Of a stretch of 64,000 nucleotides of DNA, positions 1 to 64,000 are shown piece after piece (positions within the stretch are counted from its first letter, which is position 1; each line of letters starts with the position of its first letter). A model generated the notes under the pieces. The model did no database searches, was not told the origin of the DNA, and saw nothing but the letters and a program-made list of their open reading frames with translations. The stretch is from Verrucomicrobiota bacterium. Its GTDB lineage: Bacteria > Verrucomicrobiota > Verrucomicrobiia > CAIQCK01. The translations under genes were made by a program, and so were the position numbers. The stretch lies in NCBI GenBank assembly GCA_026397915.1, contig JAPLTX010000061.1, positions 94,731 through 158,730 of the forward strand. The letters are read 5' to 3'.

Positions 1-109
1 GAGTGAAGAGTGAAGAATTTTGAAAACGGACGGGAGACATCTGGCTTGGCAACCGGCTGAGCCAACTCTTCACTCTTCACTCTTAACTTTTCACTGATCG
101 CGTTCATGT

Positions 110-982
110 TCATCTTCCGGGTTGCGTCCATTTGATTTTCCCAACAAGCCCGTCCCAACTCAGCACGACGCTGTTCACGGCCGCCGGATCGTTGTTGGAC
201 GATGCAGTCTTGGCCGACTCACGACCGGGCACGATAATGGTCGCGCTCACGTCGCCACCGCGACTGACCTGCACGATACCGTTAACCAGCCGCACCGAAC
301 CGGGCATCGTAGGCATGCCATTGGCCTTGAACTCAATGAAGGCCATCTCACACCCCTTGGGCGGATCCGTGTCGGAGTTTCTGTAAGGAAACGGCAACAT
401 ATCCAGCGTTATTCTGTCCCATTGGTTTTGGCTGGCCATTTGACCAAAAAAAACAGTCGTCTTGGGTAACGACAGGCCCTTGGCGTCCGTGGACTTCAAA
501 TCTGTCTCAGCGGGGTCGAAAATGACTCCTTTGGTCAAGTATTTCCAAGGTTGAACATAATACCACCTGTCCTTGCCATAGGGCTTATTCGGTTGGTTCG
601 GTATGTTTCCCACCCAACCCCATCCGATTCTCTGCTGAAACATGATGGCGTAGGCGCTGTATTGCATCGCAACCAAGTCGGGGATGTTGGTTCCTGAATC
701 CTTGATGGTCTTATCCGTGGCGATCACCACCCGCATGCGGTAGTTGCGAGCAATGCCATACTGGCGGGCTAGGTTCAGGTCGTTGGAGAACTGCCGCGCC
801 GCGCTGATCAAAGAACTGCCCTTGGTGCCTTGGATCGACGGCATCGCCACCATCATCATCAGCCCGATGAGGGCCACCACAGCCATCAACTCAACGAGCG
901 TAAAAGCGGAACGGGAAGAGGCAAACGGCGGGAAGCAAGCGACGAGAGACCGGGCGCTCCTCATCAAATGCTCCTGCCGCAT
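110..982 (-). CDS. prepilin-type N-terminal cleavage/methylation domain pseudopilin (T2SS/T4P minor pilin)
   Basis: N-terminus SAFTLVELMAVVALIGLMMMVA is the class III signal/hydrophobic helix; start chosen at internal Met upstream of leader; ORF 110..1030. Confidence 0.6.
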   Translation of the reverse strand: MRQEHLMRSARSLVACFPPFASSRSAFTLVELMAVVALIGLMMMVAMPSIQGTKGSSLISAARQFSNDLNLARQYGIARNYRMRVVIATDKTIKDSGTNIPDLVAMQYSAYAIMFQQRIGWGWVGNIPNQPNKPYGKDRWYYVQPWKYLTKGVIFDPAETDLKSTDAKGLSLPKTTVFFGQMASQNQWDRITLDMLPFPYRNSDTDPPKGCEMAFIEFKANGMPTMPGSVRLVNGIVQVSRGGDVSATIIVPGRESAKTASSNNDPAAVNSVVLSWDGLVGKIKWTQPGR

Positions 983-1020
983 TTTCCCCGCTTTCCGCTT
1001 TCCACTTTCCGCTTTCATTA

Positions 1021-1713
1021 TTATTTCCAACTCCTCACGTCATCTTCGTAAGCTTTGGTCATGTTCTTGCTGCCCGGCTCCGACTGGTCAGTGCCTGTGC
1101 GTGTGTCGGGGCCATCGGAGAAGAAGGCGTAGCCTCCGGGGATGACGGTCGAGATGGCGGCATCGTCCTTGAACGGCACCGGCACCTGATTGTCATAAGC
1201 CGTGGGATCCGTCCAAGACTGCAAGTTGGATGGCTGGCCGTTTTGGAACGGCCCTCCGTAGTAGCTGCCTTTCTTGCCATTGTCGAAACAGTAGGCGTAA
1301 GGCATGCTCCACGGGTCGTAGAATGCCAGCGGGCACTGGTTGCCGGATCCCGGAATTGTCACATCCTTCAGCTTGAACTCCATGAACTGGATGGCTCGAG
1401 GGTTGTCGGTCGCCGCCTGGCCGTTGGCAATCTTTTGGCCCGTCTGGGGATTCATCAAACCGTTGAAAACCAGGATGAAATCCTGATCGTTGGCCGGGTC
1501 CGGCCACTTGCCATACTCGTTGTTGTAAGACTTGGCGGCCCCGCAAAGGCTTTGGATGGCCGCGCCCGCCTTGGCTTTGTTGGCGGCGTTCTTGACCACA
1601 TTGATGGTCGGGAACAACAAGCCCATCAACACCACGATGATGCTGATGACCACCAGCAACTCCACCAAGGTAAAGCCGCCGCCCCGGCGCTTCCGTTGTT
1701 CCATCGTTTTCAT
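1021..1713 (-). CDS. prepilin-type pseudopilin
   Basis: MKTMEQRKRRGGGFTLVELLVVISIIVVLMGLLFP motif typical of PVC-group pseudopilins; long GC-rich N-extension of ORF 1021..1815 discarded. Confidence 0.6.
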   Translation of the reverse strand: MKTMEQRKRRGGGFTLVELLVVISIIVVLMGLLFPTINVVKNAANKAKAGAAIQSLCGAAKSYNNEYGKWPDPANDQDFILVFNGLMNPQTGQKIANGQAATDNPRAIQFMEFKLKDVTIPGSGNQCPLAFYDPWSMPYAYCFDNGKKGSYYGGPFQNGQPSNLQSWTDPTAYDNQVPVPFKDDAAISTVIPGGYAFFSDGPDTRTGTDQSEPGSKNMTKAYEDDVRSWK

Positions 1714-1763
1714 AAATTCGTTCCTTTTCATCTGCCAACTCCCATCTCCCAACTGCCTGCCGC

Positions 1764-2648
1764 TTACCGCTGCTGCCAGTTGTTGATGTCGTCGTTGTCC
1801 TCGCCACCGTAACAATGTTTTATTCCACCTCCGGCTGTAACCTGAGTCTCGAATGGCTTCGTGAAATAAACAGGTATCTGAGGATGGTCAATCCCGTTCC
1901 AATGTTCTACGGTCGTCATTTGATCGAGCTTCAAGTCTCGCTGGCGATCATAGGGCTTGTCGCGATCCTGCCAGGTCGTGCCGTCCGCGCCGTAAGAACA
2001 TATGTCGCAGGAAGGGCTGCCCCAGATGGTGCCGGTGGTCTTGTTATTATGACGCGGCATCATGGTGCCGTCGGTGAACTTGTAGCTGTTTCCGTCGTAG
2101 CTCTTGTAATTCAGCGGGTTGCCCCAAGCATCCACAATCTGCATGTAGTTGCCGGGGGCCTCGTCATACGTCGCTTGGATTTTCGTGTTGCCCGTAATCA
2201 GTTGCTCGCGCTTGAAAACCATATAAGGCTGCTTCTGGTATCCAGTTCGCAAGTGAACGCCCTTATATGCCAGATAAAACCACAAAGCTTCACTAGGCCA
2301 AACAAACTGGTTGGACCTAAGATCGTCATTGTTAGCGTCCGTTGTGCTTGTTGTGCAGGTGACATCCGGCGGAAACCCGCCTCTGTCCGCGAAGAACATC
2401 TCTGCCGCCGTGTTCACCTGGTGAACGGTAGTGACAGTGCGGTTTTTCATCGCGGTCCTGTTGGCAAAGCCCGCGCCAGCAATCACGATGCCCGAAACAA
2501 TCCCGATGATGACAATCACCGCCATCAGTTCGACGAGAGTGAAGCCCGAGGCGGAGCGCAGGGCATTGAGCGTGGGGCGTCGAGCGTTCGCGGCTCCCGC
2601 CGTCGTTGTCGCCACTTGCTTTCCAACAATGGATTTCCAGTTTTTCAT
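1764..2648 (-). CDS. GspG-like major pseudopilin/pilin with prepilin N-terminus
   Basis: SGFTLVELMAVIVIIGIVSGIVIAG N-terminal methylation domain. Confidence 0.6.
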   Translation of the reverse strand: MKNWKSIVGKQVATTTAGAANARRPTLNALRSASGFTLVELMAVIVIIGIVSGIVIAGAGFANRTAMKNRTVTTVHQVNTAAEMFFADRGGFPPDVTCTTSTTDANNDDLRSNQFVWPSEALWFYLAYKGVHLRTGYQKQPYMVFKREQLITGNTKIQATYDEAPGNYMQIVDAWGNPLNYKSYDGNSYKFTDGTMMPRHNNKTTGTIWGSPSCDICSYGADGTTWQDRDKPYDRQRDLKLDQMTTVEHWNGIDHPQIPVYFTKPFETQVTAGGGIKHCYGGEDNDDINNWQQR

Positions 2649-2700
2649 CGTCTCAACTCATTCAAATCTACGCCCATAACGCCCAACGCCTTACGGCCGC

Positions 2701-3987
2701 CTATGCCGCGCCGCCCAGCTTCGTGAGGATGGTCACCAACGGCAGGAACAACGCCACAACAATGACGCCAACCACCACGGCCAGGAACACGATCAGCATC
2801 GGTTCCAACAGCGAGGTGATACCGGCGACGGCGTTGTCCACTTCCTCGTCGTAGTTGTCGGCGATCTTCATCAGCATCTCCGGCAACGCGCCGGTTTCCT
2901 CGCCAACGTCAATCATCGAGACCACCATCGGCGGAAACACCTTGCTGGCCTCCAACGGCCGCACCACCGATTCGCCCTCCTTCACCGAGTCGTGCACCCG
3001 CTGCACGGCGTCGGCGATGACGCGGTTGCCGGAAGTTTCCTTCACGATCATGAGTCCTTGCAGGATCGGCACGCCGCTGGAGATGAGCGTGCCGAGCGTC
3101 CGCGTGAACCGCGAAATGCCGACCTTGCGGATCATCGGGCCGAAGGCGGGCATGTTGAGTTTGAAGTTGTCCCAGAGCCTGGTGATCGCCGGCACCTTCT
3201 TGATCAGGAAGTTGAACAGCACCACGAACAGCACCACGCCGCCACCGACCACCAGCACGTTTTCGCGAATCAGCTTGCTGGTATTCATCACGGCTTGGGT
3301 CAGCGGCGGCAACGGTGCGCCTTCGAGCAGGTCTCTGAAGATGTCCTGGAACTTCGGCACGATGTAGGTCATCAGGAAGAACAGGATCGAGATGGCAATG
3401 GTGAGCACGACGATCGGATAGACCGACGCCGCGAGGACTTTGCCGCGAATCTTCTGCGCCTTCTCGGCGAACTCCGCCAACCGCGTCAGCACGACTTCGA
3501 GCACGCCGCCCGCTTCGCCGGCGCGGATCATGTTGATATAGAGCCGGTCAAACACCCGCGGGTGGTGCTGCATTGCCTCGGACATCGTCGAGCCGCCTTC
3601 GACCGCCTCGGCCAGCGCGGTGATGGTCTTCTTGAGGGCGGCATTGCGTTCCTGGCGCTCCAGTGTGCGCAACGCGCGCAGCAACGGCAGGCCGGCGTCA
3701 ATGAGCGTCGCCAGTTGGCGCGTGAAAATGGTGAGGAGCTTCTTGTTCACCCGGTCCGTAATGCCGGGGATGTTGATCTCCATCTGCTGCCAGCCACCCT
3801 TTTTGCCGCCCGCCGCGCTCGCCGCCTTGGACTTGCGGCCTTTGCCGGAGCCGGCCTCGGTGATCTTGGTGGGGAAATACCCCATCTCCTTGAGCTTGTT
3901 AATCGCGCCGGCGGGACTGTCTGACTCCATCTCGCCAGAAGTCTCTTTGCCGCGGGCATCTACTGCGGTGTATTCATACTTGGGCAT
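2701..3987 (-). CDS. gspF: type II secretion system protein F / type IV pilus assembly protein PilC
   Basis: 428 aa, two GspF repeats with three TM segments, strong family resemblance across full length. Confidence 0.9.
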   Translation of the reverse strand: MPKYEYTAVDARGKETSGEMESDSPAGAINKLKEMGYFPTKITEAGSGKGRKSKAASAAGGKKGGWQQMEINIPGITDRVNKKLLTIFTRQLATLIDAGLPLLRALRTLERQERNAALKKTITALAEAVEGGSTMSEAMQHHPRVFDRLYINMIRAGEAGGVLEVVLTRLAEFAEKAQKIRGKVLAASVYPIVVLTIAISILFFLMTYIVPKFQDIFRDLLEGAPLPPLTQAVMNTSKLIRENVLVVGGGVVLFVVLFNFLIKKVPAITRLWDNFKLNMPAFGPMIRKVGISRFTRTLGTLISSGVPILQGLMIVKETSGNRVIADAVQRVHDSVKEGESVVRPLEASKVFPPMVVSMIDVGEETGALPEMLMKIADNYDEEVDNAVAGITSLLEPMLIVFLAVVVGVIVVALFLPLVTILTKLGGAA

Positions 3988-4173
3988 GGCAGCTCTCCGG
4001 TTTGTCTGTTTCGGCTCTACTGAATTAGGTCACTTCATCTCGTGGAACTCACCATCAAAGTTCAAGAAAAGTGGAGTAATGGGTGGTGGAGTATTGGAGT
4101 GCTGGGTTGGACGGCCGGTTTCTGTTCGCTACTCCATCACTCCAAGACTCCATTACTCCACCGCTCCGGAGCC
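3988..4173. repeat. intergenic hairpin element built from GGAGTNNTGGAGT / ACTCCANNACTCC octamer repeats (gspE-gspF spacer)
   Basis: family also at 57081-57140, 57981-58020, 62731-62815 (host) and 19725, 25101, 27991, 30681, 41361 (prophage). Confidence 0.7.
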
Positions 4174-5877
4174 TTACGTGTATTTCACGACTTCCTCGAG
4201 CGAGGTTTCGCCATCGAGAATGCGCCGGATGCCATCCTGGCGCATGGTGCGCATGCCAAGCTCCATGGCCTTGTCCCTGAGGACCATGCCGGCCACGCGC
4301 TCGTTGATGAGGGTGCGAATGGGGTCGGACACGCGCAGCAGTTCGCAGATGACGGTGCGGCCTTTGTAGCCGCTGTCGTTGCACTCGGAGCAACCCTTGC
4401 CGAAGAAGAACGTCTTGCCCACCACTTCGGACGGTTTGAGACCGAGGAGGTTCAGGTCTTGTTCGGTCGGCTCGTAGGCGGTCCGGCAGTTCTTGCAAAT
4501 CTTGCGCACCAACCGCTGGCCGAGCACCGCTTCGAGCGTGGAACTGACCAGGAACGGTTCGACACCCATGTCAAGCAGACGGGTGACAGCGCCGGAGGAA
4601 TCGTTGGTGTGCAGCGTCGAGAAAACCAGATGGCCGGTCAGCGATGATTGGATGGCAATCTGCGCCGTCTCCAAGTCGCGCATCTCGCCCACCAGGATGA
4701 TGTCGGGGTCCTGGCGCAAAAAGGCGCGCAATGCCTTGCCGAACGTCAGCCCGACGGCTGGGTTGATCGGCACCTGCATGATGCCTTCGATTTCGTATTC
4801 GACAGGATCCTCGGCAGTGAGCAGTTTGGAATCAATGGTGTTGATGCGACCGAGGCAGGAGTAAAGCGTCGTGGTCTTGCCGGAACCGGTCGGGCCGGTG
4901 ACGATAAAGATGCCGTTGGGCCGTTCGATGATTCCGCAGACTTCGTCAAAGATGGCCTTGGGCATGCCGAGCGTGGCGAGGTCGAGGTTGACGACGGAGC
5001 GGTCGAGCACGCGAAGCACTACGCTTTCGCCAAACTGCGTCGGCAGCGTCGAGACACGGAGGTCCACCGGCCGGCCGGCGATGGACATCTGGATGCGGCC
5101 GTCCTGCGGGATACGCCGCTCAGCGATGTTGAGGTTGGCCATGACCTTGATGCGGCTGGTCACGGGTAACGCCAGATGCTTCGGCGGCGGCGCCATTTCG
5201 TAAAGCGCGCCGTCCACGCGGTAGCGAATCTTGAACATCTCCTCGAACGGCTCGAAGTGGATGTCGCTCGCGCGGTCGCGGATGGCTTGGAAGAGAACGA
5301 GGTTCACGAAGCGGATGACCGGCGCCTCGCCGGCCATCGCCGCGATGTTCTCCACCGTCATGATATCGGGCGCGGCCACCTCCGTGAGGTTCGTCAGGCC
5401 TTCGATTTGCGAGATGAGGTCGTCCACCGACTCAGACCCCTCATCACCGTAGAGTTGCTTGACCATCGCCCCGATCTCGTCGGGATCGGCAACCACGAGA
5501 TGGATGTCGCGGTCCAGGACGAAGCGCAGTTCCTCGACAATGCCGGCATTGAGCGGGTCACTGACGGCGATGTGAAGTGTGTTGCCTTCGAGCTTGATCG
5601 GGATGGCGCAGTAAGCGCGCGCCTGCGCCGGCGGGATGAGTTTCAGCGTCTCTTTGGACAGTTCCTGGTCCTTGATGCTGATCAACTCGGTGCCGAGGTG
5701 TTGCGCGACGACGCTGAGAATCTGCTCGCGCGTCAGCACATCCATATCCATGAGGACTTCGGCAATACCTTTACCGCCACGCGCACTTTCGGCCTCGATC
5801 TCGGCCAACTGCTCGGCGGGCAGCAGTTGATGTGCCTTCAGGATGCCCAGCAAAACGTTGGATTCAGCTTCAAACAT
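4174..5877 (-). CDS. gspE: type II secretion/type IV pilus ATPase GspE/PilB family
   Basis: T2SSE N-domain, Walker [11 protein letters not shown], Asp box, His box, tetracysteine CxxC...CxxC zinc motif. Confidence 0.9.
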   Translation of the reverse strand: MFEAESNVLLGILKAHQLLPAEQLAEIEAESARGGKGIAEVLMDMDVLTREQILSVVAQHLGTELISIKDQELSKETLKLIPPAQARAYCAIPIKLEGNTLHIAVSDPLNAGIVEELRFVLDRDIHLVVADPDEIGAMVKQLYGDEGSESVDDLISQIEGLTNLTEVAAPDIMTVENIAAMAGEAPVIRFVNLVLFQAIRDRASDIHFEPFEEMFKIRYRVDGALYEMAPPPKHLALPVTSRIKVMANLNIAERRIPQDGRIQMSIAGRPVDLRVSTLPTQFGESVVLRVLDRSVVNLDLATLGMPKAIFDEVCGIIERPNGIFIVTGPTGSGKTTTLYSCLGRINTIDSKLLTAEDPVEYEIEGIMQVPINPAVGLTFGKALRAFLRQDPDIILVGEMRDLETAQIAIQSSLTGHLVFSTLHTNDSSGAVTRLLDMGVEPFLVSSTLEAVLGQRLVRKICKNCRTAYEPTEQDLNLLGLKPSEVVGKTFFFGKGCSECNDSGYKGRTVICELLRVSDPIRTLINERVAGMVLRDKAMELGMRTMRQDGIRRILDGETSLEEVVKYT

Positions 5878-5878
5878 G

Positions 5879-6900
5879 TCACTTCATACCCAGTTGTTGC
5901 ATCATGGTATCGGGATCCTGCGCGGTGGTCAGCATCTCGCCGTAGTCAATGATGCCTTTCCGGTAAAGCTCCACCAAATGACTGTCGAGCGTGAACATGC
6001 CGTGTTTCGCGCCGGTCTGGATGTCGCTTTGGATGCGGAAGGTCTTGTTGTCGCGGATCAGCGCCTGGATGGACTGCGTGGTGATCATCACCTCGAACAC
6101 CGCCACGCGCCCCTTGCCGTCTTTCTTCGGCAGCAGCAACTGCGAGATGACCGCCTTGATCGAGCTGGCGAGCTGCGTGCGGACCTGCTCCTGCTGCGCC
6201 TGGTGTGCAGCGTGGCGAAGACCAAGTGGCCCGTTTCCGCCGCGGTGATGGCGGCCTCCATCGTTTCGAGGTCGCGCATTTCACCGACGAGAATCACATC
6301 GGGGTCCTGCCGCAAAGAGCGGCGCAACGCCTCGGAAAACGAGGTCACGTCCACGCCGATCTCGCGCTGGGTGACGATGCTCTTCTTGTTCGAGTGGTAA
6401 TACTCGATCGGATCCTCGACGGTGATGATATGGACGTCGCGCTCCTCGTTGACAACGTTCAACATCGAGGCCAGCGTCGTGGTCTTGCCGGAACCGGTCG
6501 GACCCACCACAAGGATCAAACCGCGCGGCAGGTAGAGCAAATCCTTGATGCTGGGCGGCAGGCCGATCTGATCCAGCGTCATCATCTTCGTCGGAATCTG
6601 CCGCATCACCAGCGCGAAGTTGCCGCGCTCCTTGAAAATGCTGACGCGGAACCGCGCCTTGTCCTGATAAGCAAAACCGAAATCGCTGCCGCCGACCTCG
6701 CGCGTCCGGCGCAGGTGTTCTTCGCTGGTGATGGATTTTACCAGCCGCTCCGCGTCCTCCTGTGTCACCGGCGGCACTTGTGTCAACGTCACCAGCGAGC
6801 CGTGCAAACGCACCACCGGCGACAATCCAACCCGGATGTGAAGGTCGGAGCAATTCTCCGCTACGACCAACTCCAACAACTGGTCCATTCGGACTTTCAT
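5879..6900 (-). pseudogene. pilT: twitching motility ATPase PilT, disrupted by ~47-nt internal deletion causing frameshift
   Basis: N-part (6190..6900) reads through Walker A/B to [10 protein letters not shown] then shifts frame; C-part [38 protein letters not shown]...IRDNKT continues in another frame to stop at 5879; the segment just after [10 protein letters not shown] that other PilT proteins carry (e.g. P. aeruginosa TSAAKTIDRVVDVFP, recalled from memory) is absent. Confidence 0.7.
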
Positions 6901-6951
6901 ATCGTTTCCTCTAAATCGTCTATCGTCAGCGATGATCTTTCGGTTGCGCGG

Positions 6952-8691
6952 TTAGTCAACGTCGGCCGCTGTGGTCTTCATCACTTCCTCCGGCGTTGTC
7001 AACCCGGCGACTGCCTTGCGAACGCCATCCTCACGCAACGTGCGCATGCCCAATTCGCGCGCCGCCTTGCGCAGAACGTGCGCCGACACCCGCTCGTAAA
7101 TCAGTTTCTGAATCTCTTCGTTGATGACAAAAACCTCAAAGATGCCGATCCGGCCGCGGAACCCGGTCCGGTTGCACTCGTTGCAGCCGCGGCCCTTGTA
7201 GAAGGTCGTCGTCGTGACCTGCTCCGCCGTCAACCCCATGAACCGCCGTTCGGCGTCGGTCGGTATGTAAGGTTCCTTGCAGCGTTCGCAGATTTTTCGC
7301 ACCAGCCGCTGTGCCATGATTGCGCGAATGGACGACGCGCAAAGGAACGGCTTTACGCCGATGTCCAGCAAGCGTGTGACGGCGCTGGGCGCGTCGTTGG
7401 TGTGCAACGTGGAGAACACCAAATGACCGGTCAACGACGCGTTGATGGCGATCTCCGCCGTTTCAAGGTCGCGAATTTCACCGATCATGATCACGTTCGG
7501 CGCTTGGCGCAGGATCGAGCGCAACGCCGCCGCGAACGTCATGCCGACTTCCTCTCTCACCTCCACCTGATTCACGCCCGACAGCGAATACTCCACGGGG
7601 TCTTCCACTGTGATCAGTTTCTTGTCGGGACGGTTGATGAAATTCAGGCAGGAGTTCAGCGTGGTGGTCTTGCCGGAGCCGGTCGGGCCGGTCACCAGCA
7701 GGATGCCGTCCGGCAGCGTGATCAGCCGCTCAAACGTCGCCTGATCGTCGCTGAAGAATCCAAGCTGCGGCAGGCCGACGAGCATGCTCTTCTTGTCGAG
7801 AATACGCATGACGATGCTCTCGCCATGCGCCGTCGGGATGTCGCTGACGCGCAAGTCGAACGGTCTCTCCACCACGTTGATCCGGATGCGGCCATCCTGC
7901 GGAATGCGCTTCTCGGCGATGGACATGTTCGCCATGATTTTGAGACGCGAGATGATGGACGCCTGCAATCGTTTCGGCGGGTTCTCGATCTCTTGCAAAT
8001 AACCGTCAATCCGGTAGCGCACGCGCAGCTTCTTCTCCAATGGCTCAACGTGAATGTCGCTTGCCCGCATCTTCACCGCCTGCACGATCATCGCCGTCAC
8101 CAACTTGATGATCGGCGCGTCGCCCTCGCTCACCGGCCCGCCTTCCTCTGCGCCGCCGCGCAACATGATGTCATCGTCAGTCACCTCATGGCCAATCTTG
8201 CCCATGATTGACTCGATGGCATCGTCAGCGCTGCCGTAGTATTGCGTGAGAGCCTTCTCAATGTCGGACTTCGTGGCCACCATCCCCTCTACGTTGCACT
8301 TGAGGATGTAGCGCAGGCTGTCGAGCGTATCCACATCCATGGGATTGGAGAGCGCCACGGTGATCGTATTCTCGTGCTTGAACACCGGCACGATCTGGTA
8401 GCGACGCGCGACGTGCGACGGCACGGACTGGATGACATCGTCGGCCACCTTGTGTTCGGACAGCGTGATGACGTCCATGCCGAACTGGTTGGCGAGCGCC
8501 TGCGTCACCTGAAGCTCGGTGATGATGCCCTTCTTGATCAAAGCATCCACGATGCCCTTGGTCTTCGGATCGCTGCCGATAAGGGGCGTCGCCTGTTCGA
8601 TGTCTTCCTGGGTCACCAATCCCAGGTCGCGCAGGATATCCACTATATATTGGTCGTTGGCTGCCACAAAAAAGCTTCCACTAACTTCCAA
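6952..8691 (-). CDS. pilB: type IV pilus assembly ATPase PilB-like (GspE family with N-terminal T2SSE_N domain)
   Basis: 579 aa, GspE_N domain, Walker [11 protein letters not shown], CxxC..CxxC; non-ATG (TTG) start inferred. Confidence 0.85.
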   Translation of the reverse strand: MEVSGSFFVAANDQYIVDILRDLGLVTQEDIEQATPLIGSDPKTKGIVDALIKKGIITELQVTQALANQFGMDVITLSEHKVADDVIQSVPSHVARRYQIVPVFKHENTITVALSNPMDVDTLDSLRYILKCNVEGMVATKSDIEKALTQYYGSADDAIESIMGKIGHEVTDDDIMLRGGAEEGGPVSEGDAPIIKLVTAMIVQAVKMRASDIHVEPLEKKLRVRYRIDGYLQEIENPPKRLQASIISRLKIMANMSIAEKRIPQDGRIRINVVERPFDLRVSDIPTAHGESIVMRILDKKSMLVGLPQLGFFSDDQATFERLITLPDGILLVTGPTGSGKTTTLNSCLNFINRPDKKLITVEDPVEYSLSGVNQVEVREEVGMTFAAALRSILRQAPNVIMIGEIRDLETAEIAINASLTGHLVFSTLHTNDAPSAVTRLLDIGVKPFLCASSIRAIMAQRLVRKICERCKEPYIPTDAERRFMGLTAEQVTTTTFYKGRGCNECNRTGFRGRIGIFEVFVINEEIQKLIYERVSAHVLRKAARELGMRTLREDGVRKAVAGLTTPEEVMKTTAADVD

Positions 8692-8730
8692 CCGCTACCA
8701 TGAAAATACTTCTACTGGAAGACCGGCACT

Positions 8731-10176
8731 TTAGCCAGTCAACTTTCCGCGCAACGCGTCCCGCACCGCTTGCGGGTTCGCCTTACCTTTTGACAGTTTC
8801 ATCACCTGGCCGGTCAGCGCGTTCAACGCCACTTCCTTGCCGGCCTTGAAATCCGCCACAATCTTCGGGTTCGCAGTGATCACCTCATCGCAGAACTTCA
8901 CGATCGCACCGGTGTCACTAACCTGAACCCAGCCTTTCTCCGCCACAATGGCCGCCGGCTCCTTGCCGGTCTTGAACATCTCCACAAAAACGTCCTTGGC
9001 GATCTTCGATGAAATCTTGCCGCTGTCCACCAATTCCACCAGTTCCGCAATGTGCGGCGGTTTCACCGGTGACTCCCCGATGGCCAACTTCGCTTCCGCG
9101 AGGTCGCGCAGGAGATCGTTACAGACCCAGTTCGCCACCGACTTCGCGTTCTTCGACGCCTGGGCCGCCGCCTCGAAATAATCCGCCAACGCCGCGTCCG
9201 CCGACAACACGCCCGCGTCGTAAAGTGGGATGCCGTATCGCTCGACCATCCGCTTGCGTTTCGCGCTCGGCAATTCCGGCACCAGCTTGCGCACTTCGGC
9301 GAGCCATTCGTCGCTCAGCGACATCGGCAACAGGTCCGGCTCCGGGAAGTAGCGGTAATCGTGCGCGTGCTCCTTCGTGCGCATGGATTCGGTGACGCCC
9401 GCCACGTCGTCCCAACGCCGCGTCTCCTGCACCAGCTTGCCGCCGCGCCGCAGCGTCTCAATCTGCCGCTGCGACTCGTAGTCTATCGCGTGCCGCACGC
9501 CGGAGAAGGTGTTCATGTTCTTGATCTCGACCTTCTGGCCGAGTTCCTTCTGGCCTTTGGGCCGGACGGAAATGTTCACGTCGCAGCGGACCTGGCCCTT
9601 CTCCATGTCGCAGTCGCTGATGCCGCCGTAAATCAGGATTTCCTTCAGCGCCGTCAGGTAGGCGAACGCCTCATCCGACGACGACAGGTCCGGCTCGCTG
9701 ACAATCTCCATGAGCGGCGTGCCGGCGCGGTTAAAATCTACGCCGCTGGTGCGCTCAAAATGAAAGTTTTTGCCAACATCCTCCTCCAGATGGATGCGAG
9801 TGAGATGGCAGACTTTCGTTTCGCCGAGTCGCTTTTTGTCCACGACGCCGAAATCGTATTCGACCGTGCCGCCGATGACGAGAGGTAGGTCGTATTGGGA
9901 AATCTGGTAGTTCTTCGGCATATCCGGGTAGAAATAATTCTTCCGGTCGAACTTTGAGTAGCGCGCGATTTTCGCCCCCACGAGCATCCCCGCCAGCACC
10001 GTCTTGCGGATGGCCTCTTCATTGATCACCGGCAGGCTACCGGGATAACCGAGGCATACCGGGCACACGTTGGAGTTCGGCTCAGCGCCAAACTCCGTCG
10101 GGCAGGCGCAGAACACCTTCGTGCGGGTCTTCACCTGCACGTGCGTCTCAAGGCCGATGCAAATCTCGTAGTCCAT
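8731..10176 (-). CDS. gatB: Asp-tRNA(Asn)/Glu-tRNA(Gln) amidotransferase subunit B
   Basis: 481 aa full-length GatB similarity incl. C-terminal GatB/YqeY domain. Confidence 0.95.
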   Translation of the reverse strand: MDYEICIGLETHVQVKTRTKVFCACPTEFGAEPNSNVCPVCLGYPGSLPVINEEAIRKTVLAGMLVGAKIARYSKFDRKNYFYPDMPKNYQISQYDLPLVIGGTVEYDFGVVDKKRLGETKVCHLTRIHLEEDVGKNFHFERTSGVDFNRAGTPLMEIVSEPDLSSSDEAFAYLTALKEILIYGGISDCDMEKGQVRCDVNISVRPKGQKELGQKVEIKNMNTFSGVRHAIDYESQRQIETLRRGGKLVQETRRWDDVAGVTESMRTKEHAHDYRYFPEPDLLPMSLSDEWLAEVRKLVPELPSAKRKRMVERYGIPLYDAGVLSADAALADYFEAAAQASKNAKSVANWVCNDLLRDLAEAKLAIGESPVKPPHIAELVELVDSGKISSKIAKDVFVEMFKTGKEPAAIVAEKGWVQVSDTGAIVKFCDEVITANPKIVADFKAGKEVALNALTGQVMKLSKGKANPQAVRDALRGKLTG

Positions 10177-10181
10177 TGTCT

Positions 10182-11645
10182 CTAAATTGTAGGTTTCGCC
10201 TTACGCCATTCCGTCGTCTGTTCGTAGGCGTGCGCCACTTTCAAAATGGTTTCCTCGCCAAACGGCTTGCCGAGCACTTGCAAGCCAATCGGCAGTTTCG
10301 GCTGCTTCGTGAAGCCGCACGGGACGCTGACGCCGCAAATGCCGGCGAGATTCACGTTCACAGTAAAGATGTCGCTCAGATACATCGTCAGCGGGTCTTC
10401 CGCTTTTTCGCCGATTTTGAACGCTGCTGACGGCGTGGTCGGCGTCACGATGGCGTCGCACTTCTTGAACGCCTCCATGAAGTCGCGACGAATCAGCGTT
10501 CGCACCTTCTGCGCGCGCAGATAGTAGGCGTCATAGTAGCCGCTGCTGAGCACGTAGGTGCCGAGAATGATGCGCCGCGTCACTTCCGGCCCGAAGCCCG
10601 CGCCGCGCGTGCGGCCATACATGTCCAGCGGGTCCTTTGCGTTCTTCGCGCGGGAGCCGTAGCGCACGCCGTCGAAGCGCGCGAGGTTTGCCGACGCCTC
10701 GGCCGTGGCGATGATGTAATAGACCGCCAGCCCGTAATCGCTGTGCGGCAGTGAAATCTCCACGATCTCCGCGCCGAGCGACGCGAGCTTGTCCACTGCC
10801 GCGCGCGTCGCTGCCTCCACTTCCTTGTCCATGCCGGGAATGAAGTATTCCTTCGGCAAGCCGAGCTTCATGCCCTTCACGTCGCCGGTCAGCGCCTTCG
10901 TGTAATCCGGCACCGGCTCCGGCACGCAGGTCGAGTCGTTCGGGTCGCGGCCACTGATCGCGCCGAGCACGAGCGCCGCATCGGTCACGTCTTTCGCGAA
11001 CGGCCCGATCTGGTCGAGCGATGACGCAAACGCCACCAGCCCGAACCGCGACACGCGACCATACGTCGGCTTCAGCCCGACGACGCCGCAAAGCGATGCC
11101 GGCTGGCGGATGCTGCCGCCCGTGTCGCTGCCAAGCGTCGCCGGCACTTCGCCCGCCGCCACCGCCGCCGCGCTGCCGCCGCTGGAGCCGCCGGGAATCC
11201 GCTCCAAGTCCCACGGATTGCGCGTGACGCCGAACGCCGAGTTCTCCGTCGAGCTGCCCATCGCGAACTCGTCCATGTTCAGCCGCCCGAACGGAATCGC
11301 GCCCGCCGCGCGCAGCTTCGCGATCACCGTCGCATCATAAGGCGCGACGTAGCCCTGCAAAATCTTCGACCCGCACCGGCAATTGTGTCCCTTGACGTTC
11401 AGCACGTCCTTGATGCCAATCGGAATGCCCGCCAGCGGTCCCAGCGCTTCGCCGCGCGCCCGCCGCTCGTCCACGTCGCGCGCCGCTACCTGCAATTCTT
11501 CGCCATTCCATTCCAGAAACGCGTGCAGCTTCGGCTCCACCGCTTCCGTCCGCGCCACGACATCGCGCGCCAGATCGGCGGCGGCGATCTCCTTCTTCGC
11601 CAGCCGGTCGGACAGCTCGTGGATGGTCAGTTCGTTAAGGTTCAT
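10182..11645 (-). CDS. gatA: Glu-tRNA(Gln) amidotransferase subunit A (amidase signature)
   Basis: 487 aa, [12 protein letters not shown] amidase signature, Ser-cisSer-Lys triad context. Confidence 0.95.
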
Positions 11646-11654
11646 GCCAGACGG

Positions 11655-11954
11655 TTATTCGACAATCTTCGGCACCACAAAGAGGTAGTTGGCCTGCTGG
11701 GGCGCGTTTTTCAGAAACGGCGCCGGATCGTCCGGCGTTCGCGGTTCGTCCGGCCGGAAGACATTGGTGATCGGCGTGGCGTGCGCCGTCGGCTCGATGC
11801 CCTCGACGTTGACCTCCTTGAGCTTCTCGACGTAGCTCACGATCTGCTGAAGCTGCGCGCCGAACGTTTTTACCTGCTCAGCATTGAGCGAGATGCGCGC
11901 GAGTTGCGCGAGGTATGGCACGTCAATCTTGGGCGCTTGTTGGTCCGGACTCAT
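11655..11954 (-). CDS. gatC: Glu-tRNA(Gln) amidotransferase subunit C
   Basis: 99 aa, immediately upstream of gatA in gatCAB order. Confidence 0.85.
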   Translation of the reverse strand: MSPDQQAPKIDVPYLAQLARISLNAEQVKTFGAQLQQIVSYVEKLKEVNVEGIEPTAHATPITNVFRPDEPRTPDDPAPFLKNAPQQANYLFVVPKIVE

Positions 11955-12085
11955 GAGCGGGCAAGTGAAACGAAAGCGATGAACGCTTTCAAGGAAATTG
12001 TCCTGAAGCTCCAGCGAGCGGCGCAGGCAGACATCCTGTCTGAGCGGCTTTCCTCGTCACGATCGATGAAATCGAGAGCCAAAGC

Positions 12086-13108
12086 TCACACGGCCACCGT
12101 TTTGCCGGTGCGCGCTGATTGCGCTTCGGCGAGACAGAGCCGCAAACCATTGCGGGCGCTGACGCCACTGAGCCGATTCTTCGGCGCGCGCCCGGCAACG
12201 ACATCCACCGCGTGGCGGAGTTCGGCAACGTAGCCGTCTTCGCGGCCGGTGAGGTCAATCTTCTCCGAACCGCCGTCTTCCTTCCAAAGCGTCAGCGGCA
12301 GGTTGGCTTTGGAGTTGTGTTGCAGCGTGCCGTGCTCGAAGTAAACGTCGAAGCCGTGCTCGAAACAAAGACCTTTGGCGGCGACGGCACCGCTCTGCGC
12401 GGTGATGACCATGTTCTTCGTCCCAAAGGCATACTGGGTGACCACGTAGGTGACCACGCCGTCCGATACAATGCCCTGGCTTGTGACGCGTTTCGGCACG
12501 CCGAGTGTATGGGCAATGAAGTCCGAGTCGTGAACGTGCAGGTCAAGCATTGGGCCGCCGCTGAGCTTGGCGTTCTTGATCCAGTCGCCGGTCAGCCAGT
12601 CGGGCATGGAAATGACGCGCTTGAAATGAGCGCCGCGCAGCTTGCCGTAGCGGCCGTCGGCGACGGCTTCGCCCACATAGGCAAACTCCGGGATGAAACG
12701 CAGCACTTGGGCAATGAACAGGTGGCGCTTGGCTTTCTTGGCGGCGGCGAGCATCGCGTCGGCGTCCTTGAGGCTCACCGCCATCGGTTTCTCGCAGATG
12801 ACATGCTTGCCGGCCTGAAGCGCCCGGATGGTTACGTCGCGGTGCGCGCTCGTGGGCAGGCAGATGTCCACAAGCTCCACGGCTGGATCGGCGAGCAGCC
12901 GGTCCGTCTCCTTGTAAGTGGCAATGCCGCTGAGGTCCTGGATGCCGCCGGCCTCGCCGATGTTGCCCTTGATGTCGCTCCAGTCGCCCGTTAGCCGTTT
13001 CTCGATGCTGTCTGCAACCGCGACGATGCGCGCATCAGAAATCTTCTTATAGCCTTTGAAGTGGGTAACACCCATGAAACCGAGTCCGATGACGCCGACG
13101 TTAACCAT
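12086..13108 (-). CDS. Gfo/Idh/MocA family NAD(P)-dependent oxidoreductase
   Basis: MVNVGVIGLGFMG Rossmann N-terminus, EKP motif, GFo/Idh/MocA C-terminal domain. Confidence 0.8.
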   Translation of the reverse strand: MVNVGVIGLGFMGVTHFKGYKKISDARIVAVADSIEKRLTGDWSDIKGNIGEAGGIQDLSGIATYKETDRLLADPAVELVDICLPTSAHRDVTIRALQAGKHVICEKPMAVSLKDADAMLAAAKKAKRHLFIAQVLRFIPEFAYVGEAVADGRYGKLRGAHFKRVISMPDWLTGDWIKNAKLSGGPMLDLHVHDSDFIAHTLGVPKRVTSQGIVSDGVVTYVVTQYAFGTKNMVITAQSGAVAAKGLCFEHGFDVYFEHGTLQHNSKANLPLTLWKEDGGSEKIDLTGREDGYVAELRHAVDVVAGRAPKNRLSGVSARNGLRLCLAEAQSARTGKTVAV

Positions 13109-13441
13109 AATGTTATTCTCCTGTTGCTGGTGAAAAGTGGCGATGGTTCATAGCAAATGTTCCTCCTACTGTCACGTCGGATAAGCCACCCCCTCACTAC
13201 GTCACGCCAACGATGGCAGCACACGGTGACACCGCAGGTGGCTCTGTTGCGAAAACCGTGGCGGAATTTCACCCAATAGGCAGCGGATCCATCGGGAGCG
13301 AAAGGCTCGTGAACGTGCGACCTTTTCACGGTGCAGGAGCGGACCAGCCGAAATAGCAACCAACAGAGGGTTTTTCCTCGCGGGGCGTAAACTTCTCGCG
13401 TAATCTTCCGCCACAATTGGTAGCGGATGGGAAACTAGAGT

Positions 13442-15052
13442 ATGAAAAGCATAGCTGCGCGTTTTCTCCTGCCTTTCAGCGCCGTCGCTGTCATTTTCTC
13501 GACGCTCGTTTTCTACGAAATATACGCAACGAGCCAGCGTATCGCTGACGATTTCGTTCGCCACCAAGCGAACATGGTCATGGAATTCAACCAGGCCATC
13601 CGAGAATATGCGACCGAGACGGCCCAGCCGGCCATGCAGAACATTGCGGCCAAGGACGAGTGCATTTCCGAAGTGATGTCCTCTTCGCTCATTGCACGAA
13701 GCGTCTTCAAGACAATCCAAAAGAAGTTTCCCGGCTATATCGTTCGCTTCGCCTCCGACAAGCCGCGCAATCCAGCCAACCAAGCCACGCCGGAAGAACT
13801 GCGGATCATGGATTTCTTTCGCCAAAACCCGCAAATCATCCAGCAGAGCGAACAGATTCAGATCAACGGCCAGCGTTATGTGGCACAGTTCAAGGTTCTG
13901 CGGACGACGGCGGAATGCCTGCGTTGCCACGGCGATCCGAAGGAAGCGCCGGCGGCAATGGTGAAGCGATATGGCGCAACGGCAGGCTTCCACCGGCAGG
14001 CTGGCGATGTAGCGGGACTCGATACGGTCGCGATTCCCGTGGAGGCGGTTGCTGTCGCAATGGCTGCGGAGATGCGCTGGAAACTGCTGGTTCTGGCCAT
14101 GTGGATCGCCTTCCTGTTCGGGATGGTTGGCTTGGTGTTCCATTGCATGGTGTCACGGCGCCTGGCAGCGATGGCGCGGCACATCCGGGAGCTTGCCACC
14201 AAATCGGAAGTCTCACGGATAACGCCGGAGGGATTGAGAGAGAATGACGAGATTGACGTGCTGGGCATCGCTTTCGACAAGCTTTTTGAACAATTGCGGG
14301 CCATGCAAGCCTCTCTCGAACAACGCGTCGTCGAGCGCACCGCCGAACTGGCGCGGGCCAACGACGGGTTGAAACAAGAAATTGCGGAGCGCCAGCGCGC
14401 GGAGGAGGCAGTGCGAGAAAGCGAGCACCGCCTGCAAGCCACCATCAATCGCGCACCGTTTGGCGCGTATTTCTTCGAGTTACAATCGGACGGACGGTTG
14501 GTGCTCACGGGAGGAAATCCCGCCGCGGAAAAAGTTACGCGGGCGATGAATCAGCAATTTTTCAACAAGGCGATCGAAGACGCCTTTCCAAGCCTGAAGG
14601 GAACAGAGATTCCCGATGCGTTCCGACGTGTTGCGGCCAACGGTGATGACTATCAAAACGATCAGGTCGAATGGAACGATCAGGGCATTCGAGGCGTGTT
14701 TGAGTTTCACGCCTTCCAGACCGGCGTCAACCGAATGGCTGTCTTTTTCCAGGACGTCACCGAGCGCAAGCGGGGTGAAGACGCGATCCGGGCTTCCCTC
14801 CAAGAGAAAACGGTCCTCCTGAAAGAGGTGCACCACCGCGTGAAGAACAACCTCCAGACCGTGACCAGTCTGTTGAACCTCCAGGCGGTCCGCACCAAGA
14901 ATCAAACCGCGCTCGACACCTTGCAGGAAACCGGCAACCGAGTCCGCTCGATGGCGCTGCTGCATGAAACGCTTTACCGTTCGGAGACGTTGGGGCGCGT
15001 GAACTTCGGCAACTACATCGAGAACATCTGCGGCCACCTTTTCCGTTCCTAT
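13442..15052 (+). pseudogene. sensor histidine kinase, 5' portion (DUF3365 heme CXXCH sensor-HAMP-PAS-HisKA_2), interrupted by prophage insertion after ...ICGHLFRSY
   Basis: ORF 13442..15085 ends [10 protein letters not shown] read from prophage end; no HATPase domain; matching HATPase fragment at 50724..51093; paralog 51107..52552 gives colinear template HLFRSHAQKAARIKLE. Confidence 0.75.
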
Positions 15053-15079
15053 CGTAACTACCCGAATAGTTTGAAACGG
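15053..15079 (+). repeat. left terminal inverted repeat of prophage (CGTAACTACCCGAATAGTTTGAAACGG)
   Basis: reverse complement matches right end CGGCACTAACCAGAATGTTTGAAACGG with ~20/27 identity; core CCGTTTCAAAC resembles Mu end-site consensus YGTTTCAYT. Confidence 0.7.
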
Positions 15080-15138
15080 GGGTAAATAGGCGGCGTAACG
15101 CGGGACGCGGAAAGGGTAAAAAGCTAGAATCGGCGGGG

Positions 15139-16629
15139 CTATGGCGTAACGGCCGCCGGACGGCCGCCAGACGGCCGCGGAGGGGCCGCCAAGGGGGCGA
15201 AGACCAGCGTGTCGGCCTCGTGAGCCAGGATTCGGATGTGGCCGCGCAGCAGGTCAGTGTAGGCAGTGCGGCGGGCGTCGTGGAGAATGATGACGCCGCC
15301 GGGGGCCAGCACTTGGATGGCCGCCAGCGCGCACTCGACGCGGCGGCGACCGTCTATGAAAATCAACTGTGGTGCCGGGCGGATGTCCAATGCGCGGTGC
15401 GCATAACGGGAGACGCGGCGGTTGACCGGCTCCAGAAGGGTATCCCATCGGGCCGCGCAAGGCGGCACAGAGGCGCGGGCGCGTTGAAGCCAGGTGTCGT
15501 CGTGCTCAATGCTGGTGAGCCGTGCGCCGGACGGGAGGCGGCCGAGGATGACACGACTGGAAGCGCCTGGCCCCCACTCCAACACGGAGGTGGGCTTGAT
15601 GCGGTCGAGCCATTGCTCAAGGACGGGGACGAAGCTGTGCATGGAGTTGGTCGGCACATTGGAGATTGGAGATTTGAGATTTGAAACCGGAGACAACGGG
15701 AAATGTGTCTTGAGCGCGAGTGTCTCCAGCATTGCCAGCAGCGCGTCGTCGGCAACGCGCTTGGACGCGCGCTCGAACAACTCGTGATCAAGGCGGGCCT
15801 CGGCTGTGAGCGCGCGGTCCGCGATGGCGTCGGCGGGGCCGCAACCGCATCGGTGAAGCCAGGGGATGATCCGCTCGCGAAACGCTGTCTCGCCGCAGAC
15901 CGCGTAGTAGGCGTGCCAGACGTTCATCCAGGCGGGGACAATGTTGTTGAAGCGGTATTGGCCGCCGTCCGAGTTGCGGGAAGGGTGCGTGGTGCCGAAG
16001 AACTCGTGGCCGAGCATCACGTCGTCAAGGCTCACCACGGGCACGCCGGACATGAAGGCTCGCAGGGCCATGCCGCGCTCTTGCGAGCCGTGACGGCCGG
16101 CGAATGTATTCCACCCACCGACGCGCGCGTAGGTGTCGCGCGACATGCAGAGGCCGACGCCGACCATCAGCGGGGACGGTTCCGGCGCGCGCCGGTATTG
16201 GGAAGTGCTGAAGGGGAGTATCGCCTCGTTGTTCGGATGAAAGACGCGCTGGCTGCCGGGCAGCCGGTAGGCGCGCCAGTTGGCGTCGTAGGCGATGTTG
16301 GCGAGCGCGGGGCAGACGATGGCTCCGCTCTCGACGGCGCGGCCCGCCAGCGCACGGATGTCGCCGGCCAGCACGGTTTGGTGGGCGTCAACCCAGAGCA
16401 GCGCGTCGCCCGTGGCGGCGGCCGTCGCGGCGAGTTTGGCCTTGCCACATCCGAGAGGCTTGTCGTGTTTGACGACGCGAACGCCGTCCGGCAGCGCATC
16501 GCAGGAACCGTCCGTTGTTCCGTCGGCGCACACGATGACTTCATCCGCGCCGGCGGCAAGGAAGTCGCGGCACGTCGCCGTGACGCGGCCCCCCTCGTTG
16601 AATGTGTTGATGATCACAGAGAGTTTCAT
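15139..16629 (-). CDS. bifunctional family-2 glycosyltransferase / class I SAM-dependent O-methyltransferase (family 3-like) fusion
   Basis: N-term KLSVIINTFNEG...CADGTTDGS...WVDAH GT2 motifs; C-term VLEWGPGASSRV...LIFIDG methyltransferase motifs; last gene before prophage left end. Confidence 0.7.
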   Translation of the reverse strand: MKLSVIINTFNEGGRVTATCRDFLAAGADEVIVCADGTTDGSCDALPDGVRVVKHDKPLGCGKAKLAATAAATGDALLWVDAHQTVLAGDIRALAGRAVESGAIVCPALANIAYDANWRAYRLPGSQRVFHPNNEAILPFSTSQYRRAPEPSPLMVGVGLCMSRDTYARVGGWNTFAGRHGSQERGMALRAFMSGVPVVSLDDVMLGHEFFGTTHPSRNSDGGQYRFNNIVPAWMNVWHAYYAVCGETAFRERIIPWLHRCGCGPADAIADRALTAEARLDHELFERASKRVADDALLAMLETLALKTHFPLSPVSNLKSPISNVPTNSMHSFVPVLEQWLDRIKPTSVLEWGPGASSRVILGRLPSGARLTSIEHDDTWLQRARASVPPCAARWDTLLEPVNRRVSRYAHRALDIRPAPQLIFIDGRRRVECALAAIQVLAPGGVIILHDARRTAYTDLLRGHIRILAHEADTLVFAPLAAPPRPSGGRPAAVTP

Positions 16630-16638
16630 CTTTATATT

Positions 16639-17937
16639 TCAGGTTGGCTGTTGAGGATTCGCGGCCGCTCCGGGTGTTTCCCCACCGGGGCCGACGGCAA
16701 CTACACGCATCCAGGCTTGCGTCCATTCGAGCGGCAAACCGTTCCAGGCTTCCGTAGCGCCTGGCGTCACACCCGTTCCCCACGGCGTGTAATTCACTCC
16801 GTCTGTTGATTGCTCGGCGTTCAAAGATGTCGCCCCCGCGGAAAGCGAAGGCCACGTTACATCCATCCGCCAACTGTCCGGCGGGTCGCCAACAAGCGCG
16901 AGGTTGGTAATCGTTGGCGCATCGGGTGCCGATGGCGGCGGCGCTGTGGACGTTGGCGTTGGCGTCGGTGGCGGGGCCGTTGGGGTTGGTGTGGCCGATG
17001 GACTCGTTGGGGTTGGCGTTGCCGATGGACTCGTTGGGGTTGGCGTGGCCGATGGACTCGTTGGGGTTGGCGTGGCCGATGGACTCGTTGGCGTTGCCGA
17101 TGGACTCGTTGGGGTTGGTGTGACCGGCGGGGCCGTTGGGGTCGGCGAGGGGACTGTCGGTGTGGCGGTTGTGGTCGGTGTGGGCGTGGCATCAACAATG
17201 GTCATGCTCTCGGATTGTTGGACGTGATTGTTGTTCGCGTCGTAGAGGTGCGCGGTCCAAGAGTAAGCCCATGTGGGGCCGGGGCCGGCCGGGCGGGTTG
17301 GCGTGCCGGTGATGGAGCCGTTAAGATTGAAGCTCAGACCTGGAGGCAGCGGGCCGGCGTCCATCATCCACGTGTAGGGTTCCGTTCCGCCCGTGCCGGT
17401 GTGCTGGAGCGACACGGGATTGCCAACGGTTTGGTTGGGCCAGACACCGCCGTTCGTGATCGCGAGTTGGCCGCCGCTGGAAGGCGTGGGCGGCGAGGAA
17501 GGCGTGGCCGTTGGCGATCCACCGCCGCCACCGCCACCGGTCCCCGTCGGGGTTGGGGTTGCGGAGGGTGAGGCCGTTGCGGTTGACGATCCGCCGCCAC
17601 CGCCCGTCCCTGTCGCGGTCGGGGTTGCTGAAGCCGAGGCCGTTGGCGAGGCCGACGCGGTCGGTGTTGCTGTTGGCGCGGCGATGATGCGAACGCCCTC
17701 CGGTTGTTTGATGGTGTTGCCCTCGGCGTCCGTGGCGCGAATCCACCACTGGAAACGGCCCGCGACGGTCGGCGTGCCAGAGAGCACGCCAAGAAGGCTC
17801 AGTGTCAAGCCGGGCGGAAGCGAGCCATAGATTTTCTGCCACGCGTAAAGCGGCTGACCGCCCGTGGCGGCGTGGCTGAATGAATACGCGGCCCCGACGT
17901 TGCCGTCGGGCAGATGGTGTTTGGATGTGATGCGCAT
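16639..17937 (-). CDS. phage tail fiber-like protein with He_PIG (putative Ig) domains and PT-rich linkers
   Basis: LPDGNVGAAYSF...PPGLTLS...GTPT motif repeated; long PTPTSPSATPTPT linker encoded by 27-bp tandem repeats. Confidence 0.5.
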   Translation of the reverse strand: MRITSKHHLPDGNVGAAYSFSHAATGGQPLYAWQKIYGSLPPGLTLSLLGVLSGTPTVAGRFQWWIRATDAEGNTIKQPEGVRIIAAPTATPTASASPTASASATPTATGTGGGGGSSTATASPSATPTPTGTGGGGGGGSPTATPSSPPTPSSGGQLAITNGGVWPNQTVGNPVSLQHTGTGGTEPYTWMMDAGPLPPGLSFNLNGSITGTPTRPAGPGPTWAYSWTAHLYDANNNHVQQSESMTIVDATPTPTTTATPTVPSPTPTAPPVTPTPTSPSATPTSPSATPTPTSPSATPTPTSPSATPTPTSPSATPTPTAPPPTPTPTSTAPPPSAPDAPTITNLALVGDPPDSWRMDVTWPSLSAGATSLNAEQSTDGVNYTPWGTGVTPGATEAWNGLPLEWTQAWMRVVAVGPGGETPGAAANPQQPT

Positions 17938-17958
17938 GGGCGTGTGGAGGCGGCGTGT

Positions 17959-19055
17959 TTAAGGCGCGGTCGGTGTCGGCGTCGGCGGTGGGGCCGTTGG
18001 GGTTGGGGTTGCCGACGGACTCGTCGGGGTTGGTGTGACCGACGGACTCGTCGGGGTCGGTGTGGCCGACGGACTCGTCGGGGTTGGCGTGGCCGACGGA
18101 CTCGTCGGGGTCGGCGTGGCCGACGGACTCGTCGGGGTCGGCGAGGGGACCGTCGGTGTGGCGGTTGCGGTTGGTGTGGGCGGCAGCGCGGCGAGCACGA
18201 CCATGCCAACGGGATCGTCGGCGTGGTTGCCCTCGGCGTCGGTGGCGCGAACCCACCAGGTGAAATGGCCGGTGGTCGTCGGCGTGCCGGCGAGCGTGCC
18301 GTCGCTGTTGAGCGCGAGGCCCGGCGGCAGCGAGCCGGAAAGCAGCGACCAGGTGTAGGGCGCGACGCCGTCCACGACCGCGAACGCGAAGCTGTAGGCG
18401 GAGCCGACGTTGCCATCGGGCAGGTAGAAGTCGGACGTGACGCGGAAGCCGGTGCCAGTCGTTGGCGTGGGCGTGGGCGTTGGCGTCGGTGTGGCGGTGG
18501 CCGTCGGGGTCGGCGTTGGCGTGGCGGTCGCGGTCGGTGTCGGCCCTGTGCTTGTGGGCGTCGGCGTCGGGATAAATTGAACCGTGCCGAAATCGGTTGT
18601 CTCGTCGAAGCCGGCGGCAAAGACGGTCACATCTTCCTTGAGCCAGGTCTCGATGCGGCCGTCGGGCCGCTTCGCGCCGAACATGACGGTGGACGGCCTT
18701 GACTCCAAGCCCAGGAGCCACTCGGCGGAGACGGCCTCCGGGAACTTGAGGACGCATTCGAGCTTGCCGCCGCGTTTGATGAAGTCGTTTTTGAACGCGA
18801 CAAAGCCCGGATCGTCGAGCGTGCCGGTGGGGACGCCCTCGCCCGCGATGACGCCGACGACGAACTTGTAGCCCGCAACGTTGCGGTAGATGAACTTGTT
18901 GCCGGTCGTCAACGGGTTGGGCGAGAGCGGATGGATGCGCCACTCGACGGCGCTACCCTGAAAGAACTCGATGCGGTCGTAGGTTGGCTCGGCGTCGTCG
19001 TTGATGCCGGTGACGCGCTTGCCGGTGGCGGTGTTGAGATAGATGTCACGCATAG
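17959..19055 (-). CDS. phage tail fiber protein with He_PIG Ig-like domains and PT-rich linkers
   Basis: start MRDIYLNTATGKR chosen inside ORF 17959..19611; YLPDGNVGSAYSFAFAVVDGVAPYTWSLLSGSLPPGL motif; paralogous to 16639..17937. Confidence 0.5.
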
Positions 19056-19711
19056 AGGTAACTGTCCAATCCGAGGAGGTTGCTGTTGGCGTCGAGGAAC
19101 AAGAGCGTGCGGCGGCGCACGTCCTGGCCGGTCCACGCAAGGTGCCGGTCCACGGGCGCGATTTCGTGGCAGAGGTGCCAGTAGGGGGCGACGACGCGGA
19201 GATGCTGGCGGACGACGTTGCGGGGCGTGAAGACGTAAACGTCCTCGCCGCGCTCCTGGCTGAGCGTGGCGCTGTAGGCGGCGGTGATGTAACCGATGTA
19301 GAGAAAGCCCTTGAGCGTGGACGGCCAGTTGCCCTGGCTTGGGAACCACGGCCAGCCGGCGTCGGCAGGCGTCGGGCCGTCCTTGAGAAGCGCGGACACT
19401 GGCAGCACGCCGAAGTCGCCGCCGAGCTGCAGGAGCACCTCGGCCCAGACGTGATGGACGATGTTACCCTGCACCGGCACGGTGACAACGGCGTGCAACG
19501 GCTGTTCGCTCTCGCTGTCGTTGGAGGGCTTGATGTCCTTCGTGGCGTCGAGTGTTTCGCCAACGGCGATGTAGCCACGGCGCACGGCGAAGGCGGCCTG
19601 ATTGTTCGCAAGCGTCACGCCGTCGGGCGCGCTGCCGGGGACGATCTTCCAGGGGAAGCTCCACTCAAGCCTGTTGAGGCGGCAGCCCTCGGTGTCGTAG
19701 CGTCCGCTCAT
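19046..19711 (-). CDS. phage tail/baseplate-associated protein (hypothetical)
   Basis: 221 aa, located between tail tip genes and fibers; no recognisable motif. Confidence 0.3.
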   Translation of the reverse strand: MSGRYDTEGCRLNRLEWSFPWKIVPGSAPDGVTLANNQAAFAVRRGYIAVGETLDATKDIKPSNDSESEQPLHAVVTVPVQGNIVHHVWAEVLLQLGGDFGVLPVSALLKDGPTPADAGWPWFPSQGNWPSTLKGFLYIGYITAAYSATLSQERGEDVYVFTPRNVVRQHLRVVAPYWHLCHEIAPVDRHLAWTGQDVRRRTLLFLDANSNLLGLDSYLYA

Positions 19712-20088
19712 TGGGGGGAAACCTCGGTAGAGTGTTGGAGCGGTGGAGTATTGGAGTGATGGAGCGGCCAGCCCTTGCCTTGCGAGCGCGCTGGATGTTT
19801 ACAGCCCCAGCGCGGAAGATTCTCTTCGTAGCCGGAAAGGTTGCGGATGGAGCCGCCGCCGTTGACGCGGCAGCCGCAGAGAACGCAGGACACATTCCCG
19901 TTGAGCGTGAGCCGGTATTCACACACGGCGCAGACAGCCTCGCGCGCTTGCCGAACATCGGCCGGCACGTGGCGGGCGGTCAGCCATGCCTGCGTGAACG
20001 ACGCGGCCATGCCGATCATCTTGCGGAGCGGGCGAAGCGTCGCGGGCGGCGCGGCGGGCGGGGCGTTGGTGTCGTCAATGATGATCAT
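19708..20088 (-). CDS. small cysteine-rich phage protein (CAVCEY...CVLCGC zinc-ribbon-like)
   Basis: start MIIIDDTNAPP overlaps stop of upstream gene (ATGA-type coupling); 7 Cys. Confidence 0.3.
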   Translation of the reverse strand: MIIIDDTNAPPAAPPATLRPLRKMIGMAASFTQAWLTARHVPADVRQAREAVCAVCEYRLTLNGNVSCVLCGCRVNGGGSIRNLSGYEENLPRWGCKHPARSQGKGWPLHHSNTPPLQHSTEVSPQ

Positions 20089-20090
20089 GG

Positions 20091-21587
20091 CTAGTCCCCC
20101 GTCGGCGGCAGGACGATTCCGGGGCACGCCGGCTCCCACTCGTCGGCCTCAAAGCCAATCAGAAGCTTGCCGCTGTTGAGGTCGCGCATCAGTTGCAGCA
20201 ACACTTCCGCGTTGGGGCCGATCATCTCCTCGGCCTGGTCCGCGAGAGCTTGCGACGCCTGTTTGTTCTCCCACCACACATACCACTGGCCTTCGACAAA
20301 CGGGCCGCCGGTCTGCTGGCCGTCGCGCCAGCACACATACTGCCGCTCCAGCCAGTTGTGGAGGTCGAGTTGTTCGAGGTCCCATCCCGTGGCCTCGCTA
20401 AAATCGCTCCGCACCTGGTCGTAGGTTTTGCACTTCCACAGATACCAACTCGCCGTGTCGTTGAACGGTTCCTTGCAGATGGAGACCTTGTATCGAAACG
20501 CCGAGATCGAATAGGTGGGAATGCCGCACAACACGTTGCCGCACCACGGATCGCGCGGATTGAAAACATGATCGTCGTGCTGACGGAACCATTCCGGGTG
20601 ATCGGTCCACGGGTCGGCCAGGCAGGGGCCGCAACCACACGCGGACGGATCGGCCGGCGCCTGCGGCCAGCCGGCGAGGATCGGCTCAGGGAAATAGAGC
20701 AGCGGTTTCTTCACGAACGCCGCGCGCGGCGTGGCGTAGGCTTCGCCAAACAACCGCTCGGTGATTTCCTCGGTCGCGGGCAGTCGCACACCGACGTTGC
20801 CGACGACGTGCTGGTGAATGGTGAACGACTTTTCATCATCGCTGCCGGTGTCAATGCGGCCCACGACGAGCCGGGCGTCGCCGCGGCCGTAGCCGGGGTG
20901 GTCGAGCTGCTTCCAGTTGGCCGACGGATCGGATTGCGCGAACTGTTTCCAGTCGTGGCCGAACACGTAGTCGCCGATGTTGAGGTCCTGCCATTGCTCC
21001 TCGCCGCCGACCTGTGTCGCGGCCAGCGCGTGATACACGTAATCGGCCAGGCCGACGCTCTCGTCGTCGCCGTGCAGGACCAGCGGCCCGTAAAACACTT
21101 CCTTGAAGCCCGTGCGCCCCTCGGCGTATTGGAGGAGGCCGTCGCCGCCGAACTGCATGTGACCGCAGGCATTCTCCATCGGCTGCACGATGAAGATGGT
21201 GTAACCCTTCTTGTTGGCGGGCACGACGATCCTCTGCGGGCCGGCGGCGAAGAAGGTCGGGGTCGGGGACATGGTCTCGATGGTCATGCCGGCGTTGACG
21301 CCGAACGGCATCGAGCCGGAGACCCAGCCGGGCGCGACGACGAATGTCCGCCAATCGGCCGGCTGGGTCTCGCCAGACACGCGCTGCCATCGCGTGATCT
21401 GGAACTCGAACGGCGTGAACTTGCGCGGCTTGTCGGGCAGGATGTCAACGACAGTGCCCTTGGGGTAGCGCGAGACGCGAGTGCCGGGGCCGGAATGCAG
21501 CTCGCAGCCCTTGAGGTGCGAGAGGATGCGGCGCATGTCGGAGGCGCGGACGCGGTCGCCGGCTTGTGGATCGCGCGGCAGCGTCAT
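20091..21587 (-). CDS. phage tail tip / host-interaction protein candidate with Cys-rich C-terminal domain
   Basis: 498 aa from MTLPRDPQAG; follows tape measure and Dit-like gene; C-terminus CGCGPC...CGNVLCG...CWRDGQ. Confidence 0.35.
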   Translation of the reverse strand: MTLPRDPQAGDRVRASDMRRILSHLKGCELHSGPGTRVSRYPKGTVVDILPDKPRKFTPFEFQITRWQRVSGETQPADWRTFVVAPGWVSGSMPFGVNAGMTIETMSPTPTFFAAGPQRIVVPANKKGYTIFIVQPMENACGHMQFGGDGLLQYAEGRTGFKEVFYGPLVLHGDDESVGLADYVYHALAATQVGGEEQWQDLNIGDYVFGHDWKQFAQSDPSANWKQLDHPGYGRGDARLVVGRIDTGSDDEKSFTIHQHVVGNVGVRLPATEEITERLFGEAYATPRAAFVKKPLLYFPEPILAGWPQAPADPSACGCGPCLADPWTDHPEWFRQHDDHVFNPRDPWCGNVLCGIPTYSISAFRYKVSICKEPFNDTASWYLWKCKTYDQVRSDFSEATGWDLEQLDLHNWLERQYVCWRDGQQTGGPFVEGQWYVWWENKQASQALADQAEEMIGPNAEVLLQLMRDLNSGKLLIGFEADEWEPACPGIVLPPTGD

Positions 21588-21738
21588 TGCCTGGCCTCCG
21601 CGCTCTGCCCGCGGGGCGTGCGCGTGATGCGCACGGTGGGGCTGGAGAGCAACTGGAGCGATCGGGCGTAGGCGAGCAACTGTCGCATCCAGGCTGCGCT
21701 GACCTTCTGGCCGGCTTTGGGAGGTGGGGGCGGCGTGA

Positions 21739-22572
21739 TCATCCCTCGTTGTCCACGTAGAGGTTGCGCGGCCAGTCGGCGTTGCCGGTGTATTCGCGCT
21801 CCTGGGCAAACACCTTGCTCGCCTCCTGCCTGGTGGCCGAGCCAGTGACTCGATAGACATAGCGCGACGGCGCTCGGGCGACCGATGGCGGCGTGACGAT
21901 CCGGTTGACCTGCGTGTCCTCGCCCGGCTCGGTGCGGTGGTAGGTTGTGACGGTGATGACCGGGATGGCCACCTGGAAGCTGTCGAGTCCGATCAGGAGA
22001 CGGTTGTAAAGTTCCTTGGCGGGATTGCCCTCGATGCTGCAACCGATGACCGGGCCTTGCGATGTATAGACAACTTCGCCCGCGCTGCCGCCGAGGTCGG
22101 GCGTGGTTTTCTGCTCAAGCGCCTCCTCGATCTTGCGGCGCTGATCGGGCGTGACGCCCTTGTAGGGACGCGCGAGCCGGATGTCCACGGTGATGAAGCT
22201 CCAGACGATGTCGCGCTTGGTGTCGGGCAGTTGCTCCTCGCCGGCCGTGTTGACGCGGTCGTCAAAGAAAAGCGTCAGCTCGCCAAAACCCGCCTCGGTT
22301 GGGACCAGTTCCATGTTGCAGGAAGAGTGGTTGCCAAACTCGGTTGGCCATGTGCGCGTGTCGCGGAACTTGAGGTAGAGCGCGCGCAGTTCGGCGTAGG
22401 TGCCGGCGAACTTGCGCACGGCCTGCGAGGTGAACTCTTCGGCGGTGACGCTCGCCTTGTAGGTGGGGTTGCCGCCAACCTCCAACTGACGCCAGTTAAC
22501 GCCGCCGGGCGCGGTCTTGACCCGGATTTTATTCGACCCGGACGTAAACGACCCTGGGAGTTCACTCGCCAT
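21739..22572 (-). CDS. phage distal tail protein (Dit)-like, hypothetical
   Basis: ~277 aa directly downstream of tape measure protein; position-based. Confidence 0.3.
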   Translation of the reverse strand: MASELPGSFTSGSNKIRVKTAPGGVNWRQLEVGGNPTYKASVTAEEFTSQAVRKFAGTYAELRALYLKFRDTRTWPTEFGNHSSCNMELVPTEAGFGELTLFFDDRVNTAGEEQLPDTKRDIVWSFITVDIRLARPYKGVTPDQRRKIEEALEQKTTPDLGGSAGEVVYTSQGPVIGCSIEGNPAKELYNRLLIGLDSFQVAIPVITVTTYHRTEPGEDTQVNRIVTPPSVARAPSRYVYRVTGSATRQEASKVFAQEREYTGNADWPRNLYVDNEG

Positions 22573-23884
22573 AGACAGCACTCGCGTCGAAGTTGGGGTT
22601 GAAGAGTTGGCCACCGAACTTCTTCATCACGTCGAGCATGGCCTTCTGCACGATGACCTCTTCGCGCATGTAACGGATGGCGTCGCGATACCAGGCGTCC
22701 TGCGCACTCGCGCCCGTGGCCGCCTTGGTCTGGCGTCCGACGACGCCGGCCAGCGCCGTGATCGGGTCCTTCTTGATCTTGTAGAGGTATTGCTCCAGAG
22801 AAGAGCCGCCCGCGCCGTCCGCGCCTTGGGAGCCGGGCTTCTTCGCACCGCCCGGATGGTCCGGCAATCCCTGGCCGAGTTTGTCGGCCCACTTCCGGGA
22901 CTCCCCTTCCAGCCCGGCCGTGTCCTTTGGTTTGACGCCCTTGAACATTCCGAAGCGTTGGGCAAATTCGAGGCCGAAGTTATAGAGCTTCGCCAAAGCC
23001 TCTTCCACCAGCGCGGCGATGGCGCGGTGCAAATAGTAAATCTTGGCGGTCAGTTCGCCGACCCATTCGCCCGCGCGGGAGAGGTCGAGCTTGGCGATCT
23101 TCTCCAGCAGCGGCGTGGCGATGTCGGCCCAGCGGGAGGCGACGCCGGTGAAGAATCCGCCCGCGCCCTTGAGGTTGCTCCAGGCGCGCGCGGAGAGCTT
23201 GTAATACTTCTCGAACTTTTCCGCGTTCTCGGCCATCAGCTTGCCCTTGTTGCCGAGGTCCGCGGTGAGCGCCTTCATGGCGTCGTCGTCGGTAAAGACT
23301 TCGATGAGCGCCGCGCCGGATTTGCCGAAGACCTTCATTGCGGCGTTGGCGCGCTGGGTCGGGTTCTCGATCCCGGCGATGGCCGCGCCAAGCGCCTTGA
23401 ACTGTTCGGCGGGCGACATGGTCAGCAACCGCTCCTGTGAGAGGCCGAGCTGCGCGAGCATCTTGTTGGTCGGCTCGCCGCTCTCGGAGACGCCCGCCAC
23501 CGCGCGCGCCATGATGGAAAAGACGGAAGTAATCGCCCCGGCTTCCATGCCAGCGATCTTGAAGGCGTTGCTGAGCCGGACGGCATTCTCCGTCGTCTCT
23601 CCGAGGATGGTCGCGATGCCCTTGATCTCGTTGCCTTCCTTGCCGGCTACTTTGAGAGACAATCCAACCAACGCCAGCACGACTGCCAAGCCCTTTGCTG
23701 GGCCACCGATTTTGGTGAGCATGTTTCCAAAGCCGCCAAGCTGCGTGGCGGCCATGCCCAGCCCTTGATTGGCGAGGCCCATGATTTTTGCGTTGAGTCC
23801 TCCGGTGGCGGCGTTCGCCGCGGAGGCGCTGGCGACGTATTGGGCCGTGCTCAGACCGAGCGAATATTGAAGATCAGCAGCCAT
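22562..23884 (-). CDS. phage tail tape measure protein
   Basis: 440 aa from MAADLQYSLG; Ala/Gly-rich helical repeats, typical TMP N-terminal LQYSLGLS..A..GGL motif; long ORF in tail module. Confidence 0.55.
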   Translation of the reverse strand: MAADLQYSLGLSTAQYVASASAANAATGGLNAKIMGLANQGLGMAATQLGGFGNMLTKIGGPAKGLAVVLALVGLSLKVAGKEGNEIKGIATILGETTENAVRLSNAFKIAGMEAGAITSVFSIMARAVAGVSESGEPTNKMLAQLGLSQERLLTMSPAEQFKALGAAIAGIENPTQRANAAMKVFGKSGAALIEVFTDDDAMKALTADLGNKGKLMAENAEKFEKYYKLSARAWSNLKGAGGFFTGVASRWADIATPLLEKIAKLDLSRAGEWVGELTAKIYYLHRAIAALVEEALAKLYNFGLEFAQRFGMFKGVKPKDTAGLEGESRKWADKLGQGLPDHPGGAKKPGSQGADGAGGSSLEQYLYKIKKDPITALAGVVGRQTKAATGASAQDAWYRDAIRYMREEVIVQKAMLDVMKKFGGQLFNPNFDASAVYGE

Positions 23885-24043
23885 GTCAGAACTCCAGCGC
23901 GGCGAGGATTTGAAGGTCGGCGAATCCGAGGCCCTTGTGGCCGCGTCGCTCGGCGGCGGCTTGCGTCCACACAAAGCACTGGATCAGCGGCCACGTGTTC
24001 ATGACGAGGATCGGGTCTTGTTTGTATTCGGCGGCGCAGGTTT

Positions 24044-24670
24044 CTACGACGGCGACGACCCAGCCGCAGCCTGGTCCGGCGGCTGGGAGACTGCCAAAGG
24101 GTCGCCGGCCCCCGGCGGCATCTCGGCCGCAAGGCTGCCGGACTTCTGCGAGCCGCCGTGGATGACGGTCATCAGCGTCTGCGCGAGGTGTCCGCGGATG
24201 GTGGCGGAGACGCGCTCGCACCAGCCGGTGACCGCGGGGAAGGCGTTGGCGATGGCGGCGATCTTGCCGTTGATGGTCGCGAGCCGGAGGCGCGCGTCGG
24301 CGATCTGCGAATCGTTCCAGAGCGTCGGGCCGGGGGTGGTCAGGACGTAGAGCGCGGCGAAGATGTCCTCCGCGCCGGGCACGGCGTCGGCCTTGTCATC
24401 GCGAACGAAGGGCGACTCCAGCCGCTCCAGGCTCATCCAGTGCGTGCCGGTGACGGGGAGCAAAACGAAATTACCAACCGCATTGACGGGCGGCGGGAAC
24501 GCGGCCAGCACGATGGCGGGCGTCTGTCCCTGGGCGGCGCGCTGTGCGGCCTCGACGGCGTCGAGTTGTTCGCGGGTAAGCCCGCCGACCTTGTGCCGCT
24601 CCATCTTGCCCGTCTCCGGGTTGCGGCGTTCGAGGGTCAGCGGCGTGTTGCGGTTCTTGTTTTTAGACAT
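24044..24670 (-). CDS. hypothetical phage protein (tail assembly chaperone position)
   Basis: 208 aa between putative tail tube and TMP. Confidence 0.25.
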   Translation of the reverse strand: MSKNKNRNTPLTLERRNPETGKMERHKVGGLTREQLDAVEAAQRAAQGQTPAIVLAAFPPPVNAVGNFVLLPVTGTHWMSLERLESPFVRDDKADAVPGAEDIFAALYVLTTPGPTLWNDSQIADARLRLATINGKIAAIANAFPAVTGWCERVSATIRGHLAQTLMTVIHGGSQKSGSLAAEMPPGAGDPLAVSQPPDQAAAGSSPS

Positions 24671-24702
24671 GGCAGTTGTCGGGGACAGTTAAGAGTGAAG
24701 AG

Positions 24703-25089
24703 TTACGCCGACATGCCGTCCTTGCGGCTGCCGGAAACGACGAGGAGCTTGGGGCCGTTTTCCTCGCCCTGGAACTTTGCGCCGGACTCCACGTCGAACG
24801 TCAGCGAGGCGTTGCCTCCGCCGAGCGGGATGACGAGGTCGTCACCCGGATCGGGCAGCGCGGTGGAGGACGATGCGTAAGCGGTGAACGTGACCTTGTG
24901 GCCGAGGTCCCACCAGGCGCGGAGCTTGGTCTGGGCGTCGGCGCCCTTGAGTTCCAGCGGCCCCTCGCTGGTGCGCTCCAGTTCAAAGCTCTTGAGCTTG
25001 AGCGCGGTGTAGCCGCTCCAACTGTTGCCGAGAACGATGTCACCGGCGCTGCCGCCTTTGATTCGGATGTTGCCTGTGGGATTTGCCAT
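24703..25089 (-). CDS. putative major tail (tube) protein
   Basis: 128 aa from MANPTGNIRIKGG; position upstream of chaperone/TMP; beta-rich. Confidence 0.3.
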   Translation of the reverse strand: MANPTGNIRIKGGSAGDIVLGNSWSGYTALKLKSFELERTSEGPLELKGADAQTKLRAWWDLGHKVTFTAYASSSTALPDPGDDLVIPLGGGNASLTFDVESGAKFQGEENGPKLLVVSGSRKDGMSA

Positions 25090-25126
25090 GATTGTTTCCT
25101 TTGAGTGTTGGAGTGTTGGAGTGGTG

Positions 25127-25648
25127 CTACGGCTGGGGCGCTTGGGCCAGCAGCGAAAACGAAAGTTCCTGTGAGTCGAGCCGGACGCCTGTGTCCAACG
25201 CGGTGGGTTTGCTGCCGCGATAAAGGAGGCGAAGCCTGTTGCCCGCGCCGTCCTCGAAGATGATGCCACGCACGGCGGCCTTGGCCTCGGCGGCGAGTTT
25301 GTAAAGCGGTTTCTGCCCCGCGCGGCCGGAGATGAGCTGCTCGCCCTTGATGCGCTTCATGCCGCGCTGGGTTGAGACGATGACGAGATAGGTGTGGGCC
25401 TCGAGGTTGACATCGGGATTGTCGGTAACGCCCACGTCGCCTTCCCAGGCGAGCACGATGCGGAGGCTGCCGGGCGCGGCGGCGAGAATCTCCAGCACCT
25501 CGAACAAGTCGCCGGCCAGTGAGATGTCGCCCTTGTTGTCGGCGGCGAAGTCCGCAAGCGCGTCGCGCATCGCCGCGAGCACGATGTCCGGGCTGAACTC
25601 GCTGGCGTCCACGTCGAGCGGCGTCGGGGTTGGTGTTGGCGTCGGCAT
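25127..25648 (-). CDS. Mu gp37-like head-tail joining protein (hypothetical)
   Basis: 174 aa from MPTPTPTPTPLDVD; follows gp36-like gene as in Mu. Confidence 0.3.
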   Translation of the reverse strand: MPTPTPTPTPLDVDASEFSPDIVLAAMRDALADFAADNKGDISLAGDLFEVLEILAAAPGSLRIVLAWEGDVGVTDNPDVNLEAHTYLVIVSTQRGMKRIKGEQLISGRAGQKPLYKLAAEAKAAVRGIIFEDGAGNRLRLLYRGSKPTALDTGVRLDSQELSFSLLAQAPQP

Positions 25649-25650
25649 GG

Positions 25651-26070
25651 TCAGATGAGCAGCCGGCCGGTTGTGCCGGTCTTGAGCGGTTCGGTGAACG
25701 CCCTGCCCGACGACGGGTTGGAGGCGGTGACTTCGAGCTTGATAGTGCCCTTGGCCAGGCGCGTGAGATCGTTGCGCACGGCCAGCACCTCGGCCACTCG
25801 CGGATGGTCCTTGACGCCGCGGCGGAGCCAAAGCTCGTTGACGGCGAGCAGCTTCGCGGCGCGCTTGATGAGATCGGGGAACGGCTCCGGGTAAGGCGCG
25901 GTGTAGCCGCCGGAGACGAGCGCGGTGTCAATCTCCTGGCCAACGAGCGTGGCGACCTGATCCCACGACTCGGCGTCGGCCGCGCCGTCGTCGTTGTCAT
26001 CGAGGGCCTCGATGACATCCTGCTGCGGGATCAGGCCCTTGAGGTCGTCTTGTATTACGTAGAAGCCCAT
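25651..26070 (-). CDS. Mu gp36-like (DUF1320) head-tail connector protein
   Basis: 139 aa, size and position after major head gene match Mu gp36 family. Confidence 0.4.
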   Translation of the reverse strand: MGFYVIQDDLKGLIPQQDVIEALDDNDDGAADAESWDQVATLVGQEIDTALVSGGYTAPYPEPFPDLIKRAAKLLAVNELWLRRGVKDHPRVAEVLAVRNDLTRLAKGTIKLEVTASNPSSGRAFTEPLKTGTTGRLLI

Positions 26071-26161
26071 GTTTTTGTTTGGTGTTAAATGAGACGGGGC
26101 GCTCGCGAGCTACCGACGAGCGCCCCGCTCTGACACGTTGCGCGTGGGCGCGTTGTGTAAA

Positions 26162-27103
26162 CTATGACGTGGCCGTCGGCGTCGGCGTTGGCGTCGGGGT
26201 TGCCGCGACACCGGTGGAGCCGAGTATCTGGCGCGGCGCGGCGTATTGGCTGCCGATGCCGCGGAGCACCTGGTAGAGGAACTCCTGATGCTTGACCACG
26301 TGGCTGTCGCCAGGGTTGGTGCATTCGTTGGTGATCGGCTCGTATTCGATGCCGACCACCAGCGGCTTGATCGGGGACGCGATGTCGGCGAGATACCATG
26401 CGGTGGACGAATAGGTGCTCAGGCCGGTCAGGACGATCAGTTCGGCGCTGCCGGCGTTGGGGTTCTTGCCGCCAGTGGTCAGGGTGTCCGTGACCACGAT
26501 GCTCTTGGCCTTGGCCTCCAACTCCGGCGGGACGATCAGCGCGAGCTGGTCGCCGAGTTCCATGCTCTCGCCCTTGTCATCGAGCCGCTTGCGCAGCAGC
26601 GCGCGCGCCGCCTCATAGTTTGCCGCGGTCAGCGCCGTGGTCAGCAGGTTGGTGAAGGCGCTTGCCTTCCCGTATTCCTTCTTGCCGGCGGCGAAGAAGT
26701 AGGAGTTGCAGTAGTCCTTGGTTGTGAAGCCCTCGCCGAGCAGCTTGGTAACGAGCTTGTTCGGCAGCCGGATCGCGCGGTCGGCCATCGCTTCGGCGCG
26801 CGGGTTCAACAGGCCGAGCTTGTCCCGGCGGATGGCCGAGACGGGGACGCCGATGGTCAACTCGAACTCTTTGATGTCGAGCGTGAAGCCGGACAGCCGG
26901 AGGTTCTGGATCGCAACCTCGCCGATCAGCTCGCGCATCGGCGGCAGGGCCATCAGGAAGTCAAGGTCCTCGGACTCACCGTCGCACTGGATGGACGTGG
27001 CGAGTTTCTGCCAGACCTGATTGCCGGGTTTCGCCAGCCGCTGCATGATGACAGCGCGCAGGCCGCGGAACACTTTTTGCACATTCTCTTGAGTGACTAG
27101 CAT
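26162..27103 (-). CDS. major head subunit, Mu gpT-like
   Basis: 313 aa from MLVTQENVQKVFRGL; size and order (I-?-T-gp36) as in Mu-like phages. Confidence 0.55.
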   Translation of the reverse strand: MLVTQENVQKVFRGLRAVIMQRLAKPGNQVWQKLATSIQCDGESEDLDFLMALPPMRELIGEVAIQNLRLSGFTLDIKEFELTIGVPVSAIRRDKLGLLNPRAEAMADRAIRLPNKLVTKLLGEGFTTKDYCNSYFFAAGKKEYGKASAFTNLLTTALTAANYEAARALLRKRLDDKGESMELGDQLALIVPPELEAKAKSIVVTDTLTTGGKNPNAGSAELIVLTGLSTYSSTAWYLADIASPIKPLVVGIEYEPITNECTNPGDSHVVKHQEFLYQVLRGIGSQYAAPRQILGSTGVAATPTPTPTPTATS

Positions 27104-27165
27104 GGTCGTTTCCTTATTGGGGTGTTGAAATAATGGAGTGATGGATGATGGGTTGTGGGTTGCGG

Positions 27166-27984
27166 CTACGAGGTGATCTGCTGGGTGTTGAGAGCGGCCT
27201 TGATGGCGCGCACGTCGTCGGCCAGTTCCTCCAGCTTGGTGCGGAGGGTTTCCACCGTCGTCTTCGTGGCGGCGGTCTGGAGGGCCGTGTCGAGGAGGAT
27301 GACATCCTCGGCCAGGTCCTCGCACTTGCCGACCAGCGTGGCGAACTTCGCGCGAACGTCGCGCACGTCGTCGCCGATCTTCTCGGCCTCGGTGGCCAGC
27401 GGGCCAACCTCGGAGCAGCCGGCGGCGGTGCCGTTGGAGCTGGTCTCGGTCGCGAGCGCCACGGCCTCAATCTCGCCGTCGGTATTCTGCGGCGTGATGG
27501 TGGCCGGCGCGCCGATGGTCACGTCGCTGATCTCGCTGTTGGCGCTGCCGAGCGTGACGGCGGACGGCGCGGGCACGGCGGCGCTGAAGTCCACCAGCAC
27601 ACCGAGCGTGGCGTCAACCTTGAGCGCGCGGCCGGCGACAATCTTGTTGGTGCCGCCGTCCTTGCAAACCGTCTGGTCGTCTTCAACGAAAACGAGCTTG
27701 CCGAGTTCGGCGACCGTGACGGCGTTGGAGCCGCTGTTGTCCATCCACTGCGGACGGCGGTCGAGCACGGCGACAAGGTCGCCCGCGTCGCCGTCGGTGT
27801 TGTTCTTTTCGGCGACGAAGGTGCCGCGCACCTTGAGGCCCGAAGTGTCGGCGGCCGGGGCCACATTGCCCGCGGCGTTGACCGCCCCCATCGTGCCGGC
27901 GTAACAATGCGCCGCGGCGGCGACGGGGAAGTCCAAGGACTCGCCTGCCTGGCGGGTCACGTCTCTATTTTCTGTTGCTGCCAT
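27166..27984 (-). CDS. hypothetical head protein (scaffold/decoration candidate) with C-terminal coiled coil
   Basis: 272 aa between protease I-like and major head gene (Mu Z position). Confidence 0.3.
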   Translation of the reverse strand: MAATENRDVTRQAGESLDFPVAAAAHCYAGTMGAVNAAGNVAPAADTSGLKVRGTFVAEKNNTDGDAGDLVAVLDRRPQWMDNSGSNAVTVAELGKLVFVEDDQTVCKDGGTNKIVAGRALKVDATLGVLVDFSAAVPAPSAVTLGSANSEISDVTIGAPATITPQNTDGEIEAVALATETSSNGTAAGCSEVGPLATEAEKIGDDVRDVRAKFATLVGKCEDLAEDVILLDTALQTAATKTTVETLRTKLEELADDVRAIKAALNTQQITS

Positions 27985-28050
27985 GATTGTGTCCTCGTTG
28001 GAGTGTTGGAGTTGTTGGAGTGGTGGAGTGATGGAGTGATGGAGAGGCGG

Positions 28051-29115
28051 TTACTTGCCGGCCGCGTCGTATTGCTCGCGTGTGATGTTCATCTGCTTGC
28101 AGACGTTCGCGATCACGTCGCTGGACTGGTCACCGGGCGCGCCGACAATGCCCGTGGAGGCAAGCGCCTTGATCTTCTCAGGCGTGCGCTGTTCCATCGG
28201 CACCTGGCCGGCGGCAAGGCTGCCCAGATACTTCTTCCAGCCCGCGAGGTCGAAGTCGTCGGCGCTGAGCGCGATGAGCTTCCCATCGCGGATGGCGAGA
28301 TTGGTCAGGTTCTGCTTCTCGATGCCGTCGAGCCGGTCGCTGACGGGCTTGACCCCGGCGCTGACGGCGGCCGTGATGGCTTCCGCCGAGAGCGGCTTCA
28401 CGGCATCCGCCGCAGTGGCTGGCGCGGCCGGCGCGACGGCCGCGATGCGGTCGGCGGCGGTGGCGGGGGCGACCTTGAGTTTGTCGGCCACCTTGGTGGC
28501 GGCGTCCTGGATTTCCTGGTCGGTCGCCGTGTCGGGCAGGCCGAGGATGATGAGCAGCAGTTTCTTGTGGTCCACGTTGTCTCCTGTGTTGGTGTTGTTG
28601 GTTGGTTCGGCGAGCGCGGCGGAAAGCACCGCCGAGAGGGGGAGCGTGATGCCGTCCACTTCGCCGTGGCGGCAGAGCGCAAACGAATGGACGAACGTCA
28701 CCGTGCCATCGGGCGCGGTGGCAACGGCGGCGGACACGTCGGGGTAGTCGGCCTTGTATTCCTCAGCGATGGGATTCCACTCGATGGAGCAGGCAAAGAG
28801 GCCCTCGCCCGCTACGACTTCGGGCGTCCAACGGCGCGCGGAAAGATGGCACGGCTCACCTTTGTAAAATTGTGTGCCTTCGACGGTCTGGTGTTGGAGG
28901 TCGCCGTGTGGCCGGGGGCGCTTGGCGCGCAACTGGTTCTTCGGCAGCAGCGCCATCGTGGATTCGTTGACCTTGAGATTGCCAAACCGGGTGTCGTTGT
29001 CGCCCCAGTGGAGGAGCTTGAGGCGCGTAGGCAGCGGCTTGGTGAGGTCGAGTTTCTCAACGGCTCCGAGCAGCGTCAGTTGGTTCTTGCCTTGCACGAC
29101 GCGAGTCCAACACAA
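28051..29115 (-). CDS. Mu protein I-like head maturation protease/scaffold
   Basis: 354 aa, position between G-like and T-like genes; N-terminal domain consistent with Mu-like prophage I family. Confidence 0.45.
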   Translation of the reverse strand: MCWTRVVQGKNQLTLLGAVEKLDLTKPLPTRLKLLHWGDNDTRFGNLKVNESTMALLPKNQLRAKRPRPHGDLQHQTVEGTQFYKGEPCHLSARRWTPEVVAGEGLFACSIEWNPIAEEYKADYPDVSAAVATAPDGTVTFVHSFALCRHGEVDGITLPLSAVLSAALAEPTNNTNTGDNVDHKKLLLIILGLPDTATDQEIQDAATKVADKLKVAPATAADRIAAVAPAAPATAADAVKPLSAEAITAAVSAGVKPVSDRLDGIEKQNLTNLAIRDGKLIALSADDFDLAGWKKYLGSLAAGQVPMEQRTPEKIKALASTGIVGAPGDQSSDVIANVCKQMNITREQYDAAGK

Positions 29116-29180
29116 CGCGGGGCATTCGCGCCAAGCACCGTGGCCATCGTGGCCATCGTTTCACCAAAAGGGTCAGGGTG
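29116..29180 (-). promoter_or_regulatory. conserved 45-nt motif CCCTTTTGGTGAAACGATGGCCACGATGGCCACG upstream of protease I-like gene; second copy at 44258..44300 upstream of holin-like gene
   Basis: near-identical copies in transcription-sense orientation before two late-type genes; contains direct repeat ACGATGGCC x2. Confidence 0.4.
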
Positions 29181-29186
29181 GGGAAA

Positions 29187-29230
29187 AGCTGAAAGCTGAG
29201 AGCTGAGAGCTGAGAGCTGAGAGCTGAGGG
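29187..29230. repeat. tandem heptamer array (AGCTGAR)n in G-I intergenic region
   Basis: agctgaaagctgagagctgagagctgagagctgagagctgag; one of 8 such arrays confined to the prophage. Confidence 0.8.
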
Positions 29231-29232
29231 GG

Positions 29233-29730
29233 CTACTTCGGACGGCGGCCGGAGATGCTCTCCCACTTCGCCTTCATCGCCTGCCCGATCTTCGTGTGGG
29301 CGAACTTTGCGATGACCTTGCCCACGAAGGGGAAGAACGGGCGCGCGGACAGGTTCCGCGGCGGATAGCCGAACTGGTGCGCGCGCGCGTAGGGCCGGTC
29401 GCTGGCCGCGATGGCGCGGTCGTTCGTTACCGACAGCACGCGGAGGCTGCGCAATAGCGACGTGGTCTTGATGAGCAGCGGCTTGCCATTGACTTTTCCG
29501 GCGGCGTTGCGACGACGGGCGTCGGGGCCGTAGGTGGTCTTGGGGTCGTCGCTCTTGCGGGCGGCCCACGGCGCGGCGCGCAGCGACGGGTCGCGGAACG
29601 AGCGGCGGGCGATGTTGACCAGTTCCTGAGCGCCGGCCCGAAGCACGGGCGCGGCCCGACGCGCCGCCTCGATCTTCCGGCGGAGATCGGGCGTGATGAG
29701 GTCTTGGACAAGACGGACGGTTGGTTTCAT
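29233..29730 (-). CDS. phage virion morphogenesis protein, Mu G-like
   Basis: 165 aa; ...TSLLRSLRVLSV...ARPFF motif of virion morphogenesis family; follows F-like gene. Confidence 0.5.
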   Translation of the reverse strand: MKPTVRLVQDLITPDLRRKIEAARRAAPVLRAGAQELVNIARRSFRDPSLRAAPWAARKSDDPKTTYGPDARRRNAAGKVNGKPLLIKTTSLLRSLRVLSVTNDRAIAASDRPYARAHQFGYPPRNLSARPFFPFVGKVIAKFAHTKIGQAMKAKWESISGRRPK

Positions 29731-29735
29731 TTGAG

Positions 29736-30674
29736 TCAGGCCGCGAGCTTCATACCGTTGAGCCAGTCGAGCAGCGTCACGCCCGGCTCAAGCTCCGTTG
29801 CCTTTGCCATCGTCTCGAACTGCGCGTAGGTGGCCGCGTCGTATTTGGCGCGCAACCCCTCGATGGGCACGGCCAGGCCGTTGGAATTGAGCGGCGTGCT
29901 TCGGAACCGCGCGCCCTTGTTGAGGTCGAACGTCCCCGTGCCGCCGCCCGCGCCGCCAGGGGTGTCGCTCCACTCGATCTTCTTGCCGATGTTCTTGTCG
30001 GCCATGCGCGCGGCCGTCTCCGGGCCGATGGCGATCTGCCCCGCCTCGGCTTGTTGCAGCGCCGCGCCTTCGAGCACGCGCCGGTCGTCGGGATGTTTGT
30101 CCGCGTCCGCGTCGCGGATGGCTTGAGTATCTTCTTTCGTCAGTGCTTCCTTCCAGCAACGGCAGCCCCACTCCTTAAACCGGTCCCAGAACGGCGAGTT
30201 GGCCGGCAACACTTTACCATCAAGCGCCTCGTGCGACGCGCGCACGTTCTCGTCGCCGACCGTGTGCCACTGCCAGTCGGGCATCACGTCGCGCTGCTCG
30301 TCGAGCGCCAGTGTCTGCGTGGCGTCGTAGACGTCATAGGCGTTGGTGCGCAGGACCAGTTCCGCGCGCGCGTTGGACGCCGCCAGTTGTCCGGCCCGCG
30401 TCTCGGCGTCGGCGGACGGGTCCACCATGTGCGGCGAAAACTCGTCGGCGATCCGCCCCTTGATGTCGTTCCAGTCTCCGCCCGCGGGAAGCTCCGCCGC
30501 CAGTTCTCGCACGCGGGCGATGGCGTCGGCGTGCTCCAGCGTGGCCGCCGTGAAGAGCCGCGCCCGCACCTCCGGCAGCATCGCGTCAAACACCTTGCGC
30601 GTCACCGCCGGCTTGCCGGCGAGGAACTTGACGGCCTCTTTGTTTGGAACGGATTTGAGAAGGAATGAGGGCAT
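29736..30674 (-). CDS. phage head morphogenesis protein, Mu F / SPP1 gp7 family
   Basis: 312 aa; NVRASHEALDGKVLP...WGCRCW matches Phage_Mu_F H..L.G and CRC signature. Confidence 0.6.
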   Translation of the reverse strand: MPSFLLKSVPNKEAVKFLAGKPAVTRKVFDAMLPEVRARLFTAATLEHADAIARVRELAAELPAGGDWNDIKGRIADEFSPHMVDPSADAETRAGQLAASNARAELVLRTNAYDVYDATQTLALDEQRDVMPDWQWHTVGDENVRASHEALDGKVLPANSPFWDRFKEWGCRCWKEALTKEDTQAIRDADADKHPDDRRVLEGAALQQAEAGQIAIGPETAARMADKNIGKKIEWSDTPGGAGGGTGTFDLNKGARFRSTPLNSNGLAVPIEGLRAKYDAATYAQFETMAKATELEPGVTLLDWLNGMKLAA

Positions 30675-30702
30675 GGGAAAATGGAGTGTTGGAGTGGTGG
30701 AG

Positions 30703-31149
30703 TTATGGAGTGGCGGCGTCGGCCTGATCCAGCTTGCTGGTCTTGATGCGAAAGTTCAGTTCCCTCGCGACCGCCACGGCGCGGACGATGTAGTCGGGCA
30801 CGTTGGCCGCGTGCAGCGCGCCGAGCATCGTCGCCAGTTCGTTCTCCACGTGCGGCAGGTTGGAACACGCCTCTTCGCGCTTCATGCCGTCGCCAGCGAG
30901 GTAGCGGAGCAGATACTTTTGCAGCGCGTGCTCGTAGATGTCCAAGTCCGCGTGCCGAGCCAGCGGCAGCGCGCCAACCGGGGACGGCGCTTTCATCACA
31001 TCCGTGTGCGGCGGCCTCACGGGCGGCCCTTCCGGCCCGTCGGTGATGGCTTGCAGCGCGGCGGACATTTTATTTCTAAAACCTTCACCCCGACACAGCT
31101 GACAGTTGGCGTCGTTGCAGTATGTTTGATGATCGGAAATCAGTCTCAC
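30703..31149 (-). CDS. hypothetical Cys-containing phage protein (GTG start overlapping rSAM stop)
   Basis: 148 aa; CNDANCQLC motif; GTGA overlap with upstream stop. Confidence 0.3.
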   Translation of the reverse strand: MRLISDHQTYCNDANCQLCRGEGFRNKMSAALQAITDGPEGPPVRPPHTDVMKAPSPVGALPLARHADLDIYEHALQKYLLRYLAGDGMKREEACSNLPHVENELATMLGALHAANVPDYIVRAVAVARELNFRIKTSKLDQADAATP

Positions 31150-31877
31150 GGCTCCACCTCGTTCTTGATCAGCCGGCCAAGGTTCTTCTTCTGGCGGATT
31201 TCAATGCCCGCGCATTGTAACAACCGAATCAGTCGGAGAACGTCATGCTCGTCTGGTTCCACGAGGCCGTGTCCCTTGGAGTCTGCACCAATGTTGACGA
31301 ATGTCGGACGGGCGGCCTCAATCCAGTCAGCCAACTCCACCGGGTTGAAGTCGAGGACCGGCTCTATAGTGATGAACGTCGGCATCGTCGGCCAGTAGGA
31401 CCGAATCCGCTTAAAGTGCGAGATGCGGTTGCGCGGGGCTGGTGCGTCGCCCATGACTTGATGCCACCGATTACTTTCAATCGTGACGCCTACAATGAAG
31501 TTTCCGGGACGGAAGAATCGGTTGTCCGCGAACACGTCGAACAATCGCTCAGGATTCTTCGTCTGAAAAACGAACCTGTTTTCCTTCCACTCGAAGCAGT
31601 GCTGGAGGATAAGGCGAATCCAAGACTCGGGAACGTCGGCAGCAAACAGGTCGCTGCAATGCTCGATGAAGATCGTCTTGCCGGTGCCGTAGTTGACCGC
31701 CAGTTCCTTTTTCTCCAACCGCAGCGGGCCTTTATAGTGACCCGTGCGGTAGCCGGGGCCAGACTTCACGTAGCAGTAGCCGCAACGGTGCGGGCATTCT
31801 CCGCGCAGGTGCGTGTGGGTGTGCGTCACCCAGCCTTGATACATGTTGGAACCGTCTTGGACCTTGGTTAGTGGCAT
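31146..31877 (-). CDS. radical SAM-like enzyme (CxxxCxYC; phage Gp37/Gp68 DUF5131-like)
   Basis: GECPHRCGYCYV cluster-binding motif with aromatic residue before third Cys; 243 aa. Confidence 0.6.
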   Translation of the reverse strand: MPLTKVQDGSNMYQGWVTHTHTHLRGECPHRCGYCYVKSGPGYRTGHYKGPLRLEKKELAVNYGTGKTIFIEHCSDLFAADVPESWIRLILQHCFEWKENRFVFQTKNPERLFDVFADNRFFRPGNFIVGVTIESNRWHQVMGDAPAPRNRISHFKRIRSYWPTMPTFITIEPVLDFNPVELADWIEAARPTFVNIGADSKGHGLVEPDEHDVLRLIRLLQCAGIEIRQKKNLGRLIKNEVEP

Positions 31878-31986
31878 GGTGGGGCCTCCGAAGGTAGGGA
31901 CGGACCGCCGGGCCGTCCGTTGTTTCCAGTCATCGGCGCGCCCAGCGGTCGCGCCCTACCCAGCAGAATGAAAAGAGGCTTGGTGT

Positions 31987-32178
31987 TCATCGCGCGGCCT
32001 CCTGTGTTTTGAACGCCGCCAGTATTTTCCTGAGTGCGGTCTTCTCGGCGTAGAAAACCGTTGACCGCGACAATCCCATCATCCGCGCAACCGTCCTGTG
32101 GCTGCGAATTGGTCCGAGGGCATTCGCCAGGTCTCGCGTTGCTGTTGCGGATGCTCCCCATTTTGTGGTCCTGTTCAT
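31987..32178 (-). CDS. small HTH DNA-binding protein
   Basis: 63 aa; TVARMMGLSRSTVFYAEKTALRKI helix-turn-helix; ATGA overlap with 3D-domain gene stop. Confidence 0.35.
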   Translation of the reverse strand: MNRTTKWGASATATRDLANALGPIRSHRTVARMMGLSRSTVFYAEKTALRKILAAFKTQEAAR

Positions 32179-32677
32179 CGCGCCAGTTCCAGTCCCCCAT
32201 CCGCTCTGCGGTAGGTTCCCGCCGCGAGGCGCTGGCCGGCGGCGATGATCTCGGCCATGCGGCGCTCGAACCGCTCGTCGTCGAGCTTCCGCTGCCACTC
32301 GCGGCGCGTGAGGATCGTCACCGGCATCCATCGCCAGCCGAATCGCTTTGCCTCTTCGTGTGTCGCGAAGAGCAGGTCGAGGCGGTTTGCGCCTTTGATG
32401 TCTCGGCCGGTGTCGTCGGCGCGGTTCCAACGGCCGTTGACGTGGACCATCGAGCCGAGCGGGATGCGGCGAGGGTCCACGGCCACGATCTGGCCGACCG
32501 CCTGCCGCCCCGTGGCCGTGAGGCCGCAGGCATTCGGCCCGCAGCAGATTCGGCACGGGCAATAGGCGGTGACGCGGACCCAGCGGGTCGAGGCGGCGAG
32601 GGCGGGAGATGGGAGATGGCAGATGGCAGATAGGAGGAGCAGGGCAGTCCCCAACTTCCAGCTTCCAACTCCCATCT
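32175..32677 (-). CDS. secreted 3D-domain (MltA/RlpA-like) cell-wall hydrolase, candidate endolysin
   Basis: 167 aa from MGVGSWKL...ALA/AS signal peptide; VRVTAYCPCRICCGPNACGLTATG...GSMVHVNGRWNRADDTG 3D domain. Confidence 0.55.
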
Positions 32678-32692
32678 GCTTCGTTCTCCTCC

Positions 32693-33154
32693 TCACAGCG
32701 CCTCCTGGTAGATTTCCAGATTGGTTTTCCTGACCGTGTGGCTGCCGATCTGCACGTCCACCTTGGTCTGCCAGAACTCCATGTCCTTGCAGCGGTCGCG
32801 GTGGTCGAAATAGCTCTGGAGGCTGAAGTCGTAGTTGCGCGGGCCGACTTGCGAGCCGTCCACAAAGCCGGCGCGGATCAGCCGCACCAGCGTCTTGTAG
32901 TTCACACCCAGGCCGAGTTGCGCGGGGAGCTTGACGGTGAGCCGGAGGTTGCGCGAGTGGATGCGCACGACGGGCCGGTAGGTGCCGTCGCCCGCCGGCT
33001 GCAAATCGTGCAGGCCGACGCGCGGCGCCTGGCCGGCCGGGCACTCGACAACGAACTGCCCCGGCGCGACCTCGACCGTCAACGGCGCGGGGCCGTTCAG
33101 GACGGACACAAGCGAGTGCGGAGTGCGGAGTGCGGATTGCGGAAGAGGTTTCAT
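32693..33154 (-). CDS. hypothetical phage protein
   Basis: 153 aa ORF with ATG start. Confidence 0.3.
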   Translation of the reverse strand: MKPLPQSALRTPHSLVSVLNGPAPLTVEVAPGQFVVECPAGQAPRVGLHDLQPAGDGTYRPVVRIHSRNLRLTVKLPAQLGLGVNYKTLVRLIRAGFVDGSQVGPRNYDFSLQSYFDHRDRCKDMEFWQTKVDVQIGSHTVRKTNLEIYQEAL

Positions 33155-33159
33155 GGCAG

Positions 33160-33567
33160 TCAGAGGTTCAACAGCTTTTGTTCGCGGAGGGCGTTGGCCT
33201 TCGCGGCGGCGAAGAGTCCGCGCGCCTCGAAGTCGGAGCAGGCGCGATAGACGCCGCCGGCGGAAGCGGCGGGAGTTGGGAGATGGGAGTTGGGAGTTAG
33301 GGCCGGAGATTCCACCCTCCCATCTGCCAACTCCGATCTGCCATCTGCTTTACCCACGAGCACCACGAAGCCGAGTTGGTAGAGTTCCGTGACGCGGGGG
33401 CGCATGTCCACGAGAAACAGCGGGTTGTTGGGCCGCATCTTCACCGCCAGTTCCTTCGTCGTGCAAGGGCCGTGGACTTTGAGCGCCTCCAGAACTTCGA
33501 GGCGCAGGTCCACAAGGTATTTGGCCTTGAGGCTGGCGAAGGTTTCGTTCCTAAAATCAACGGGCTT
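33160..33567 (-). CDS. hypothetical phage DNA-binding protein (winged-helix-like N-domain); C-terminus reads through a tandem repeat
   Basis: MKPVDFRNETFASLKAKYLVDLRLEVLEALKVHGPCTTKELAV. Confidence 0.3.
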   Translation of the reverse strand, partial: KPVDFRNETFASLKAKYLVDLRLEVLEALKVHGPCTTKELAVKMRPNNPLFLVDMRPRVTELYQLGFVVLVGKADGRSELADGRVESPALTPNSHLPTPAASAGGVYRACSDFEARGLFAAAKANALREQKLLNL

Positions 33568-33771
33568 CATAATTAAGCGCAAGCCTCAGTTGCACCCCCC
33601 CCCATTTTGGATTTGGCGCTTGTGCGCGGCGCAGACTTGAACGCGATAAGCTTCGCCGCTGCTCGTGTCGGTAAACGTGCCGTTGGCGATGTGATGACAG
33701 CCTGGCCACTTGCAGTAGAACGGCGCGCGGCCCCGCGTGGTCTTGGTGCTGAAGAGTGTTTTCATGGCAGT

Positions 33772-34344
33772 TCAGAACGGGATGTCGGCGGTTAGGGCTG
33801 CCGGCTGAGGGCTGAAAGCTGAAGGCTGAGAGCTGACAGCTTTGCGCCGATTCCTCACCGTGTAAACGAGACACCAGACCTGACGCTCGGTTGCCTCGGC
33901 CAGGCTGCACTTGAACTGCCTGCGGCAGATGGCGGCGGCGTAGCTCTCGTGCAGGCCGCGCTCGCGGAGGGACTCGCGCAGCTTGAACATCGCCAGCCGG
34001 ATCGGCTCGGTCGCCACGCGTTCCTCCGCGCGCCGCGCCGCCGCGGCGTTGCCTTTGAGCATAAGGAACCGGCCCTCGATGAGTTTGTATTCGCGCTGTG
34101 TCGCGCCACGCAAAGACGTGTAGCCGCACGCAAACATTTGCTGGGTGTGCCGCCAGTCGTCCAACTCGCCCTGGCTGGCGGCGGGCCGGCCATAGACCTC
34201 CTCGAACGCCTCGCGCGCTAGGATGCAGAGGTGCGCCTTCTGGCCGTTCTCGAGAGGCGCGCTGGGCGACGGCACGGGCCGTCCGCTGCCGTGGCGAAAC
34301 ACGGCGCGGAAGTCGTCGCTCATGATGTCGGCGGGGATGATCAT
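33772..34344 (-). CDS. GemA-like (Mu gp16 family) regulatory protein, tentative
   Basis: 190 aa; KAHLCILAREA...DDWRHTQQMFACGYTSLRGATQREYKLIEG pattern resembles Mu GemA family. Confidence 0.3.
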   Translation of the reverse strand: MIIPADIMSDDFRAVFRHGSGRPVPSPSAPLENGQKAHLCILAREAFEEVYGRPAASQGELDDWRHTQQMFACGYTSLRGATQREYKLIEGRFLMLKGNAAAARRAEERVATEPIRLAMFKLRESLRERGLHESYAAAICRRQFKCSLAEATERQVWCLVYTVRNRRKAVSSQPSAFSPQPAALTADIPF

Positions 34345-34375
34345 ATTGAAGCTCCCAGCTTTCAGCTCTCAGCTT

Positions 34376-34630
34376 TCAGTTCTCATTTGCGGGAGTGATG
34401 GAGTGTTGGAGCGATGCTTGTTCCAACGCGCGCGCAATTCTATCCACCGCGTCGGTTACAAGGTCGTGATATGAAGCCTGCCTTCCCGCCAAGGGAACAA
34501 CGCAAGTCTTTGAGACCCCGCCTCCGGCGTTGGTGATGGCCACGTAGATTACAACTCCGTTTTCTTCTAACGCCGTCTTCGCCAGCTCCTGGCCAAGGTT
34601 GAAGCAAGTGTTTATATACACAGCCTTCAT
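34376..34630 (-). CDS. small hypothetical phage protein
   Basis: 84 aa from MKAVYINTCFNLGQ; ATGA coupling to upstream gene. Confidence 0.25.
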   Translation of the reverse strand: MKAVYINTCFNLGQELAKTALEENGVVIYVAITNAGGGVSKTCVVPLAGRQASYHDLVTDAVDRIARALEQASLQHSITPANEN

Positions 34631-34995
34631 GATTCCTCCTCGCACTGCTGGCAGATGCAGTTGTTCCCGCCGGGGTTGCAGCAGGCGGTGGAGCCTGGCA
34701 GGTTGCAGCGCGGGCATTCATAGACCGCGTGGATCGCGGGGTCGAATGTCATGCCGCACTTCGGGCACTTGGCGTCCGCTGATTGCTCGGCGATGATCTG
34801 GCCGAGCGTCTTCCACGGATAGCCCTGCAACACCGGCACGAGCCGGATGTCAACGCTGCGCTCCGTCAGAAACTTCGCGGCCTCCGCGAGCGTGTCGCAC
34901 TGGTGGACCACGCGCCACGATCCGCTCCCTTGTTTGATCTGCCAGCGGTCCTGCCCGACGCGTTTGCCGATGCGATATTCTTCCTTCACGCTGCC
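34627..34995 (-). CDS. zinc-ribbon phage protein (CPKC...CPRC)
   Basis: GTG start overlapping Gam-like stop; C-terminal double CxxC. Confidence 0.3.
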   Translation of the reverse strand, partial: GSVKEEYRIGKRVGQDRWQIKQGSGSWRVVHQCDTLAEAAKFLTERSVDIRLVPVLQGYPWKTLGQIIAEQSADAKCPKCGMTFDPAIHAVYECPRCNLPGSTACCNPGGNNCICQQCEEES

Positions 34996-35513
34996 TCCTG
35001 TGCCGGCGTCTCGGCGGCGGTTTCGGGCTTGGGGCGGATGAAGAACTGTTCGTCCTGGCAGAACTGGATGCCGAGGGCGGTCTGCTTTTCCGGCGTGAGC
35101 GTCTCGCGGTCGGCCAGCAGCGCGTCCTTGTCCAGACTGAGCTTGGCGCGGACATAGACTTTGCTCCACGAGGCTTTGACGGCGCGCTTGATGACGTCGG
35201 CCCACTTGATCTTCTTGTTGGCCGTCTCCACGCGGTGCGGCGTCATCTCGAAGCCGAACACGGCGAGGCTGGTCTCGCGGCTCTTCTTGTCGGTGAACAG
35301 CCCGCCACGGTTGGCCGCGCAGAAGGCGAGGATGGTTTCCTCGTCGAGCGTGATCTCGGCTTCCTTCTTTGTGATGCCGGCTTGGTGCTGTTTCTCAACG
35401 GCGGCGACCTCGGTGTCCTTGGCGGCTTTGAGCGTCGTCAGTTCGATGCGTTTGCGCACGACGGCGGCAACAGCCGTGTCGAGCGATTCGGGTGATGTGA
35501 TTTTTAGATTCAT
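34986..35513 (-). CDS. gam: host-nuclease inhibitor protein Gam-like (Mu Gam family)
   Basis: 175 aa; N-terminal coiled coil then ...FCAANRGGLFTDKKSRETSLAVFGFEMTPHRV... as I recall the Mu Gam core (WCEANRDELT...VSWRVRPPSV; motif recalled from memory, not checked against a Mu Gam sequence). Confidence 0.5.
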   Translation of the reverse strand: MNLKITSPESLDTAVAAVVRKRIELTTLKAAKDTEVAAVEKQHQAGITKKEAEITLDEETILAFCAANRGGLFTDKKSRETSLAVFGFEMTPHRVETANKKIKWADVIKRAVKASWSKVYVRAKLSLDKDALLADRETLTPEKQTALGIQFCQDEQFFIRPKPETAAETPAQEAA

Positions 35514-35529
35514 AGTTGGCAGTTTCCTT

Positions 35530-35928
35530 TCAGGTTTGGGAGTTGGGAGTTGGCAGATGGGAGTTGGATGGGGCCGGGGCGGTTGTTTGCAGTTGGGAGA
35601 TTTCGCTCGCGTAGCGCGTCTGGTAGCGGTGCAACATGCCGAACGCCCCGGCGAGACGTTGGCGGGCTTGCTCCAGTTGCAGCAGCTCGTCTTCTTCCAG
35701 GAGCGTGCCGACGGCGTCGGACTCGTAGAGGCGCTCCTCGATGAGGAGAGCAGCGGCCACCATTTTCGCGGCGGCGGCCGTGGCGCGGTCCTGCGGCAGC
35801 GGGGAGCGGGGGGCGGGCGGAACGGGCGGGCAGGAGAAGTTCCAAAGCCGGATGAACAGCTTTGCCATCAGCACTCCACCAGCCACCGCGCACACGGCCA
35901 ACAAGATAGATGCAATCCAAGGGTTCAT
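35530..35928 (-). CDS. hypothetical phage membrane protein
   Basis: 132 aa; N-terminal TM; start within repeated RBS-start cassette. Confidence 0.25.
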   Translation of the reverse strand: MNPWIASILLAVCAVAGGVLMAKLFIRLWNFSCPPVPPAPRSPLPQDRATAAAAKMVAAALLIEERLYESDAVGTLLEEDELLQLEQARQRLAGAFGMLHRYQTRYASEISQLQTTAPAPSNSHLPTPNSQT

Positions 35929-36125
35929 CGTGTTGCCTCCGATTTGGAACGGATGTTTACGGCCGTCATCAGACAGAATTCCACCCGGATAGCGGCCTCC
36001 TCGAAGTCCTTGAGGAACTTCCGGCCTTCAGTGTCGAGTTTGTTGTTCTTGATCTCGCGCAGCACTGCGGTGAGTTGGTCGTAGGCGAGACGGAGCCTGA
36101 ATGCCTGAACGTCGTTGATCTTCAT
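35925..36125 (-). CDS. small hypothetical early protein ending ...SEATR
   Basis: start MKINDVQAF in RBS-start cassette; ATGA overlap. Confidence 0.25.
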   Translation of the reverse strand: MKINDVQAFRLRLAYDQLTAVLREIKNNKLDTEGRKFLKDFEEAAIRVEFCLMTAVNIRSKSEATR

Positions 36126-36355
36126 CGTGTTGCCTCCGATGTCTGTGACGGAACTGGCAAGGGGCAATAATCCACAAATGTGATCTCCCCGGTTATGAAG
36201 CCGCTTGAAATCTTGAAGTCGGCTGATCTAAAGCCGCACGTGCAGCCGTGGAATTTTCGTTCGAGCCTCCGAGCCTCTTTCTGACTTCCCATGCCGCACA
36301 CAGCCACGGTGAACGCGGACAGTTCCATCTCTTCGCCAAGAATAATGGCTTTCAT
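36122..36355 (-). CDS. small hypothetical early protein ending ...SEATR
   Basis: 77 aa; cassette start/stop overlap. Confidence 0.25.
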   Translation of the reverse strand: MKAIILGEEMELSAFTVAVCGMGSQKEARRLERKFHGCTCGFRSADFKISSGFITGEITFVDYCPLPVPSQTSEATR

Positions 36356-36552
36356 CGTGTTGCCTCCGGTTGAGATTCCGTGTAGAGCCTGGTGATCTGT
36401 TTCTTAACCGTTCTGAACCCATTATCCGCGATCTTCAGCGCCAGCGTTTCCGCATTTGGGATGCCGAGCGGAGGCAGCCAAACATCAAGCTCCAGCGGGT
36501 TGAGCTTCCCACCGCGGAACAACTCGATATATAGATGCACTTCAGTTTTCAT
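36352..36552 (-). CDS. small hypothetical early protein ending ...PEATR
   Basis: 66 aa; cassette start/stop overlap. Confidence 0.25.
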   Translation of the reverse strand: MKTEVHLYIELFRGGKLNPLELDVWLPPLGIPNAETLALKIADNGFRTVKKQITRLYTESQPEATR

Positions 36553-36771
36553 CTACGCAGCCTCCTGTGTTTTGAGAAAGCGAGCGCCGTCCTGTCGAAG
36601 ATTCGAGTGCGAACGAAACCCGCAACTCGCCGTGTCCCACATCGCTGACACGAATCGGAGTCCACGCTTGAAGAACCGGCGCTGTCTGGCGTTGCCGCGA
36701 ATGTGGCACCCGTCCGAATGTCCAACGTCGTTGAATGGCAATGAAGTGTTTGCGGTGATGGTCTGTCTCAT
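36553..36771 (-). CDS. small hypothetical early protein
   Basis: 72 aa; ATG overlaps MuB-like stop (ATGA). Confidence 0.25.
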   Translation of the reverse strand: MRQTITANTSLPFNDVGHSDGCHIRGNARQRRFFKRGLRFVSAMWDTASCGFRSHSNLRQDGARFLKTQEAA

Positions 36772-37871
36772 CGTGTTGCCTCCGATTTGGCGGTGATCTC
36801 GCGGGCGATGTCGTCGAGCGTTGCGCCCTTCCTCAGCGAGATGGCGAGCGGCTTGATCTTCACGGCCTCGCGCACGAGGATGTTGACGAACTGTCGGAGG
36901 TCAATGGCCTCGTCTCCGTGGTCGTGCGCCACGCGGCGGCAGACGCGGTTGACGAACTTGAAGTAGCCGTGCGAGAGCGCAAACGGCTCGATGGCGGCGA
37001 CGGCCTTCTCCAGCACGCCCTTCCCGAACGCGATCCGGTCCTTGAACATCAACTCCACGTCGCCCTGTTCGATGACGCTGAGGTCAATGCGCTCGTGCAT
37101 CCGATTGTGCGTGAGTTGCTGCGCCTCGAAGTAGCCCTTCGACACCTCCAGCCGCTGCATGAGCGTGTTCTGCGCCGAAACAATGAACTCGCCCGGTGTC
37201 TGATTCACCAGCGTCTTGACGAGGTTCAACATGCGCGGTGTCAGGTGATGGGCCTCGTCAATGCCGATGCAGAGGCGCTTCTTGTTCAGGTGCTCGACGA
37301 GCTTGCGCATCCGCTGGGTCGTGGAGACGGGCATCTCGAACTGGACGTTCTTGTCCGGCTCCTTGGGCTTGAAGCCGAGCGCGCCGAGAATCCGCCCCAG
37401 CATCTCGTGATCGGTCCACGTCTCGTCGGCCTCGGTGAACGTGACGCGCACCGGATACTTCATCTCCAGGGACTGGCGGGCCTTGGTCTTGCCGCTGCCG
37501 CTCGGCCCCTGCATCCAGATCAGCCGCGTGTTGTCCTGTTCGCGCATGATCTCCAAGAACGCCACCCGCAGCCGCATGCACGGCGTGAGATCGTGGTTGA
37601 TCGGCTCTTCGTCGGGGGCCGACTTCTCCAGGTTGTCCATCGTGCTGGCGACGGTGCGATAGCGCAGCACCCAGCTTTCGAGGTCGCCCGCCGAGTATTC
37701 CCCGGCGAGGATGGCGTTGAAGGTCTTGGCGCTGCCGAGGTCGGCGAACTCGCGCGCGAGCTTGTCGCGCGTCCATCCTTTGTCGAGTTGGTAACGCTCG
37801 GCGCGCTGGGCGAGCGCGCGCAACTCCGCGCGCACCGGGTCGATCTGCGGGTCATTGTGGGTCGTATTCAT
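36768..37871 (-). CDS. MuB-like AAA+ ATPase, transposition target DNA activator
   Basis: 367 aa; N-terminal HTH then Walker A MQGPSGSGKTKA; immediately downstream of transposase as in Mu A-B. Confidence 0.7.
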   Translation of the reverse strand: MNTTHNDPQIDPVRAELRALAQRAERYQLDKGWTRDKLAREFADLGSAKTFNAILAGEYSAGDLESWVLRYRTVASTMDNLEKSAPDEEPINHDLTPCMRLRVAFLEIMREQDNTRLIWMQGPSGSGKTKARQSLEMKYPVRVTFTEADETWTDHEMLGRILGALGFKPKEPDKNVQFEMPVSTTQRMRKLVEHLNKKRLCIGIDEAHHLTPRMLNLVKTLVNQTPGEFIVSAQNTLMQRLEVSKGYFEAQQLTHNRMHERIDLSVIEQGDVELMFKDRIAFGKGVLEKAVAAIEPFALSHGYFKFVNRVCRRVAHDHGDEAIDLRQFVNILVREAVKIKPLAISLRKGATLDDIAREITAKSEATR

Positions 37872-37888
37872 TGTAGCTCTTTCTGGTT

Positions 37889-39880
37889 TCAGGTTTCGAT
37901 CAGGTCACCGCGGGCGCGGGCTTCGGCCTCGCGTTTGGCGATGTAATCGGCCGCGGCAGTGCGGTCGAAAGAGACGCGGGAAACGGCCGGGGCCGTTCCT
38001 CGCGTTGAAAATGTGGCCGGCTCGGTATCGGTGTCTCTCGCGTTTGCGGCGGACTCGCCGAGCCGGCTCACCGTGTCGTGGTGTGTAAGTGGAGATTGGA
38101 GTTTGGAGATGGCGACGCGGCTGACGTTGCCCCGGCCGTCGCTGTCGAGGTGGACAACGGCGGCGCGTCCGGTGCTCTCGATGGCCGCGAAGCTCGAGCG
38201 CACCTGGGCGGTGCGGAGCTTGCGCGCGGCGGTGGCCGGCGAACGGTAACCCTCGCAATCAACGAACTGCGGCCCGTCGGCACTCCAGGGAGCGATGCCG
38301 ATGAACTGGAACCGCTTCCAGTTCTCGCGATTCATCGGGCGCGTTTCGTTATTGAAGAGCGCACAGCCGGCCTCCGGCGCGAGCGGGTCGAACCGCGCGA
38401 TGACGCGGTGGCCGCGCTCGATGAACGGAAAAGCCGCCGTCGCCACGTGGAACCGAAACGGGCGCGCATAAGGCGCAACGGAAACCTGCACATGGCCCGC
38501 GAGTTTGGTGCCGACGCCGACCTCGCTGATGGTCGGCTTGAAAAACCAGAACTCCTCCTCGCTCACCGCCGGCAGCGATCCGCCGCGCGCGGCCATGTCG
38601 CGCTCCCACGTCACGTCGGGAGCTTCCGCTTTGAGGCCGTCAACCTTGCGCGCCCGCTTGTTCAGGAACTGGCAGCCGGCGACAAGCTTTTGGATCAGCA
38701 CCTCGCCCCACGGAATGAAGCCGCACTTGGCCGGATCGGCCTTGCCCTTGTTCACGGCCATCATGTCATCGGTAGGCTGCTCGTATTCGCCGCGCGTCTT
38801 GCCGATGCGCACGCCATGCACGCCCATGATCTTGTGGAACGGCCGAAACGAGGACTCGATGCCGCCCTTGGCGTTGGAGGAGAAAACGTGGTCCACGGGG
38901 ATGACGCTGGCGATGCCGCCCCAGCGGTTGCCGGCGTCGTCAATCTGAATACCGTCGAGCGCGTTGTTTTCCCAGCGACCGCGTTCGTCGCGGAAACGGC
39001 CAAACCGCCCCCAGCGCCGCGTGAGAAGTTCCTTGAACCGCGCGATGTCCTCGGCGCGGTAGCTGTCCGCAAAGCGCGCGATGGGATAGACGCCGAGCCA
39101 CTTGCCGCTGCGCACGTCGCGCGCCATCAGGATTTGACGCCCCACGCGCCAGTAGCCGTCCGGGTCCATCCAGAAAAACGGAACGTCGGTTGACACGTCG
39201 TCAAACTCGATGATGTCCCCGCTGTTCACAGGCACCCATGCGCCGTGGTCGTCGTAACCGTAAAAGCCGCGGCGCACGCTGAAGACGATGCTCCGCAGCG
39301 CGTCGCGGCTGCGCGCCGCTGCCATTTCCTCCTGCGTCACGCGCACGTCGCGCATGATGCTTTGCGGGTATCGGCCCGTCAGCCGGTTCGCGGCGAGGGC
39401 CTCGCGGACCTCCGGCCGGCACACCGGCGAGTCGGCCATCAACTCGATGCCCATTGGCACGCTCTCGGTCTTTAGGACAAACGTGCGGGCGAGCTTCTTC
39501 TCTGCGTCGTTGAGGTTCACTTTTTTCTTTCGCCCGCAGTTCTTGTATTGCCGGCCGAGCTTTTCCTCGCCGCCGGCATCGAGCAGCCGCGCGTAGCGCA
39601 ACAGCGTGCAGTGCGGCTTGCCGAGTATCCGAGCCGCCTCCGCCGCGCTCGACGCCATCGGCGGCTGGCCGTTCTCTCCGGGCTTTTGCAGCGCGCGCCA
39701 CTCGCGCACGAGCGACGCGCGGCGTTGCTTCCAGGCGTTGTCCAAGGACTGCGGAGTCGGAACCGCCGCCGCGGCGTCGCTGGAAACAATCGCGCCCGGA
39801 GGTCGCGATCCACCTGTAGCGGCGGTCTCTGACCGCCGATCCGGCGCGGGCGAGGAGTTCGCCCCCGCGCAGTGTTGCAT
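37889..39880 (-). CDS. Mu-type DDE transposase (MuA-like)
   Basis: ORF 37889..40132; central rve/DDE core (SGDIIEFDDV..., ...VIPVDHVF...), N-terminal HTH; start uncertain (39880 or 39658); ~590-664 aa. Confidence 0.75.
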   Translation of the reverse strand: MQHCAGANSSPAPDRRSETAATGGSRPPGAIVSSDAAAAVPTPQSLDNAWKQRRASLVREWRALQKPGENGQPPMASSAAEAARILGKPHCTLLRYARLLDAGGEEKLGRQYKNCGRKKKVNLNDAEKKLARTFVLKTESVPMGIELMADSPVCRPEVREALAANRLTGRYPQSIMRDVRVTQEEMAAARSRDALRSIVFSVRRGFYGYDDHGAWVPVNSGDIIEFDDVSTDVPFFWMDPDGYWRVGRQILMARDVRSGKWLGVYPIARFADSYRAEDIARFKELLTRRWGRFGRFRDERGRWENNALDGIQIDDAGNRWGGIASVIPVDHVFSSNAKGGIESSFRPFHKIMGVHGVRIGKTRGEYEQPTDDMMAVNKGKADPAKCGFIPWGEVLIQKLVAGCQFLNKRARKVDGLKAEAPDVTWERDMAARGGSLPAVSEEEFWFFKPTISEVGVGTKLAGHVQVSVAPYARPFRFHVATAAFPFIERGHRVIARFDPLAPEAGCALFNNETRPMNRENWKRFQFIGIAPWSADGPQFVDCEGYRSPATAARKLRTAQVRSSFAAIESTGRAAVVHLDSDGRGNVSRVAISKLQSPLTHHDTVSRLGESAANARDTDTEPATFSTRGTAPAVSRVSFDRTAAADYIAKREAEARARGDLIET

Positions 39881-40150
39881 GAAGCCAATAACCGAGGCCG
39901 GCAGACGATCTCCATCTGCGCCATGCTGCGCGCTGCCGAATCGGCGGTCAGAGACTGCCGCTGCAGAAAGCTGAGAGCTGAAAGTTGAAAGCTGAGGACT
40001 GCGATCTCCCGCCGCAACGTCGGGGCGCGTTGCGGCGGGCGGGGGTTGGTTCTGGCCTGTGAACGGCGCGGGCACAATCGCCCCGGTCAACTCCGCGCCG
40101 CTCCGCGTCTTGTTGGTTATAGAATCGTGCATGGCCAGATGGCGGGAACG

Positions 40151-40423
40151 TCAGGGGTTTGGAAGTGTGCCGAGCAACGCGGCGAATCCGCCCGCTCTCC
40201 AGGCTTTGGCAATCTGCTTGATGTGCCGCGGATTCGTGTCATTCGCGTAACACGCGCCGGCCAGCGTGTCGCCCGCGACCATCTCGTCGTAGATGCCTTG
40301 CAGGAGTTTCAACCGGCCGATGGCGACCTTTAATTGATGGTTCGTCGGGCCAACCGGACGCCGGGGGACTTCCGCGCTCACAAACAATCGCCGGAGAACT
40401 TCTTTACGCCGGTCGCCCTTCAT
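40151..40423 (-). CDS. small hypothetical early protein
   Basis: 90 aa between ParB-like gene and transposase. Confidence 0.25.
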   Translation of the reverse strand: MKGDRRKEVLRRLFVSAEVPRRPVGPTNHQLKVAIGRLKLLQGIYDEMVAGDTLAGACYANDTNPRHIKQIAKAWRAGGFAALLGTLPNP

Positions 40424-41265
40424 CGCGCCTCCTCGACTTTGCGGATGGAGCTTTTGAAGAACTTCATGTCGTCGGGTTCGAGGCCCGCCAGCGCCTGAGC
40501 CAGCCGGGCGAGTTTCTCGCGCCGCATGGTTAGGTTGGTGATCTTGGCAATGTAGGGAATGCGGTTGCTGATCGTGCGGACCATGTCATCCCACAAGAGC
40601 ATCTGCTGATGAACAACCCGCTTCTTGCCCTTCGTCGCTTCCCGTCCGGCCACCGCGGCGAGGATTTGCTGAAAGCCGGCCTTGCCTCCAAGCAGCAGCG
40701 GCTCGTATTCAGCCTTGATGTCAGGGCGGGCCTTGAACAGCTTGTGTATCTTCCCCGCGAGGCCGATTACGTCTGTCGAAATGCCCAGCCTGGAGGATAC
40801 GTCAGCCTGGGTTTTGCACCCTTCCACCCCCCGGAAGCCTAATTTTTCGGCTTTCGAGGTTTCTTGGGCTTTTTGGCCATTTAAGTTCGCCAAACTGCGT
40901 TTTCGGCTTTCGGCGAAAATCGGCTCAAGAAGGGTGTAGAGGAGGTAGGCGAGGGCGCTTTTGCTGAAGTGCCGGCGGGCCATCAGGCTCTCGCCGACGA
41001 TGGTGGCGGACTCGCCATCGCCGACCTGACGGACGGGCACTTCGGAGAGTCCGGCGGCCCGCGCCGCCCGGCTCCGGTGCCGGCCATCCACGATCCGGTT
41101 CTTGCTGTCAATCAGCACCGGATAGTCCAAGCCGCGCGCGCGGATGCTGGCGATCATGGCCAGGAAGTGCGGATCGTTCTCGGCGAGCATCGGGCCGAGG
41201 TCGGCCGTGGGATGGTGGGTGAGTTGATCCAGATTCATCATGACGATCTTGTTCGGTGTCTCCAT
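40420..41265 (-). CDS. ParB-like nuclease-domain protein
   Basis: 281 aa from METPNKIV; ...DYPVLIDSKNRIVDGRHRSRAARAAG ParB/Srx box II-like motif. Confidence 0.6.
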   Translation of the reverse strand: METPNKIVMMNLDQLTHHPTADLGPMLAENDPHFLAMIASIRARGLDYPVLIDSKNRIVDGRHRSRAARAAGLSEVPVRQVGDGESATIVGESLMARRHFSKSALAYLLYTLLEPIFAESRKRSLANLNGQKAQETSKAEKLGFRGVEGCKTQADVSSRLGISTDVIGLAGKIHKLFKARPDIKAEYEPLLLGGKAGFQQILAAVAGREATKGKKRVVHQQMLLWDDMVRTISNRIPYIAKITNLTMRREKLARLAQALAGLEPDDMKFFKSSIRKVEEAR

Positions 41266-41342
41266 GTTCTTCTTTCCTTTTGGGGTTGGTTGTTGGCAGT
41301 GACTGCGGCAAAAGTTGAGAGCTGAAAGCTGAAAGCTGAGGG

Positions 41343-41558
41343 TTAAGAGTTGGGGGCGGGGTTGGTTGGAGTGTTGGAGTTGTGGAGTGATGGAGTGTTG
41401 GCGGCCTCTCCAAACCATTCGCATCCGCAGCCGGCCTCGCGGCACTCGCGCTCGAAGCAATCGTGCTTGTAGCGGTCGTGGCCGCAGACGCAGGGGCGAA
41501 GCAGCGCGGCGCTGCCGGGAGGAAGATGGTCGGCGATGATTTGAAACCCCGTCTTCAT
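41343..41558 (-). CDS. small Cys/His-rich hypothetical protein
   Basis: PCVCGHDRYKHDCFERECREAGCGCEW; uncertain. Confidence 0.2.
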   Translation of the reverse strand: MKTGFQIIADHLPPGSAALLRPCVCGHDRYKHDCFERECREAGCGCEWFGEAANTPSLHNSNTPTNPAPNS

Positions 41559-42025
41559 GGTTGCTCCGGTAGGGCGCGACCGCTGGGCGCGCCGAGGGGG
41601 TCGGATCGGCCGGCCCAGCGGTCCGTCCCTACCGCCGCCGCGCTCGTTTCCACGATGAGACTCCACAGCCGGTCCACGATCTGGCGCGTTTCGGTCCAGC
41701 GCGTGGCGGCGGCGTTGTGCGCGAGGGCCAGCGCCTCCAGCTCGCCGCCGATGTGCTCCAGACCGTCATCGCGCTCGATGCGCTCCAGTAGCGCGCGCAG
41801 CCCGCCCCATCGGCCCTGCATCTCGCGGCACTCGCTGATCAGGCGCTTCAGTTCGATCTGGCGAGGGGAAAGGGCCGTCAAGGCTGAGGGCTGAGGGCTG
41901 AAGGCTGAAGGCTGAAGGCCGACCGATGAGGGCTGAAGGCTGAGGGCTGAAGGCTGAAGGCCGACCGATGAGGGCTGAAGGCTGAGGGCTAAAGGCTGAC
42001 CACTGATCGCTGGCTTGGTGTTCAT
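41555..42025 (-). CDS. hypothetical protein whose N-terminal region is encoded by heptamer tandem repeats
   Basis: ATG overlaps upstream stop (ATGA); LQPSSVG repeats from 7-nt DNA repeat; C-terminal helical region. Confidence 0.2.
   Translation of the reverse strand: MNTKPAISGQPLALSLQPSSVGLQPSALSLQPSSVGLQPSAFSPQPSALTALSPRQIELKRLISECREMQGRWGGLRALLERIERDDGLEHIGGELEALALAHNAAATRWTETRQIVDRLWSLIVETSAAAVGTDRWAGRSDPLGAPSGRALPEQP
41878..42000. repeat. long tandem heptamer array (GGCTGAR)n with 54-nt higher-order duplication
   Basis: ggctgagggctgaaggctgaaggccgaccgatgag unit repeated twice. Confidence 0.8.
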
Positions 42026-42398
42026 CGGCTCAACTCCTTTTCGATGCGGTCGAGTTCGCCGCTGATAACCGCGACGCCCCGCCGGATGGAGGCCAGCGCA
42101 TCGGACGCCGCACGATGAGAGCAGAGGCGGCAACGCTCTGCTGGGGGCGCAATGCAATGTTCCTTGCGAACTTCGGCATCGAACTTGGTGCTGATAATGG
42201 CCCATCCGAAGATCGGCGGGAGACTGCCGTCTGAGGGAACAAAGAGTCTCGACCAACACTTGTGGCAAAATGAGTTCCGCGATTCTCCTCGCAGATAACA
42301 ACCGGGAATCCCGGCCAGCGTGGTTAGCGAGTCCAACCGTGGATTCGTGCGGCTCGTCTCCAAACCGCAGAGCCAGCAACGTAGTTGAGTTTTCATCG
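42022..42398 (-). CDS. zinc-finger hypothetical protein (CWLC...CHKC...CRLC)
   Basis: 125 aa from MKTQLRCWLCG; ATGA overlap with Ner-like stop. Confidence 0.3.
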
Positions 42399-42575
42399 TC
42401 CAATCTCCTTTTCCAGCGCCGCGAGAATCTCCTGCGAGCGGCGGTCTGAGCGGTGGCCGTGTAGCGCGCGGCTGACCTGCGAGCGGTTGAACCTGTGCGC
42501 CCGGCTCCACTTGGCCAGCGAGCTTCGGCGGGAAACCAGCGACCCTTTCAAAACGTCTGGATCAATAACGGCCAT
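42393..42575 (-). CDS. ner: Ner/Nlp-like DNA-binding protein
   Basis: 60 aa MAVIDPDVLKGSLVSRRSSLAKWSRAHRFNRSQVSRALHGHRSDRRSQEILAALEKEIGR matches Ner family pattern D..VI.AL...G.SL..LSR..G....VS.AL.G......EII..AL. Confidence 0.5.
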   Translation of the reverse strand: MAVIDPDVLKGSLVSRRSSLAKWSRAHRFNRSQVSRALHGHRSDRRSQEILAALEKEIGR

Positions 42576-42681
42576 TTTGGTGTTGCCTTTCGCGGCTTCC
42601 GGCGGGACTCTCAGCGAAGTTGTAACAGGTCGTGCCATTTGACGGGCACCCTTTTAAGCAAATTTGCTGGCGCTGTCAACA

Positions 42682-43125
42682 ATGAATAGCAATTTTGTTA
42701 AAGATTTTTCTGACCGTCTGTCGGGGTTGATGGCCGAGCGGGGATTCACGCAACAACAACTCGCCGACAAGATCACGTCCTCGCAGACGAGCGTGTCGCA
42801 CTGGCTTCGAGGAAATGTCCCTTCCAGGCGAGCACTCAAGACACTCGCGGACTGTTTCAGTGTGAACATCGAATGGCTGCGATCCGGCCAAGGTTCGCGC
42901 GTGCCAGCGTCTGTTGTTCGCGAGACCGTAGAGGTCGCATTGGGTGGAGAAATAAAAGACCATAAGCTCATGCTCGAAACGTTGATCGGTGGAATGCAGA
43001 CGCCGCAGCTTCAGGACTTGGTGATAGAGCAAACGCGGCTCGGAAATGTGGGTTTAGTGTTGTTGCTTGGAACAGAGTTGAGTAAACGTAGGGACGTGAA
43101 GCGCAGAACGGAGACAAGGAAATGA
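42682..43125 (+). CDS. XRE-family (Cro/CI-type HTH) transcriptional regulator, candidate prophage repressor
   Basis: RGFTQQQLADKITSSQTSVSHWLRGNVPSRRALKTLADCFSVNIEWL; divergent from ner-like early operon. Confidence 0.6.
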   Translation: MNSNFVKDFSDRLSGLMAERGFTQQQLADKITSSQTSVSHWLRGNVPSRRALKTLADCFSVNIEWLRSGQGSRVPASVVRETVEVALGGEIKDHKLMLETLIGGMQTPQLQDLVIEQTRLGNVGLVLLLGTELSKRRDVKRRTETRK

Positions 43126-43601
43126 GACTGGCACTGATTCTGATGGTGGCGCTGGCGGGTGCGACGGCGCGCGGAGCGGAAAACCAAATTCTCTACGCGA
43201 ACAAGGCGGAGTGCATCAAATGGATTGGCCGGTCCAACGTCGAGGTTGATTTCAAGGCGTCGTTTTGCAGCGCCGTGCAGGCCAAATACCATGTTGGCTT
43301 AATGCAAGTGGACGCCTTCTACGTGGACGGTCGAATCCAGCATGTTCGATATTCCGGCGCGAGCCGTCCGGTGGCGGAGGCGATTGTCCGCCAAAACACC
43401 GCGGGCCAAGAGTGGAAGCCGGGCGGAAATGGGAAAGCCGTCGAATGGAAACGCTCGGATGGAGCCAGCGCATGGTGGGCACCGAACACGCTCGTGCTCC
43501 AAACCAAAGAGTGGCCGGGCATCCTGAAGAGAATAGCCGACGAGCGGCCGGGGGCGCGAGGGCGCGGCAGGGCAAGCGCCCAAAACGGCAAGGAGAACTA
43601 A
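43122..43601 (+). CDS. secreted hypothetical protein (signal peptide)
   Basis: MRLALILMVALAGATARGAE; paralogous N-terminus to next gene. Confidence 0.4.
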   Translation: MRLALILMVALAGATARGAENQILYANKAECIKWIGRSNVEVDFKASFCSAVQAKYHVGLMQVDAFYVDGRIQHVRYSGASRPVAEAIVRQNTAGQEWKPGGNGKAVEWKRSDGASAWWAPNTLVLQTKEWPGILKRIADERPGARGRGRASAQNGKEN

Positions 43602-43605
43602 GACA

Positions 43606-44250
43606 ATGAGACTGGCACCAATTCTAATCCTGTCGGCTGCGGTTTTGGCGGAAGCGGGCGCGCAGACGATTTATCACGATTCAATCTCGCGGCTTACGGG
43701 CAGAGTTGGCGGGATGGGCGGCGGTGACATCTCGTTCACCAGCGCGAATGGACGGGCTGGCGTGCCGGAGGAAATGCGGACTGGCGGCAAGGTTTATCCC
43801 AACGTGCGGTTTGGCCCTGCCAAGGGCGAGCAGGTGTTTGTCTCGTGGAACGGCGGCTCCGGCTGGATGCACGCGATGTTTTTGCCGGAGGAAGTTCAAC
43901 GGCGGTTTGGGTTCAACACGGCACAACTCCGTGAGGCGCGCGAAGCTGCGGAACTGGAGTCCGCGCGCGTCGCCGAGATCAAACGCCAGGAACGCATTGA
44001 GAAATACGGGGAGACGTTCAACGGGAAAGTGCAGCAAGTCATCAAAGACGGCCTGCTGGTTTCGATTGGAGAATCTTACGGCGTCGGCGATTCGCTGTTG
44101 TTAACCGGGCATCCGAAAGAGGCCACGATGATCGAAGACATTCGCATCCGCTTTCTCGCCAAACCGGCCGGGCGCTATCAGTTTGTCAGTGTGACCGGCG
44201 CGACGCGCACGATCAGCAAGTGGTCTTACATCGGCGAGCCGCACGACTGA
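43606..44250 (+). CDS. secreted hypothetical protein (signal peptide, coiled coil)
   Basis: MRLAPILILSAAVLAEAGAQ signal peptide. Confidence 0.4.
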   Translation: MRLAPILILSAAVLAEAGAQTIYHDSISRLTGRVGGMGGGDISFTSANGRAGVPEEMRTGGKVYPNVRFGPAKGEQVFVSWNGGSGWMHAMFLPEEVQRRFGFNTAQLREAREAAELESARVAEIKRQERIEKYGETFNGKVQQVIKDGLLVSIGESYGVGDSLLLTGHPKEATMIEDIRIRFLAKPAGRYQFVSVTGATRTISKWSYIGEPHD

Positions 44251-44334
44251 CGCGCGGCACCCTTTTGGTGAAACGATGGCCACGATGGCCACGCTGCTTG
44301 GCGGTCGGCGCGCGGGGGCGCGTAGGCTGGCCGC

Positions 44335-44769
44335 ATGTTTACGGCAGCCATCAGCTCTCAGCTCTCAGCTCTCAGCCTTCCACTCCTTACCGCCGCGCCG
44401 ATCACACTCGATAACTCCACCGTCGTCACCGTCGGCATGATCGTGGCCGTGGCGGCGATGGTGAAGTGGGCGACGGACATCTGGGCCAACATCCGGCCCA
44501 ACCGCTCCTTTGACGACAAGCTGGTGGCGGCGCTGACGGCGTGCCAGGGGCAGTGCTCTAAAAATCTCAAGGTGGCCACCGACGACATCGAGGTGATCCA
44601 GGCCGACCGCCGTCGCAACACGACGGACCTCTGGAAGGAAATCAACGGCCTGAAGGAAACGATCCAGACGTTCTCGAACGACTTGAACCGCGCGCTGGGC
44701 CGGCTGGAGGGGCGGGCGGAAATGCTCGACGCGGTGCGCGACGTGATCGCGAAGAAAACGAAAGACTAA
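44335..44769 (+). CDS. membrane protein, holin-like candidate
   Basis: 144 aa with TM segment VVTVGMIVAVAAMVKW; upstream late-promoter-like motif. Confidence 0.3.
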   Translation: MFTAAISSQLSALSLPLLTAAPITLDNSTVVTVGMIVAVAAMVKWATDIWANIRPNRSFDDKLVAALTACQGQCSKNLKVATDDIEVIQADRRRNTTDLWKEINGLKETIQTFSNDLNRALGRLEGRAEMLDAVRDVIAKKTKD

Positions 44770-44806
44770 CCCCCAACGGCGCGCCCAGCGGTCGCGCCCT
44801 ACCTAC

Positions 44807-45085
44807 ATGACACCCGATCCCATTTTTGTCCGCGCCGCCGAATGCCGGCGGGCGGTGCGCGATTACCTGGCCAAGCGCCTTCGCCTGGCGTTCGAGCTGT
44901 CGGCTGTCCGCTCGGCGGTAAACCGAACCGGCGGCGACTGGAGCGACGAGGAAGTAAACAGCGCGCTCGTGTATCTGGCGGGCCTGACGCCGCCGCACGT
45001 GAAGACGGTTCGCGACAAGCTTGGCCCCACGCTCTACTACCAGGCGACCACCGGGGGCGTGCAAGCAATGGAAAACGGGGATTAA
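44807..45085 (+). CDS. hypothetical phage protein
   Basis: 92 aa ORF. Confidence 0.2.
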   Translation: MTPDPIFVRAAECRRAVRDYLAKRLRLAFELSAVRSAVNRTGGDWSDEEVNSALVYLAGLTPPHVKTVRDKLGPTLYYQATTGGVQAMENGD

Positions 45086-45092
45086 CCAGACG

Positions 45093-46058
45093 ATGAAACC
45101 GATTCGTTACAAGCTCGGCAAGGTGGCTATCCCGCAGTCGGCGCTGCTCAGGATCGGCGCGGCCATCGTGTGGCGCAACGCGGCCATCGTGGGCTTCCTT
45201 TTTTCGCTGCTCGTCATCGCGCTGCTGCTGACCGGCTGCGCTAATTCCGCACTCCGCACTCCGCACTCCGCAATTCCGCCGATGCCGCCGAAGCCAACGA
45301 CGGCGGCGACGGCCGGCGCGATTGAGAGCGCCACTGCGAACGCCAGCGAGGCGCAGACCAGCGTCCGGGCCGGGCGCGACCTGGCCAAACAAGACGAGGG
45401 CTTGAAGGCGGTGCCGCATCTGGACAAGGCGGACGCTCAACTCGACACGACGCGCGCCGATCTGGCGGCAGCGAAGGCGCACGCGACGGAACTGGAGGGG
45501 AAGATTGCGGCGGATCGGGCGGCGCACGATATGCAGGCGACCGCCTACCAATCCCAGATTGGAAATTTGAAATCTGAGATGGCCGCCGGGGCGGCGGCGA
45601 ACAAGAAGCTGGCGAAGGAAAACACCGACCTAAAGAACGAAGTGCTGCGCAAGGCGCAACTCGTGATCGGCGGCGCTGGCTCGTTCCTGCTGCTCGTGGC
45701 CGCCGGCTGTTTTGCTGCGTGGATCTGGCTCGGCTTCGGCGCGGGCTGGAAGGTGGCGCTGGTGTCGGCCACGGTCGGCGCGGCGGCCCTCGCGCTGGCG
45801 ATGATGCTCAAGGCCATCGTTGTCTCGACGATTGTGGCGCTGGCGGCGTGCGCCGTGGCGGCGCTCGGCTACGCGGCGTGGCACCTGTGGCGGGACAGCC
45901 GCGATACGCTGGCCAGCGTCGTGGAGGGCGTGGAAACCGCAAAGGCCGGACTCGACCCGGAGGCGGTATCGAAGCTCCACACCATGCTGCGGTTCAAGAC
46001 GAGCGATGCCGACAAGAAGCTGATCGAGCTACTCAAATCGAAGCTCAAGCTGTCATGA
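45093..46058 (+). CDS. membrane lipoprotein with coiled coil and C-terminal TM segments (spanin-like lysis accessory candidate)
   Basis: lipobox LLTGC after hydrophobic stretch, long coiled coil, multiple C-terminal TMs. Confidence 0.3.
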   Translation: MKPIRYKLGKVAIPQSALLRIGAAIVWRNAAIVGFLFSLLVIALLLTGCANSALRTPHSAIPPMPPKPTTAATAGAIESATANASEAQTSVRAGRDLAKQDEGLKAVPHLDKADAQLDTTRADLAAAKAHATELEGKIAADRAAHDMQATAYQSQIGNLKSEMAAGAAANKKLAKENTDLKNEVLRKAQLVIGGAGSFLLLVAAGCFAAWIWLGFGAGWKVALVSATVGAAALALAMMLKAIVVSTIVALAACAVAALGYAAWHLWRDSRDTLASVVEGVETAKAGLDPEAVSKLHTMLRFKTSDADKKLIELLKSKLKLS

Positions 46059-46270
46059 GCGCGACCCGACATTTACCGGCGCGGCGGGCGCTCCGCCGAC
46101 TGGCGGCGGCGTCGGCGCAGATGCTCGGCGGGGACGTGGCCGTGTGCCTGACAGTGGCCGGGCCGAAGGGCGCGCGCGTGGAGCGTTACCTGTGCAGCGC
46201 GGTGGACGCGATGGCGCTGGCGACGATGCTGCAACTGGCGGTGGCGCGGGCCGCGAAGGCTGAGAGCTGA
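46055..46270 (+). CDS. small hypothetical protein
   Basis: 71 aa; ATGA overlap with upstream stop. Confidence 0.2.
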   Translation: MSATRHLPARRALRRLAAASAQMLGGDVAVCLTVAGPKGARVERYLCSAVDAMALATMLQLAVARAAKAES

Positions 46271-46296
46271 AAGCTGAAAGCTGAAAGCTGAAAGCT
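46257..46296. repeat. tandem heptamer array (AGCTGAA)n upstream of terS
   Basis: gctgagagctgaaagctgaaagctgaaagctgaaagct. Confidence 0.8.
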
Positions 46297-46302
46297 AAAA
46301 CA

Positions 46303-47013
46303 ATGAGCGACACAACCTACAAGGGCAAGATCGGCCGGCTGCCGCGCGCGATGCGCGACGAGGTGTGCCGCCGGATGCGGGACGGCGATAGCGACAGGAG
46401 GATTCTCGTCTGGCTGAACGCCGACGCCGAGGCGAAGAAGCGGATGGAGACCTACTTCGACGGCCAGCCGCTGAACGGAAGCAACATGAGCGAGTGGCGC
46501 GCGGCCGGCTACCAGGACTGGAAGCGGCAGCAGGACCGCGACGCGCAAACCGAGAAGCTTTGCAAGTGGGCGATGAATGCCGTGGACGGCAAGCCCGGCG
46601 ACAAGGCGAGCGCCATCGCGGCGGGCCAGTTGTGCTCCGCGCTGGAGGATTTTGATGTCGAGAAGTTGAAGGATTTGCTGGCGACCGATCCGAGCAATCA
46701 TTCGGAGATTATCAAGAGCCTGGCAAGGCTGCGCACGAGCGACGCGTCGGTGAAGAACGCGGAGGTGAACGCGGTAAAGTTGCAGCAGGCCGAGGAAGCG
46801 CTCCGCCAGGCCAACGAGCGGCTCGTGATGGAGAGGGGGGAGTTTGAAATCCGTTACTGCCAGGGAGTCCTGAAGGGAATCGCGGACGCCGAGGCGCATC
46901 GCATCGCGGGGCTGAACATCTCCAACGACGAGAAGATTGCGTTGATGCGCAAGCACTACTTCGCGGACGTGGACGCGCTCCAAAAATCCGGCGCGGTGAA
47001 GCTGCCGGATTAA
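46303..47013 (+). CDS. putative terminase small subunit (Mu gp27/DUF3486-like)
   Basis: 236 aa; basic N-terminal DNA-binding-like region GRLPRAMRDEVCRRMRDG; directly upstream of terL. Confidence 0.45.
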   Translation: MSDTTYKGKIGRLPRAMRDEVCRRMRDGDSDRRILVWLNADAEAKKRMETYFDGQPLNGSNMSEWRAAGYQDWKRQQDRDAQTEKLCKWAMNAVDGKPGDKASAIAAGQLCSALEDFDVEKLKDLLATDPSNHSEIIKSLARLRTSDASVKNAEVNAVKLQQAEEALRQANERLVMERGEFEIRYCQGVLKGIADAEAHRIAGLNISNDEKIALMRKHYFADVDALQKSGAVKLPD

Positions 47014-47018
47014 CCCCG

Positions 47019-48713
47019 ATGAAGGCCAAGAAACAGCGCCGGCTCTATGAGAACGTGGCGATGGTGATGGTGCGCGAGCGCCGCCACTGCGCGCTGCTCT
47101 GGACCCGGCGCGGTCGCAAAAGCACAACGCTCGGCTCCATCGCCTTCGACGAAATGGCGGCGGCCGACGACCGGACGGTGATCCAAGCCAGCGCGTCGTT
47201 GCTGCTCGGCAAAGAGGGCGTCGGCGCGGCGCTGTCGGCCCTCGAACAGGCCATGATCGTCAAGGCCGAGGCCGAGGCGGTGCGCGACGTGTTCTCGTCG
47301 GGCGCGGAGGATCGCGACCTGAACTTCCAGGTGGCGGCTCGGCCCAAAGACGGCCAGCCCGGCGACTCCAAGGTCATGAAGGGGTTGACGGAAGACGATT
47401 TTGCCGGCCTCTACCGGGCGAGCCGCCTGGAACTTCGCCTCTACTTTGACCGTTCGCGCTACTCTCGGCTGCTGATCATCGCGCCGAATCCGGCGACGGC
47501 GCGCTCGTGGCGCGGGACGGTGTTGCGCGACGAGGTCGGCTACACGCCGCCCGCGCTGGAAACCGATTTGCAGGTCGCGATGGACCCGATGATGCGGGAC
47601 ACGCCGGACCTGAAGCTCGTCTATGGCTCCAACCTGCCGGGCGACAGCCGGCACCCGTGGTTCGCGATGACGCTGCCGCGGGAAATCAAGGCGGCAAACG
47701 AGGAAGATGAGTTCCCGGCGAACGCGTCCGGTCATCTCTTTGTTAGCCAGACCGGACTTCTTGTGCATCGCGTGGCGCTCAAAGACGCTTATCAGGCCGG
47801 CCACCAACTCTTCGACGACAAGGGCCTGCCGATGTCGTATGAGGACTGCGCGAAGTCGCCGCAGTTCCGCGTGGGCTGGGACATCTCCTACGCGCTCAAC
47901 CACAAGACGGGCGGCGCGGGCGCGGTGGACCTGATTGCGCTGGTGAACGCGCAGCGCGCGGGCGTCGGCGAGTGTGCTTTTGTTTACGTGGAGAATGAAG
48001 GCGACTGGCAGCGCGCGCTGTCATTGCTCCGCGGCCACCTGACCAACGGCAGGGTGAACCTCGGCTTGGACGTGGCCAGCACGGCGGAAGAGAAGAGCAA
48101 CCCGTCGAGCATCACGGTGACGGAAGAAACGTCGGGCATGTATTACCAGCGGCTCGTCGCCGTCTTCAAAACGAAACACCGGGCGGTCGTGAGCCAGCGG
48201 TTGAAGGATGTCTGCGCGGTGGTCGCCGGCCGTAGCGACGGCGGGCGGGTTCAGAAGTTGAGCATTGACGCCGGCAACGAGCGAATGGCCGCCGAGGAAA
48301 CCGCGAACGATTTGCGCGGCGTCGTTACCGTCGAGCTTGTCATTCCATCGGCAAGCATCCATCCGCCAGGCTACAGCGACTCGGTAAATTTCAAGACCTA
48401 TCAGAGCGACCTCTACAGCGACGGACTCAACAACGGCCTGATTGCGGTTCCGCCGGACGAATACATCAAGCTCGACCATTTGCTTCCGATCAAGGACATG
48501 GGCCGTTACACGTGCGCCGTGGACAGTGAGGGCAGGCACGGTGATTCGTTCGATTCCGGCAAGCAGTCCTACTACGGTTTTTATTCCAGCGGCGGCGCAG
48601 TTGAGGCCCACGCCGTCCGCGTCGGCGGGAATGTTTCCACGGCCCACACCGGCAGGAACAATCCGCTCGCGCCGCACTTCGACAAGGCAGGAGGTTCAAG
48701 ACTATGGATTTGA
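47019..48713 (+). CDS. terminase large subunit (Mu gp28-like)
   Basis: 564 aa; deviant Walker A WTRRGRKSTTLG; size/order terS-terL-portal. Confidence 0.55.
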   Translation: MKAKKQRRLYENVAMVMVRERRHCALLWTRRGRKSTTLGSIAFDEMAAADDRTVIQASASLLLGKEGVGAALSALEQAMIVKAEAEAVRDVFSSGAEDRDLNFQVAARPKDGQPGDSKVMKGLTEDDFAGLYRASRLELRLYFDRSRYSRLLIIAPNPATARSWRGTVLRDEVGYTPPALETDLQVAMDPMMRDTPDLKLVYGSNLPGDSRHPWFAMTLPREIKAANEEDEFPANASGHLFVSQTGLLVHRVALKDAYQAGHQLFDDKGLPMSYEDCAKSPQFRVGWDISYALNHKTGGAGAVDLIALVNAQRAGVGECAFVYVENEGDWQRALSLLRGHLTNGRVNLGLDVASTAEEKSNPSSITVTEETSGMYYQRLVAVFKTKHRAVVSQRLKDVCAVVAGRSDGGRVQKLSIDAGNERMAAEETANDLRGVVTVELVIPSASIHPPGYSDSVNFKTYQSDLYSDGLNNGLIAVPPDEYIKLDHLLPIKDMGRYTCAVDSEGRHGDSFDSGKQSYYGFYSSGGAVEAHAVRVGGNVSTAHTGRNNPLAPHFDKAGGSRLWI

Positions 48714-50341
48714 AAACATTTTTCAACGCGGACGCGGCGACCATCGTGAAGGCGATGGTTCCCGACGAAATGAAGCAGCGGCTCACGAAGTTCTTCGTGT
48801 CGCTGATTCCGCAAACGATCATCACGCGGTGGGACTCGCGCAAGCAGCCGGCAGCTGCCGCGCCGACGGTGGACGCGGACCAGTTGGCGACGATCATCCG
48901 CAACGCCGAGGCCGGCAACACCGACACGCTGTTCGCGCTCTACCGCGACCTGCTGTTCGACAGCCACATCCTGGGCGAATACCAGAAGCGGCTCGCGGCG
49001 ATGCTCGGCGACCAGATCAACGTCGGCCCTGAAGACGAGGAAAAGGAGGAAGATATTGACCTCGCGTGGCGCTGCCAGATGATGCTGAAGCGGAGCCGTG
49101 ACTGGTTTGACGCGATGCGCCACCTGCTGTCGTCGTGCTTCTGGCCGGTGGCCGTGGTGGAAAAGGTCTGGCGGCCGTCCACCGATCCGGCCTTGAAGTT
49201 TGAACTATGGCGGCTCGTCCCGGTGCCACATCACTTGCTCGATTTCACGACAGGCAAGCTGCGGATCGCGGACGTGGACGACAACGGCAACAAGACGGGG
49301 ACGTTTCACGACGCCGACCCGATGCGCTACATCGTCTGCCGCGTTCACATCATGCCCACCGACGACCACTGGGGCGGGCCGGGCCGGGCGGTGCTTTTCT
49401 GGTGGCTGCTGAAAACGCAAACGGTCGGCTGGTGGGCGCGCTTCCTCGAAAAATACCAGCCGGTGTATGTCGGCAAGTTCAACAGCGGCGACGAGCGCAG
49501 CCGGCTCGTGCTGGAAACGGCGCTGGCCGAGGCCGTCAAGCTCGGCGGCATCGTCATCAACAAGGAAACCGAGTTCTCCATCGAGCAGGCGCTCGCCCAG
49601 GGCAACCTCGACGGTTTCGAGAAGTTCTACAGCCTCTGCACGCGCGAGATCAGCAAGGTGTTGACCGGTCACGCGATGAGCCAGGAGTCGCCCGCGAGCG
49701 GACTGAACAGCGGCGAGGCCGGCGCAAAAGAACAGGTCCGCCAGGACATCCGTCAACTCGACAACATCCGGCTTGGAGCGGTGGTGGCACAGCAGTTGTT
49801 TGACGACTTCCGCCGATACAACAATCTGCCCGGCGGGCTGCCGGAAGTGTGGTGGGGCAGCGAGAGCTACACTGAAGCGAAGTCCACGGCTGAGGTGCTC
49901 CAGGCGACGAATCAGGCCGGGCTTGAGCCGACCGACGAGGCGATTCCGGTATTGTCGAAGCGGCTGGGGTTCAGTCTCCGCCGAAAGGCGGCCGCCGCCC
50001 CGCCGGCATTCGGCGCGCCGCTGGCCGCGCTGGCCGCGACGGGCACAGCGCCCATCGGCGGCACCGATCCGGCCGCCGAAGCGAATGCGGCGTTGATGGC
50101 CAAGGCCGCGCCCGGACTGGCCGCGGCATTTCGCGGATCACACGCGCCCATCCGGCTGGCGATTTTGGCGAGCACGTCGCCGGCAGACTTGGAGCAGCGG
50201 ATGCGGATGCTCTATCCAGACTGGAGCGAGAAGAAACTTCAACCGATGCTGGCCGACGCGACGGAGGCGTTCAACACGCTGGTGGCCAACGCGGCGGCCG
50301 GCGCTGTGAGGACGGCAGCGAGGCCAGGCGCGAGGCGATAA
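48704..50341 (+). CDS. portal protein (Mu gp29/DUF935-like)
   Basis: 545 aa following terL, overlapping by 10 nt; size consistent with Mu-like portal. Confidence 0.5.
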   Translation: MDLKTFFNADAATIVKAMVPDEMKQRLTKFFVSLIPQTIITRWDSRKQPAAAAPTVDADQLATIIRNAEAGNTDTLFALYRDLLFDSHILGEYQKRLAAMLGDQINVGPEDEEKEEDIDLAWRCQMMLKRSRDWFDAMRHLLSSCFWPVAVVEKVWRPSTDPALKFELWRLVPVPHHLLDFTTGKLRIADVDDNGNKTGTFHDADPMRYIVCRVHIMPTDDHWGGPGRAVLFWWLLKTQTVGWWARFLEKYQPVYVGKFNSGDERSRLVLETALAEAVKLGGIVINKETEFSIEQALAQGNLDGFEKFYSLCTREISKVLTGHAMSQESPASGLNSGEAGAKEQVRQDIRQLDNIRLGAVVAQQLFDDFRRYNNLPGGLPEVWWGSESYTEAKSTAEVLQATNQAGLEPTDEAIPVLSKRLGFSLRRKAAAAPPAFGAPLAALAATGTAPIGGTDPAAEANAALMAKAAPGLAAAFRGSHAPIRLAILASTSPADLEQRMRMLYPDWSEKKLQPMLADATEAFNTLVANAAAGAVRTAARPGARR

Positions 50342-50696
50342 ATCCCCCGCGCAATTCCGGCGTGTCGGCCCGGCCGTGTAGCCACGAAAGATAATCGTCT
50401 GAGTGAATCTTCAGTTTGATCAGCTTCAACCCCGCCCGCTTCGTGCGGCCGATGGGTGTCCAAACGACCCGACTGGCGTTGGAATGGCAACGCGTCCGCT
50501 AAGACCACGCGCTGGCCTCCTACGAAGGACGGTTCGCCACGTCGTAACCCTTTTGACGCGCGTCACTCCTTGAAGCCGCTCGACCCTTTTCAAACCCCCG
50601 TTTCAATCATTCCTGTCCGCCGCCGGCCGCCTCACACACCGTGTAACGCAACCCACACAAAAGTAGGCGGTTAAGACCATTTCAAACTAAATCAGA

Positions 50697-50723
50697 CCGT
50701 TTCAAACATTCTGGTTAGTGCCG
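50697..50723 (+). repeat. right terminal inverted repeat of prophage; second subterminal copy CCATTTCAAACT at 50677..50688
   Basis: CCGTTTCAAACATTCTGGTTAGTGCCG; tandem upstream near-copy 9 nt away, like multiple transposase binding sites (R1/R2). Confidence 0.7.
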
Positions 50724-51093
50724 CTATGGACCCAAGGCGGCTCACATTAAGCTGGAAACTCATCTGGAGGAAGTCTCCGTTGATTTGGACCAGGCGGTAT
50801 CGTGCGGCCTCATCATCAACGAACTGGTTTCCAACGCGCTCAAACACGCCTTCCCCGACGGACGATCGGGGCGGATCGCGGTCGAATTGAAGATGGCACC
50901 GGAAAAGCAAATCGTTTTGAATGTTGCCGATGACGGAGTAGGCATCCCGCCGGGAGCAGACATCCATCAAACCGGAACACTGGGTCACCAACTGGTGTTC
51001 ATGCTCGCCGAGAAACTGCACGGCACCGTTGAAGTGATACGGGAGCACGGAACCACCTTCCGCATCGTGTTTCCATCGAGACTCAGTTGAGAG
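50724..51093 (+). pseudogene. 3' fragment of interrupted sensor histidine kinase (HATPase_c domain)
   Basis: ...PKAAHIKLETHLEEVSVDLDQAVSCGLIINELVSNALKHAF...GTTFRIVFPSRLS colinear with C-terminus of paralog 51107..52552; in-frame stop upstream inside prophage end. Confidence 0.8.
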
Positions 51094-51106
51094 AAAAACC
51101 TGCGAT

Positions 51107-52552
51107 ATGAGCAAGCCACTCCGACCACTGATCGTCGAGGATTCGCCGGAACAAGCGCAGTTGCTGATCCACGAGCTGAGCCTCGGCGGCTACGAGCCTG
51201 TCTATGAGCGCGTGGACACCGCCGAGGCCATGATCGCCGCACTTGAACGCCAGACTTGGGACATCATCTTGTGCGATCATTACATGCCGGGATTCAGCTC
51301 CATGGATGCGCTGAATGTTTTGCAGGGAAAAGAACTGGACCTGCCATTCATCATTGTCTCGGGCCACATCAGCGAGGAGGAAGCGGTGGCGGCCATGAAA
51401 GCTGGCGCGCATGACTACGTCATGAAGGGCAAGCTGGCGCGGCTGGTGCCCGCCGTGGAACGCGAGTTGAAGGAAGCGGAGGAGCGCCGGAAGCGCAAAC
51501 AATCCGAAGTCCTTTATCATTCGTTGGTGGAGAACCTGCCCCAGAACGTGTTTTGCAAGGACGCGTCGGGTCGTTTCACTTTTGCCAATCAGCGATTCTG
51601 CCACGCCATGGGCAAGCCGTTGCCGGAAATCGTCGGAAAGACCGACTTCGATCTCTTCCCGACGGAGTTGGCCAGGAAACACGAGCAGGACGATGTCCGC
51701 CTCATCCAAACCGGCCAGATACTTGAGACGGTGGAAGAGCATCAAGCCCCAGGCCAAGGTAAGATTTACGTGGAAGTCATCAAGACGCCTTTGCGCGATG
51801 CGCGTGGAAAAGTGATCGGCCTGCAGGGGATATACACCGACATCACGGAGCGCAAGCGGGCGGAGGAGGCAATTCGCGCCTCCCTTGAAGAGAAAACAGT
51901 TCTTCTCAGAGAAGTGCATCACCGTGTGAAAAACAATCTCCAGATCGTGATCAGCTTGTTGAGGTTGCAAGCAGTCCGCACCAAGAATCCGGAGGCACTC
52001 GACACCTTCCAAGAAACCGGCAACCGCATCCACTCCATGGCTCTGCTGCACGAAACGCTTTACCGGTCACAAAGCTTGGCGCACGTGAATTTCGCCGATT
52101 ATATCGAGAGTCTCTGCAGCCATCTCTTCCGCTCCCATGCGCAAAAGGCGGCGCGGATCAAACTGGAGCGTCGTCTGGAAAAAGTTCTCATAGACTTGGA
52201 TCGGGCGGTTTTGTGCGGCCTGATTGTCAACGAACTGGTCTCCAACGCGTTGAAACACGCTTTCCCGGCCGATCGGTCCGGACGGATCGCGGTGGAACTG
52301 CAAACGACACCACAGGAACAGATTCTTCTGAAGGTTGCCGATGATGGCGTGGGCTTGCCGTGGGGAATGAATCTCCGCCAAACCAAGACGCTGGGGCATC
52401 AGTTGGTGTTCATGCTGACCGAAAAGCTGCGCGGCACCATTGAAGTGACGCGTGATCGCGGGACCGCCTTTTGCATCACGTTTGCGTCTAAGCAGGAGGA
52501 GGAAACGCCAAACAGTCGTGGCGTTCCCAATGATCCGACCACGGCAACCTGA
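51107..52552 (+). CDS. hybrid sensor histidine kinase (REC-PAS-HisKA_2-HATPase_c)
   Basis: N-terminal receiver with D-box, [13 protein letters not shown]-box, C-terminal HATPase N/G boxes. Confidence 0.85.
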   Translation: MSKPLRPLIVEDSPEQAQLLIHELSLGGYEPVYERVDTAEAMIAALERQTWDIILCDHYMPGFSSMDALNVLQGKELDLPFIIVSGHISEEEAVAAMKAGAHDYVMKGKLARLVPAVERELKEAEERRKRKQSEVLYHSLVENLPQNVFCKDASGRFTFANQRFCHAMGKPLPEIVGKTDFDLFPTELARKHEQDDVRLIQTGQILETVEEHQAPGQGKIYVEVIKTPLRDARGKVIGLQGIYTDITERKRAEEAIRASLEEKTVLLREVHHRVKNNLQIVISLLRLQAVRTKNPEALDTFQETGNRIHSMALLHETLYRSQSLAHVNFADYIESLCSHLFRSHAQKAARIKLERRLEKVLIDLDRAVLCGLIVNELVSNALKHAFPADRSGRIAVELQTTPQEQILLKVADDGVGLPWGMNLRQTKTLGHQLVFMLTEKLRGTIEVTRDRGTAFCITFASKQEEETPNSRGVPNDPTTAT

Positions 52553-53037
52553 TTTTGGGAATCTCGAATTCGCAGCCAAGCCCTACACTATCCTCCCGCA
52601 AGAACTGCGACCTCGCGTGCCGTCTCCGCAGCCGTCGAACACGGCCGGCCAGAGGTCTTGACACAAACATCTCCCCTGAAGTTGTGTTCGAGTCCCTCAC
52701 TACCTCTCTGACGGAGGATGTCCCTGCCACCTCAGTTGCCAAAAGGCACTAACTCTTCTTCCTGCGCTGGCGAATAATGATGACCACAACGACGGAGAAC
52801 AACGCAGCAGCTATGTAGTCAACGTCAGGATAGTCAATCCATTCTAGCGTGATGCTGAGGACGGTTGCGGCCAGCACGATCAAGCTGATTATCGTGACGT
52901 AGCTAGTCTTCATCCTTTGGCAGCCTAGCACGACGGCGGGCGAACAGGCTAGAAAAATCATGGAAACGGTTGGGTCTCCGACTGCGTGATTGCTTGGAGC
53001 AGCCGGGCATGGTATGCGAGTCGCAACCATCCACGCT

Positions 53038-53874
53038 ATGAAACGACGAAACTTCCTCAAGACCTCACTGGCCGCGACGATGTTCGCGGGCATCCACGGC
53101 ACTCTCACTGCCGCCGAAGGCGGTCAGATGAAACGCGAGTTCTATGAACTGCGCGCTTTCATGCTGAAGCCGGACAAACAGAAACTGGTGGATGATTACC
53201 TCGGCAAGGCGTTCATCCCGGCGATGAACCGCCTCGGCATCAGCCCCATCGGCGTATTCTATGACGCGCCCGAGTTGAATCCACCGCCAGTGCCGAAGCC
53301 CGGTCAACCTCCACCTCCGCCCGCGCCCACGCCGCCGTCGCTCTACGTGCTGGTCCGCTACACGTCGCTCGACCAAAGCGCGACCGTGGCCACGCGGCTC
53401 GCAGCGGACACGGAGTATCAGAAAGCAGGCGAAGCTTACCTGCGCGTGCCGGCGACGGAGCCGGTGTATGACCGCATCGAAAGCTCGCTGCTGCTGGCGT
53501 TCGAGGGCATGCCGGCGTTGGACACGCCGGAGAGGAAGTCGCGCATTTTTCAGCTCCGCACCTACGAGAGCCACAGCGAAGCGGCCGGCAAGAAGAAGAT
53601 CGAGATGTTCAACAAGGCCGGCGAGATCGCTATCTTCCGCCGTTGCGGCCAGAGGCCGGTGTTCTTCGGCGAGACGCTCGTCGGCCAGCGGATGCCGAAC
53701 CTCACCTACATGCTGACGTTTCCCGACGACGATGCGCGCAAGGAAGCGTGGAACAAGTTCCGCTCCGACCCGGAGTGGCTGAAGCTGAAGGTGATGCCGG
53801 AATACGCTGACAAGAACATCGTCTCAAAAATCTGGAACCGCGTTCTGAAGCCCGCGCCATATTCGCAAATCTGA
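53038..53874 (+). CDS. NIPSNAP family protein with Tat-like signal (RRNFLK)
   Basis: two NIPSNAP-like halves; twin-arginine motif. Confidence 0.6.
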   Translation: MKRRNFLKTSLAATMFAGIHGTLTAAEGGQMKREFYELRAFMLKPDKQKLVDDYLGKAFIPAMNRLGISPIGVFYDAPELNPPPVPKPGQPPPPPAPTPPSLYVLVRYTSLDQSATVATRLAADTEYQKAGEAYLRVPATEPVYDRIESSLLLAFEGMPALDTPERKSRIFQLRTYESHSEAAGKKKIEMFNKAGEIAIFRRCGQRPVFFGETLVGQRMPNLTYMLTFPDDDARKEAWNKFRSDPEWLKLKVMPEYADKNIVSKIWNRVLKPAPYSQI

Positions 53875-53960
53875 GCGGCCCAAAACAGAACCGCCGGGCA
53901 CACGCGGATGCGCATGCCCGGCGGAACCAATACAGCTTTGTTGACGAACGAGTCGCCGGT

Positions 53961-55019
<1,059 letters not shown>

Positions 55020-55263
55020 CTAAGTTAGTTATACGTGTGTTTAGTCCGCCATTCTCAAGAAAGCGGAATCGCGGATATTATTGACCGCGCCTTTTCCCGT
55101 CAACGGAAAAGGCCGAAAAAGCCCCCGCCCAGTTCGCAGTGAAAAACCGCAAAACCAAACCGCTTCTCAAGTTACGGCTTCTTCTTCGCCTGCTTCTCCA
55201 CCATCACCTTCACGCGAAGGCGGAAGGCGTTGAGTTTGATGAAACCGGTGGCGTCGTCCTGAT

Positions 55264-55779
55264 TCAACCTTCCACCGGTTCTAGAACAAAGTCGTCGAAT
55301 GTCAGTTCGCCCTTCCCGGGTTTCACATCAATCTCCAACTTCATCCCCCCTTCGCTCACTTCTGAGCAGGTCCATGTCATTACCTGCCATTGTGGATCCT
55401 GTTTCACCACGCGGTCGCTGTATCGGTAGCCTCCATTGGGTCTGTGAAACTTGATCGTGAAAGCGCCTAGCTTCGAACTGGATGAGGAGAAATCAGCGCT
55501 GGTTCTCACCCGGAATTTCAACTTCACCCCTTGCGCGTTCTTTGCTTCAAACGCGCAAGAGAACTTGACGGGTTCATGCTTGTTCAGCTTGATGCGTAGA
55601 GCTTTGTTGGTTGGCGCATCTTCCAGCGAAACAATTCTCCCGCCCCCTTGCCAATGCATCTTGTTTTGGGAAAAATCTCCGTTCTTCAGGATATTCTTAG
55701 GGGCGTCTGCGGCCCATGAAGATGCAACTAATGCAAAGCAAGCGATCCCAACCACCAATCCGCCTCGGCCTGATTTCAT
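55264..55779 (-). CDS. secreted hypothetical protein
   Basis: signal peptide MKSGRGGLVVGIACFALVASSWA. Confidence 0.4.
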   Translation of the reverse strand: MKSGRGGLVVGIACFALVASSWAADAPKNILKNGDFSQNKMHWQGGGRIVSLEDAPTNKALRIKLNKHEPVKFSCAFEAKNAQGVKLKFRVRTSADFSSSSSKLGAFTIKFHRPNGGYRYSDRVVKQDPQWQVMTWTCSEVSEGGMKLEIDVKPGKGELTFDDFVLEPVEG

Positions 55780-56131
55780 TTTACTTTCCCTCCAACAAGG
55801 CCAACTTGCCGCCCTTGATCACTGGAAGATGGAACGCAGCCAAGTCAGCCTTAGATTCTTGTTCCTTCCGCCTCCATCATCCCATTCTTCAAGGATGGGC
55901 GAAGGCTAGGTCCGCGCCTTTCCCCGCGTCAAGCGGGAACTTGCGATAGGTTCCGGGGCCGACTGCCTGCGCTCAACCGAACAGCAGCGTGACTTGTTAC
56001 ACCTTCTTCCTCGCCTGCTTCTCCACCATCGCCTTCACGCGGAGACGGAAGGCGTTGCGCTTGAAGAAGCCATCGGCGCTCGTTAAACTGCCGTCGTCGC
56101 TAACACAAGAACTTCACCCACGCCAGACGTC

Positions 56132-56497
56132 ATGCCCAAACATTCCCTTGTCGCCATCATCGGCTTCGCCAACAGCACCGTCGCCGCCGTGGAGAACGCG
56201 CTGCCGCAGTGCCTCGAAAAGAGCGTAGACCCGCGCATCATCGCCGCAGAAGTCAAAGACCTCTGCGCGCAAGTCCTCGCCACCGACGGCCAGGTCCGGA
56301 ACCTCCTCAGCCAAGCCAGAACCAAGGCTGCTGAATTGGCCAAGCTCAAGCGCCAGCTCTACAACAAGAGCAGCCAGTTGGTGGACATGGGCATCCTCGT
56401 GTGCGGGAAGAAACAACCTGCCGGGCACGAGTTCTCGAAACTCCGCAGCAAGCTGCGGCGTCGCCGCTCGCCTCAACGACCAGACAAGAGAGCCTGA
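56132..56497 (+). CDS. hypothetical protein
   Basis: 121 aa ORF with ATG; basic C-terminus. Confidence 0.3.
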   Translation: MPKHSLVAIIGFANSTVAAVENALPQCLEKSVDPRIIAAEVKDLCAQVLATDGQVRNLLSQARTKAAELAKLKRQLYNKSSQLVDMGILVCGKKQPAGHEFSKLRSKLRRRRSPQRPDKRA

Positions 56498-57287
56498 CGC
56501 CTCCACCGACGTGCGCCTTGCCTCCGCCGCGGCCCCACCCGGCCATTCCGCGGACCTCCGCGGCGACGGCGCGACACACCGCGCCCTTCCCACACAACAC
56601 CCCGGAACCAGCGCGGCACAGCGCGGGCTTTCCGCGACACTCCCCCGCTTCTCCGTGGAACTCCGCAGGTTGACCGAGACACTCGCAGGAACAACCGCGG
56701 CATCGGGGCAAGCACCGCCCCACATCAACCTCCATACCTGTGCGTGCCGCCGGCTCTCCGAGTGGCCATATCTCGTCACCGCAGACTGTCGCGGCGGCGT
56801 CTCGAAGGATCGCGGTGCCGCCGCAGAGCATCCCGGAGCCTCCGGGGAAGCCCCCGGCGTGACCGCGGAGTGTATCGCCGGCGGCGTGGCACTCATTGGC
56901 GCATCCGCGTAGCGCATTGGAGACTCCGACGAAGCGGGGCGTGTATTACCCCGATGCAGAACACACGTGTTTGTGGGAAAACACGAAGGTTTTGTTTCTC
57001 CTGCTCTGCCAATGCGAAACTTCAGAGCGCATTACCGTTTCCGCGCCTGCTTATCCCCCATTGCCTACAGAGCAGCGTGGAGTAATGGAGTCGTGCGGCA
57101 GGCCAATCCAATACTCCAGCACTCCAGCACTCCACTCCGCCATGCCCTTGCCGCTCTCCATCGTCGCGATGTCGGGACGGTAGAGCGACAGCGCGCTCTT
57201 GCGCGTTGCCAGGTAAAAACCTGTGTTGAGCCACACGGAAGAACGAACGGATGCGCAGCGGCTCAATACACGGGCGCGCAAATCGTT

Positions 57288-57833
57288 CTACTTGACCGTC
57301 GAACCGGTTGCCTTTTCGAGTTGAAGGGAAATATCCGTGTGATGATGAACCAACTTCCATTGGCCGCTTTCCTTGCGGAAGACGTTCGTCGCGCGGTGGC
57401 TGACCGTCACCGGCTTGCCCTCCGCGCTCATGTTCTGGCCCTCCTCGACGCAGACCGTGTAACCCATGTCGGCGCCCGCTTGGACAATCACGTCGGTGCA
57501 GACAACACGCCCGCCGAGCTTCATGCCGGCCTCTTTCTTAAACTCTCCGCCCACCGCTTTCCAACCGGTCAACCGTCCGCCGAACGGCCCCATATCGGTT
57601 ACGTCGCCGCGGTGCGACCAGATCGCGTTCATGGGCGCAAGATTGCCGGCGAACATCGCGTTGAGCGCCGCGTAGAATTGATCATTGGCGGCGCGAAGTT
57701 CCTTTTCCGCCGACGCGCTCGATGGCGCTGCGCCCGCGGCGGCGGATGATTGTTGCTGCTGGGCAAAGCCGGCGTTTATTGCCAGACACGCCACCAAGAC
57801 CAACGGCCAAGGAGTAATGATATTTGGTTTCAT
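57288..57833 (-). CDS. NTF2-like/SnoaL-like (DUF4440-type) secreted protein
   Basis: signal peptide, ...DQFYAALNAMFAGNLAPMNAIWSH... NTF2-fold pattern. Confidence 0.45.
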   Translation of the reverse strand: MKPNIITPWPLVLVACLAINAGFAQQQQSSAAAGAAPSSASAEKELRAANDQFYAALNAMFAGNLAPMNAIWSHRGDVTDMGPFGGRLTGWKAVGGEFKKEAGMKLGGRVVCTDVIVQAGADMGYTVCVEEGQNMSAEGKPVTVSHRATNVFRKESGQWKLVHHHTDISLQLEKATGSTVK

Positions 57834-58085
57834 GTGGATGTGCGGTTAGTGGTTGGAGCGCTGCTGGCTCCGTAGTTTATTCGATTCGTGGGGCGAAACT
57901 AGGCCGTCACCACGCGATGCGCAAGGGCCAGCCTCTCCCTCAGTCTCCCCCCGCCTGCTTCTCCGCCATCGCCGTCAGAGCAGAATGGAGTATTGGAGCA
58001 ATGGAGTTGTGGAGTTGTGACCCCGGACTCTTGAGAACAGTCTGGTTGGGTTGCGTTTGCTCTTTTCGTAGGGAATTATTTTGGT

Positions 58086-59147
58086 ATGTTGGACGCCATG
58101 TTTCGCACGCAGGACTTGCATGTAAAAGAGATTGTGCCGCTGCTCTCGCCGCGGGCGATGCGGGCCTTGTCGCCCACACCAGAAGAGGCGAAAGGTGTTG
58201 TGGCCGGAGCGCGGGAACGCGTCATCCGCATCCTCAAGCAGGAAGATCTGCGGATGCTCGTGGTCATCGGGCCGTGTTCCATCCACGACGAAACATCGGC
58301 GCTGGAATACGCGGGTCGCCTGGCGAAGCTGCAAAAGGATCTGGCCGACAAGATGGAGATCGTGATGCGCGTCTATTTTGAGAAGCCGCGCACGATCATC
58401 GGCTGGAAGGGCCTCATCAACGACCCGCACATGGACGGTTCGCAGGACATTGAGACCGGCTTGAAGATCGCGCGGAAGCTGTTGCAGGAAATCAACGGCC
58501 TGGGCTTGTCGGCGGCGACGGAGTTTCTCGACCCCATCGTCCCGCAATACATCGCCAACCTCATCACCTGGGCGGCCATCGGCGCGAGGACGACGGAATC
58601 GCAGACGCACCGCGAGATGGCCAGCGGCTTGTCCATGCCCGTGGGCCTGAAAAACGGCACCGATGGCAGTTTGCAGGTGGCGATTGACGCGATGGGGGCC
58701 ACGGCGCATCCGCACAGTTTTCTAGGCATGAACGAAGACGGCGTGACGAGCATCGTCCGCACGAACGGCAATCCCAACGCGCACATCGTGCTGCGCGGCG
58801 GCCGGGCGATGACGAATTACGACCCCGCCAGCATCAAGGCGGCGGAGCAGAAGTTGATTTCCGAAAAGCTGCCGCCGGTGTTGATGGTGGATTGCAGCCA
58901 CGCGAACTCGGAAAAGAAATTCGCCAGACAGGAGGAAGTCTGGCGCAGCGTCATCGAACAACGCGTGGGTGGCACCCAGTCGCTTATCGGCCTGATGGTG
59001 GAAAGCCACCTAAACGAGGGCAACCAGCCCATCCCGAAAAACAAGCGCGACCTGCGCTACGGTGTGAGCATCACCGATTCCTGCGTGGGCTGGGAAACCA
59101 CCAAGCGCATGTTGCGTTGGGGCTACGAGCAATTGAAGAAAGTATAA
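58086..59147 (+). CDS. aroG: 3-deoxy-7-phosphoheptulonate (DAHP) synthase, class I
   Basis: 353 aa; IGPCSIHD, KPRT, full-length AroF/G/H similarity. Confidence 0.9.
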   Translation: MLDAMFRTQDLHVKEIVPLLSPRAMRALSPTPEEAKGVVAGARERVIRILKQEDLRMLVVIGPCSIHDETSALEYAGRLAKLQKDLADKMEIVMRVYFEKPRTIIGWKGLINDPHMDGSQDIETGLKIARKLLQEINGLGLSAATEFLDPIVPQYIANLITWAAIGARTTESQTHREMASGLSMPVGLKNGTDGSLQVAIDAMGATAHPHSFLGMNEDGVTSIVRTNGNPNAHIVLRGGRAMTNYDPASIKAAEQKLISEKLPPVLMVDCSHANSEKKFARQEEVWRSVIEQRVGGTQSLIGLMVESHLNEGNQPIPKNKRDLRYGVSITDSCVGWETTKRMLRWGYEQLKKV

Positions 59148-59280
59148 AGCGCCTCAGGATGTTCCGTAGCCGGATGAGCGCGCCTGTCCGGTTTTTTCGC
59201 CGATAGGTTCTACTCTCTGAGCATACCCGATCTTTGCTGCGCTTCGGGCGGGCATGGCACCCGGTTCAGAAGGTGGCGAC

Positions 59281-62200
59281 TCAACGGTCCGAAAAACGCC
59301 GAAGCGTTTTTAGTTCGGCACCGGCATAAGCACGGCGCTTTTCCTGGAAGTAGTTGTATTCAGCTTTTTCCGCATCAGTCCACGTGTTGTGCTGCGTATA
59401 GGAACCGCAGAATGGGATGAGCAGATCCAGCCAACAGGCGAAAGTGCGTTTTTCGTTCTTGCTGACCTTCACGTCGTGGTGGGTCGGTTCAAAGTAATCC
59501 ATGATCTTGCTCTTGGATGCGCCCGTGTGATACGGCGGGAGCGCCCCGGTGCGGCTGCGGGGCTTCAACCATGCCATCCACGGGTTCTTGTCGGGATTGC
59601 CGGAAGTGGTGATGTTGACGTAAGACTGCGTGTAGGCGCGTTTGGGATCCACCTGTCCTGCGCCGATCAACTTTACGCTCTCCGGCTTGGCCACTTCTCC
59701 GGTCAGGCTGATTTTGCTCTTCCCGATTTCTGAGACGTTGTGGCAGCTCACGCAGTGCCTATCGAAGATGGGCTGGATTTCCTGGACGAAACTGAAGCCG
59801 TCCACCGGCGCGTCGGCGTCGGGCGAGCGTGGAACGTTGACCCCCAGGTAGTTCTCCACACTGTCCGTCCACGACTGGGACGCCAGCCGCCTCAGCAGCG
59901 GATGTTCCTTGCCTGCAAAGGGCTTGAGCTTCTGGACCGGCTTGGAGAGAGCCACCGTAGTTACGCGGGTGGTCGGCGCCTGCGCCCCCGCCTGCATTTT
60001 GTTCTCATGGCAGCCAATGCAGGAGAAATGCTCGCCGTTCTGGAGCGTGGACCAGCTTCGCATGGATTGGATGGTGTAGCCTCTGGCGTCGAGGACCTGG
60101 AAATAGACCGGCGTGTGCGCGGGCACCTCAAAGCTGCAACTGCCATCCGATTCGATGTCAACTTCCCCGAGGACATGCTTGACGTCCCAACTGCCACTGT
60201 TCAGCGAGATCGGCGTCTGGCAAAGACCGGTCTCGCACTCGCCCCCGTTCTGTCCGTAGCCCATGCGAGCGGCGCGATACTCCAGGGCGACGACGCGGAG
60301 CTTCTTGGCCGTGCCACGCGCGACACCGGCAAGGCCCGGCCCTGCATAGATGTCCTGCACGGTGTAAACCCCGCAGTTGTCCCGGGGGCGGACGAGCGAC
60401 GCGAGCACGGGGGGCGGAGTGCGTGGCATGACGGGAATGGCCAAGCCCGTGCTTTGCCAATCATCGAACGCCAACAACTCGCGCACGCCGTCGGGCTTCA
60501 TGTAATAGACGCCCAGCGGAGGATTGAACGGGCCAAAGGGCGGCAGATAACCCTCCGGGCAGAACGAACAGAAGTAGTTCTCCTCATCGAACGCATAGGG
60601 ATGCGAATACTGCGGGCCGAACTGTCCGAAAATGTCTATCTTGAGGTCGAGGTGGGGTTTGGACGGATCCGGTGGCTCGGGCTTGATGAAGTCGGCTGAC
60701 TCGCGCCCGGGGGCTCCGTTGAGCTTGGTGTTGACAAATTCGATGCCCTTGCCCGCCTGCATGCCTTTGGTGCGGTCTATGAGACCGAGCTTGCCCTTGT
60801 AGATAGAGTGATGCCCGGCGATCACGGCAATCGCTTTCTGCGACCCAGGGATGCCACGCGCATGGATAATCGCCGCCGGGAACATGCTGTAGTTCCCGTA
60901 GTATGCCGTCTGTGTCGTGCCGTCCGGGTTCATGGAAATAAGTGGATGGGCGAACAGCGCGTTGCGGTCGTTGTATTCCCAGCGGGTGAAGACGATGCGG
61001 CCGTCGTCGAGAACTTGGGGGTTGTTCGACATGAGCTGGTCGAACGTCAGGCGGCGGATATTGCGGCCGTCGGCGTCGCAGCAATAGATGTTCCCACCAG
61101 CGCGATACCAGCAGTCGCTGATATGCACGTCGCGTGTCGAGGTGAAGACAATGCTACCGTCCGGCAGGAACGTCGGCTCGCAGTCGGCGACGGGCAGGGG
61201 CTTGCCGTTCTTCACAATGGGGAAGGTGATCTGCCTCACCCGGCGAGTCGCCATGTCCATCGTGTAGAGGTAATAGGAGTCGGTCTCGAAATTGTCGCGC
61301 ATGGAAAAGACCAGCGTGCGCGCGTCCCATGAGAGGTTCGGATAGCAGATGGCGCCCTCGGGCTTTTCGAGCAGCACCTCATGCTTGACCGTGCCGTCCT
61401 CAAGCAGGGTTCCCATGCAGAGCTGCCCGCCCTTCTTGAAGCCGTAGGTGTAATCGCGGATCTGCTCGTCGGGAAGGTCGTATTTTCCGGCAAGGCCCTG
61501 CATGCAGCCGAAAATGCCGTGCTTGGCATAGATGAACTGGGTGGCCTTCTCACGGACGGCCTGAAGGCGAGCCTTGCGCCGGGCGGCACAAGCGTCGAGA
61601 TACAACGAGCGCCAGCGCGGATCACACGCGGCGACTTCCCCGCCGGCAAGCTCATCCAGCCGCTGCCACAGCTTCTTCACCCCGGGATCATCATTTGGGA
61701 CCCGCCCCAAAACCTTCTGCACCATGGAGCTTTCTTTTTCGCAGTCGCTGTCCGACGTAAAGACACGGGCAATGTCGAGCCCGGCATCCTGATAGAGCCA
61801 GTCGCGCTCGAGCCGGTGGCGAGGGAACGCGACGTCCGGCGGGTTCTTCACGGGGAAATCGGCAGGGCGTGCGTCATAGCAGGTGATTTCCGCAATCTGG
61901 ATGTTCAGATTCTTCCCGTCGCCCGCCGTCGGAAGCCCCACCTTGCGACACCAAGGGATCTGCGACTCAGGCATCCACGGCCCGGGGTAACGCTTCTGGT
62001 AGGAGTCGTTCACTCGCACCTTCAGGTAGCGAGTCGTGACCGGGGACCACTCCACGAAGGCGGAGTTGGAGTTGGACGTTGCGGGCAACTCCTGGTTCTC
62101 CGCCAGCGGCCTGACTTGCTCCCGCCCCTGTGCGTCAGCGCAGGCGGAAATGCTCACGTTCTTCGCCAGCACGTAAACCCAGGCGTTGCGCGCCACGAAG

Positions 62201-62637
62201 CGCATCCCGGAAACCGTCCGTTCTGATCCCAAATCCAACACGAAGGTGGCCGTCACAGGCGGCTCCGCCTTGGACGGACAAACCGCCGTGCTCTTGCCTG
62301 TGCGCGTGTCGTCCAGCAGACAAGCGTAGGTGCCCAAGTCGCCGTCAATCATCTTCCCCACCGCATACTTCCCCGGCGGGTTCGGGAACCACTCCGCATC
62401 CGTCCACACGGCAACCGGTCGGAACTCCGCCGCCGCCAGCGGGCAGGCGGACAAAACCAGCGCCTGCACAAGTTGTGCGACTTTGAGAATAGAAGATGGA
62501 AGGATGCGAATTAGAATTCCCTCCGCCCAGCATTGCTGGCATCGGGTTTCGACCTGCTCACCGGGGCTAAATCTCCACTCCGCGCGCTGCTCTGGCTGCA
62601 TCGCTGTCGCCGTGTTCATCGCTGGTTTCCGTGGCAT
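59281..62637 (-). CDS. large secreted multidomain protein: discoidin-like, PD40/TolB-like beta-propeller repeats, two C-terminal CXXCH (PSCyt-like) heme motifs
   Basis: CIGCHENK and HCVSCHNV cytochrome c motifs; WD/PD40-like repeats; hydrophobic N-terminal segment; start uncertain. Confidence 0.6.
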   Translation of the reverse strand: MPRKPAMNTATAMQPEQRAEWRFSPGEQVETRCQQCWAEGILIRILPSSILKVAQLVQALVLSACPLAAAEFRPVAVWTDAEWFPNPPGKYAVGKMIDGDLGTYACLLDDTRTGKSTAVCPSKAEPPVTATFVLDLGSERTVSGMRFVARNAWVYVLAKNVSISACADAQGREQVRPLAENQELPATSNSNSAFVEWSPVTTRYLKVRVNDSYQKRYPGPWMPESQIPWCRKVGLPTAGDGKNLNIQIAEITCYDARPADFPVKNPPDVAFPRHRLERDWLYQDAGLDIARVFTSDSDCEKESSMVQKVLGRVPNDDPGVKKLWQRLDELAGGEVAACDPRWRSLYLDACAARRKARLQAVREKATQFIYAKHGIFGCMQGLAGKYDLPDEQIRDYTYGFKKGGQLCMGTLLEDGTVKHEVLLEKPEGAICYPNLSWDARTLVFSMRDNFETDSYYLYTMDMATRRVRQITFPIVKNGKPLPVADCEPTFLPDGSIVFTSTRDVHISDCWYRAGGNIYCCDADGRNIRRLTFDQLMSNNPQVLDDGRIVFTRWEYNDRNALFAHPLISMNPDGTTQTAYYGNYSMFPAAIIHARGIPGSQKAIAVIAGHHSIYKGKLGLIDRTKGMQAGKGIEFVNTKLNGAPGRESADFIKPEPPDPSKPHLDLKIDIFGQFGPQYSHPYAFDEENYFCSFCPEGYLPPFGPFNPPLGVYYMKPDGVRELLAFDDWQSTGLAIPVMPRTPPPVLASLVRPRDNCGVYTVQDIYAGPGLAGVARGTAKKLRVVALEYRAARMGYGQNGGECETGLCQTPISLNSGSWDVKHVLGEVDIESDGSCSFEVPAHTPVYFQVLDARGYTIQSMRSWSTLQNGEHFSCIGCHENKMQAGAQAPTTRVTTVALSKPVQKLKPFAGKEHPLLRRLASQSWTDSVENYLGVNVPRSPDADAPVDGFSFVQEIQPIFDRHCVSCHNVSEIGKSKISLTGEVAKPESVKLIGAGQVDPKRAYTQSYVNITTSGNPDKNPWMAWLKPRSRTGALPPYHTGASKSKIMDYFEPTHHDVKVSKNEKRTFACWLDLLIPFCGSYTQHNTWTDAEKAEYNYFQEKRRAYAGAELKTLRRFSDR

Positions 62638-63136
62638 TGTAGGCAGCCGCCACCGATGGGCAAGCGCAAAAACCCACGCGAACCACTTCCGCTTCGTCTC
62701 ATTTCCGACCGTCGCCTTCGGAGCAGCAACGGAGCAGTGGAGTGATGGAGTCGTGCGTCAGGCAAACCCATTACTCCATTACTCCATTACTCCGCTTCTC
62801 CACCACTCCATTCCGCACCGCTCTCGCCGCTCTCCATCGTCGCGATGTCGGGACGACAGAACGACAGCGCGCTCTTGCGGCCGACGGTGATGATGTTGTC
62901 TGTTAACGAAAGCCGTGAAGTCGTCGGTAGTTGACCCGCCATGTCAAGAATCAGGAGTTGACCCGACTCCAACACTCCACCAGAATGCTGGACATGAAGT
63001 CCGGCGTGCCGGTTTGGATTGGCTCGGTGGCGATCACATGGGTGACCGGCTACGAACGATGCTGGACGCGGCGCTGCGGGGGAAAAGCAAGGGAGACGGA
63101 ATGCTACGCCTCTTCTCCAATCAGACGGGAGAAGAT

Positions 63137-64000
63137 ATGAGAGTCAAATCACGGTTCGTTGCGTTCATGTCATTTGCCGCGTCGCTCGCCGTCCTGTTTT
63201 CGCCGCCGGCATACGGCGATTGGTCGTTTGCCATGATCGGGGATACTCGCGGCAATGACGCCGGCTCAGACTCAGGAGTCAGCCCTTACCTGAACACCAT
63301 TGCCCAACGGATGGCCACGATGAACCCGACGATGGTGCTCGTATCCGGGGATTTGTGCAGCGGAGACCTGGCAGGATCCACTTATGCCGATTTCACCAAT
63401 GAGTTCAATACGTGGAAGACGGCGATGACGCCCATCTCGTCCCTGGGGATACCGGTCTATCCGGTGCGGGGAAACCATGAGAACGAGTTCATGGACGCCC
63501 TCCCGCCCAACACCGATTTGAAACAAGCCTACTACGACACCTTCGGCGTGAACCTGCCAACGAACGGTCCGAACAATGGTCCCGGCGACGACCAGCGGGG
63601 ATTCTCGTATTCGTTCACCGTCAACAATGTAACCGTTGTCGCAGTGGACCAATACTTCTATTTCAACCCCAGCAGCGGCTACCACAGCATTGACCAGAAC
63701 TGGGTCACTGAGCAGCTTCAGTTGTCCTCATCGCCGTTCAAGGTCGTCATGGCTCACGAGCCGGTCTTCATGGCAACGGGCCAGGACTTGGGAGAACATT
63801 TCTTCGGAACGGATGCGGCGGGTTTGCAGGCGCGGAGCGATTTCTGGAACGCACTGGGCACGAACGGCGCGCCGTTGTATGTGGCCGGCCACGTTCACAA
63901 CCTGAGCGTCAGCAGCGCACAGGATGACTTCGGGAACACCGGCTATCAGTTGACCTCCGGCAACGGCGGTGCGCCCTTCGACAATGCCTCCATAAATGCC
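63137..64000 (+). CDS. calcineurin-like metallophosphoesterase, secreted (partial, runs off window)
   Basis: signal peptide; GDTRGN, GNHE, GHVH metallophosphatase motifs; no stop before window end. Confidence 0.6.
   Translation, partial: MRVKSRFVAFMSFAASLAVLFSPPAYGDWSFAMIGDTRGNDAGSDSGVSPYLNTIAQRMATMNPTMVLVSGDLCSGDLAGSTYADFTNEFNTWKTAMTPISSLGIPVYPVRGNHENEFMDALPPNTDLKQAYYDTFGVNLPTNGPNNGPGDDQRGFSYSFTVNNVTVVAVDQYFYFNPSSGYHSIDQNWVTEQLQLSSSPFKVVMAHEPVFMATGQDLGEHFFGTDAAGLQARSDFWNALGTNGAPLYVAGHVHNLSVSSAQDDFGNTGYQLTSGNGGAPFDNASINA

Follow-up and report, generated by a model that had tools for sequence, protein, structure and literature searches.

A putative translational-coupling junction repeated among the early genes of a Mu-like prophage from Verrucomicrobia

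In a Mu-like prophage from Verrucomicrobia, a 19-nt string (hereafter the cassette) occurs four times within 865 bp, in three exact copies and one copy with a single mismatch, and each copy forms the minus-strand junction of two early genes: MuB/orf72, orf66a/orf77, orf77/orf66b and orf66b/orf132. We favor, with a probability of about 0.62, the explanation that a coupling junction was duplicated when genes were inserted or lost at slot boundaries, with the junction itself probably the substrate of that recombination. Positions refer to the whole 64,000-nt stretch of DNA that was analyzed, which is called the window.

The repeated junction

The 19-mer TCATCGTGTTGCCTCCGAT has three exact copies on the plus strand, and the fourth copy departs from it at one position (...CCGGT; Table 1). 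Matches with up to three mismatches are expected 0.01 times by chance, and the core GGAGGCAACACGATG, with two mismatches allowed, is found across 64 kb only at these four sites. An earlier note on this DNA had reported a string repeated at four early-gene junctions; the repetition is confirmed, with each of the note's coordinates off by one. The fixed 23-nt unit that it described holds for the two outer copies, which have 23 nt in common, but not for the set as a whole: of the inner copies, one matches the orf66b/orf132 copy over 20 nt and the other over 18 nt, and the repeat unit varies from 17 to 23 nt. Similarly, three of the upstream proteins end in the SEATR that had been claimed for all of them (MuB itself in KSEATR, as stated), but one ends in PEATR. 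The copies are sharp-edged, the sequences flanking them do not align with one another, and other coupled junctions of the same prophage differ in sequence. From the start of J1 to the start of J5 is 843 bp, and this pair of repeats brackets four inserted genes. The remaining junction within the block, J2, is not a cassette; it resembles the Gam 3' junction of the window (CACAGGAGGCAGCGTGA, encoding A-Q-E-A-A) and the first junction of a related locus, L159 (CAGGAGGCCGCGTAAATG). No junction coincides with any of the 25 longest inverted repeats that were listed, and the cassette is self-complementary over only 4 bp.

Table 1. Junctions and early-region genes of the prophage, with positions in the window
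Feature	Position	Strand	Description
J1, MuB/orf72	36768..36790	-	23 nt, CCAAATCGGAGGCAACACGATGA; exact 19-mer at 36768-36786; MuB tail K-S-E-A-T-R; orf72 ATG overlaps MuB TGA
J2, orf72/orf66a	36550..36569	-	Not the cassette: CACAGGAGGCTGCGTAG, then ATG; orf72 tail T-Q-E-A-A
J3, orf66a/orf77	36352..36370	-	ACCGGAGGCAACACGATGA, 18/19; orf66a tail P-E-A-T-R; orf77 ATG overlaps TGA
J4, orf77/orf66b	36122..36140	-	19/19; orf77 tail S-E-A-T-R; orf66b ATG overlaps TGA
J5, orf66b/orf132	35925..35947	-	23 nt, identical to J1; exact 19-mer at 35925-35943; orf66b tail K-S-E-A-T-R; orf132 ATG overlaps TGA
747-aa protein	37889..40132	-	MuA position; transposase label from gene order only
MuB-like AAA+ transposition ATPase	36768..37871	-	367 aa; PF13401, phrog_296; anchor gene; 3' end is the cassette
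orf72	36553..36771	-	Small gene without family match; GC 0.57
orf66a	36352..36552	-	Small gene without family match; GC 0.52
orf77	36122..36355	-	Small gene; contains Cys
orf66b	35925..36125	-	Helical hairpin (confident prediction); homologues in related prophages follow Gam, not MuB
orf132	35530..35928	-	Conserved backbone gene
Gam-like gene	34986..35513	-	PF07352, phrog_491; second anchor; 3' end CACAGGAGGCAGCGTGA, QEAA-stop, GTGA overlap

Each copy is at once the C-terminal coding segment of one gene, a Shine-Dalgarno (SD) sequence, and an overlapping stop and start, as the earlier note had recognized. All four cassette junctions (4/4) join co-directional genes by a 4-nt ATGA stop/start overlap, and every copy has a GGAGG within the upstream gene at initiation distance, with 7 nt separating it from the ATG that forms the overlap with the TGA. 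Could these junctions have independently reached one optimal reinitiation sequence for the host, without any copying? The 19-mer does serve as a ribosome-binding site and start in many unrelated organisms. In metagenome_contigs it (AYCGG...) has 19 single-copy matches, all in an RBS/ATG-like context and in unrelated surroundings, with none in a related prophage; in viral_contigs the exact 19-mer has no match. Related phages of this GC-rich group also settle time and again on GC-rich sequences such as GGAGGCCGCGCGATGA, which recurs at non-homologous places, and part of the junction similarity within the group is convergent. However, the four copies agree at 10 positions over and above what GGAGG and ATGA require, including the spacer CAACACG, which is not GC-maximal. 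The 15 other SD-bearing overlap junctions of the same prophage use different sequences, the copies cluster at consecutive junctions rather than being spread along the operon, and the two outer ones have 23 nt in common. Convergence is therefore very unlikely as the explanation of the cassette.

Gene starts and coupling signals

The ATG choices of the earlier note agree with independent evidence. Gene calls made separately on six public contigs give the same ATGA-overlapping starts, and homologue alignments confirm the ATG of orf66b and that of orf132. Each of the six contigs matches the window at 100% identity, and they derive from six separate sequencing runs, which makes an assembly artefact unlikely (the prophage is carried by runs SRR20698638, -39, -41 and -44, SRR25046533 and ERR15302170); because these public prophage copies are all identical, they offer no polymorphism to exploit. 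The other ATGA and GTGA couplings listed in the note are also present, with sequences of their own: ParB-like/90 aa, Gam/Zn-ribbon, 3D-domain protein/next gene and DUF5131-radical SAM/148 aa. Coupling by ATGA overlap, with a contribution from an internal SD, has been established by experiment in other systems (PMC6728339). Judged by its sequence, the cassette is an ordinary termination-reinitiation design, and the exact repetition is the unusual part.

Signals of other kinds were sought around the copies. RNA folding at the junctions gave no stable or conserved structure (z from -0.07 to +0.85) and no sequestering hairpin. One promoter-like site was found in 8.3 kb, which equals chance expectation, and it lies away from the cassettes; terminator-like sites are at chance level, with none at the cassettes. 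Rfam has no match at the cassettes and only two sub-threshold matches elsewhere in the region, to snoRNA families of eukaryotic or archaeal type. These results bear on the idea that the 19-mer is kept as a cis-regulatory operator, bound by an RNA-binding protein or small RNA of the phage or host that co-regulates translation, such as a translational repressor of early genes. An operator would be expected to be strictly identical over the SD, spacer and start, as the copies are, and upstream, in the same orientation of transcription, there is a 16/19 match to the reverse complement (42100-42118; about 0.013 expected). That match, however, is a single borderline one inside a coding region, conserved structure is missing (z near 0) as is any Rfam match, and the motif is missing from all other early genes. 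Moreover, the sequences that relatives repeat differ from slot to slot, a pattern that copying fits better than a shared operator does. We regard an operator as quite unlikely.

The genes between the copies

The order transposase, B, small genes, Gam identifies the early region of a Mu-like transposable prophage, and relatives have the same order, plus Phage_Mu_F. For the 747-aa protein in the MuA position, sequence searches of Pfam, PHROG and PDB gave no match; it is not recognizable by sequence as a DDE transposase (MuA), and a homologous family is present in relatives. The inserted block stands apart in composition, with a GC content of 0.52-0.57 and GC3 of 0.59-0.73, as against 0.62-0.70 and 0.78-0.90 in the flanking genes. 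Its four reading frames are open, with a chance of about 2e-5 for all four in shuffles. In the phage collection, tblastn with the four small proteins gave no match. A search of 5.8 billion proteins with orf77 returned only orf77 itself, a fold search with the orf66b model gave only generic helical hairpins (best E 0.24), and the orf66b family alignment had no match in viral_contigs.

The four small ORFs between the copies have no similarity to one another, either as proteins (BLASTP E > 0.2, six-sequence database) or as DNA (local alignments no better than shuffles). Nor do they resemble the 3' part of MuB or the 5' part of orf132, in protein or DNA. This is the main difficulty for tandem duplication, in which one ancestral small gene and its junction would have been multiplied, the gene bodies diverging while the junctions stayed constrained. 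Two of the genes are of equal length (66 aa), and in the relative L165 near-identical junctions do enclose a recent tandem duplication. Yet a tandem array of paralogues should show similarity between units beyond their boundaries, and here there is none; bodies without similarity next to perfect junctions would need very strong selection or gene conversion. In addition, orf66b has orthologues in another slot of other phages, where they are without the SEATR tail. Tandem duplication is a quite improbable origin for the block.

Junctions in related prophages

As a single query against viral_contigs, MuB had no match; the MuB alignment as query retrieved 23 loci. The slot between MuB and orf132 holds no genes in L155, where MuB is coupled directly to the orf132 homologue, one gene in L124, and four in the window. 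Backbone DNA homology among L155, L124 and L126 stops 1-9 nt past the stop codons of MuB and Gam. An apparent 801-bp cassette-bounded insertion in L155, as compared with L124, was rejected: its right flank was not counted as orthologous because the 50-nt match there consists of cassette plus heptad repeat and the two downstream proteins are non-homologous.

The exact cassette is absent from every other phage or genome examined, and the earlier note's expectation of finding it in related prophages failed; junction repetition does recur there, with other sequences. (A 17-mer search of genome_contigs, with at least 120 chance singletons among the matches listed, was uninformative either way.) Relatives repeat a different junction after Gam, AAGGAGGCGGCATGA, which encodes KEAA-stop and whose counterpart in the window is the Gam 3' end. 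The form AAGGAGG(C/T)GGC(A/G)TGA occupies four consecutive junctions in L155 and three in L159. Across 31 related loci, 12.4% of adjacent junction pairs (<800 nt apart) are near-identical (at most two differences in the 12 nt before the start codon), compared with 1.1% of distant pairs within a locus and 0.6% of pairs between loci, so that near-identity is about 20 times commoner in adjacent than in between-locus pairs. Without the window, the adjacent figure is still 10.4%, and only 1 of 20 near-identical adjacent pairs has similar flanks. The loci compared show what appears to be the same process elsewhere in the phage group, each variable slot repeating the 3' junction of the upstream conserved gene.

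The orf66b family connects the two slots. In L155 and L159 its homologues (48% and 40% identity) occupy the third position after Gam. The DNA homology of the family sets in precisely at the ATG, and the C-terminal tail is the one that goes with the local junction (KSEATR, DAKEAA or ANTPV). These tails speak to the possibility that (S/P)EATR is kept for its function in the protein, for example as a MuB-derived recognition tail for using, or competing for, a partner of MuB, or as a degradation signal. Six of nine MuB homologues whose stop has no 4-nt overlap keep the terminal Arg, and the MuB tail is therefore partly a protein feature. Among the copies, however, synonymous sites are all identical, which indicates DNA copying and not peptide selection. 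The orf66b homologues carry unrelated tails, and the common tail of the other slot is KEAA, matching Gam; tails therefore track the junction and not a common partner. A peptide tag is highly improbable. The earlier note's proposal of a mosaic boundary finds support in the relatives, where homology ends at the junctions and the orf66b family occupies a different slot; the exact cassette was seen in none of those examined. An insertion or deletion bounded by it was not seen because no sufficiently close relative was found.

A model for junction duplication

How might the cassette have spread? The family tail of MuB is conserved, as E-x-x-[ST]-R in most homologues, which points to MuB as the source; the cassette sequence is, on this comparison, largely accounted for as MuB's own 3' end. 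The ancestral arrangement, for which the evidence is largely in hand, would have been MuB-junction-orf132, with four unrelated genes of lower GC content now in the slot, three of which would have gained a copy of the MuB junction and hence MuB's last 4-6 residues. On the early transcript, each cassette would present an in-frame SD (GGAGG, in the reading ..G GAG GCA, Glu-Ala), followed after a 7-nt spacer by an AUG overlapping the upstream UGA; with this spacing and overlap, a ribosome finishing one gene would restart on the next by termination-reinitiation. Small genes lacking promoters would thereby be expressed, and genes downstream would remain coupled to MuB. The copies would have arisen by recombination at the junction itself. 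Phage copies may have undergone unequal crossing-over, an excised circle of gene plus junction may have integrated in Campbell fashion, or templates may have been switched at the GGAGG...ATGA microhomology. Each event would duplicate the junction and leave all genes with a working start. We infer both the translational coupling and the causal role of the junction in recombination. Counting against junction duplication are the shortness of 19-23 nt for host RecA-type recombination, with no phage recombinase identified near the cassettes, and the fact that orf72, the first inserted gene, does not end in a cassette.

A stronger version holds that the junction is an active, dedicated gene-capture site, a translational analogue in transposable phages of the integron attachment site. 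The 3' junction of an anchor (MuB or Gam) would then be the preferred target for inserting excised gene-plus-junction units, or for template switches made in the course of replicative transposition. If so, capture would yield expression-ready arrays in which every member inherits the anchor's C-terminal peptide, and the MuB tail so acquired could also have a function in the captured proteins. We consider such a site unlikely.

What are the implications of junction duplication? First, exact-boundary gain of small phage genes is still put down chiefly to random illegitimate recombination and subsequent selection. Here, the boundary element is visible, its source (the anchor 3' end) is identifiable, and it recurs from slot to slot in several related phages; one gene family, orf66b, is found in two slots with two different tails. 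Second, the repeated junctions suggest a way in which phages can add genes to an operon while its expression stays intact, and they provide a concrete, testable model for insertion into translationally coupled operons. Third, for annotation, identical C-terminal peptides on adjacent phage ORFans can be by-products of the junction and not evidence of homology.

Comparison with known systems

The cassette shares with ATGA termination-reinitiation pairs (Huber et al. 2019, PMC6728339) co-directional genes, a 4-nt overlap, and an SD inside the upstream coding sequence that constrains the C-terminus. As in the ATGA-linked chain of lambda ninR (Kroger and Hobom 1982, as cited in PMC8022706), the genes are short, dense, dispensable-looking early genes of a temperate phage. 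In those systems, as far as the two sources set them out, each junction has its own sequence, whereas here a 17-23-nt junction is copied verbatim at consecutive boundaries, and unrelated proteins share a C-terminal peptide with an anchor gene.

Repetition of a short expression signal between ORFans in a variable region is known from the PeSL elements of T4-type phages (Arbiol et al. 2010, PMC2839356; PMC4122927), which are proposed to act as recombination linkers that let genes be gained and lost while staying expressed. PeSLs are ~100 bp long, intergenic and transcriptional, with an early promoter and a stem-loop terminator that make each gene a separate transcription unit. The cassette, unlike these, is 17-23 nt long, lies inside coding sequence and is translational; the repeat contains neither a sigma-70-type early promoter nor a stable stem-loop or terminator. 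With no relative sharing the exact cassette, its standing as a PeSL-type boundary of differences between relatives is by analogy only. Mosaic joints at gene boundaries also recall the linkers of lambdoid modular evolution and relaxed, short-homology recombination, in which short shared sequences are proposed crossover sites (PMC2327257, PMC3945230). Lambdoid linkers are mostly seen between genomes, whereas here the repeats are in tandem in one genome and have an identifiable origin, the anchor 3' end. The repetition of the cassette can be regarded as a new form of this known modular shuffling by linkers and PeSLs. Among Mu-like phages of Pseudomonas, plasticity regions likewise concentrate small, low-GC accessory genes at a handful of early-arm slots; the flanks there gave no hint of a shared target for recombination, and the mechanism of acquisition was called mysterious (Cazares et al. 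2014, PMC4378225). The slots described here, in contrast, are bounded by repeated junctions.

Integron cassette arrays are similar in stacking small promoterless genes beside an anchor, with a repeated boundary element after each. They differ in that the junctions here have no attC-like imperfect palindrome, and a Pfam scan of 20 early-region proteins turned up no integrase. Expression would differ as well, with translational coupling in place of sole reliance on a Pc promoter.

The repeated junction

An earlier note had described a repeated junction string in the early genes of the prophage, and this is confirmed, with each of its coordinates off by one. On the plus strand, TCATCGTGTTGCCTCCGAT occurs in exact copies at 35925, 36122 and 36768, and the copy at 36352 carries one mismatch. 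In this mismatch search of the window, 0.01 matches with ≤3 mismatches would be expected by chance, and the core, GGAGGCAACACGATG, has no further site in the 64 kb when two mismatches are tolerated. The copies, here called the cassette, lie at the MuB/orf72, orf66a/orf77, orf77/orf66b and orf66b/orf132 junctions. When the junctions are aligned with 40-nt flanks, the block is sharp-edged and the flanks are unalignable. Between the two outer copies the identity extends over 23 nt; the inner copies match the orf66b/orf132 copy over 20 and 18 nt. The C-terminal peptide said to be common to these genes, SEATR, holds for three of the encoded tails; the fourth reads PEATR. The orf72/orf66a junction differs from the cassette (CACAGGAGGCTGCGTAG-ATG). 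The window derives from a Verrucomicrobia MAG. Misassembly and arbitrary start choice are not a concern, because the window is matched at 100% identity by six public contigs, each from a different sequencing run, and independent gene calls on them give the same ATGA-overlapping starts.

Coordinates of the genes and short sequence features discussed in the text
Feature	Position	Strand	Basis
747-aa protein, MuA position	37889-40132	-	by position
MuB-like AAA+ ATPase	36768-37871	-	phrog_296, PF13401
orf72	36553-36771	-	
orf66a	36352-36552	-	
orf77	36122-36355	-	
orf66b	35925-36125	-	
orf132	35530-35928	-	
Gam	34986-35513	-	PF07352
Short tandem repeats, examples	41880-41999, 35536-35567, 33271-33348, 33794-33841, 34350-34385, 29187-29228		
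Conserved start regions, window	37872-37890, 35514-35535		
Conserved start regions, relatives	L124 5985-6000, 7583-7598; L126 417-432; L155 3407-3422, 4797-4812		

On the mRNA, the cassette reads AUCGGAGGCAACACGAUGA: GGAGG is separated by a 7-nt spacer from an AUG that overlaps the UGA of the preceding gene, as is standard for termination-reinitiation coupling. Experiments in E. coli and Haloferax have shown both that genes with ATGA overlaps are coupled and that the internal Shine-Dalgarno contributes (PMC6728339), and the lambda nin region is a classic case of dense ATGA chains (PMC8022706, citing Kroger and Hobom 1982). We infer that the cassette junctions are translationally coupled. No stable RNA fold was found around any copy (z −0.07 to +0.85), promoter and terminator signals are at chance level, and Rfam has no match. 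Elsewhere in the prophage, coupled junctions are built alike from other sequences, so the coupling logic is ordinary; the unusual part is the verbatim repetition of the junction. A single borderline case, apart from the four copies, is a sequence at 42100-42118 (minus strand) that matches the reverse complement of the cassette at 16 of 19 positions (about 0.013 such matches expected by chance). It lies within a coding region (42025-42396) transcribed in the same direction as the cassette genes, and could pair with the cassettes.

Origin of the cassette and of the genes it joins

Where does the junction sequence come from? Most MuB homologues at 35–45% identity end in E-x-x-[ST]-R, at most of 26 MuB loci (25 relatives and the window) the MuB stop lies in an ATGA or GTGA overlap, and the terminal Arg is kept in six of the nine loci without the 4-nt overlap. 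Because the tail and its terminal Arg are conserved, the cassette is MuB’s own ancestral 3′ end, of which the small genes bear copies. Convergence would be the alternative, and relatives do reach a GC-rich default convergently (GGAGGCCGCGCGATGA), with a spacer other than CAACACG. The copies are identical at ten positions beyond GGAGG and ATGA, including this non-default spacer, and therefore share descent.

The four small genes between MuB and orf132 are unrelated, with no mutual similarity in protein or DNA, nor DNA similarity to the 3′ part of MuB or the 5′ part of orf132. They are also compositionally odd, with GC of 0.52-0.57 and GC3 of 0.59-0.73, against 0.62-0.70 and 0.78-0.90 in the flanking genes. 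All four frames are open (chance about 2e-5, from shuffles). A search of 5.8 billion proteins gave no relative for orf77; orf66b has relatives and is confidently predicted to form a helical hairpin (pLDDT 90), for which a structure search gave no informative match. The composition of an 84-aa gene after Gam (34376-34630, minus strand; GC 0.53, GC3 0.61) is as in these insertions and suggests a further acquired accessory gene. Sequence searches of Pfam, PHROG and PDB gave no match for the 747-aa protein at the MuA position; homologues of 600-756 aa fill this position in all relatives, and the protein may be a transposase of another kind or one that has diverged very far.

Variable slots in related prophages

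A gene-family map of nine loci gives the backbone order ParB-like, x, MuA-like, MuB, slot 1, orf132 family, Gam, slot 2, F1, F9, F2, the two slots being variable. Slot 1 holds four genes in the window, one in the related locus L124 and none in L155, whose orf132 homologue is coupled straight to MuB. The orf132 family alignment begins at Met1-Asn2. Homologues of orf66b (P0055, 48% identity; P0056, 40%) stand in slot 2, not slot 1, of L155 and L159, where each is the third gene past Gam. This relocation has its boundary at the ATG: DNA homology to the window begins exactly there and fades some 30 nt ahead of the stop, while upstream junctions and tails (KSEATR, DAKEAA, ANTPV) differ. A 183-aa family also switches side of Gam, lying before it in L159 (19-570) and after it in L126 (2619-3170).

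Slot 2 has repeats of its own. In L155, AAGGAGG(C/T)GGC(A/G)TGA stands at four consecutive junctions from the Gam stop (KEAA or KEVA, then stop), and three consecutive junctions are identical in L159. In the window, the Gam and orf72 tails (AQEAA and TQEAA) and their junctions are closely similar, so the sole non-cassette junction of the run is of the Gam type. In each variable slot, the junction that is repeated tends to be the one at the 3′ end of the conserved gene that precedes the slot. Backbone DNA of L155, L124 and L126 is 74-87% identical, and in every pairwise comparison homology ends 1-9 nt past the MuB and Gam stops, which marks the junctions as mosaic joints. A candidate 801-bp cassette-bounded insertion, present in L155 when compared with L124, is not counted, its right-flank match being only cassette and heptad repeat.

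How general is junction repetition? A MuB alignment search of viral contigs retrieved 23 more contigs, and a uniform heuristic for coupled junctions was applied to 31 non-redundant loci, comparing the 12 nt that precede the start codon. A difference of ≤2 nt is seen in 12.4% of adjacent junction pairs (less than 800 nt apart; 10.4% with the window excluded), 1.1% of pairs farther apart in one locus, and 0.6% of pairs from different loci. The flanks are also similar in only 1 of the 20 adjacent pairs within that limit. This pair of near-identical junctions lies at 5944 and 6296 in L165, and the 150 nt upstream of the one is nearly identical to that of the other (local alignment score 290): a single small gene has recently been duplicated in tandem, as would be expected of unequal exchange between junctions. 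Most loci lack junction repetition, and none has it as long or exact as the window. The cassette had also been proposed as a recombination point for shuffling small genes. This reading is partly supported: the mosaicism at gene boundaries stands, by analogy with the relatives’ other junctions, but no phage with the exact cassette was found, as a scan of viral contigs gave no hit and metagenomes gave only unrelated singletons.

A proposed explanation and known systems

We propose that the cassette acts as a coupling junction and that its extra copies are footprints of genes inserted or lost between MuB and orf132. A recombination event at a junction would duplicate it, and no gene would be left without a functional start. 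The event could be unequal crossing-over, the insertion of a circle made of an excised gene and its junction, or a template switch at the GGAGG...ATGA microhomology. In this model the cassette would have a causal role in recombination. The closest analogue is PeSL of T4-type phages, a repeated expression signal that flanks ORFans and mediates modular shuffling (PMC2839356). However, PeSL is about 100 bp, intergenic and transcriptional, and its promoter and stem-loop are both absent from the cassette. The general framework is the linker-sequence version of modular evolution, with relaxed short-homology recombination (PMC2327257, PMC3945230). A study of Pseudomonas Mu-like phages recognised no recombination targets flanking the accessory slots (PMC4378225). 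In the literature searched, we found no account of captured genes on which a repeated translational junction imposes the C-terminal peptide of an anchor gene.

Other repeated sequences

A junction-like ACAGGAGGCCGCGCGATGA at 31990, in the stretch 31987-32200 (minus strand), lies either inside a 110-aa ORF or between 63-aa and 40-aa ORFs; the gene model here, downstream of the 3D-domain protein, is ambiguous. MuB and Gam start with a second, different conserved region after a gap, (A)GAAAG(G)AGCTACC, 0-3 nt, ATG, common to relatives at 40-45% protein identity. Finally, 7- or 8-nt tandem repeats fill nearly every non-overlapping prophage gene gap (window 19725-45272) in both orientations, with units including AAGGCTG (17 copies), TTGGGAG, GGGAGTT, GCTGAAA, AGCTGAG and GTTGGAGT. 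They extend into gene ends, producing tails like SNSHLPTPNSQT, and relatives bear heptads of their own (CAGAAGC, CCCACTG, AATCCAA).
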